NCBI GenBank assembly: GCA_034722955.1
Contig: JAYEOM010000111.1
Coordinates: 1 to 32,574 of the forward strand
Source: Campylobacterota bacterium
GTDB taxonomy: Bacteria; Campylobacterota; Campylobacteria; Campylobacterales; Sulfurovaceae
Direction of reading: 5' to 3'
Length of the DNA: 32,574 nucleotides
A program made the translations under genes and the position numbers. Below are positions 1 to 32,574 of this stretch, in pieces (positions within the stretch are counted from its first letter, which is position 1; every line of letters starts with the position of its first letter). The notes below the pieces were generated by a model that made no database searches, had not been told where the DNA came from, and saw only the letters and a list, made by a program, of their open reading frames with translations.

Positions 1-76
1 TGGTGGCGCCAGACGGAATCGAACCGCCGACACAAGGATTTTCAATCCTTTGCTCTACCAACTGAGCTATGGAGCC
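1..76 (-). tRNA. tRNA-Phe (GAA)
   Basis: The reverse complement reads GGCTCCATAGCTCAGTTGGTAGAGCAAAGGATTGAAAATCCTTGTGTCGGCGGTTCGATTCCGTCTGGCGCCACCA. It has a D-arm, anticodon stem AAGGA/TCCTT with GAA, a TTCGA T-loop and an encoded CCA end. Confidence 0.98.
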
Positions 77-110
77 ACAATAATTGAGATGCAATTATAG
101 CGGATTAGTA

Positions 111-1361
111 TTAATCCTTTCTTAAATCAAGAACAAATTGCATAAAAAGTCTGCCTCTCTCTTTGTAAGATCTGAATTGATCAAAGCTAGCTGCGGCAGG
201 GGATAGTAGTCCTACTTCTCCTGTTTGGAGATTTTGATCTATCTGTTTGACGGCTTGATCGAGGGTTTTACAGTCGATAGCTTGGATATCGTACTCTTTG
301 GCTAGTGCCAGCTGTCTCACACTGTTGGCACCTATAGTGTAGAGCGTGAGATCAAACTGCTGCATCGCCTCAAAAAATGGTGATAGATCGACACCTTTGT
401 CATCACCTCCTGCGATGAGGTGTATATGATGCTCTTGGTATGCTTTTAGTGCTTGGATGGCGGCATCTACATTGGTAGCTTTGGTGTCATTGACCCAGAG
501 GCGACCCTCTTTGTCATAGAACTCCTCTTGGCGATTGGCATCCAGTGTGAAGCTGTTGATGAGATCATAATCTACCTCATCGAAGAGAACTCTAGTGATC
601 GCTAGTGCCAGCATCGCATCTTCTAGGAATGCTGCTTTAAATTTGATCTGCCTGGGATCTATATCAAAGTAGTCTGCGATAAAATCTATACTATCATACT
701 CTACTACAAAAGCATCTGTTTTTGGTAGATTCAAACCTATGGGCAGAAGTGCCAACTCCCCCTCTCTCATAGTCAACAGTGGACGAAGCTTGTCTCTCTC
801 ATAGGAGTGGGCATCTCCATGCCAATCAAGATGGTCTGGCGTGATAGGCAAAAGCAGATAGATATCCGGTGAGGCTCTATCTGTGTAGTGTAGAGCATAA
901 GAGCTGGATTCGAGTACCCAGATCGGTGCTTTGGGATCGAGGGCTGCTAGCGGTGTACCTATATTTCCACCGCTGAGAGCTCCTCGTTTTTCCAATAGAT
1001 GAGTCAACATTTGCGTTGTAGTAGTCTTGCCGTTGGTTCCGCTGATCCAGATGGTGAAGGGGTCGGCACTCTCTAGCGGTGAGTATTTGGATGCCAAGAT
1101 ATAGTCATATTCGCTGAGCAGGTTTTTGGCACTTCTGATGAGGGGATGGTCTGGTTTTAGACTTGGGGTAGTGACCTCTAGTTGGCTAGATTCTGGGTCA
1201 AACAGATGAGATGGAAGGATATGGTTATCCTCCTCGTCAAAGTATGGTGCCTCCGCCTTGTCATCAAAAAAAGTACACCCTCCGCCTAGTGTATGGGCGA
1301 TAGCTTTTGTCGTAATACCATAACCAAAAAGTGTAGGTTTGATCAAATCTCTCTTTATCAT
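111..1361 (-). CDS. murD: UDP-N-acetylmuramoyl-L-alanine--D-glutamate ligase
   Basis: Motifs GTNGKTTT (P-loop), GGNIG, LESSS, NDTKATN, GGDDKG and LLSPAAASFDQF; adjacent to mraY. Start moved to the ATG at 1361, which follows an AGGAG RBS. Confidence 0.96.
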   Translation of the reverse strand: MIKRDLIKPTLFGYGITTKAIAHTLGGGCTFFDDKAEAPYFDEEDNHILPSHLFDPESSQLEVTTPSLKPDHPLIRSAKNLLSEYDYILASKYSPLESADPFTIWISGTNGKTTTTQMLTHLLEKRGALSGGNIGTPLAALDPKAPIWVLESSSYALHYTDRASPDIYLLLPITPDHLDWHGDAHSYERDKLRPLLTMREGELALLPIGLNLPKTDAFVVEYDSIDFIADYFDIDPRQIKFKAAFLEDAMLALAITRVLFDEVDYDLINSFTLDANRQEEFYDKEGRLWVNDTKATNVDAAIQALKAYQEHHIHLIAGGDDKGVDLSPFFEAMQQFDLTLYTIGANSVRQLALAKEYDIQAIDCKTLDQAVKQIDQNLQTGEVGLLSPAAASFDQFRSYKERGRLFMQFVLDLRKD

Positions 1362-1377
1362 AGAGTCTCCTAGCCAA

Positions 1378-2436
1378 CTATCTAAACTTGAATGAGACAA
1401 GTGCTATGACATTGGATATAAGTGCTATCATCCAGAAGCGAACTATGATCTTGTTCTCTGCCCACTTTTTGAGTTCAAAATGGTGGTGGATAGGTGCCAT
1501 GAGAAAGATCCGTTTGCCACGCATTTTGAAACTGACTACCTGCAGTATAACAGATACAGTTTCGATGACAAAGATAAACCCTATCAGTAGAAGCAGCACT
1601 TCGCTCTTGCCTAGTATCGCTAGATAAGCAAGCAACCCTCCGATAGCAAGACTGCCCGTATCACCCATAAATATCTCAGCAGGGTGGCAGTTGTACCATA
1701 AAAAGCCCAGTAGACCGCCGGCAAAACTAGCTGCTAAGATGGTCACCTCTCCGACTCCCTTGATGTTGGCTATGAGTAGATAGTCGCTCAAGATAGCATG
1801 CCCTGTAACATAAGTGATCAACCCTAGAGATCCCAGTGCTATGACAGATGGGACTGTCGCCAATCCATCTAGACCATCTGTGAGGTTGACTGCATTGCTA
1901 GTAGCTAGGAAGAGCAGTAGCCAAAACGGGATAGCGAAATAGCCCATATCAAAGATAGGAGTTTTCAAAAAAGGCAGATAAAATGTCGTCGGGAATCCAA
2001 CAAAAAAGAGTATCCCTACAACAATCATCCCGATCACTAGCTGAAGCATCAGTTTGCCTTTTGGGGTCAACCCCTCCAGATTGTTACCGGAGAGAACCTT
2101 GCCTAGATCATCTCTAAATCCTATCCAGCCGTACCCTATGATCACTATAAGACCAGTGATGATATATGGATTTGTCAAATCTGTTGTGATTAATATAGCT
2201 ATCACTATAGCTAGCAGAAAGATCGCTCCACCCATGGTAGGAGTGTGTCGTTTGTTGTCATGGGCAGGTACATATTTGCTGATTGGCTGGTTGGCATTTT
2301 TGGCAATAGCCCAAGCGATATAGTATGGATAGAGAGCGAGAGTGAGACCAAAAGAGATGATAAAGCCTATACCGGCTCGCACAGTAATATAAGAAAAGAG
2401 ATTGATATCAAAAAGCTGATATAATGCATACAACAT
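1378..2436 (-). CDS. mraY: Phospho-N-acetylmuramoyl-pentapeptide transferase
   Basis: Motifs [27 protein letters not shown] and MAPIHHHFE; polytopic membrane protein. Confidence 0.98.
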
Positions 2437-2509
2437 AGTAAGACTACTTTCAATAAATGAGTTTTAAAGTGGTATTCTACAATGATTTCAATTAAGGATT
2501 GTAAAAGAG

Positions 2510-3991
2510 ATGGCGATACAAAAAACACTTTTGATTATTACTGATGGTATTGGATGCAAACCAGATAGTGTCTGCAATGCATTTAAAGATGCAGATAAAC
2601 CTACTTATGATATGTTACTTGAGGAGGCACCCAAAGCACTGATCGCTACTTCAGGCTTGCGTGTTGGACTGCCTGAGGGTCAGATGGGGAACTCTGAAGT
2701 GGGACATATGACGATAGGAAGCGGCAGAGTACTGCATCAGGATCTAGTCAAAATCACTATGGCATTGGAGGAGGGCACCATAGAGGACAATGAAGCACTC
2801 AATCAAACCATAACCAAAAGTCAACGAGTTCATATAGTAGGCCTACTCAGTGATGGCGGTGTGCATTCGCATATCGATCACATCACAGAGTTGGCAAAGT
2901 TGGCAAAGAGAAGAGGCAAAAAGGTCTTTTTGCATATGATCACAGATGGTAGGGATGTCAGTCCCACTTCGAGCAGGGCTTATCTCAAGCAGGTAGAGGA
3001 GATTTGTGACGAGGATATCGTGATAGCTACGGTAGGCGGACGATTTTATACTATGGATAGAGACAATCGCTGGGATAGAGTGGAGTTGGGATATCGTGCT
3101 ATTGCTCACGCCCAGCCAAAGACGGCACTGACTCCTGATGCTTATGTTGGTGAGAGTTACGCCAACGAAGAGACAGATGAGTTTATCCGACCAATTGCAT
3201 TTGCCCAGTATGACGGGTTGCAAGAGGATGATGTCGTGATCATGGCAAACTTCAGAAGTGATAGAGTGAGACAGATCACAACAGCACTAGGAGAGTCATC
3301 GTTTAGTAAATTTGAGAGGGAGTTCATCCCATTAAATATCGCGACGATGACGCAGTATGATGCAAGCTTTCCTCACCCTGTACTCTTCTTGAAAGAGGCA
3401 CCCAAAAATACCTTGGCAGAGGTGATCAGCAGAGCGGGACTTTCACAGCTGCATACAGCAGAGACTGAGAAGTATGCTCATGTAACTTTCTTTCTCAATG
3501 GAGGCATAGAGGCACCGCTAGAGGGTGAGAGTAGAGTGTTGATCCCTAGTCCTGATGTCAAAACTTATGATTTGAAACCAGAGATGAGTGCTCCTGAAGT
3601 AGGAGAGGCGGTACGCAAAGCTATGGATGAAGCGTATGATTTTATCATTGTCAACTTTGCCAATGGTGACATGGTTGGGCATACCGGCAATTTTGAGGCA
3701 GCAAAAAAAGCAGTACACGCAGTAGATAGCCAATTGGGCAAGATCATCAGCAGAGCCAAAGAGGATGATTACGCAATCATATTGACCTCTGATCATGGGA
3801 ATTGTGAAGAGATGAAAGATGCCCAAGGAAATATCCTGACCAACCATACAGTGGGAGATGTCTGGTGTTATATTCTAGCAGACGGGGTTGACAGAGTTGC
3901 CGAGGGCAAAGCGTTAAACAATGTCGCACCAACTGTACTGAAGATAATGGGACTTGAGATTCCCGAAGAGATGGATGAGCCTTTGGTCTAA
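2510..3991 (+). CDS. gpmI: 2,3-bisphosphoglycerate-independent phosphoglycerate mutase
   Basis: Motifs [43 protein letters not shown] and DHGN. Confidence 0.98.
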
Positions 3992-4066
3992 AAGAGTCTG
4001 AAACTTTTTTGGTTTTCCCGATTGTTTTGGTACAATATAAAATCTATAACATAAAGGTCAAGAGGT

Positions 4067-4414
4067 ATGGAGAAGAAGATTAAAAAATCTGTTGCAACCC
4101 TGCTGGCTCATATAGTCAAAATGGACAATCGTGATGTAGAGAGAGAGGCACCGCTTTTTTGTCGCATCATGCGAAAAAATTTTGAGTGTGATCCCAAGGA
4201 AGCATACACATTTTTGACGCAGGTTATGCAGGAAGATTATGATTTGGATGAGCATTTAGGAGTGATCAATGATGCTCTATGCGGTGACGAACTCAGCAAG
4301 ATGCATCTGATGGAAGAGCTCAATCATATCATCTACTCCGGTACGATCACAGATGAGGACTACAAAGAGTTCGAGAGGATAAAAGATAAACTTTTTGTTT
4401 GTGAAGAAGAGTAG
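4067..4414 (+). CDS. Hypothetical protein, possibly TerB-like fold
   Basis: 115-aa ORF with a GAGG RBS and an upstream TGnTACAAT -10. The helical pattern LLAHIVKMD...IIYSG.I...D...F loosely resembles TerB-like proteins. Confidence 0.6.
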   Translation: MEKKIKKSVATLLAHIVKMDNRDVEREAPLFCRIMRKNFECDPKEAYTFLTQVMQEDYDLDEHLGVINDALCGDELSKMHLMEELNHIIYSGTITDEDYKEFERIKDKLFVCEEE

Positions 4415-4443
4415 AGATACAATTTTAGATATTAGGGAGTAGT

Positions 4444-5187
4444 ATGAAATTTACAGGGAAAAATGTATTGGTCACGGGTGCCAGTCGAGGGATTGGTGCT
4501 CAAATCGCCAAAAGTTTGTCTCAGATGGGACTCAAAGTGTGGATAAATTATCGCAGTGGTGAAGCTGAAGCTATCGGGGTCAAAGAGGTGATAGAGTCTG
4601 AAGGCGGTAGTGCTGAGATCATCGGTTTTGATGTCAGCAGTGAAGCAGAGTTTATCTCTGCCATCAAACAGATCATTGATGCAGATGGTGAGCTGAGTTA
4701 CCTTGTCAACAATGCAGGTATCACTAATGATAAGCTAGCTATTCGGATGAAAGAGGGTGACTTCATGTCTGTGATAGAAGCCAATCTCAAATCCACCTTT
4801 ATAGGGTGCAGAGAGGCACTAAAAGTTATGAGCAAAAAGCGTTTTGGCTCTGTTGTAAATATAGCCTCTATTGTCGGAGAGACAGGCAATGCTGGGCAGA
4901 CCAACTATGCAGCGAGCAAAGGCGGTACCATAGCTATGACAAAATCTTTTGCGATTGAGTCTGCTCCGAGAGGTATACGGTTCAATACCATTACTCCCGG
5001 ATTTATCGCTACAGAGATGACAGAGGTACTCAAAGATGAGGTCAAAGAGGCTTTTATCTCCAAGATACCTATGAGACGATTTGGTGAACCAAAAGAGGTG
5101 GCAGAAGCGGTGGCATTTTTACTTTCAGATCACTCCTCTTATATCACTGGTGAAACACTGAGGGTCAATGGCGGAATGTATATGTAA
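4444..5187 (+). CDS. fabG: 3-oxoacyl-ACP reductase
   Basis: SDR motifs TGASRGIG, NNAGIT, NYAASK, PGFI and VNGGMYM. Confidence 0.97.
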   Translation: MKFTGKNVLVTGASRGIGAQIAKSLSQMGLKVWINYRSGEAEAIGVKEVIESEGGSAEIIGFDVSSEAEFISAIKQIIDADGELSYLVNNAGITNDKLAIRMKEGDFMSVIEANLKSTFIGCREALKVMSKKRFGSVVNIASIVGETGNAGQTNYAASKGGTIAMTKSFAIESAPRGIRFNTITPGFIATEMTEVLKDEVKEAFISKIPMRRFGEPKEVAEAVAFLLSDHSSYITGETLRVNGGMYM

Positions 5188-5188
5188 T

Positions 5189-5857
5189 ATGGCTACAAAA
5201 ATTTTAGTTTTAGAGGATGATAAGCTCTTCAATGAGACTCTACAAGACTTTTTGGATGAAGAGGGGTATCAAGTCTCTTATGCACTTGACCCTTATAGTG
5301 CACTCGATTTGGCTTATGAGCAAAATTTTGATCTATACCTATTTGATGTCAATCTTCCTTATGAGAGTGGCTTTGATCTCTTGAGAAAACTGAGAGATAG
5401 TGGAGATAGTACACCCACTATCTTTATCACTTCGCGTGAGGACAAAGTATCTCTGAGAGAAGGTTTTATGAGTGGTGCCGATGACTATTTGAAGAAACCG
5501 GTTGACCTCGATGAGCTGCTGTTGCGGATAGAGGCACTGCTCAGACGATTGGTGCGGAGCGAACTGTTGGAGGTCGGAGGTTATCTGCTAGATACCAAGA
5601 GAGGCAGACTCTACTTGGAGGATAAGCAGATTGATCTACCCCAAAAGGTGATATCTCTGTTGATTCTATTTGTCTCTTTTCGTGGAGAGACTGTCTCATC
5701 CCAAGAGATCAAAAACAGACTTTGGGCAGCAAGCGAAGAGGCTAGCGATGGATCAATCCGTGTCTATATAGCCCAACTCAAAAAACTCTTCCCTGATGCT
5801 ATCGAAAACATCCGTGGAGTGGGATATCGCTTTGCTTTAGATAGCAGAGAGGCGTAG
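5189..5857 (+). CDS. OmpR/PhoB-family response regulator
   Basis: Receiver domain (LEDD, FDVNLP, GADDYLKKP) plus winged helix (IENIRGVGYRF). Likely start is the ATG at 5189, just after the fabG stop. Confidence 0.95.
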   Translation: MATKILVLEDDKLFNETLQDFLDEEGYQVSYALDPYSALDLAYEQNFDLYLFDVNLPYESGFDLLRKLRDSGDSTPTIFITSREDKVSLREGFMSGADDYLKKPVDLDELLLRIEALLRRLVRSELLEVGGYLLDTKRGRLYLEDKQIDLPQKVISLLILFVSFRGETVSSQEIKNRLWAASEEASDGSIRVYIAQLKKLFPDAIENIRGVGYRFALDSREA

Positions 5858-6715
5858 ATGTTTTCTGAGTGGATAAGACGAAAAAGCAGTATTCTCTATG
5901 CTACTATTATCTATCTCTTTAGTATACTTCTCCTGCTCAGTGCACTCTACTGGTTTCTTTTCAGCAATGGATTTAATGAAAAAAACTTTTTGATTGGTTC
6001 TGGTGCTATTCTGCTGATCGCTTTTGGGTGGGGATATATCATCTCTAGTGATCTGCTTGCACCCAAGAGAGAGATGGATGCAAAGTTTATACATTTGAGC
6101 AGAGAGATACTGCATGAACTGAACATCCCCCTCTCCACTATCAATGCCAATGCTAAAATGTTGAAAAAAACACACCAAGACTTAAAATCACAAAGACGAA
6201 TTGATCGTATAGAGGCATCATCCGTGCGGTTAAAACGGCTCTATGATGAGTTGGTTTATACTATCAATAAAGAGATCCATATAGTTGATAAAGAGTATTT
6301 TTCTCTGGATCGTCTACTCGAAGAGCGTGTAGATATACTCAGAGGGTTTGGTCGAAATCCATTTGAATTTTTAGCATCAGACCTCTCTATATTTACTGAC
6401 AAGATAGGGTTTGAACAGATGATCGACAATCTACTCAACAATGCGATGAAGTATAGTGACAGGAGTTCACCCATTAGGATCTCTACGGAGGGCACAGTAG
6501 TACTGATAGAGGATCAAGGTATCGGGATGGACGAGGATCAGCTTGTACGAATTTTTGAACGATACTATCAGGCTGACGAGTGTCAAAATGGAGATGGTAT
6601 AGGATTGGCACTGGTCAAAGCCTATTGTGATGAAAACAGGATATCCATCGTGATTTTATCAGAGCCAGACAGAGGAACCACCGTAAAGTTGGACTTGAAG
6701 CAGGTTATAGAGTAA
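5858..6715 (+). CDS. Sensor histidine kinase with 2 TM helices and a very short external loop
   Basis: H-box HELNIPLS, N-box NLLNNAMKYS, and G-boxes DQGIGM and GIGLALVK. Confidence 0.95.
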   Translation: MFSEWIRRKSSILYATIIYLFSILLLLSALYWFLFSNGFNEKNFLIGSGAILLIAFGWGYIISSDLLAPKREMDAKFIHLSREILHELNIPLSTINANAKMLKKTHQDLKSQRRIDRIEASSVRLKRLYDELVYTINKEIHIVDKEYFSLDRLLEERVDILRGFGRNPFEFLASDLSIFTDKIGFEQMIDNLLNNAMKYSDRSSPIRISTEGTVVLIEDQGIGMDEDQLVRIFERYYQADECQNGDGIGLALVKAYCDENRISIVILSEPDRGTTVKLDLKQVIE

Positions 6716-6760
6716 CCACTCTCCACACCATCACTACCTAAAAAAACAGATAGTCTATAG

Positions 6761-6777
6761 TTAACACAAAATTAACA
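6761..6777 (+). promoter_or_regulatory. Candidate OmpR-family binding site (TTAACA-N5-TTAACA)
   Basis: Direct repeat with 11-bp period ~50 bp upstream of the TonB receptor, next to an OmpR-type regulator gene. Confidence 0.45.
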
Positions 6778-6827
6778 AATATTTATCATCATTATCTATT
6801 AAACAATCAAGGATAAGGAAGTAAACC

Positions 6828-8876
6828 ATGAAAAAAACACTCTATTTCTCTATAGTTTGTGCTACTGCTCTCTTTGCAGTAGAGGCAGATTTGGGTACGA
6901 TCGAAGTGGAAGGTCAGATGGAGACCGAAGTGATCAAAGATGTCCATGGGGAGGATCTGCAGTCAGCTGATGTGGCGGATGCACTCTACAAGGAGTCACC
7001 AAGTGTATCTCTCATACGCCGAAGTGGGATTTCGAATGATATTATCGTGAGGGGACAGGTGAAGGATAATATCAATGTCACAATTGATGGTGCAAAAGTA
7101 TGTGGAGCATGTCCTAACAGGATGGATCCTCCTGTCTCACATGTACTCTCCAACAATATAGACTATATTGAGATCAATGAGGGTCCATTTAATGTAGAGG
7201 ATTTTGGTGTATTGAGTGCAGATGTCCGTATCCATACTATCAAACCGGAAAAGGAGGTGCATGGGGATTTAAATCTCAACTTTGGAAGCTGGGGATACCA
7301 AAAGGGCTCCTTCTCTGTTAGTGGCGGTATAGGAAAAGTGAGACTACTGTTGAGCGGCTCAGCTGAAAAAGGCGGACAGTATAAAGATGGTGACGGCAAT
7401 GATTTTGTCGGTCAGATAGATAGAGAGATAGCCACAGGAAAGGTTCCCGCCTCTGCACAATATCAGCCACAATATCAAGATATGGATGCCTTTGACAAAA
7501 AGACCGTAATGGGAAAACTATTTTGGGAGATTGCGGACAATCAAGAGTTGAAACTTAGCTATACAGGAAACAGAAGTGATGATGTCCTCTATCCCTCCTC
7601 AAAGATGGATGCGATCTATGATGACTCAGATATCTTCAATGCAGAGTATACTGCTAAAGATTTAGGCAAGTACTCCAAACTGCTAGAGGTGCAGGCATAC
7701 CAGTCAACAGTAGATCACCCTATGTCTACCAAGTATCGAAAAGCCTCTGCCATTTTGGGCTTTGAGATGACACACTCTCTAGATACCAAAATGCAGGGTG
7801 CCAAGATAAAAAATAGTTTTGATATCAACAATCACACTATTACGGGAGGTCTTGACTATAGCTTGAGAAATTGGGATGGAGGGTATTATAAAAACGGAAA
7901 TCCGCTTCCTGAAGCAAAATTTCATAGTATATATGATGTTGACACAAAAAATATGGCACTCTTCCTAGAAGATAAGATCAACCTCGATAAGTTGATTGTT
8001 GATCTTGGGTTGAGGTATGATGATACGACAGTTACTTCTCAAAATATCAAACAACAAGAGAATGACTATAGTGAACTCAATGGTTACATCAAGGGGACTT
8101 ATACGGCAAGTGAAAGCATACAGTACTTTGTAGGGGCGGGCAAATCCTCAAGAGTACCAGATGCAAAAGAGCTATACTGGATAGGCAGTATGGGCAATCC
8201 CATAGGAACACCGGATCTGGAGAATACAGTCAATTATGAGATAGATATAGGTACAAAAGTAAGCTATAAGAGTGGCACTCTGAAAGCTAGAGCATTCTAT
8301 AGTATGCTTAATGACTATATCGCTTATAACGCTAGCAGCGTGAAGAAGATGACGGTTAAAGGCAAAGAGACCCCTGTAACTTGGAATGCTTATGAGAATG
8401 TCGATGCAACACTATATGGGATAGAGATAAGCGGTAGCTACAGTATGAGCGAATCTATCTATTTTGATTATGGTTTGGCATACCAAAGAGGAGAGAAAGA
8501 TCAGCCTCTCACAGGACAGGTAGGGACAAATATGGCTGATATACCGCCATTGAAGTTTAATGCAGCTGTTAACTATGATTATGATGATACACTCAACATG
8601 AGAGCAGAGGTGATCGCTGCTAGCAGTTGGAGTGACTTTGATTGGGAAAATGGCGAGCAGGAGTTAGATGCTTACGCTATACTAAATCTAAAAGTTACAA
8701 AAACTATAGCAGATAGCTTTGATATTACAGTAGGAGTAGATAATCTGTTTGATGATACCTATGCAGTATCAAATACCTATAAAGATTTGGTACTGTTGGC
8801 AACACCCGGTAATGAAGTGATGCTACTTAACGAACCAGGTCGTTACTTTTATACCAATTTACGCTATAAGTTTTAG
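6828..8876 (+). CDS. TonB-dependent receptor, OprC/NosA-like copper receptor
   Basis: Signal peptide; plug motif GACPNRMDPP (CxxxM) and barrel DHPM (HxM), as in OprC; NLFD..Y and a C-terminal Phe. Confidence 0.88.
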   Translation: MKKTLYFSIVCATALFAVEADLGTIEVEGQMETEVIKDVHGEDLQSADVADALYKESPSVSLIRRSGISNDIIVRGQVKDNINVTIDGAKVCGACPNRMDPPVSHVLSNNIDYIEINEGPFNVEDFGVLSADVRIHTIKPEKEVHGDLNLNFGSWGYQKGSFSVSGGIGKVRLLLSGSAEKGGQYKDGDGNDFVGQIDREIATGKVPASAQYQPQYQDMDAFDKKTVMGKLFWEIADNQELKLSYTGNRSDDVLYPSSKMDAIYDDSDIFNAEYTAKDLGKYSKLLEVQAYQSTVDHPMSTKYRKASAILGFEMTHSLDTKMQGAKIKNSFDINNHTITGGLDYSLRNWDGGYYKNGNPLPEAKFHSIYDVDTKNMALFLEDKINLDKLIVDLGLRYDDTTVTSQNIKQQENDYSELNGYIKGTYTASESIQYFVGAGKSSRVPDAKELYWIGSMGNPIGTPDLENTVNYEIDIGTKVSYKSGTLKARAFYSMLNDYIAYNASSVKKMTVKGKETPVTWNAYENVDATLYGIEISGSYSMSESIYFDYGLAYQRGEKDQPLTGQVGTNMADIPPLKFNAAVNYDYDDTLNMRAEVIAASSWSDFDWENGEQELDAYAILNLKVTKTIADSFDITVGVDNLFDDTYAVSNTYKDLVLLATPGNEVMLLNEPGRYFYTNLRYKF

Positions 8877-8879
8877 GTT

Positions 8880-8895
8880 TTAGGGGTAGCCCTAA
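8880..8895 (+). terminator. Short hairpin after the receptor gene (terminator or mRNA stabiliser)
   Basis: TTAGGG-GTAG-CCCTAA immediately after the stop codon; no clear U-tract. Confidence 0.4.
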
Positions 8896-8944
8896 TAGTA
8901 TTGGATTATAATTATAATTCAATTTGATTATATAAGGAAAAAAT

Positions 8945-9649
8945 ATGAAAAAAGTTCTACTTACACTGCTAGCTATAGGAGCTATGATCAGTTATGCAAA
9001 TGCAGAGGTTGCCGAGACTCAAAAACCAAAAAAGATGATGAAGATGTTCCAGATGGTGCCAGCAGATAAAGCTACTATCCTCCAAGAGGGGAAAGCAAAA
9101 ATGTTCTGTCCTGAGTGTGGTATGACACTCCCTATGTTTTACAAAACCAATCATGCAGCAACAGTTGATGGAAAAGTAAAGCAGTACTGCTCTATTCACT
9201 GTATTGTAGAGGATACAAAAAAGGGCTCAAAGCTCTCCAACATCAAAGTAGTTGATGTGAAGAGTCTCAAATTTATCGATGCCAACAAAGCATTTTATGT
9301 TGTTGGCAGTGACAAAAAAGGTACTATGACAATGGTAAGCAAGTATGCTTTTGCCTCAAAAGTCAATGCTGATGCTTTTGCCAAAGAGAATGGTGGCAAA
9401 GTGGTAGATTACCAAGGAGCCTATAAGGCAGCAGAGGGTGATTTTGATAAAGACTCTGCAATGGTTGCTAAAAAACAGGGTATGATGACTAAAAAAGGTG
9501 AAATGATATATGGAAAAATGTGTCAAAAGACAGATAAGAAGTTTGCTACCACAGCTGAAGCTAAAGCATTTATGGCAGAGAGCAAACTCTGTAAAGAGTT
9601 AAATCCAAAGCAGCAGCAGGCCGTAGGTCTCTACCTCAAAAATAGATGA
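8945..9649 (+). CDS. NosL-family copper chaperone with an extra C-terminal two-Cys domain
   Basis: Signal peptide, CPECGM, YCSIHC, and FYVVGSD..GTM...YAF...A..F..ENGG NosL pattern. Confidence 0.85.
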   Translation: MKKVLLTLLAIGAMISYANAEVAETQKPKKMMKMFQMVPADKATILQEGKAKMFCPECGMTLPMFYKTNHAATVDGKVKQYCSIHCIVEDTKKGSKLSNIKVVDVKSLKFIDANKAFYVVGSDKKGTMTMVSKYAFASKVNADAFAKENGGKVVDYQGAYKAAEGDFDKDSAMVAKKQGMMTKKGEMIYGKMCQKTDKKFATTAEAKAFMAESKLCKELNPKQQQAVGLYLKNR

Positions 9650-10323
9650 AAAAAGTACTCATTGGCTTATCTATACTATGTGGGGTACTCTTCGCTAGTG
9701 AGGTGAGCAGATCAAAGATCATCAAGCTTTCTCAGAAAGGTGAAAAGATCACTAAAACACTCTGCACAGAGGAGAAGCTGCCCTCTCCGGTAGGAACGAT
9801 AGAGCAAGTTATGGAGAGTATCAAAAAGTCCAAAGCTTGCCCTTCTCTCTCCAAAACAAAGCTAGAGGCAGTCGCCTACTATCTCAGTAATGGCAGTATG
9901 AAACATCAGAGCAACCAAATGGTTGTACCAACAGATGCAAAATGTCCTGTATGCGGTATGTTTGTCTTCAAATATCCCAAATGGGCAGCGAGCATCACTA
10001 TCGATGGCAAGAAGTACTACTTTGATGGTGTCAAAGATATGATGAAATATTATATTTTTGATGGAGATTTCCCATATGATCGCCAAAGCATTAGTGAGAT
10101 CATGGTGAGTGACTACTATACCCTTGAGGAGATACCTGCGAAAGAGGCTTATTATGTGAACGACTCCGATGTATTTGGTCCTATGGGGAGAGAGCTGATC
10201 CCATTCAAGAGTGAAAAATCTGCAAAATCTTTTGTAGAAGATCACAATGGCAAGGGTATTGTGAAGTTTGATGATATCACTGATGCTATGGTGATGGCTC
10301 TAGATGGCTTGGGAGTTGAGTAG
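9646..10323 (+). CDS. NosL-family copper chaperone with an extra N-terminal two-Cys domain
   Basis: CPVCGM, YYFDGVKDM, GPMGRELIPF and F..DHNGK NosL motifs; ATGA overlap with the previous gene. Confidence 0.87.
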   Translation: MKKVLIGLSILCGVLFASEVSRSKIIKLSQKGEKITKTLCTEEKLPSPVGTIEQVMESIKKSKACPSLSKTKLEAVAYYLSNGSMKHQSNQMVVPTDAKCPVCGMFVFKYPKWAASITIDGKKYYFDGVKDMMKYYIFDGDFPYDRQSISEIMVSDYYTLEEIPAKEAYYVNDSDVFGPMGRELIPFKSEKSAKSFVEDHNGKGIVKFDDITDAMVMALDGLGVE

Positions 10324-10336
10324 GTGATGGCTTCCT

Positions 10337-10594
10337 TTGGTTAAACAATTTTCTCTCTTGATACTCTTTTTGTTACTTATGGTCGGGGTGGTATCGGGTC
10401 ACTATCTCAGCTATGATAGAGCAAAATCCAAAGAGATGCTACTAGCAGTCTCTGCCTTGAGCCGGATCAGCTCTCCCTCATTGAGTGTTGCCTATTATGA
10501 ACCTAGACTTTTGATCTTTGATAGAGTGGTCAACCCCTCTTATCCAGAGATGACTCCTATCGATCGTATGGACTTTATCTATGAAAAACAGTAA
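10337..10594 (+). CDS. Small membrane-anchored hypothetical protein
   Basis: 85 aa with an N-terminal TM segment. It fills the gap in the operon and overlaps the permease start. Confidence 0.6.
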   Translation: MVKQFSLLILFLLLMVGVVSGHYLSYDRAKSKEMLLAVSALSRISSPSLSVAYYEPRLLIFDRVVNPSYPEMTPIDRMDFIYEKQ

Positions 10595-11762
10595 TGCCTT
10601 CTTCTATTTTCTGACACTTTTGCTCTTCAAGCAGAGGGGTAAACATATCGGTGCCGTATTGATCTCTGTGGTGATTATCTTTCTCTTGAGTTCTGTACTC
10701 TTCATCTCCTCTTCACTACAAGAGAGTGCGCGTCAAGCACTTGTAGATCAATCCGATTTTGCTCTGAGTAGACTTCAAGCAGGAAGATCAGTGATGACTC
10801 CGCTAGAGTGGATAGATAGAGTATCTGATATCAATGGAGTCTCAGCTTTGACACCGCGAGTTTATGGACGATACTTTTTTACACCAGATGATAAATCTTT
10901 TTTGATTATAGGTATCGACTTTTTTGATGAACAGAGTCAAAAGGCGTTGAGTCAGATATTGCAAAAGATTGATCTGAAGGATTTTTTCTCTAGCGATAGC
11001 ATGCTTGTAGGAGAGGGAGTCAAAGAGTTTATGCTGGAGAATTTCTATAGAGAAAACTTCTCTTTCAAGACAACAGACGGGAAGTTCAAAAAGGTAAGAA
11101 TATATGAAACTCTTCCTTTGGAAGCTAACTTGATCTCAAATGATATGATCATTATGCCTATAGATCTTGCTAGAGAGATTTTTGGGATAGATGAAGATGA
11201 GGTGACAGATATCTCCTTCAATGTACCAAATGATGCAGAGTGGGATACTGTCCTGACTAAACTACATCTACTTTTTTATGATCTGCGGGTAGTTGACAAG
11301 AGAGATATCAAAAAAGCCTACAGTACACTCTACAACTATAAGGGCGGATTTTTTCTGATACTCTATCTCATCACGATAGTGACTTTTATGTTGATCCTAT
11401 ATCAGCGATACTCGATGGTCTACTCTGCCGAAAAAAAAGAGATAGGTATCTTGCGTGCTATCGGATGGAGTATCAAAGATATTTTAAAATTAAAATTTTA
11501 TGAAACTCTGATCGTTGTGGTGACAGCATTTATACTTGGTGTAGTACTGGCTTATCTATATGTTTTTGCACTAAATGCTCCTCTGCTGAGAGAGATATTT
11601 TTGGGAGGTGAAAATCTGGCAAATAGTGTGAGCTTTATACCTACAGTTAGATTTGGGGTTTTGAGTTCTATATTTCTATTTTATGCAGTTCCCTTCTTTG
11701 CTGCTGTATTGATACCTGTATGGAAGATCGCTGTAACTCCACCAAAAGAGGCTATGTTATGA
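10581..11762 (+). CDS. ABC transporter permease, FtsX/MacB/LolC-like
   Basis: TM1, large periplasmic domain, KKEIGILRAIGW motif and three more TM segments. Confidence 0.9.
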   Translation: MKNSNAFFYFLTLLLFKQRGKHIGAVLISVVIIFLLSSVLFISSSLQESARQALVDQSDFALSRLQAGRSVMTPLEWIDRVSDINGVSALTPRVYGRYFFTPDDKSFLIIGIDFFDEQSQKALSQILQKIDLKDFFSSDSMLVGEGVKEFMLENFYRENFSFKTTDGKFKKVRIYETLPLEANLISNDMIIMPIDLAREIFGIDEDEVTDISFNVPNDAEWDTVLTKLHLLFYDLRVVDKRDIKKAYSTLYNYKGGFFLILYLITIVTFMLILYQRYSMVYSAEKKEIGILRAIGWSIKDILKLKFYETLIVVVTAFILGVVLAYLYVFALNAPLLREIFLGGENLANSVSFIPTVRFGVLSSIFLFYAVPFFAAVLIPVWKIAVTPPKEAML

Positions 11763-12457
11763 TAGGCAGAGAAGTGTTGATATCTATAGAGGATGTCACG
11801 AAGATCTTCAATGAGAGGAGCGATCAAGCTTTCGATGCACTAACATCCATCAGTTTGGAGATTGACAGTGGTGAGTGTTTGGTTCTCAATGGTGTGAGCG
11901 GAAGTGGAAAATCTACACTACTCTCTATCATCGCAGCACTAGACAAGCCAAGTAGCGGCAAGGTGATCGTAGATGGTGAACTTATCAGCAAACTTCCTGA
12001 TCTCCATGCCTCTGCATATCGTGCCAAGCGTATCGGATTTATCTTTCAGCACTTCAACCTACTAGAGTCGCTCAGTGTAGAGGAGAATGTCATAGCCCCC
12101 CTGATCAACTCAGGATTGAAGATGGATACGATAGATAGAGTAGCCCATGAGAGTATGTCTACGGCTGCGATAGACCATAAGGCGACACAAACGATCAGAG
12201 AGCTTTCGGGTGGGGAGAAGCAGCGTTGTGCTATCGCTAGGGCACTAGTGACCAACCCCAAGCTGATCATCTGTGATGAGCCTACTGCCAATCTCGATAG
12301 AGCCAACTCTATAAAATTTATAGAGATACTCTCCGGACTGCAAAAGGAGGGAAAAACCATTATCGTTGCAACACACGATCCTCTCTTTGATAATCTTCCT
12401 TTCCCTAGTACTGTTGTACATATGGAAGATGGAGTTATAGTAGAGCCTGACAGATGA
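11759..12457 (+). CDS. ABC transporter ATP-binding protein, LolD/MacB-like
   Basis: Motifs GVSGSGKS, LSGGEKQR, DEPTANLD and ATHD. The ATG at 11759 overlaps the permease stop (ATGA). Confidence 0.95.
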   Translation: MIGREVLISIEDVTKIFNERSDQAFDALTSISLEIDSGECLVLNGVSGSGKSTLLSIIAALDKPSSGKVIVDGELISKLPDLHASAYRAKRIGFIFQHFNLLESLSVEENVIAPLINSGLKMDTIDRVAHESMSTAAIDHKATQTIRELSGGEKQRCAIARALVTNPKLIICDEPTANLDRANSIKFIEILSGLQKEGKTIIVATHDPLFDNLPFPSTVVHMEDGVIVEPDR

Positions 12458-13422
12458 ATGAGATATTGATGAGCAATGAAGTCATTGTCTATCTATTGAG
12501 TGAATGGATTCTCTATATCCTGCTATTGATAGCTTTTTTGGCAACACCAAGGCTCCTCTATAGATGGAATTTTGACCACTTTACCTCGGAACAGTTCTCT
12601 TTGGAAAATCGCTCTTATCTCATCATGACCATAATATTTTTTGTGATGACACTCAAAATCTTTCTGCTTCCATACTTTGTATACACTATCGATATCCTAT
12701 CTGATCTTGTCCCTGGAGCTATGTGCGGTGCAGGTATCATTCAAGCTAACGAATATGGAAATCCTCTGCTTCTACTCAAGATCATGATCCTATTTTTGAG
12801 CGGTTTTTGGATGACGATCAACCGTTTGGATCTTCGTGCAAAAGATTATCCCTTTACAAAGAAGAAATCTTGGTTTTTTATCGCTATCTTTATACTCCTG
12901 ACTGTTGAGATTGGACTGGATATTCTCTACTTTACATCTATAGAGACAAGCCAGCCTGTGACATGCTGTTCGGTGATATTTGGAGAAACAGGGGGTGCCA
13001 ATGCTATTCCTATGGGATTGGATACATCTAAACTGCTGCTGCTTTTTTATCTTCTCTATCTGCTGATCATCTTGACTGCAGTCTCCCAATACCCTCTAGG
13101 TATCATCCTCTCAAATATACTCTTCCTCTTTGTAGCCTATTATGCGGTGGTCTATTTTTTTGGAACATATGTTTATGAGCTACCTACACACAAGTGTCCA
13201 TTCTGTATGTTGCAATCATCCTACTACTATATAGGGTATCTAGTCTGGAGTCTGCTCCTGCTAGGAGTATTTTTGGGTATTGATTACTCCATGGTCAAGC
13301 TGCTCTTTCATCAAGAGTCAGATCGTCTTAAGTGGATTTCGTTACTATTGTTGACACTATTTGTACTGATTTGCACTAGTTATGTTGCAATCTACTATCT
13401 AAAAACAGGAGTATTGTTGTGA
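12454..13422 (+). CDS. Cys-rich polytopic membrane protein of unknown function
   Basis: About 8 hydrophobic segments, with loop motifs PGAMCGAG, TCCS and PTHKCPFCM. Confidence 0.8.
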   Translation: MNEILMSNEVIVYLLSEWILYILLLIAFLATPRLLYRWNFDHFTSEQFSLENRSYLIMTIIFFVMTLKIFLLPYFVYTIDILSDLVPGAMCGAGIIQANEYGNPLLLLKIMILFLSGFWMTINRLDLRAKDYPFTKKKSWFFIAIFILLTVEIGLDILYFTSIETSQPVTCCSVIFGETGGANAIPMGLDTSKLLLLFYLLYLLIILTAVSQYPLGIILSNILFLFVAYYAVVYFFGTYVYELPTHKCPFCMLQSSYYYIGYLVWSLLLLGVFLGIDYSMVKLLFHQESDRLKWISLLLLTLFVLICTSYVAIYYLKTGVLL

Positions 13423-13922
13423 AAAAGTTTTTGATCTCATTTTTAACAGTTGTGATAGGTGGTGCCGTGATTATGATCCTGTTTGTCTCCTTGGCAAAAC
13501 AAGATGGTCCAAGGTATGTCTACAAAGGAAACAGCCAGCAGAAACCTATCGCTTTTAAGCCAAAAGAGTATCAGTGCTCAGAGTGCAATATGGATGTAGA
13601 GTACATGGAGTATGCCGCACAGATCATCACCAAAGATGGGATAACCTATTTTTTTGATGATATAGGCTGCGTTGTGCTATGGCTGAAAAACCGCGAGCTG
13701 GATGGATCACTGATCTTTACTCAAACTCTTGATACCCATCGATGGATAGATGCCAACAGAGCTTGGTATACCCGCACAGCATCCTCTCCTATGGGATATG
13801 GTTTAGCAGCATATGAGGAGCCTAAAGAGAAGTTTGTCTCTTATGAAGATATGAGATTATTGATGCTTCAGGGCAAGACTCTGCATGATCCTTTTGTTAA
13901 AAAATCACTTTTAAGCCAATAA
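13419..13922 (+). CDS. Membrane-anchored NosL-like protein
   Basis: N-terminal TM segment; CSECNM, YFFDDIGC and SPMGYG. Confidence 0.78.
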   Translation: MKKFLISFLTVVIGGAVIMILFVSLAKQDGPRYVYKGNSQQKPIAFKPKEYQCSECNMDVEYMEYAAQIITKDGITYFFDDIGCVVLWLKNRELDGSLIFTQTLDTHRWIDANRAWYTRTASSPMGYGLAAYEEPKEKFVSYEDMRLLMLQGKTLHDPFVKKSLLSQ

Positions 13923-13945
13923 AAGGTACCTTTTTATAATATTTT

Positions 13946-13954
13946 TGTTATAAT
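13946..13954 (+). promoter_or_regulatory. Extended -10 promoter of acpP
   Basis: TGTTATAAT 35 bp upstream of the acpP ATG. Confidence 0.6.
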
Positions 13955-13988
13955 CAACTGTATTTTTAACTTAATGAAGGAGAAATCA

Positions 13989-14219
13989 ATGGCATTATTT
14001 GATGATGTAAAAGAGGTAGTTGTAGAGCAACTAAATGTTAGCCCGGACGAGGTAAAAGAGGAGTCTAAGTTCGTAGAAGATCTTGGGGCAGACAGCCTTG
14101 ATGTTGTTGAGTTGGTGATGGCACTTGAAGAGAAATTTGATATCGAGATTCCTGATGAGCAGGCTGAAAACATCGCTACTGTAGCAGATGCGATCAAATT
14201 TATCGAAGAGAATAACTAA
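13989..14219 (+). CDS. acpP: Acyl carrier protein
   Basis: [12 protein letters not shown] phosphopantetheine site; AAGGAG RBS before the ATG at 13989. Confidence 0.98.
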
Positions 14220-14228
14220 ATACTATAA

Positions 14229-14312
14229 CTTCTCCTTTATTGGAGAAGATAGAAGTAGAGTAATCGCTCAAAACTCTGTCAAAAGAGTACTTTTCAGAGT
14301 TTTGCGAGGCGA
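14229..14312 (+). terminator. Two intergenic hairpins between acpP and fabF
   Basis: CTTCTCC/GGAGAAG (14229-14248), and AAAACTCTG..AAAAG-AGTA-CTTTT..CAGAGTTTT (14270-14303). Confidence 0.55.
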
Positions 14313-14339
14313 CTTTATAATTTAATCACAGGAGAGCAA

Positions 14340-15557
14340 GTGAAAAGGGTAGTAGTAACAGGTGTAGGGATGATTAATTGTCTTGGTCAAGATAAAGAGA
14401 GTGCGTTTCAGGCGATTATCGATGGTCAGTGCGGGATTAAAACCATTGAACTTTTCGATCCGGAAAAGTATTCTGCTAAAATTGCAGGTGAAATTGTAGG
14501 TTTTGACCCTAGCAGTGTTATGGATCCTAAAGAGGTCAAAAAAGCAGACCGTTTTATTCAGCTAGGTATCAAAGCAGCAGCAGAGGCTATGGAGGATGCG
14601 AATCTCTCAGACGATATAGACAGAGAGCGTTTTGGTATCTCCTCTGCATCTGGTATCGGAGGGTTGGCAACTATAGAAAAAAATTCAGTGATTTGCGAAA
14701 CCAGAGGACCTAGAAGAATCTCTCCATTCTTTATCCCATCTTCTCTTGTCAATATGTTGGGCGGTTTTGTCTCAATATATCATGGTCTCAAGGGTCCAAA
14801 CCTCTCTAGTGTTACAGCTTGTGCAGCAGGTACGCACGCTATATCAGAAGCGACAAAGAGTATCTTGCTTGGCGGAGCTGACAGGATGTTGGTTGTTGGT
14901 GCTGAGTCTGCTATATGTGGTGCCGGTGTAGGAGGTTTTGCAGCGATGAAAGCGTTGAGTACCAGCAATGATGACCCACAGGGTGCTTCTCGTCCTTTTG
15001 ATGCAGACCGCAATGGTTTTGTCATGGGTGAAGGTGCGGGGGCTTTGGTACTTGAAGAGTATGATGTTGCTGTTGCTAGAGGTGCGAAGATCTATGGCGA
15101 AGTGATTGGATTTGGGGAGAGTGGTGATGCGAACCATATCACTTCACCGGTTATGGATGGTCCTCTTCGTGCTATGAGAGCCGCTCTCTCTATGGCAGGC
15201 AATCCAAAAGTTGACTATGTCAATGCCCATGGCACAAGTACACCCGCAAATGACAAAAATGAGACAGCAGCACTCAAAGTAGCATTCGGCGGCAAGGAGG
15301 ATTGTCCTCCTGTGAGTTCTATCAAAGGACAGATCGGTCACTGTCTAGGTGCAGCAGGTGCGATCGAGGCCATCGTTACACTGATGTCGATGGAGAGAGG
15401 AGTAGTCCCTCCTACTATCAACTACACTACACCGGATGAAAATTGTGATCTTGACTATATCCCCAATGAAGCTAGAGAGATGGATGTAACTGTAGCTATG
15501 AGTAACTCATTTGGTTTTGGTGGCACGAATGGTGTCATCATCTTCAAAAAAATCTAA
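14340..15557 (+). CDS. fabF: Beta-ketoacyl-ACP synthase II
   Basis: Motifs VTACAAG (catalytic Cys), NAHGTST, GHCLGAAG and SNSFGFGG. Confidence 0.97.
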   Translation: MKRVVVTGVGMINCLGQDKESAFQAIIDGQCGIKTIELFDPEKYSAKIAGEIVGFDPSSVMDPKEVKKADRFIQLGIKAAAEAMEDANLSDDIDRERFGISSASGIGGLATIEKNSVICETRGPRRISPFFIPSSLVNMLGGFVSIYHGLKGPNLSSVTACAAGTHAISEATKSILLGGADRMLVVGAESAICGAGVGGFAAMKALSTSNDDPQGASRPFDADRNGFVMGEGAGALVLEEYDVAVARGAKIYGEVIGFGESGDANHITSPVMDGPLRAMRAALSMAGNPKVDYVNAHGTSTPANDKNETAALKVAFGGKEDCPPVSSIKGQIGHCLGAAGAIEAIVTLMSMERGVVPPTINYTTPDENCDLDYIPNEAREMDVTVAMSNSFGFGGTNGVIIFKKI

Positions 15558-15566
15558 GGATTCTAA

Positions 15567-16502
15567 ATGGCAACTTATCTTGATTTTGAGAGTCGAATCG
15601 AAGCTATTGATCTTGAGCTTGAGTCAGCGAGAGCGATAAGGGATGAGTTGGCAATAGCCTCACTGAACAAAGATTTGGAAAAAGAGGTTCAAAAGACTTT
15701 CGGTTCTCTCAGCGATTATCAAAAGCTTCGTTTGGCTCGTCATCTAGATCGTCCTTATGCTTTGGACTATATCAAACTGATGATGGAAAATAGCTATGAG
15801 ATCCATGGAGATCGTGCTTTTCGTGATGATCCTGCCATACTCTGTTACATAGGCTGGATTGATGGTGTCAAGTCTATGGTGATCGGAGAGCAGAAGGGTC
15901 GCGGTATCAAAAACAAGATCAGACGCAACTTTGGCATGCCCAATCCTGAAGGTTATAGAAAAGCACTCCGTGCTGTTGGGCTTGCTGAGAAGTTTGATAT
16001 CCCTGTATTGATGCTGATCGACACCCCAGGTGCCTATCCTGGGCTAGGTGCCGAAGAGAGAGGACAGAGTGAAGCGATCGCTCGTAATCTATTTGAGTTT
16101 GCGAGTACTAAAATCCCTATGATCTCTGTAGTGATCGGAGAGGGTGGAAGTGGAGGTGCATTAGCTATCGGTGTGGCTGACAGATTGGCTATGATGCGCT
16201 ACTCTGTCTTCTCTGTCATCTCTCCCGAAGGGTGTTCTGCGATCTTGTGGAATGACCCAGAGAAGGTAGAGCAGGCGACCAAAGCACTCAAGATCACACC
16301 CGATGATCTCCTGGAACACAATCTTATCGATGCTATCTTGGATGAGCCTTTGATAGGTGCACATCGCGACAAGCAGACAGCTGCCAAAGTAGTCAAGGAT
16401 TACTATCTTGAGACTGTTAAACAACTCAGAGAGCTATCTGTTGATGAGTTGCTAGAGAAGCGTTATGATAGACTTGTTGCAGTTGGTGCCTACTCTGAGT
16501 AA
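15567..16502 (+). CDS. accA: Acetyl-CoA carboxylase carboxyltransferase alpha subunit
   Basis: Motifs [24 protein letters not shown] and [11 protein letters not shown]. Confidence 0.98.
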
Positions 16503-16525
16503 AATTTTAAAAAAGTTGTTTTATA

Positions 16526-17143
16526 ATGCATGAAATTATCAATTATATCGTTGAACTTGTTGGCAGTATGGGGTATACCGGCATCTTTGTATTGATGTTC
16601 CTAGAGAGCAGTTTTTTCCCTTTTCCCAGTGAAGTGGTTATGATACCTGCAGGGTATTTGGCATATAAAGGCGAGATGAATCTCTATCTCGCTGTATTGG
16701 CAGGCATCTTGGGGTCAGTAGCAGGTGCTCTGTTTAACTACTATCTAGCGATGAAGTTTGGTCGAAAGTTTTTGATAAAGTATGGAAAATACTTTTTTCT
16801 CAAAGAGGATAGCCTTGATAAGCTGGAGCGTTTCTTCCAAAAACATGGTGAGATTTCAACTTTCAACGGACGCTTGATACCAGGAATACGACAATACATA
16901 TCACTCCCCGCAGGACTCTCGCGAATGAGTGTTTGGAAGTTCTCTCTCTATACGGCATTGGGAGCTGGGATATGGGTTGTTGTTTTGGTTGGGCTAGGCT
17001 ATTTCCTAGGCTCCAATGAAGAGATGATCAATGAGTATCTCCATACAGCTACACTCATAGCATTGATCTCTGTTCTGTTTATTACGATCTTTTATATAGT
17101 GCGTGCAAAACGCAGGAGAGAGATAGAGGAGGAGGTGTGCTAG
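16526..17143 (+). CDS. DedA family membrane protein
   Basis: Motifs [18 protein letters not shown] and SLPAG. Confidence 0.93.
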
Positions 17144-17781
17144 AGCGTCTATTTGATGAAAAAACAGAGCTTGTTGTCATATCTGTCTCTATTGTACTCT
17201 TCATCCTGATCGCTCTAGATCTCTCCTTTGATGGGGCATTGGTATCTCTCGATGGAGTTGTGCATGAGTGGTCACTTGGGTGGCACACACCTCTATTGGA
17301 CACTCTCTTTTTTGAGTTTACAAAACTTGGAAATCTATCAACTATGTTACTCTTTAGTTTTGTGATAACACTATATCTGCTTTGGAAAAAAAAGAACTCT
17401 ATGCTACTCTTTTACTGGAGTGGTATGATGGGTGCATCTCTGCTTTTTAGTGGACTAAAAGAGATCTTCCATCGTACTCGTCCATCTAGCTATATAGGTG
17501 ATTTTCATCAATATGGGTACTCTTTCCCCTCTGGTCACGCTACGATCTCTATGACCTTTTCTCTGATACTCCTGTTTCTATTTTACCAAAAAGTATCCGG
17601 AACTTATCGTGTAGCATTGGTCGTTTTCTCTATCCTCTTCCCTCTGATGATCAGCTTTTCGCGTCTCTATCTGGGAGTACACTACTTTAGTGATGTTGCA
17701 GGGGGGATGACTCTGGCTATCTTCTGGGTGACACTGATGGCTTATATATCTGCCAAAATCAATCCAGCCACCAAATCCTAA
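17137..17781 (+). CDS. PAP2-family phosphatase
   Basis: K..F.R.RP, SFPSGH and [12 protein letters not shown]. Confidence 0.93.
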
Positions 17782-19123
17782 ATTTTCTACCCTTTATCTT
17801 CCCTTTTTTCAAGCCATCAAAGGCCTTCGCGACACTTCTGTTGTCTATAGCAACATAGGCTTGAAATTCAAAGATATCGATCTTGCCTATCTGCTCTCCT
17901 GCAATGCCGATCTCTTTACTGAGAGCTCCTAGTATATCACCAGGGCGGAGTTTGTTCTTTTTGCCGCCATCTATGCAGAGTGTTGATTTTTCTGCTTGGA
18001 TTGTAAATCTTTTGTCGATACTGAGTGTTTTTATCGACAGTAGTGTCACATTGGGAGCCATCGCCAAAAGCTTCTCCTTCTCTCTGGGGGTATATAGAGA
18101 GATAGCTATACCCTCTGCCCCTGCTCTGGCAGTTCTCCCTATCCTGTGGGTGTAGACTTCCGGGTCGTGCGGAAGATCATTATTGATAACCAGTGATATA
18201 TCCTTGACATCCAAACCTCTAGAGGCGACATCGGTAGCTACCATAATACGGATAGATCCATTGGCAAACTTGAGTAGTGTCTCATTGCGTTCTCTCTGGT
18301 CTAAGTCACCCTGCAGATCCAATGCACTGAACTGTTTATCTCTTAGAAAATCTGCCAATGATACAGTATCAGCTTTTGTGTTGCAAAATATGAGAGCTGT
18401 CTTGGGTTTATATGATTTGAGTAGTGATAGTATCGCACTCTCTTTATCTCTGCTCTCCACTTCAAATGCCATCTCTCGAATGACTGCTTCGCTATGATCT
18501 GTATCTACTTTGATCATGACGGGTTGGTTCAATATCTCTTTGGAGAGTTTTTGTATATGGTCAGGATAGGTGGCGGAGAAGAGCATACCCTGTCTGGCTT
18601 TTGGGAGGTTGGATACGATTTTTTTGATCCCATCATAAAAGCCCATATCTAGCATTCTATCTGCTTCATCCAGCACTAGCGTATTGATATCCTTTAGGTG
18701 GATAGTCTCTCTAGAAAGGTGGTCTTGTATCCTGCCCGGGGTACCTATGAGAATATGTGCACCACGCTCTAGTGAAGCGATCTGTGGACGCATAGGTGTA
18801 CCTCCACAGAGAGTAGAGATCTTTAGGTTCTCTTTATATCGTGCCAGTCGCCTCAACTCCTTGGCAACTTGATCTGCAAGTTCTCGTGTAGGACAGAGGA
18901 TCATAGCTTTAGGGTGATATCTCTTTGTATCGATGTTATGGATGATAGGTATCCCAAACGAGGCTGTTTTTCCAGAGCCTGTCTTGGCTTGTGCTATGAT
19001 ATCTTTGCCATTTAACAATAGAGGGATGACTGCCTCTTGTATAGGTGTCATAGTTTCATACCGGAGTTGGTTAAGATTGCTGATGAGAGGTTGTGGCAGT
19101 TCTGAAAGGCTCTGAAAGTTCAT
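17759..19123 (-). CDS. dbpA: ATP-dependent RNA helicase DbpA
   Basis: Motifs TGSGKT, PTRELA, DEAD, SAT and HRIGRTAR, plus the C-terminal DbpA RNA-binding domain (GGKKNKLRPGDILGAL). Confidence 0.94.
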   Translation of the reverse strand: MNFQSLSELPQPLISNLNQLRYETMTPIQEAVIPLLLNGKDIIAQAKTGSGKTASFGIPIIHNIDTKRYHPKAMILCPTRELADQVAKELRRLARYKENLKISTLCGGTPMRPQIASLERGAHILIGTPGRIQDHLSRETIHLKDINTLVLDEADRMLDMGFYDGIKKIVSNLPKARQGMLFSATYPDHIQKLSKEILNQPVMIKVDTDHSEAVIREMAFEVESRDKESAILSLLKSYKPKTALIFCNTKADTVSLADFLRDKQFSALDLQGDLDQRERNETLLKFANGSIRIMVATDVASRGLDVKDISLVINNDLPHDPEVYTHRIGRTARAGAEGIAISLYTPREKEKLLAMAPNVTLLSIKTLSIDKRFTIQAEKSTLCIDGGKKNKLRPGDILGALSKEIGIAGEQIGKIDIFEFQAYVAIDNRSVAKAFDGLKKGKIKGRKFRIWWLD

Positions 19124-19257
19124 AGAGGTTACCTTGTGATAATATATCTAATCTGTATTATTTAGGATTTAAACTAGGAGTAGTTTTGAAAGTTCAGAAA
19201 GATCTGCACTTAGGAGTCTCCCAAAAACAGATATACCCATCTGACTTATTATCGGAT

Positions 19258-19482
19258 TTATGCTATACTTTTTTGGTATTCGAGGATCATCTGAAGGGCT
19301 TCATCTTTGAGTAGAAGCTTCTCTTTTTTGATCGTATCTAACTCTGCATCAGAGAGGTGCAGTCTCCCCTCATCCGCATCTGCTGCTTTCTGGTCAAGTT
19401 CATTGTGTTTTTCAAATACTTTTGCAAAGTGTGCATTATCTTGTTTGAGTGCAGTTATCTCTTCTCTATATTCATGTAACAT
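19258..19482 (-). CDS. YdcH/DUF465-family small protein
   Basis: Pattern HF..+F.KHN.LD....LKKEKL.LKD; AAGGA RBS. Confidence 0.85.
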   Translation of the reverse strand: MLHEYREEITALKQDNAHFAKVFEKHNELDQKAADADEGRLHLSDAELDTIKKEKLLLKDEALQMILEYQKSIA

Positions 19483-19546
19483 GGCTAATCCTTAATTGTA
19501 TATATTTTAATGTATTTTATCTTTTTTGTGGTTAGAGTAGAGTTAA

Positions 19547-19662
19547 GGCTACCCCAATGAAATAAACACCCAAATTAGCTTTGGCTAGTCCTACGAATTA
19601 TATTTTGCAAATCTTACCCTCTCTGTGGCTTCTATTTGGATGTTTATTTCCTTGGTGTAGCC
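19547..19662. mobile_element. 116-bp MITE-like element
   Basis: 29-bp terminal inverted repeats (19547-19575 and 19634-19662, 26/29 matching) with TAA directly on both flanks; no coding capacity. Confidence 0.7.
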
Positions 19663-19766
19663 TAATAGCAAGGCATCTTATAAGTTTGCACTATTAGAAA
19701 GAATAGATAGTGTATATTCAACGCCTCGTAATGTAATACCTAATCTTGATATAAGTTGACAAGCTG

Positions 19767-20786
19767 CTACTCAGGCAGAGCGATTCTCTCCATCAAATAA
19801 CAAAAACAATCCTGCCGTATGACACGCTCATCGAGGGTGATCATCGAAGGCATCATCTCTTTTTTGAGTCGGATCTCACCCTCATCGATCACAAAATACT
19901 CATCAAAACGCTCTCTTCTATCATCATCTTGAGCCGAAAAAGATGCTTTGCTCTCTGGGTTCAGATAAGCAAAGATCGTGCCTGCCGGCAATTCGCTGAA
20001 ATTGTCATCTTCCAGCTCTGGAAGGAGGCGGATATCACTGCTATCATCACCAAAACTATAAGTATACTCTTCAGGGATCGTCACACGAGCTACAGTATGA
20101 TAGACATCCACCTCATATCTGTGCAGATGGTGCTTTGGGAATTTTGTCAAGTGCAGAAGCATATCGACAAACTCAGTAGCATGATCAACTCCCCGGGCTT
20201 GATGGGGTTTGCCGCATTCGATCGTCACAGCAGGACAATACTCTGCCAATGCTAGAGACTGCACACCTTTGGGGGTCTCAAAATAGACTACAGTACGAGC
20301 AAAGAGTGATGCCAAATGAAAAAAGTTGGGATCGAGCCTGTTGATACAGCCATAGTGAGGATTTTTGCCTGTATTGTTATGGATATCGATACTGGCAAAT
20401 AGATTTGCCTTTTTCACGATCTCAATCACTCTAGCCATCAGCCGACCCTCGTCACTCTCCTCTGCATCACCTCCCGGCCAAACACGATTGTAGTCAGGTT
20501 GACCCTCCAAGCGTCTCAATCCCTCTTTGGCTGCATAGAGATTGCCAAAAAAGATGATCAAAGAACGCGGAAGTCTGCGTTCTTGATATTTGTGCAGTAT
20601 CTTCTGAATAGCAAAGAGCCCTGTATCCTCATTGCCGTGTAGTAAGATCGTCACAAAAAGAGGCTGCTTATGCTCCCCCTCTAAGCTCAACAGTGTCGGA
20701 TGAGGCATCAGTTTGTGAAGCTCTCGGGCATCTTTGATCGTGAGTAGCTCTTCGGGTACTCTATCGATCTCTATTAGTGGTATCAT
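19767..20786 (-). CDS. M14-family metallopeptidase (succinylglutamate desuccinylase/aspartoacylase-like)
   Basis: Zinc motif HGNE, NR.W, DIHN and IECG. The ATG at 20786 overlaps the upstream stop. Confidence 0.87.
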   Translation of the reverse strand: MIPLIEIDRVPEELLTIKDARELHKLMPHPTLLSLEGEHKQPLFVTILLHGNEDTGLFAIQKILHKYQERRLPRSLIIFFGNLYAAKEGLRRLEGQPDYNRVWPGGDAEESDEGRLMARVIEIVKKANLFASIDIHNNTGKNPHYGCINRLDPNFFHLASLFARTVVYFETPKGVQSLALAEYCPAVTIECGKPHQARGVDHATEFVDMLLHLTKFPKHHLHRYEVDVYHTVARVTIPEEYTYSFGDDSSDIRLLPELEDDNFSELPAGTIFAYLNPESKASFSAQDDDRRERFDEYFVIDEGEIRLKKEMMPSMITLDERVIRQDCFCYLMERIALPE

Positions 20787-22198
20787 TTGACCTCCCATTT
20801 GTGGACAGGCTTCCCTGTCTGCTGATGATGCCAATAGGCATCACTCATCTTTTGCATATCTCTGCCATACTGTTTGACATATGCCAACTGCCACGCTGCA
20901 CCATTTTGTCCTGATGCAGTACGCTCTCCAATAATACCAAGATAGTAGTCACTCTGCACGGTGTTAATCCCCAATTTTTTCAATCCCTGCTTCGCCATGG
21001 GCAATAGGGTATCTAAAATCAATCTCTTTATGGCGACACTCTCCCCCTCCCAGAGAGTAGAAGCATCCAATCCATAACGGGCAGCTCTGTAGAAGTTATC
21101 TTCTGCTTCTGCAAAACTAGAGGTAAACTTGGCTCTAGAGTACTCTCTGCTCAGTATCTCCATCACTCCAAAATAGAAAACAGCATTTGCCAGCATATCC
21201 ACGAGTGAGGGACCTGCTGCCATCACCCGATGCTCTACTCTAAAATGCAGAGTTCCATCACTGTCAAAACCGACTAGAGGTCGATTCCATCTCCAGATCG
21301 TACCATTATGCAGTCGTAAATGTGCAAACTCTTCTGTATCCTCATCAAAAAGTATCGGTAGGAGAATATCATATGCCTCAATATTCTCCCTGAAACACTC
21401 CAAGATGCTATCTTTTAGAAAACCGCTCCCAAAAGAGACACGAGACTGCCCCTCACCTGTATCGACGGATTGCTCAAAAAGCGGAATACGCGTCTCATGC
21501 CACAACTGCTTGCCGAAAAGAAAGGGTGAATTGGCAGAGACAGCTACCATCGCTGCTGATGCCAAAATCGATGCATTGTAGTAGTGATGTGCTTCTCCAA
21601 ACGGAACCTGTGTATGTATTTGAAATGAGGTCGCTGCAGCTTCAAGCATGACAGATTTGTGCTGCAACTTCAACTCCTCTTTGTCTCCGATGATATCTAA
21701 CTCCACCGGTCTACCAAAACGCTCCTTGAAGATCTGCTTATTGAGAGCCCGATAACGCTTCATCCAAGACATCGTACCTAGGCAAAAATCAGAAGATTTG
21801 ACTGTAGGCAGTATCCCTATTGTCACACTTCGCAACCCCATATCTCTAGCTGTAGCATTGGCTTCCCCGCAAGTCTGATGCATCTCATCGGCGAATTTTG
21901 AAAAAACATCTCCGCAGAGCCGGTGAGGAGTATTGTTGAGTTCATAGTTGAATTTGGCTAGCTCCATTGTAGCCAAGTCGCTATCTAACTGCTTGAGAAA
22001 CTCCATATTGAGCGGCATCGGGTTCATCTCTCTATCCGTCAGCCAAGCTTCGATCTCAAAGCCACCCATAGCAGCCCTCTCGGAGCACTTCCCCTCTGAA
22101 AACTTCTGCCCGATAAGTTGAGTCTCATCTTCAAGCCGACTAAAAAACTCAAACCATGACTCATCTCTAAATTCAGTTTTATCAATTTCGGTACCCAT
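20783..22198 (-). CDS. Glutamate--cysteine ligase-like (GCS2) carboxylate-amine ligase
   Basis: Motifs GFEIE, ELAKFNYELN, EAAATSFQIH, ANSPFLFG, RWNRP and FRVEHRVM. Confidence 0.87.
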   Translation of the reverse strand: MGTEIDKTEFRDESWFEFFSRLEDETQLIGQKFSEGKCSERAAMGGFEIEAWLTDREMNPMPLNMEFLKQLDSDLATMELAKFNYELNNTPHRLCGDVFSKFADEMHQTCGEANATARDMGLRSVTIGILPTVKSSDFCLGTMSWMKRYRALNKQIFKERFGRPVELDIIGDKEELKLQHKSVMLEAAATSFQIHTQVPFGEAHHYYNASILASAAMVAVSANSPFLFGKQLWHETRIPLFEQSVDTGEGQSRVSFGSGFLKDSILECFRENIEAYDILLPILFDEDTEEFAHLRLHNGTIWRWNRPLVGFDSDGTLHFRVEHRVMAAGPSLVDMLANAVFYFGVMEILSREYSRAKFTSSFAEAEDNFYRAARYGLDASTLWEGESVAIKRLILDTLLPMAKQGLKKLGINTVQSDYYLGIIGERTASGQNGAAWQLAYVKQYGRDMQKMSDAYWHHQQTGKPVHKWEVK

Positions 22199-22331
22199 AA
22201 TCCACTACTCTCTTTTTATATATTGACAGTATACCTATAAAGTACTAGAAGAGCAGAGCAGTAGCTTTTACTTTTAGGGTTGAAAAAAATGCTATAAAAG
22301 AGTAGAATAGTAAAAAAGTAGGGAGTAGAGT

Positions 22332-22844
22332 ATGAAAAAGATATCGCGGGTAGTATTTATAGTTCTTTTAAATGTAGTGTTTTTATCTCTGTCTGCTGTA
22401 GCCAAAGATGAAAAACAGGAAGCTTCATCTGCTCAGGATATATTGATAAAGTGTGAAGTCCAAACAGCAGTCAGTATGCTGCAGGCTATCTATACAAAAC
22501 ATCAGAAGGGCGAGATGAGTCTCATAGAGGCGAAAAAGCTTGGGGCTGACCTCTTGCGAGAACTCAGATATGGCAATGAAGGATATTTTTGGGCGGATAC
22601 GACTGAAGGTGTCAATGTGGTTTTGTATGGGCGAGTGGATGTAGAGGGCAAAAATCGGCTTGAGGACAGGGATAAGAGGGGTGTATTCTATATAAAAAAG
22701 ATACTGGCAAAAGCGGAAGATGGCGGTGGATATGTCGAGTACTGGTTTCCAAAGAAAAACCAGACCACTGCTCAACCGAAGAGATCATATGTTTTATCAT
22801 TTCAGCCATTTGGATGGGTTATCGGTAGTGGATACTATCGATGA
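22332..22844 (+). CDS. Secreted stand-alone Cache (sCache_2-like) domain protein
   Basis: Signal peptide; LRYG..GYFW, D..G, GGGYVEYWFPK, PKRSY and FGWVIGSG. Confidence 0.85.
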   Translation: MKKISRVVFIVLLNVVFLSLSAVAKDEKQEASSAQDILIKCEVQTAVSMLQAIYTKHQKGEMSLIEAKKLGADLLRELRYGNEGYFWADTTEGVNVVLYGRVDVEGKNRLEDRDKRGVFYIKKILAKAEDGGGYVEYWFPKKNQTTAQPKRSYVLSFQPFGWVIGSGYYR

Positions 22845-23796
22845 GAAAGCAAAAAGAGTCGAGACTCTATCTCAGACTCTTCCAAACAGGGACTCATTTT
22901 TGGGTTGTTTTTTTGGATTGGCTCTTGGTGATGCTCTCTGTGCCCCTTATGAAGGTGGTATACTCGAAAGGCTAGTATGGCAACTCATATCGAAGAGTAG
23001 AGAGGGCAAAACAAGATATACCGATGATACACAGATGAGTCTGGATGTCGCACTATCTCTACTCACTCAAAATGGTATAGACCAGAACCATTTGGCTCAA
23101 ACATTTGCATCTAGCTATCGATGGTCGAGAGGATACGGATCTGCCGCAGCAAAGATACTCAAAAAAATCAAAAAAGGTATACCTTGGTATGAGGTAAACC
23201 GATCTGTCTATCCCCAAGGTTCATTTGGAAATGGTGCAGCTATGAGAGCACCTATAGTAGCACTCTACCATTGTGGCGATGAAGAGCAGATAGCCAATAC
23301 TACAGAAGAAGTTTCACTCATTACACATGCACATCCTCTGGCTATCGAGGGTGCAAAGCTCATCGCCCTGGCTACCTCTATCGCATTGGCTCAGAGAGAT
23401 TTTGCAGACCTATGGGATAGACTCATGACAGAGAGCCGGCTGGAACCCTATCAGATACGAATAGCAAGAGCAAAAAGTTGGATAGAGAGTGGCGAAGAGA
23501 TCCCGAGCAAGAGAGTTGCCAAAGAGCTAGGCAATGGTATCGCTGCTACTGACTCCTGTACAACTGCTATCTATATTGCTTCTCGTTTTATCGATCTCCC
23601 TTTTGATGATATGCTTCTATTTATCCAAAACTCCTCAGGTGACACAGATACGATCGCTGCGATGGCAGGTGCCATTTGGGGTGCGTATAACGGTGTCAAT
23701 TCTCTTCCACGATCAAAAATAGAACAGCTTGAGTCCAGATCTACTATAGAGGAGTTCTCTATAGAGCTATATGCCCACTTCCAAAAGGAGAGATAG
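22828..23796 (+). CDS. ADP-ribosylglycohydrolase family protein
   Basis: Motifs GLALGDAL, YTDDTQM, GNGAAMRA, TH.HP and GDTDTIAAMAGAIWGA. Start uncertain; the GTG at 22828 was chosen. Confidence 0.9.
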   Translation: MDTIDEKAKRVETLSQTLPNRDSFLGCFFGLALGDALCAPYEGGILERLVWQLISKSREGKTRYTDDTQMSLDVALSLLTQNGIDQNHLAQTFASSYRWSRGYGSAAAKILKKIKKGIPWYEVNRSVYPQGSFGNGAAMRAPIVALYHCGDEEQIANTTEEVSLITHAHPLAIEGAKLIALATSIALAQRDFADLWDRLMTESRLEPYQIRIARAKSWIESGEEIPSKRVAKELGNGIAATDSCTTAIYIASRFIDLPFDDMLLFIQNSSGDTDTIAAMAGAIWGAYNGVNSLPRSKIEQLESRSTIEEFSIELYAHFQKER

Positions 23797-23799
23797 CAG

Positions 23800-25182
23800 A
23801 TGAGAAATATACCAAAAATCATCCAAACTATTTCACAAACCCTAATAGATCACAATGCCAAAGCTATCATAGTGGGAGGCTCTATCCGTGATCATCTCCT
23901 CAATCTGCCTCTCAAGGATTATGATATCGAAGTCTATGGACTTCAGAGTTTGGAGGAGTTGGAGACTATACTCAGTCACTATGGGAGTGTCAATCTTGTA
24001 GGCAAGAGTTTCGGTATTTTAAAATTTTCATATGGAGGGGATGAGTATGATTTCTCTTTCCCAAGACTCGAACAGAAGATAGGAGAGGGTCATCGTGGCT
24101 TTAGCGTAGCATGTGACGGAGATCTCCCTTTTGAGCAGGCAAGTCTGAGGCGAGACTTTACGATCAATGCGATGGGTTATGATATAGAGAGTGGTCTGCT
24201 TCTCGATCCTTATGGAGCTAGAGAAGATATGCGAAACAGAACTCTGCGACATATCAATAGCGACTCATTTGTCGAAGACCCATTGAGAGTCTATCGTGCT
24301 GTACAGTTTTGTGCGAGATTTGGATATCGATTGGCTGAGGAGACTATGCTGCTATGTCAACAGATGGTAGAGAGTGGGATGCTAGAGGAGCTGCCAAAAG
24401 AGAGGGTTTACAGCGAATGGATAAAACTACTGCTCAAGTCACCCAAACCATCGATAGGATTTGAGCTGATGCACAAGCTGGGTATCCTCCGCTACTTTCC
24501 TGAGCTTCAAGCCATCATAGGTCTGCCTCAATCACCCAAATGGCACCCGGAAGGAGATGTGTGGGTGCACACTATGATGTCCATAGATGCGATGGCAGGA
24601 CTCAGGCTGGGAGATGAGAGAGTCGATCTCAAGTTGATGTTTGCTGTACTCTGTCACGATCTTGGCAAAGCTACCACAACCACCATAGAGGAGGATGGGC
24701 GGATCAGATCTATAGGACATGAGAGAGAGGGTATCAAGCCGACAAAATCCCTGCTCTATAGACTCTGTTGCGAACATAACTTTATCGATTCACTTCTGCC
24801 ACTGGTGCAGTACCATTTGGCTCCTTCTCAGCTCTATGTCAACAACTCCAAAGATAGAGCCGTGCGTAGACTCTCAACCAAAGTAACAATCAGTGAGTTG
24901 ATTATCGTTGCCAAGGCAGATTTTTTAGGACGAACCACAGAGTCAGCACGCAGTGGTATCTATGAAGCTGGCGAATGGTTACTGGAAAAAGCCAAAAACC
25001 TCAAAGTCCAAGAGGAGCCCCCCCAATCCATAATCCAAGGGCGCGATCTCATAGGATTGGGGTTTGAACCCTCGCCTAGATTCAAAGATATATTGGCATC
25101 AGTCTACTCCCTGCAGATAGAGGGTAAGATAACAGACAGAGAGGAGGCATTGAGATTTGTCAAGGAGGAGTTTTTACCCTAA
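23800..25182 (+). CDS. cca: CCA tRNA nucleotidyltransferase with HD phosphatase domain
   Basis: Motifs GGSIRD, DYD, RRDFTINAM, EDPLRVYR, HPEGDVWVHT and HDLGK. Confidence 0.88.
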   Translation: MRNIPKIIQTISQTLIDHNAKAIIVGGSIRDHLLNLPLKDYDIEVYGLQSLEELETILSHYGSVNLVGKSFGILKFSYGGDEYDFSFPRLEQKIGEGHRGFSVACDGDLPFEQASLRRDFTINAMGYDIESGLLLDPYGAREDMRNRTLRHINSDSFVEDPLRVYRAVQFCARFGYRLAEETMLLCQQMVESGMLEELPKERVYSEWIKLLLKSPKPSIGFELMHKLGILRYFPELQAIIGLPQSPKWHPEGDVWVHTMMSIDAMAGLRLGDERVDLKLMFAVLCHDLGKATTTTIEEDGRIRSIGHEREGIKPTKSLLYRLCCEHNFIDSLLPLVQYHLAPSQLYVNNSKDRAVRRLSTKVTISELIIVAKADFLGRTTESARSGIYEAGEWLLEKAKNLKVQEEPPQSIIQGRDLIGLGFEPSPRFKDILASVYSLQIEGKITDREEALRFVKEEFLP

Positions 25183-25790
25183 AGTATGCCATACTTCAAT
25201 AGTGCCTGATATATCTCTTCTGCCATCTTGTGATACCCTAGTGCATTAGGGTGGATACGATCTCCTTTGAGAGAGCTGTCACTGAGGATATCCTCCAGCA
25301 TACTCTCCATATAGGGTATCCCCTCCTCCCTGGCTACCTCTTTATATAGAGGGAGGGTGGAGAGTCCGACTATAGAGATATCCGGTACACCTATGAGCAG
25401 GATTTGCATATCTCTGCTTTTTGCCATAGTGATCATAGCGATGAGGTTTTCGCGGAGTGCTTCTCTGGATCTCCTCTGGAGTATATCATTGCCACCATAA
25501 CAGAGGATCATCACTTTTGCATCACTATTTTGGAGAATAGCCGGCAGCCTGCTGAGACCCTCAGCTGAAGCCTCTGCTGATACCCCCTCATTGATGACAG
25601 GATGCCCGGAGAGTTGTGCTAGAACGGCTGGATAACTCTGCTCCCTATCGACACCATGCCCAAATGTCAAACTATCACCAAAAGCGAGTATCTTATCTTG
25701 GGAGACCAGTCGCTGTGCAGGGGGAAGCTCTTCTCTGCTTAGAAACAAAAAGATCACTACGGTAAGGGCAAGGAGAAGGATATACTTCAT
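25179..25790 (-). CDS. GDSL/SGNH arylesterase (TesA-like)
   Basis: Motifs FGDSLT, GGND and D.IHPN; N-terminal anchor. Confidence 0.92.
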   Translation of the reverse strand: MKYILLLALTVVIFLFLSREELPPAQRLVSQDKILAFGDSLTFGHGVDREQSYPAVLAQLSGHPVINEGVSAEASAEGLSRLPAILQNSDAKVMILCYGGNDILQRRSREALRENLIAMITMAKSRDMQILLIGVPDISIVGLSTLPLYKEVAREEGIPYMESMLEDILSDSSLKGDRIHPNALGYHKMAEEIYQALLKYGIL

Positions 25791-26286
25791 GAGGACTCCT
25801 TTGTATAGAGATTTGTTTCGCTGTATTCCTAAAAATAAAAATATCAGATACTCTATACTTTTGGAACTTTATTATTCCTGACTTACTTGAGAAACTTTTT
25901 AAAAACCCTTCTAACTGCTCTGTCTTATTTTCATGTGGCTTAACCCCCTCTATAGTTATGCTTTTTTTGAACTCTCGTTCTTTTGATAGTGCATGTATCA
26001 CTCCCATAAGTGCAGATCCTGTGATCGTAAGATGCTCTAGTGCAAGATTGACAGAAAACTGCCGTGTATCATCTTCTATGGCAAAGGCTCTATCTATAAT
26101 TACCTGCCTTGTACACTGCTCATTTGTTAGAGGAGTTACAAGATTTTTGATAATCTTAACTTCCCTTTTGAGTAGCAGCAAGGCTATATCCCAAGTAAAA
26201 AATACGCGTACCATAGGGACTAAAATATTTTTGATAAAGAGTTGCTCCATCTTGGGCAATCCATCTCCTGGTTTTTCAAGTTCCAT
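25693..26286 (-). pseudogene. Hypothetical (possibly DinB-like) protein, apparently 3'-truncated
   Basis: An AGGAGG RBS precedes the ATG at 26286. The product looks protein-like up to about LEGFLK (~25900), then reads through intergenic DNA and ~100 bp into the esterase gene. Confidence 0.5.
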
Positions 26287-26339
26287 TATAATCCTCCTAA
26301 TCAAATTTTAATCACTACATAGTTAAATTAAACTTAAAA

Positions 26340-26357
26340 TTAGAGTTATTACTCTAA
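26340..26357. promoter_or_regulatory. Candidate TetR operator palindrome
   Basis: TTAGAGT-TATT-ACTCTAA lies between the divergent TetR gene and its neighbour. Confidence 0.65.
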
Positions 26358-26383
26358 AAATAGAACTTATGCTATAATTCATG

Positions 26384-27013
26384 ATGAAAAAAAAGAAAAA
26401 ATCACTTACTAAAGAGAAGATAAAAAGAGTATCTGTCCAGCTCTTCAATGAAAATGATACTCTATCCATCACCACCAATCACATCGCATCACAAGCAGGT
26501 ATATCCTCTGGAAATCTCTATTATCATTATAAAAATAAAGAGGAGATACTTCAAGAACTCTACTCTGAAATGTCTCAAAAATTTGAAAGTTTTGAAAGTT
26601 TTAGAGTTATACTCTCTAGTCAAAACCCTATTGCATCACTCTGGAAGATGTTTGATATATATGGTGAGTTATTTTGGGAGTATCGTTTTTTGATGCGAGA
26701 TTCAGCAGTACTGATGGCACTCTACCCTAAACTAAAAGAGATGTTTGTACAGAGACAAGAAAAAAGAATAGTACAAATAGAGGGACTCATCCAATACTTT
26801 ATCCAAGAAGATATTTTTGAGAGTATGCCTTATGATGAGATTAAGCTTAGAGCAAAAATCAACTGGTTTATCTCCGCATATTGGCAAATCTTTGCTTCAT
26901 CAGGTGCCAAAGTAACTAAAGCGTCCATTAACGAAGCCAAAGAGGTACTCTTTATGGTTAATATCCTGCCTTTTTTGACAGATAAAGGAAAAGAGATGGC
27001 AGATAGTATTTAA
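26384..27013 (+). CDS. TetR/AcrR family regulator
   Basis: HTH TTNHIA..AGIS.GNLYYHYKNKEEI. An extended -10 TGCTATAAT sits at 26370-26378. Confidence 0.93.
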   Translation: MKKKKKSLTKEKIKRVSVQLFNENDTLSITTNHIASQAGISSGNLYYHYKNKEEILQELYSEMSQKFESFESFRVILSSQNPIASLWKMFDIYGELFWEYRFLMRDSAVLMALYPKLKEMFVQRQEKRIVQIEGLIQYFIQEDIFESMPYDEIKLRAKINWFISAYWQIFASSGAKVTKASINEAKEVLFMVNILPFLTDKGKEMADSI

Positions 27014-27022
27014 AAGGAGTTA

Positions 27023-27214
27023 ATGATGTTCACCTTAGAAAATTTACCAATTATCATTATCATTGGAATTATTTTACTCAATATCCGTACTATTATTGGT
27101 ACGATTAGTATGTTGCAGTATGAATTTAAGATACCTGTATTTGAGACGATTGAGCTAAGTGACATTGAACCAGAAGTTGAGTCTATTATAAAACCATTAT
27201 GGGGCTTTTTTTAG
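27023..27214 (+). pseudogene. Membrane protein N-terminal fragment, likely truncated next to the IS
   Basis: AAGGAG RBS and one TM segment; the ORF ends 20 bp before the IS left end. Confidence 0.5.
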
Positions 27215-27319
27215 GTCTATTTGCTCTTTTTGACGAATCTTCCCACCAAAAAACCCGACAAACCCCCATCTGATCGCTAATGGAGCAAATAACTGCCTAT
27301 TATGTAGGCACGGAATTAC

Positions 27320-27348
27320 TTGACTTATCGCTATTGTTGTGATATAAT
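27320..27348 (+). promoter_or_regulatory. sigma70 promoter of the transposase
   Basis: TTGACT-17bp-TATAAT with extended TG, 30 bp before the ATG at 27379. A TGCCTA/TAGGCA hairpin lies just upstream (27294-27310). Confidence 0.75.
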
Positions 27349-27467
27349 CCCATTAAAATACCTAAACGGATTGACTATATGTATATTGCATTTACTAAAA
27401 AGAAATATAAAGATACCTATCATAAGCAGACTCTGTTAAGAGAGAGTTATAGAGAAGATGGAAAAGT

Positions 27468-27487
27468 CGAGGTACCCCTTGAGGGTA
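27468..27487 (+). repeat. 20-bp inserted hairpin repeat, copy 1 (CGAGGTACCCCTTGAGGGTA)
   Basis: Interrupts G-K-V-K-T-R; 19/20 identical to copy 2. Confidence 0.9.
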
Positions 27488-28188
27488 AAAAACAAGAACT
27501 ATTGCAAATTTTACCAATCAAGCCAAAGAGCAAGTAGAGGCTATAGCTATTGCATTAAAGAGTAAAGGCAAAGCTCTTATCACAACAGATAACCAATCTC
27601 AAGGTTTGAGTGTTGGGTTTAGTATGATTATCTTGTTTGTTATGAAACAGCTAGGTATGGTACGAATCTTAGGTAAAAGCTTTGAAGCAAAAGTAGCAAT
27701 AGTATTAATAGCAGCTAGAATAACTATACAAAGTAGTAGACTCCAAGCACTACATTGGGCAAAGGAAGAAGATAAGATATTAGATATATGTAACTTTACT
27801 GCAGATGAAAAAGATAAACTAAGTGATAAAAATATCTATCAAGGTTTAGACTATCTCTATGATAACCAAGAGAGTATAGAAGATAGACTCTTTAAAGCCT
27901 ATTATAAAGATAATCCACCTAAAAGAGTATTCTATGATGTAACAAGCTCCTTCGTAGAGGGAGAGTATGAAGATAGTGAGTTAGTAGCTTATGGATACAA
28001 TAGAGATAAGAAACAAGGAAAGCAACAGATAGTAGTAGGACTGCTCACAGATGAAGATGGACACGCTATATCTATCCATACCTACCCAGGTAATACCAAT
28101 GATGTAAAAACATTTACAGACCAACTAGATAAACTCAAAAATAGATTTAAACTAGAGAGTATCACTATAGTAGGTGATGGTGGTATGA

Positions 28189-28208
28189 CGAGGTACCCCT
28201 TGAGGGTG
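28189..28208 (+). repeat. 20-bp inserted hairpin repeat, copy 2 (CGAGGTACCCCTTGAGGGTG)
   Basis: Interrupts G-M-I-K-S just after the VGD motif. Confidence 0.9.
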
Positions 28209-29182
28209 TAAAGAGTGAAGATATAGTAAAGATAAGAGAGTTAGGATATGACTATATCACCTCTATAGGTAAACCAAGTATTCAAAAGCTTATAGATGAT
28301 AAAGATAGCAAAATCAATATGAGTCTCTTTGATGAACAACTTCAAGAGGTGATAGATGAAGAGAAAGGTATACGATATATACTAAGACAAAACCCCATAA
28401 GAAGAGATGAGATAAGAGAGACAAGAGAGTCTAAAATCAAAAGAGTAGAAGCATTCATAGAAGAGAAACAAGAGTATTATAACAGTCACTATAGAGCCAA
28501 ACAAGAGACAATGATTGCTAATATAGATAAAAAGATAGCTTCACTCAAACTATCTAAATTTAGGTCATATAAGATAACATATCAAGAGGGTGAGTGTATA
28601 GTAGTAGCTAAAGACAATACTCAAACTATCAAAACAAAAGAGTTAGCAACAGTAGAGATTATCATAGACCAAGAGGCTAAAATAAAAGTAGCTCAACTTG
28701 ATGGTTGCTATGTTGTGACTACTTCACTTACCAATATAGACAAAGATACAAAAGAGGATATTCACACAGCATATAAAACACTTATCAAAGTAGAAAATGC
28801 CTTTAAGGCACTTAAAACTGAGTACCTTGAGATAAGACCACTCTATCTTAGAACAGACAGTAGAATAAAAGCTCATATCTTCTTATCTATGCTCTCTTAT
28901 AATATTGTACTAAAACTAAGAGGATATATATTCAATATGAACATTGATTTCAAATCAACCATAAGAAAGATCTCAAACATCACAACAGTAAAAAACACAA
29001 TTAACAAAACAATAGTTTACGAAACAATACCTGCTGTAGATGATAAGTTAAAAGAGTTATTTGATAGTATGAAGTTTAAATTACCTAATAGGATTTAGAG
29101 ATGTAGTGCGAAAGATTTATGAATTTTTTCAGCAAGTGCCGTGTTTGTGGGGTTTGTATTAGATTTTGGGTGGGAAGATTCG

Positions 29183-29382
29183 TTGGAACACAGAAATATC
29201 TACATCACTATTGAGCATAGTTTCTATGGCTTGATGGTCACCTCTATGGTTTTCACATAGAAGCACATCAACGCTTCAAACTGTTCTTAATCAGAAGCTT
29301 CTTTAAGGATGACTCTTTAATCTACCCCTCTATTGATGATATGCTAGTAGCCTGCTATCTCTATGCGTGGTTTTCTTGGCAT
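29183..29382 (-). pseudogene. RAYT/Y1 (IS200-like) transposase remnant, copy A, cut by the IS1634
   Basis: AAGGAG RBS, then MPRKPRIEIAGY*HIINRGVD*RVILKEASD*EQF, a RAYT-type N-terminus with stops. 29183-29332 matches 32425-32574 at 148/150. Confidence 0.8.
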
Positions 29383-29437
29383 CGGCTACTCCTTTGTGAG
29401 GATTGTAGCGTAGTTTAGATTATAGTAGCATTGACAT

Positions 29438-29484
29438 CACCTGACCTCTATATCTTGGCACTTGACCCCTATATCTTGGCACTT
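29438..29484. repeat. 21-bp tandem repeat (~2.2 units) with a TGACC(C/T)C core
   Basis: CACCTGACCTCTATATCTTGG / CACTTGACCCCTATATCTTGG / CACTT. Confidence 0.85.
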
Positions 29485-29660
29485 AATCCTGCGATATGAA
29501 AAAGGAAATTATCTTCTTGATTTTCTATCTGTAGTTTTCGTTTTTTGTAGTGGGATGGATAGCTCTTGTAGGTCGTTGGCTTATCTTTCCATGAGAGTTG
29601 GTTTGGATTGTTTCGTATTGACTCGTAGGAGTGCTTGGTTTGCTTATGATACCAAAACAT
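29469..29660 (-). pseudogene. N-terminal fragment of a SagB/ThcOx-type nitroreductase-family protein
   Basis: YH.QTKHS......N.LSW..KP..YK.YP resembles the N-terminus of that family. The ORF stops inside the tandem repeat. Confidence 0.6.
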
Positions 29661-30006
29661 CAAAGACCTCTTTATGTCTACTCTTTAGGCTCTCTATCTG
29701 CTGATATGCTTCATCAAAAAGCTCTCTATACTCTCTTGTCTCATATCGTAAGTGTTTGTAGCGTTCATAGGATGCGATTACTTTCTGGGCATTTCTTTTA
29801 CCATTTTTTCTATTTCGTTTGATATGTTCAAAGCTAATAGCACCATTGATAAACCCTTTGACCACATGTCTCATCGGGTCTTGACGCTCTCTGAGTGGAT
29901 GCCATGCCTCTTCGAGTGCTTCATGTGCCTCGAAGTACTCCTCTCTTTCCAGTAGAGACAGATACGCTCTCAACGCATCTTTTAAGTTATGATTGATTTT
30001 TAACAT
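29644..30006 (-). CDS. DUF309 domain protein
   Basis: YFEAHEALEEAW and KG.I..A...H motifs. Confidence 0.85.
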   Translation of the reverse strand: MLKINHNLKDALRAYLSLLEREEYFEAHEALEEAWHPLRERQDPMRHVVKGFINGAISFEHIKRNRKNGKRNAQKVIASYERYKHLRYETREYRELFDEAYQQIESLKSRHKEVFDVLVS

Positions 30007-30046
30007 AGACTACTTTACTCACTTTTTCTTTAGCGTATCTAAAATT

Positions 30047-30727
30047 TTATCTTTTTCTTCTACTGCGAACTCTACGGGTACTTTTTGTCTCTTTGTTTTT
30101 GGATGTAAAAGCCAAAAGATAGATCTTCCAAACAGCCACCACCATCAACCCATAGGCTATAACTCTCACAAATGATGCTATCACACCATCATACTTCAAA
30201 ACTCCCAATGTGTTGAGTATATAGTGAAAGTCATGATAAGCATCTACACCCAAAAATGATTTGTGTGCAGGGAGGATAGCTCCCTCATGTGCTGTAGAGA
30301 TATACCACGCAGTATTGTGCATAGTAAACCCTGCAAAGTAGACTCCTATCCACATCACTAGATAGTTATGCTTTTTTTTGTAGTAGTAGGCGATACCCAA
30401 CGGAAACATAATCTGAAAGATAGTCCCATTGATAACAGTAAGAAACTGCGGACACGGCAACAGATAACAAACTCCATGCCCACCCTCATGCACTATCCCA
30501 AAGGTTTGATTAGATATAAAAAAGTAGAGGTTAAAGATATTTTGCAGTATAGATGGGTTTTGTACAGGAGGATTACCATAAGGAGCATAGTGAGGAAAGA
30601 GCAACAAAAAGAGTGTAAAGATAAAGAAGATACTCTTCATAGCAAGCGGTGAGACCTCATCACTCTTTGGCTCCTCTTTCTTCTCAAATAGATAGGAGAA
30701 ATCATCTAATCTTTTGTTATTTTTCAT
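30047..30727 (-). CDS. Membrane protein with HExxH (peptidase M50-like)
   Basis: VHEGGHG, several TM segments, YISTA and HDF. Confidence 0.7.
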   Translation of the reverse strand: MKNNKRLDDFSYLFEKKEEPKSDEVSPLAMKSIFFIFTLFLLLFPHYAPYGNPPVQNPSILQNIFNLYFFISNQTFGIVHEGGHGVCYLLPCPQFLTVINGTIFQIMFPLGIAYYYKKKHNYLVMWIGVYFAGFTMHNTAWYISTAHEGAILPAHKSFLGVDAYHDFHYILNTLGVLKYDGVIASFVRVIAYGLMVVAVWKIYLLAFTSKNKETKSTRRVRSRRKR

Positions 30728-30777
30728 ATTTATCCTTTTTTATATGTAAAGATTTTGGTGTTTTTTAACATAGGTAT

Positions 30778-30818
30778 AGAGCTATGGGTAATTATATGTA
30801 CTTTTTACCTATAGCTCT
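30778..30818. terminator. 14-bp inverted repeat downstream of the Abi gene
   Basis: AGAGCTATGGGTAA-13nt-TTACCTATAGCTCT, with one G-T pair. Confidence 0.5.
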
Positions 30819-30908
30819 TTTCTGAGTAATGCAAGCTTTTTTGAGGATTTTTGTGGTTTCTAGGTTTTGATCTACTAGGAGGGATTTTAGGATATATTGG
30901 GTCATTGT

Positions 30909-31499
30909 TTATTCCTCTTTATTTAGTTCTCTAACAAAATTGGCTATCTCACTATCAAAAAAATCAAGAATTTCATAGATATCATCTTCTATCGTAGCAT
31001 AGAGTTCTTTATTGATATTTTCATGATGGAAGACTCTATTTCTGAACTCTCGTATGTGGTTTAGTTTTTTTGAGAGGTTTTTTCTATCTATTTTTTGTAT
31101 ATCTCGTGATGGTAAGTTTGGGAATATTTGTTTAAGATTATTAAATCGCATTTTATTATCATACAGCGTTTTAAATAAACCTGTCCAAAAACCAAATGTC
31201 AATTCTGCTATCAATTTGTCTTTTATTAAAGTGTCATTTTTATCTCTTAGTTTACTTTTGGCGTGATGTATTTTTTCTAACTCTTTTTGATGCAAAAAAT
31301 TTGCTTCATTAATCAACCATCCTCGACCATAAAAGCGTTCATATAAATTATTGATACTATTTCTAAGGGTCACTTCTAAAATAGAAAGAGGTATATAGAG
31401 ATGTTTTGATTTTTGCAAATTTTGCTTATAATCCTCTATATTTTTATATGTAGATAATCGTTCAATTGTTATATATTTATTAATTAAATTTTCATTCAT
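30909..31499 (-). CDS. Abi_2 (AbiD/AbiF-like) HEPN-domain protein
   Basis: ERL..Y, LEVTLRN, ELTFGFW and the HEPN RxxxxH motif RNRVFH; AAGGAG RBS; very AT-rich. Confidence 0.85.
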   Translation of the reverse strand: MNENLINKYITIERLSTYKNIEDYKQNLQKSKHLYIPLSILEVTLRNSINNLYERFYGRGWLINEANFLHQKELEKIHHAKSKLRDKNDTLIKDKLIAELTFGFWTGLFKTLYDNKMRFNNLKQIFPNLPSRDIQKIDRKNLSKKLNHIREFRNRVFHHENINKELYATIEDDIYEILDFFDSEIANFVRELNKEE

Positions 31500-31528
31500 T
31501 TGACACTCCTTTCATTTTTTGGTATAAT
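31500..31528 (+). promoter_or_regulatory. Consensus sigma70 promoter divergent from the Abi gene
   Basis: TTGACA (31500-31505), 17-bp spacer, TATAAT (31523-31528) with extended TG; it overlaps the Abi RBS. Confidence 0.85.
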
Positions 31529-31534
31529 ACAGAC

Positions 31535-31586
31535 GAAATCCCCTCGTAAGCCTGCATCCTTTGAGGTGTCGCTGAGGGTATAGAAG
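31535..31586 (+). ncRNA. Candidate small RNA (putative Abi antitoxin); ends approximate
   Basis: Starts at the predicted TSS and folds CCCTC/GAGGG, AGC/GCT and GCATC/GGTGT with loop CTTTGA. The G-U pairs favour the + strand. No ORF begins here. Confidence 0.55.
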
Positions 31587-32117
31587 TCATACATTTTCCT
31601 CATAAATACTATAAAATCTTGGCGACGAAATATTATCTACCCTATGTTTAGAACTATTCCCTTTAAAATACTTATAAACTAAATCAAGTTGTTTGTTATT
31701 GCTTACATTTTTTATATAGTAATCATCTTCCCAAAATTGGCTATTCTTATTTAGTATTTTATTTATTTCTAATTGGCTTATAAATTTAATAGTTTCCACT
31801 ACAAAAGATAAATTCTTTTTAGGCATCATTAAAAGATGAATATGGTTTGGCATAATTGTATACGCAACTAAATCATAGAGTATCGTATCCTGTGATTTTA
31901 AAAGATTGTGTAACAATAGTAATATATTATTATTTAGATAAGCTCCTTCATTTGAGTCGTCAAGATATTTATCTGCTTGATATTGCTTTATTTTATCGGA
32001 TACATTTGGCTGATTTAAAATTTCATGCAGAGTAGTATCTTCACTATCAATAGTTCTAAAAGTAATAAACTTACAATGTTTATTTACTTCGGCATATGGC
32101 AAATATTTATTTTCCAT
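31587..32117 (-). CDS. Y1/HUH (RAYT-like, IS200 superfamily) transposase-like protein
   Basis: FITFR, YTIMPNHIHLL (HUH), FW...Y and Y..GN. Confidence 0.8.
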   Translation of the reverse strand: MENKYLPYAEVNKHCKFITFRTIDSEDTTLHEILNQPNVSDKIKQYQADKYLDDSNEGAYLNNNILLLLHNLLKSQDTILYDLVAYTIMPNHIHLLMMPKKNLSFVVETIKFISQLEINKILNKNSQFWEDDYYIKNVSNNKQLDLVYKYFKGNSSKHRVDNISSPRFYSIYEENV

Positions 32118-32179
32118 TTAGTTCGTCCCACTTCTTTTTCAGTGCATCATTTTTACCAAAAGCACCTTTTTCGAAGAAT
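32107..32179 (-). pseudogene. C-terminal remnant of an unidentified gene
   Basis: FFEKGAFGKNDALKKKWDELNGK* overlaps the next start codon and has no evident start of its own; it begins at the edge of the RAYT remnant. Confidence 0.4.
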
Positions 32180-32202
32180 AGGTGTCAGATAATAACGATA
32201 AC

Positions 32203-32574
32203 TCACTCCCTGCTCCTCTTAATCACCCCAAACACAGCAGGTTGTGATAACCCTAATACTTTAGCAATCATATGCTGAGAGTACCCTTGTTCATAAGCTT
32301 TGACTATTTTACTGTTTCGTTCTTGTAAGTTTTTTGTATCTCTTAGCATTTTTGTAAGTTTTTCAATATCTGGCTTTTTATCTATATTGGGTGCTTCTAT
32401 CAAAGAAGATGCTTTTTTTAACTCTTGGAACACAGAAATATCTACGGCACTATTGAGCATAGTTTCTATGGCTTGATGGTCACCTCTATGGTTTTCACAT
32501 AGAAGCACATCAACGCTTCAAACTGTTCTTAATCAGAAGCTTCTTTAAGGATGACTCTTTAATCTACCCCTCTA
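32203..32574 (-). pseudogene. RAYT-derived remnant, copy B: internally deleted, C-terminal HTH kept, runs off the window
   Basis: Same stop-containing N-terminal segment as copy A, joined to ...GYSQHMIAKVLGLSQPAV (HTH); the HUH core is missing. Confidence 0.78.

Follow-up and report, generated by a model that had tools for sequence, protein, structure and literature searches.

The interrupted insertion sequence

The window analysed here is the whole of a 32,574-nt stretch of contig JAYEOM010000111.1 (assembly GCA_034722955.1; genome G000 below) from a Campylobacterota bacterium of the Sulfurovaceae, read on the forward strand. Towards its right end lies an insertion sequence (IS) whose transposase gene is broken by two 20-nt inserts, followed by genes and gene fragments of Y1 (HUH) transposases. 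The features are as follows, with a slash marking each point of insertion:

27233..29183, + strand: inactivated IS with a DDE_Tnp_1 transposase, IS4/IS1634-like (terminal inverted repeats, Pfam, intact homologues L171 and L172)
27233..27252, + strand: left terminal inverted repeat (TIR) of the IS, 20 nt, conserved in L171 and L172
27379..27537, + strand: transposase piece 1, 52 aa in the uncorrected reading, with insert 1 ending the true frame
27468..27487, + strand: 20-nt mini-element copy 1 (CGAGGTACCCCTTGAGGGTA), at AAAGT/AAAAAC; frame shifted after codon 30; absent in L171 and L172
27606..28211, + strand: transposase piece 2, 201-aa open reading frame (ORF), first part of DDE_Tnp_1
28189..28208, + strand: 20-nt mini-element copy 2 (CGAGGTACCCCTTGAGGGTG), at ATGA/TAAAG; absent in L171 and L172
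28319..29098, + strand: transposase piece 3, 259-aa ORF, remainder of DDE_Tnp_1
29164..29183, + strand: right TIR of the IS, 95% complementary to the left TIR
29183-29332 and 32425-32574: multi-copy 150-nt repeat D1, including part of the RAYT-like fragment; copies at contig ends
29233..29397, - strand: RAYT-like Y1 (HUH) transposase gene truncated next to the right end of the IS, of which the N-terminal 55 aa are left (tblastn 75% identity to the copy on contig C104)
31587..32117, - strand: Y1_Tnp (HUH) ORF, 176 aa; closest NCBIfam entry REP-associated tyrosine transposase, scoring below cut-off
32206..32573, - strand: further RAYT-like Y1 gene pieces at the contig end

The IS4/IS1634-like label is taken solely from the Pfam match to DDE_Tnp_1, found in both large ORF pieces, and a DDE_Tnp_1 transposase of ~560 aa between 20-nt TIRs agrees with an element of IS4/IS1634 type. 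It is a single-copy element, no second full copy being present in G000. The pieces listed above are stop-bounded; the frame starting at the ATG at 27379 is open for 52 codons before its first stop, and the frame entering copy 2 meets a TAA stop immediately. Deletion of both inserts in silico gives one 559-aa ORF ending at 29095, of which 386/559 residues are identical to L171 with 1 gap column, and the intact homologues are of similar size (558 aa in L171, 563 aa in L172). This IS copy is dead because each 20-mer landed within the transposase gene and shifted its frame.

Both inserts consist of CGAGGTACCCCTTGAGGGT followed by A or G, ending ..GGGTA at 27468-27487 and ..GGGTG at 28189-28208. 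The chance expectation for 20-mer matches in the window is 0.01 from shuffled sequences, with two or more matches in 0/100 shuffles, and a search of the window returns no third copy. They are 60% G+C in surrounding DNA of ~33-35% G+C. L171 and L172 are shorter by exactly 20 nt at each site (AAAGT/AAAAAC and ATGA/TAAA), and alignment with them reveals no target duplication at either. A sequence-only reading of this DNA had described two near-identical, G+C-rich inserts on the same strand of an A+T-rich gene, solitary within the window and lacking a clear target duplication, with intact terminal repeats and a 559-aa ORF recovered on their removal, and in all of these particulars it holds. It had proposed looking for empty sites in other copies of the IS, which L171 and L172 provide, and had named the same 20-mers in intact homologues as grounds for abandoning the idea; both homologues lack them.

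Insert 1 is present without gaps in independent Logan contigs from three runs of one study, each contig differing at 0-2 bases where it aligns, and insert 2 is covered solely by short high-depth unitigs. Joints that skip the 20 nt, as empty alleles would give, do not occur in the Logan contigs, where rare variants are dropped. A library linker or an assembly error could be suspected from the GGTACC restriction site within the 20-mer and from its occurrence in metagenome-assembled genomes. However, the 20-mer is also found in these independent Logan contigs, in cultured isolates of unrelated projects (Clostridium spp., Thiomicrorhabdus arctica), and at homologous sites in related genomes, and it has a fixed flank signature, so that an artefact is close to refuted.

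Distribution and filled and empty sites

A third copy in G000 lies at positions 213-230 of contig C7, inside a MITE-like repeat that is filled at C7 and L015 and empty by exactly 20 nt at C31 and C28. All three G000 copies are thus in mobile DNA, either an IS or the MITE-like repeat. Together with the two IS sites this gives exact filled/empty pairs at three loci, with no target duplication at any. In genome G279 there are three filled IS30 copies at different places, and an IS30 copy of 88% identity has 20 nt fewer over the insert site, as judged from alignment lengths. The proposal that an ultra-short sequence had been inserted repeatedly is thereby supported, by the pairs at three loci and by the 79 independent contexts described below.

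The 20-mer also occurs at homologous sites in related genomes, and at one such conserved locus insert and flanks are conserved to the same degree. As the entire ~90-nt block is itself a repeat, no inference on selection is drawn from it.

Searching this genome and its relatives for the motif, as the sequence-only reading had suggested, disposes of the possibility that no other copies exist. In the window's family 11/250 genomes have a match, the reversed control giving 0, and a scan of genomes of all species returns at least 120 loci. Named records among the matches listed are mostly Sulfurimonas, Sulfurovum and Arcobacteraceae, with others from Gracilibacteria, Absconditabacterales, Thiomicrorhabdus, Arenicella and cultured Clostridium species. 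Copies per genome are 18, 9, 7, 3 and 3 with 0 control matches, the maximum being in a 1.5-Mb Gracilibacteria-type genome. At loci below 50% G+C (78 among the matches listed) the core is preceded by C in 75/80 matches and followed by A or G in 80/80, against 22/42 and 22/42 at high-GC loci (42 among the matches listed). Viral contigs contain six matches, all in 53-67% G+C DNA and none with the flank signature. The recurrent contexts, checked at 20 loci, fall within no Rfam family at E up to 0.01. In literature searches 12-mers of the motif match one unrelated mouse primer paper only, and papers on small dispersed repeats (SDR), REP, RAYT and hairpin inserts, whether from these taxa or concerning transposase genes, contain nothing on the 20-mer. 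The 20-mer, far from being peculiar to this locus, is a dispersed insertion element and one of the smallest so far observed.

Anatomy, target and landing sites

From 79 non-redundant flank contexts the consensus is N1-G-R-G-G-T-R-CCCC-TTGA-GGGT-R, in which N1 is mostly C (65/79) and position 2 mostly G (66/79). At positions 8-19 the contexts agree in 78-79 cases out of 79, and substantial variation is confined to positions 1-3, 7 and 20. Neither end (CGAGG.. and ..GGGTA) repeats the other in inverted form. The TACCC-CTTGA-GGGTA hairpin of the sequence-only reading does exist, with a stem of 5 bp (4 bp in copy 2 folded as DNA) and a 5-nt loop, but it is weak: folded as DNA it gives -3.4 kcal/mol in copy 1 and -2.8 kcal/mol in copy 2 (z about -1.6), no better than shuffled sequences.

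The flanks are constrained on both sides, with G in 47/79 at -2 and A in 52/79 at -1 upstream, and T in 44/79 at +1, A in 60/79 at +2 and A in 51/79 at +3 downstream, so that the 'TAAA-like' surroundings noticed earlier reflect a real target preference. Most copies sit at ..GA/TAA or ..GA/AAA without target duplication. The 20-mer enters as a fixed 20-nt unit, the same way round with respect to its short preferred site (..D-G-A followed by T or A and then A-A), and duplicates none of that site. Frequent landing spots are A-rich coding stretches of transposase genes and the tips of existing hairpins; in 15/79 contexts (about one-fifth, the hairpin tips) pairing between the two flanks reaches -10 kcal/mol or below, compared with 4.4% of mismatched flank pairs.

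Searches for the two halves of the 20-mer bear on the possibility that a larger transposon left behind, upon excision, a 20-nt footprint built from its two ends, which the sequence-only reading had listed as one option. That the 20-mer is non-coding and always of one length, and that IS genes often receive other elements, would fit. However, exact 10-mer halves occur together in G000 at the three full copies, the other matches being scattered singles with unrelated continuations; 11-mer halves in G250, G252 and G253 are found almost only at full copies; and at no locus does a constant sequence run on from one side. The half-site searches thus gave no parent element, and because the halves show no sign of a separate larger element we regard an excision footprint as very improbable.

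Transposase or integrase genes of many families account for at least 16/79 contexts (Pfam DDE_Tnp_1, DDE_Tnp_4, Zn_Tnp_IS91, rve, HTH_38, DDE_5, HTH_Tnp_1, IS110 and Phage_int_SAM_4), and the majority of the 79 are ordinary intergenic DNA beside housekeeping genes. Among the contexts annotated by Pfam none is an insertion within a housekeeping coding sequence. Of 16 family-level matches, seven are in Pfam-recognised transposase genes and two in the MITE-like repeat, and two 20-mers share one IS both here and at contig C180 of G253. These figures, with the confinement of all G000 copies to mobile DNA, would suit a cellular system that writes the 20-mer into mobile DNA to disable it, another option raised before. 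We consider this very unlikely, as most contexts are intergenic, neither an enzyme locus nor a template locus other than the inserted copies was found in G000, and filled ISs have still multiplied, as with the IS30 copies of G279. Enrichment in IS genes needs no targeting, because an insert that shifts the frame should persist in dispensable DNA alone.

It is similarly hard to credit that the inserts are neutral in expression, either through removal of the 20 nt from RNA or through a -1 ribosomal slip on the C run (C-CCC or C-CCU-UGA). An insert of 20 nt does demand a shift of exactly -1, copy 2 and the IS30 copies enter with CCC on the C4 run when read by hand, and filled IS copies occur in several identical copies. 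On the other hand, 12 hand-read transposase insertions fall in frames 1, 2 and 3 in the numbers 2, 7 and 3, the commonest frame having no slip site; the sparing of housekeeping coding sequences is contrary to a harmless insert; and the empty, 88%-identical IS30 relative in G279 is a possible source of transposase in trans.

Relationship to a GTAG-headed REP

On contig C101 of G000 there is a GTAG-type REP, AGGGGTACCCCTTGTGGGTA, with 18/20 identity to the CGGGG variant of the 20-mer, and the REP of this genome reads GTAG-GGGTACCC-CTTGT-GGGTACC. Judged by its sequence, the 20-mer is a 3'-truncated relative of this GTAG-headed REP hairpin. G000 has ~10 REPIN-like loci. The REP family GTAGGGGYA..CCTTGTG is present in 39/131 genomes of the window's family (control 0), and in G253 this REP head is found flanking a RAYT-like gene read with code 25. 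The true REPtron of G253, at contig C203, carries GTAG REPs and not the 20-mer.

REPs are defined by GT[AG]G located 0-2 nt 5' of the hairpin foot and a basal stem in which 7-20 nt are paired, closed by a loop of 2-5 nt (PMC6006769), and in E. coli GTAG is needed for binding and cleavage by RAYT (PMC3479197). The window copies read GT-CGAGG and GA-CGAGG, with no GT[AG]G head near the hairpin foot; GTAG is present only in four full-hairpin 'class R' contexts (L004, L007, L013 and L056). The 5-bp stem falls short of the REP range, and where REPs are numerous and mostly extragenic, G000 has three 20-mers, all in mobile elements, and the maximum anywhere is 18. Kinship in sequence to a bona fide REP family is present at 18/20, and in every structural respect tested the 20-mer departs from a REP. 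A CGTC tag was also considered, since flank and element start together read GACG, the complement of CGTC (PMC3733652), and was dropped because the tag would sit at the wrong end; RPE-4 and RPE-6 are REPs of the CGTC type (PMC3733652).

Search for a mobilising enzyme

G000, G252 and G253 all carry RAYT-like Y1 genes. Around 12 Y1 genes of G250, G252, G253 and G254 there is no 20-mer-like sequence (up to 4 mismatches) in the regions of up to ~1.5 kb fetched on each side, and no REP hairpins adjoin the Y1 genes of G000. The sole Clostridium Y1 gene has end hairpins unrelated to the 20-mer, and G251 has three copies of the 20-mer and no Y1 match. Y1 genes occur in 9/11 family genomes with the 20-mer and 167/239 without it (p = 0.32), a comparison made uninformative by their presence in 176/250 family genomes. 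Y1 proteins of the high-copy genomes are 23-42% identical between genomes, and the DNA core is identical across phyla. No guide-to-target complementarity is visible by eye in the 79-context sequences. Neither Y1 adjacency nor co-occurrence identifies a mobilising enzyme, and the Y1_Tnp ORF at 31587-32117 stands for a candidate enzyme class, without a link to the 20-mer.

The correlation of the motif with RAYT suggested by the sequence-only reading gives a divided answer, and Y1/RAYT co-occurrence is uninformative or mixed overall. In G253's order the REP family is commoner in genomes with the 20-mer, at 7/16 versus 8/105 in the raw counts and 4/12 versus 10/108 (one-sided Fisher p = 0.03, relatedness ignored) after omission of TTGT-type matches (G311, G360 and G384) and of G253 itself. 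In the window's family it is no commoner (2/6 versus 37/125), counting genomes at least 90% complete and omitting G155, whose match is of REP type, and G105, G118, G143 and G234, which are below 90%.

The 20-mer may alternatively arise with no dedicated enzyme, by rare replication template switching or short-patch conversion using 2-3 nt of flank identity on each side (GA .. TAA). This would be in keeping with a preference in both flanks rather than upstream alone, with low copy numbers, with the lack of an enzyme that could be linked to the 20-mer, and with the tandem 20-mers at a single site seen in Clostridium loci. It nevertheless seems unlikely to us, since homology of 2-3 nt is common to thousands of sites per genome and leaves the choice of one 20-mer at 79 or more sites in several phyla unexplained, and the boundaries are base-exact in every aligned pair.

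Interpretation

We favour the interpretation that the inserts are probably copies of a 20-nt non-coding mobile element that lacks an enzyme of its own, is moved in trans, and is carried by ISs and MITEs; disfavoured readings are recoding, an excision scar, an artefact and a host system acting against ISs. Movement would be as single-stranded DNA, and the mover may be an HUH tyrosine transposase (Y1, RAYT or IS200-like), which is our leading guess and a tentative one. Of the three options in the sequence-only reading a minimal non-autonomous element fits best, whereas its suggestion of an HUH/RAYT mover has in its favour the REP kinship and the RAYT-like genes but no adjacency or consistent co-occurrence. 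Being tolerated inside IS and MITE copies, the 20-mer could ride in them between genomes, which would account both for near-identical copies in several phyla and for the location of all three G000 copies.

A stronger and more speculative version, which we think possible although doubtful, is that the 20-mer is the smallest self-sufficient transposition substrate so far seen in bacteria, a fixed single-strand unit of 20 nt that is excised and pasted at GA/WAA by an enzyme encoded elsewhere, either a less demanding HUH tyrosine transposase or an enzyme of a class new to transposition. One sequence would then be kept across at least four phyla because the unit travels in the ISs that it breaks.

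If these interpretations are correct, the lower size limit of a bacterial transposable unit drops to 20 nt, the 20-mer offers a simple, testable substrate with which to look for the enzyme behind the mobility of REP-like DNA, and one selfish element uses others as cross-phylum vehicles while disabling them. It would also matter for the reading of IS decay and pseudogenes in metagenome-assembled genomes. In practice gene callers split or truncate genes at 20-mers, and the motif can be screened for.

Comparison with known systems

REPs and REPINs are moved by RAYT transposases (TnpA_REP, HUH Y1; PMC6006769, PMC3479197, PMC3116915, PMC3733652), although in most systems their mobility has so far been deduced, not demonstrated (PMC3479197, PMC6006769). 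The 20-mer resembles them in being short, G+C-rich, hairpin-forming, non-coding, dispersed and oriented, without target duplication, as well as in its match to a GTAG REP of a genome that has RAYT-like genes. It differs in lacking the GT[AG]G head, in its 5-bp rather than at least 7-bp stem, in its 20-nt length with no distal 3' arm to the hairpin, in a copy number (1-18) far below that of classical REPs, in sitting within genes and breaking them, and in not flanking Y1 genes. REPIN-RAYT systems are, moreover, described as mostly vertically inherited (bioRxiv 10.1101/2022.05.22.493013), whereas the 20-mer is near-identical across phyla.

The single-strand 'peel and paste' elements of the IS200/IS605 group, with their non-autonomous derivatives, partly resemble the 20-mer in oriented insertion 3' of a short conserved flank motif without duplication, and also have a hairpin near an end (PMC6006769). 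They have two subterminal hairpins of 20-25 nt with guide tetranucleotides, whereas the 20-mer has one weak hairpin (PMC6006769). Their insertion follows a conserved tetra- or pentanucleotide; for the 20-mer the upstream motif is D-G-A (G 47/79, A 52/79), the downstream T-A-A is also constrained, which is not an IS200/IS605 target feature, and no cognate TnpA was found. MITEs are likewise non-autonomous, moved in trans and able to sit in other elements, but they carry terminal inverted repeats, duplicate their targets and for the most part exceed 100 nt (PMC10969869). The 20-mer has neither repeats nor duplications of this kind.

Rickettsia palindromic elements and the GC clusters and 'byp' elements of yeast mitochondria are inserted in frame or bypassed, leaving the host gene functional. 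Like the 20-mer they are G+C-rich palindromic inserts in genes of A+T-rich genomes, whereas the 20-mer frameshifts its host gene. Elhai and colleagues reportedly described in 2008 the SDR of heterocyst-forming cyanobacteria, hairpin-forming repeats of 21-27 nt whose mobility is said to be evident from filled/empty pairs, with frequent nesting in other repeats and no known enzyme. The SDR belong to another phylum and reportedly have another sequence, whereas the 20-mer is 20 nt long and common to several phyla; it is also tiny and dispersed, with filled/empty pairs and nesting, just as the SDR are said to be.

Two 20-nt insertions in the IS transposase gene

A pattern search of the window, in which 0.01 matches are expected from window shuffles, finds two copies of the 20-mer exactly where the sequence-only reading had placed them, both inside an IS.

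27233-27252 and 29164-29183: 20-nt inverted repeats of the host IS (1951 bp)
27468-27487, + strand: 20-mer copy 1, CGAGGTACCCCTTGAGGGTA
28189-28208, + strand: 20-mer copy 2, CGAGGTACCCCTTGAGGGTG

The transposase gene is broken into three stop-bounded pieces, the two large ones matching Pfam DDE_Tnp_1, and the unedited frame runs from its ATG for 52 codons to the first stop. Scripted deletion of both inserts restores a 559-aa ORF. Searching 61 related genomes at the protein level gave two intact homologues, L171 (73% identity over the query, open frame of 574 codons) and L172 (67% identity, 575 codons); 386 of the 559 residues of the restored ORF are identical in L171, with one gap column. In DNA alignment each homologue lacks exactly 20 nt at both sites (AAAGT/AAAAAC and ATGA/TAAA, the slash marking the insertion point). 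The initial description is therefore correct, and there is no target duplication at either site, as it had stated. The hairpin also described does exist, but its 5-bp stem is weak, folding as DNA at -3.4 kcal/mol (z = -1.6).

Insert 1 is gap-free in Logan contigs from three runs of one study, with 0-2 base differences per contig in the aligned part, and insert 2 is covered in the Logan data by short, high-depth unitigs only. An exact 20-nt skip at the inserts is seen in no Logan contig. One Logan contig of depth 489 joins 27467 to 27672 with 29 nt on the shorter side, its break starting precisely where insert 1 begins; this joint is probably from another organism or a repeat. Given the independent Logan contigs, the presence of the 20-mer in isolate genomes and the conservation of sites between genomes, a linker or assembly artefact is scarcely credible.

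Dispersal of the 20-mer

The 20-mer is a dispersed insertion element. The window's own genome (2.51 Mb, 140 contigs, 40% G+C) contains one more exact copy, the third, at C7:213-230 within a MITE-like repeat of ~240 bp. Copies of this repeat on contigs C31 and C28 are empty at the insert point (ATGATG/ATAACC, a clean 20-column gap), and a related genome (L015) is filled at the same site. The MITE-like repeat itself (C7:100-360, L001) has inverted ends of ~30 nt (..ACACCCYTGCCGTTCAATCTCCACTTTT) and copies or solo ends on at least 15 contigs, and at C7 breaks an ORF reading ..LFTGAGFS that has no Pfam match.

The 20-mer is matched in 11 of 250 genomes of the window's family (at most one mismatch; reversed-pattern control, 0). 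Searching for GRGGTRCCCCTTGAGGGT in prokaryote genomes, one for each species, gave at least 120 loci, every count being a lower bound. Among the matches listed, 78 loci are below 50% G+C; in these, C precedes the 18-mer in 75 of 80 matches, A or G follows it in all 80, and GA stands ahead of the C in 43. The same three counts for the 42 high-GC loci listed are 22/42, 22/42 and 2/42, and these loci look like chance matches. By record title, the low-GC loci listed include at least 49 from Campylobacterota (Sulfurimonas, Sulfurovum, Arcobacteraceae and others), at least 10 from Gracilibacteria or Absconditabacterales, at least 6 from Gammaproteobacteria including Thiomicrorhabdus and Arenicella, at least 11 from Clostridium or Bacillota, cultured isolates among them, and at least 2 from Desulfobacterota. 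Five carriers contain 18, 9, 7, 3 and 3 copies (16-nt core, at most one mismatch; control, 0), and the order of the 18-copy genome, which is of Gracilibacteria type, has a match in 16 of 121 genomes. Six matches in viral contigs all lack the flank signature. The proposal of a short sequence inserted repeatedly is supported by site pairs, filled and empty, at three loci and by the 79 contexts described below; a search of full-text literature found no account of the motif or of such inserts.

Structure of the unit and its target site

All fetched low-GC instances were collapsed to 79 non-redundant flank contexts. Within the unit, C is the base at N1 in 65 contexts and G the base at position 2 in 66. 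Position 3 is mostly A (49) or G (27) and position 7 A (41) or G (38); each position from 8 to 19 (CCCCTTGAGGGT) is unchanged in 78-79 of the 79, and position 20 is A (69) or G (10). The upstream flank has G at -2 (47) and A at -1 (52), and the downstream flank T (44) or A (22) at +1 and A at +2 (60) and +3 (51). What is inserted is therefore a fixed 20-nt unit, always oriented the same way, at approximately D-G-A/W-A-A. Halves of the 20-mer were not met apart in half-site searches, which makes it very doubtful that the 20 nt are, as had been suggested, the excision scar of a departed larger element.

The two flanks pair at -10 kcal/mol or below in 15 of 79 contexts versus 4.4% of mismatched flank pairs, so that a subset of copies lies at the tips of pre-existing hairpins; the overall shift in flank pairing is marginal (Mann-Whitney p = 0.08). 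Clostridium loci carry tandem copies at one site. The arrays in L158:1480-1560 and L151 (Clostridium sp.) have two or three units of 19-20 nt, the later ones beginning CATTG, not CGAGG, with a GGGTA-CATTG-TACCC palindrome at each junction. An Arenicella record (L052:201-342) has a pair of 20-mers separated by 124 nt in a tandemly repeated unit, where each caps a TCGCAT..ATGCGA hairpin.

Genomic contexts of the insertions

Among the 79 contexts, 16 or more interrupt or adjoin a transposase or integrase gene recognised by Pfam.

Pfam models of the genes interrupted or abutted, with loci
DDE_Tnp_1: window (two copies), L055, L089, L092, L094
DDE_Tnp_4: L006, L017
Zn_Tnp_IS91: L012
rve: L022, L114
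HTH_38 (IS30 type): L026
DDE_5: L098
HTH_Tnp_1: L033
IS110: L165
Phage_int_SAM_4: L122

The remaining contexts are intergenic, beside housekeeping genes such as ilvC, fabI, nifU, mdh, napD, ilvD, ftsY and dnaE; none among the contexts examined lies within housekeeping coding sequence. Because 20 nt always shifts the frame, survival is expected in dispensable DNA only, and no special targeting is required to account for the enrichment in IS genes. A host system writing the 20-mer into mobile DNA to disable it, another early suggestion, is highly improbable, as host intergenic DNA holds most of the copies and the window's genome has no template locus beyond the inserted copies. Equally improbable is that recoding or RNA removal keeps the transposase made: two of the three entry frames could conceivably allow a -1 slip at the run of C, but hand-read frames of 12 transposase insertions divide 2, 7 and 3, and the commonest has no slip site. 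Filled IS copies can still multiply. In one genome (G279), three filled IS30 copies lie at separate places with 99-100% identity, and a further copy, at 88% identity, spans the site with 20 nt less; in another (G252), all three IS3 copies are filled and identical, on contigs that may be redundant.

Intergenic copies are often nested in other small repeats, namely a 5'-UTR-like element of Sulfurimonas whose stem covaries, a Clostridium intergenic repeat and a Sulfurovum block of ~90 nt, none of which has an Rfam match. The Sulfurimonas element (L030, L035, L039, L047, L050, L054, L058, L085, L125 and L130) sits upstream of differing housekeeping genes, ~110 nt before each match, and runs from a variable palindrome through GGGCTTCCTGCCGAAGGAAACCAAGCGTTAGCGTAG to a stem covarying between copies, the 20-mer being at the stem tip; it could be a structured 5'-UTR repeat.

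A second tiny insert was seen in an IS copy at L008:1427-1453 (minus strand), where 27 extra nt with the core GCCCTGAAAGAAATGCCCTTGGGGTAC lie in frame and are absent from the sister copy L006. The core is also found in Thiomicrorhabdus and Arcobacteraceae loci; further places are L082, L100, L199, L208, L211 and ~17 contigs of the window's genome, in which diverged copies lie within a longer repeat.

Kinship with REP hairpins and candidate mobilizing enzymes

The sole near match in the window's genome is C101:28909-28926; with its flanks (GT-AGGGGTACCCCTTGTGGGTA-CC) it forms a hairpin headed by GTAG, the stem measuring 8 bp, and 18 of 20 positions agree with the CGGGG variant of the 20-mer. 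The 20-mer thus looks, by sequence resemblance, like that REP hairpin with its GTAG head replaced and its distal 3' arm missing. About ten REPIN-like loci made of GTAGGGGTAYCCCCTTGTGGGTACCC and GTAGGGGCAATCCCTTGTGGTTGCCC are present in this genome; these paired inverted GTAG-headed hairpins include C10:24643-24700, C42:5091-5140, C66:1499-1540, C91:9838-9888 and C101:28906-28930. Of 131 family genomes with a completeness of 90% or more, 39 carry the REP head GTAGGGGYAAYSCCTTGTG (control, 0). It is also present in the 18-copy genome G253, flanking a RAYT-like gene that can be read only if TGA is a sense codon. The 19-nt head of the REPIN-like family is the same in G253 as in the window's genome, so that the REP family would be one shared between phyla. 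The G253 locus (L188, G253:C203:1-2413) is a REPtron in a code-25 genome, its RAYT-like ORF (341-958, four in-frame TGA) having four GTAG REPs around it and a fifth REP-like copy inside at 722-747.

The window's genome has seven RAYT-like Y1 matches, several at contig ends, for which the best model is the NCBIfam REP-associated tyrosine transposase, with scores under the cut-off. RAYT-like Y1 sequences in the window include:

29233-29397: RAYT-like Y1 fragment, first 55 codons, abutting the IS right end
31587-32117: RAYT-like Y1 ORF

The locus has three layers: the 20-mer, the IS that holds it and, against the end of the IS, a truncated transposase gene. Y1-related stretches of the window span 29183-29397 and 32206-32574, and a 150-nt repeat (29183-29332 = 32425-32574) is part of a multi-copy family of Y1 genes at which many contigs end.

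An HUH enzyme, as originally offered, is our leading guess for the mover of the 20-mer, a tentative one and not a finding. REP sequence kinship and the presence of RAYT-like genes favor it; against it stand the lack of adjacency, mixed co-occurrence and the missing GTAG head. No 20-mer was found in fetched DNA around 12 Y1 loci, the end hairpins of the Clostridium Y1 gene are unrelated to it, and C. neonatale has three copies and no Y1 match. Y1 proteins of high-copy genomes are 23-42% identical across genomes. Y1 genes occur in 9 of 11 genomes with the 20-mer versus 167 of 239 others, a comparison that is uninformative because they are common anyway (176 of 250 family genomes). The REP family accompanies the 20-mer in the Gracilibacteria-type order (4/12 versus 10/108, p = 0.03, ignoring kinship and leaving out circular matches and the index genome), but is no commoner with it in the window's family (2/6 versus 37/125). 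The rules described for E. coli RAYT (PMC3479197) predict no binding of a substrate that lacks GTAG. Spread by enzyme-free template switching is unlikely, being a poor account of why this sequence alone spreads.

Comparison with known systems

The nearest described systems are REP/REPIN-RAYT, IS200/IS605 derivatives and the cyanobacterial small dispersed repeats, which Elhai reportedly described in 2008 at 21-27 nt. The 20-mer has sequence in common with a REP, but differs from REPs in head, stem, copy number and the lack of a REPtron. Its oriented, duplication-free insertion at a flank motif may follow the IS200/IS605 rule; the upstream motif is D-G-A only, and the downstream flank is constrained too. 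We file it with the very small, trans-mobilized, REP-like elements.
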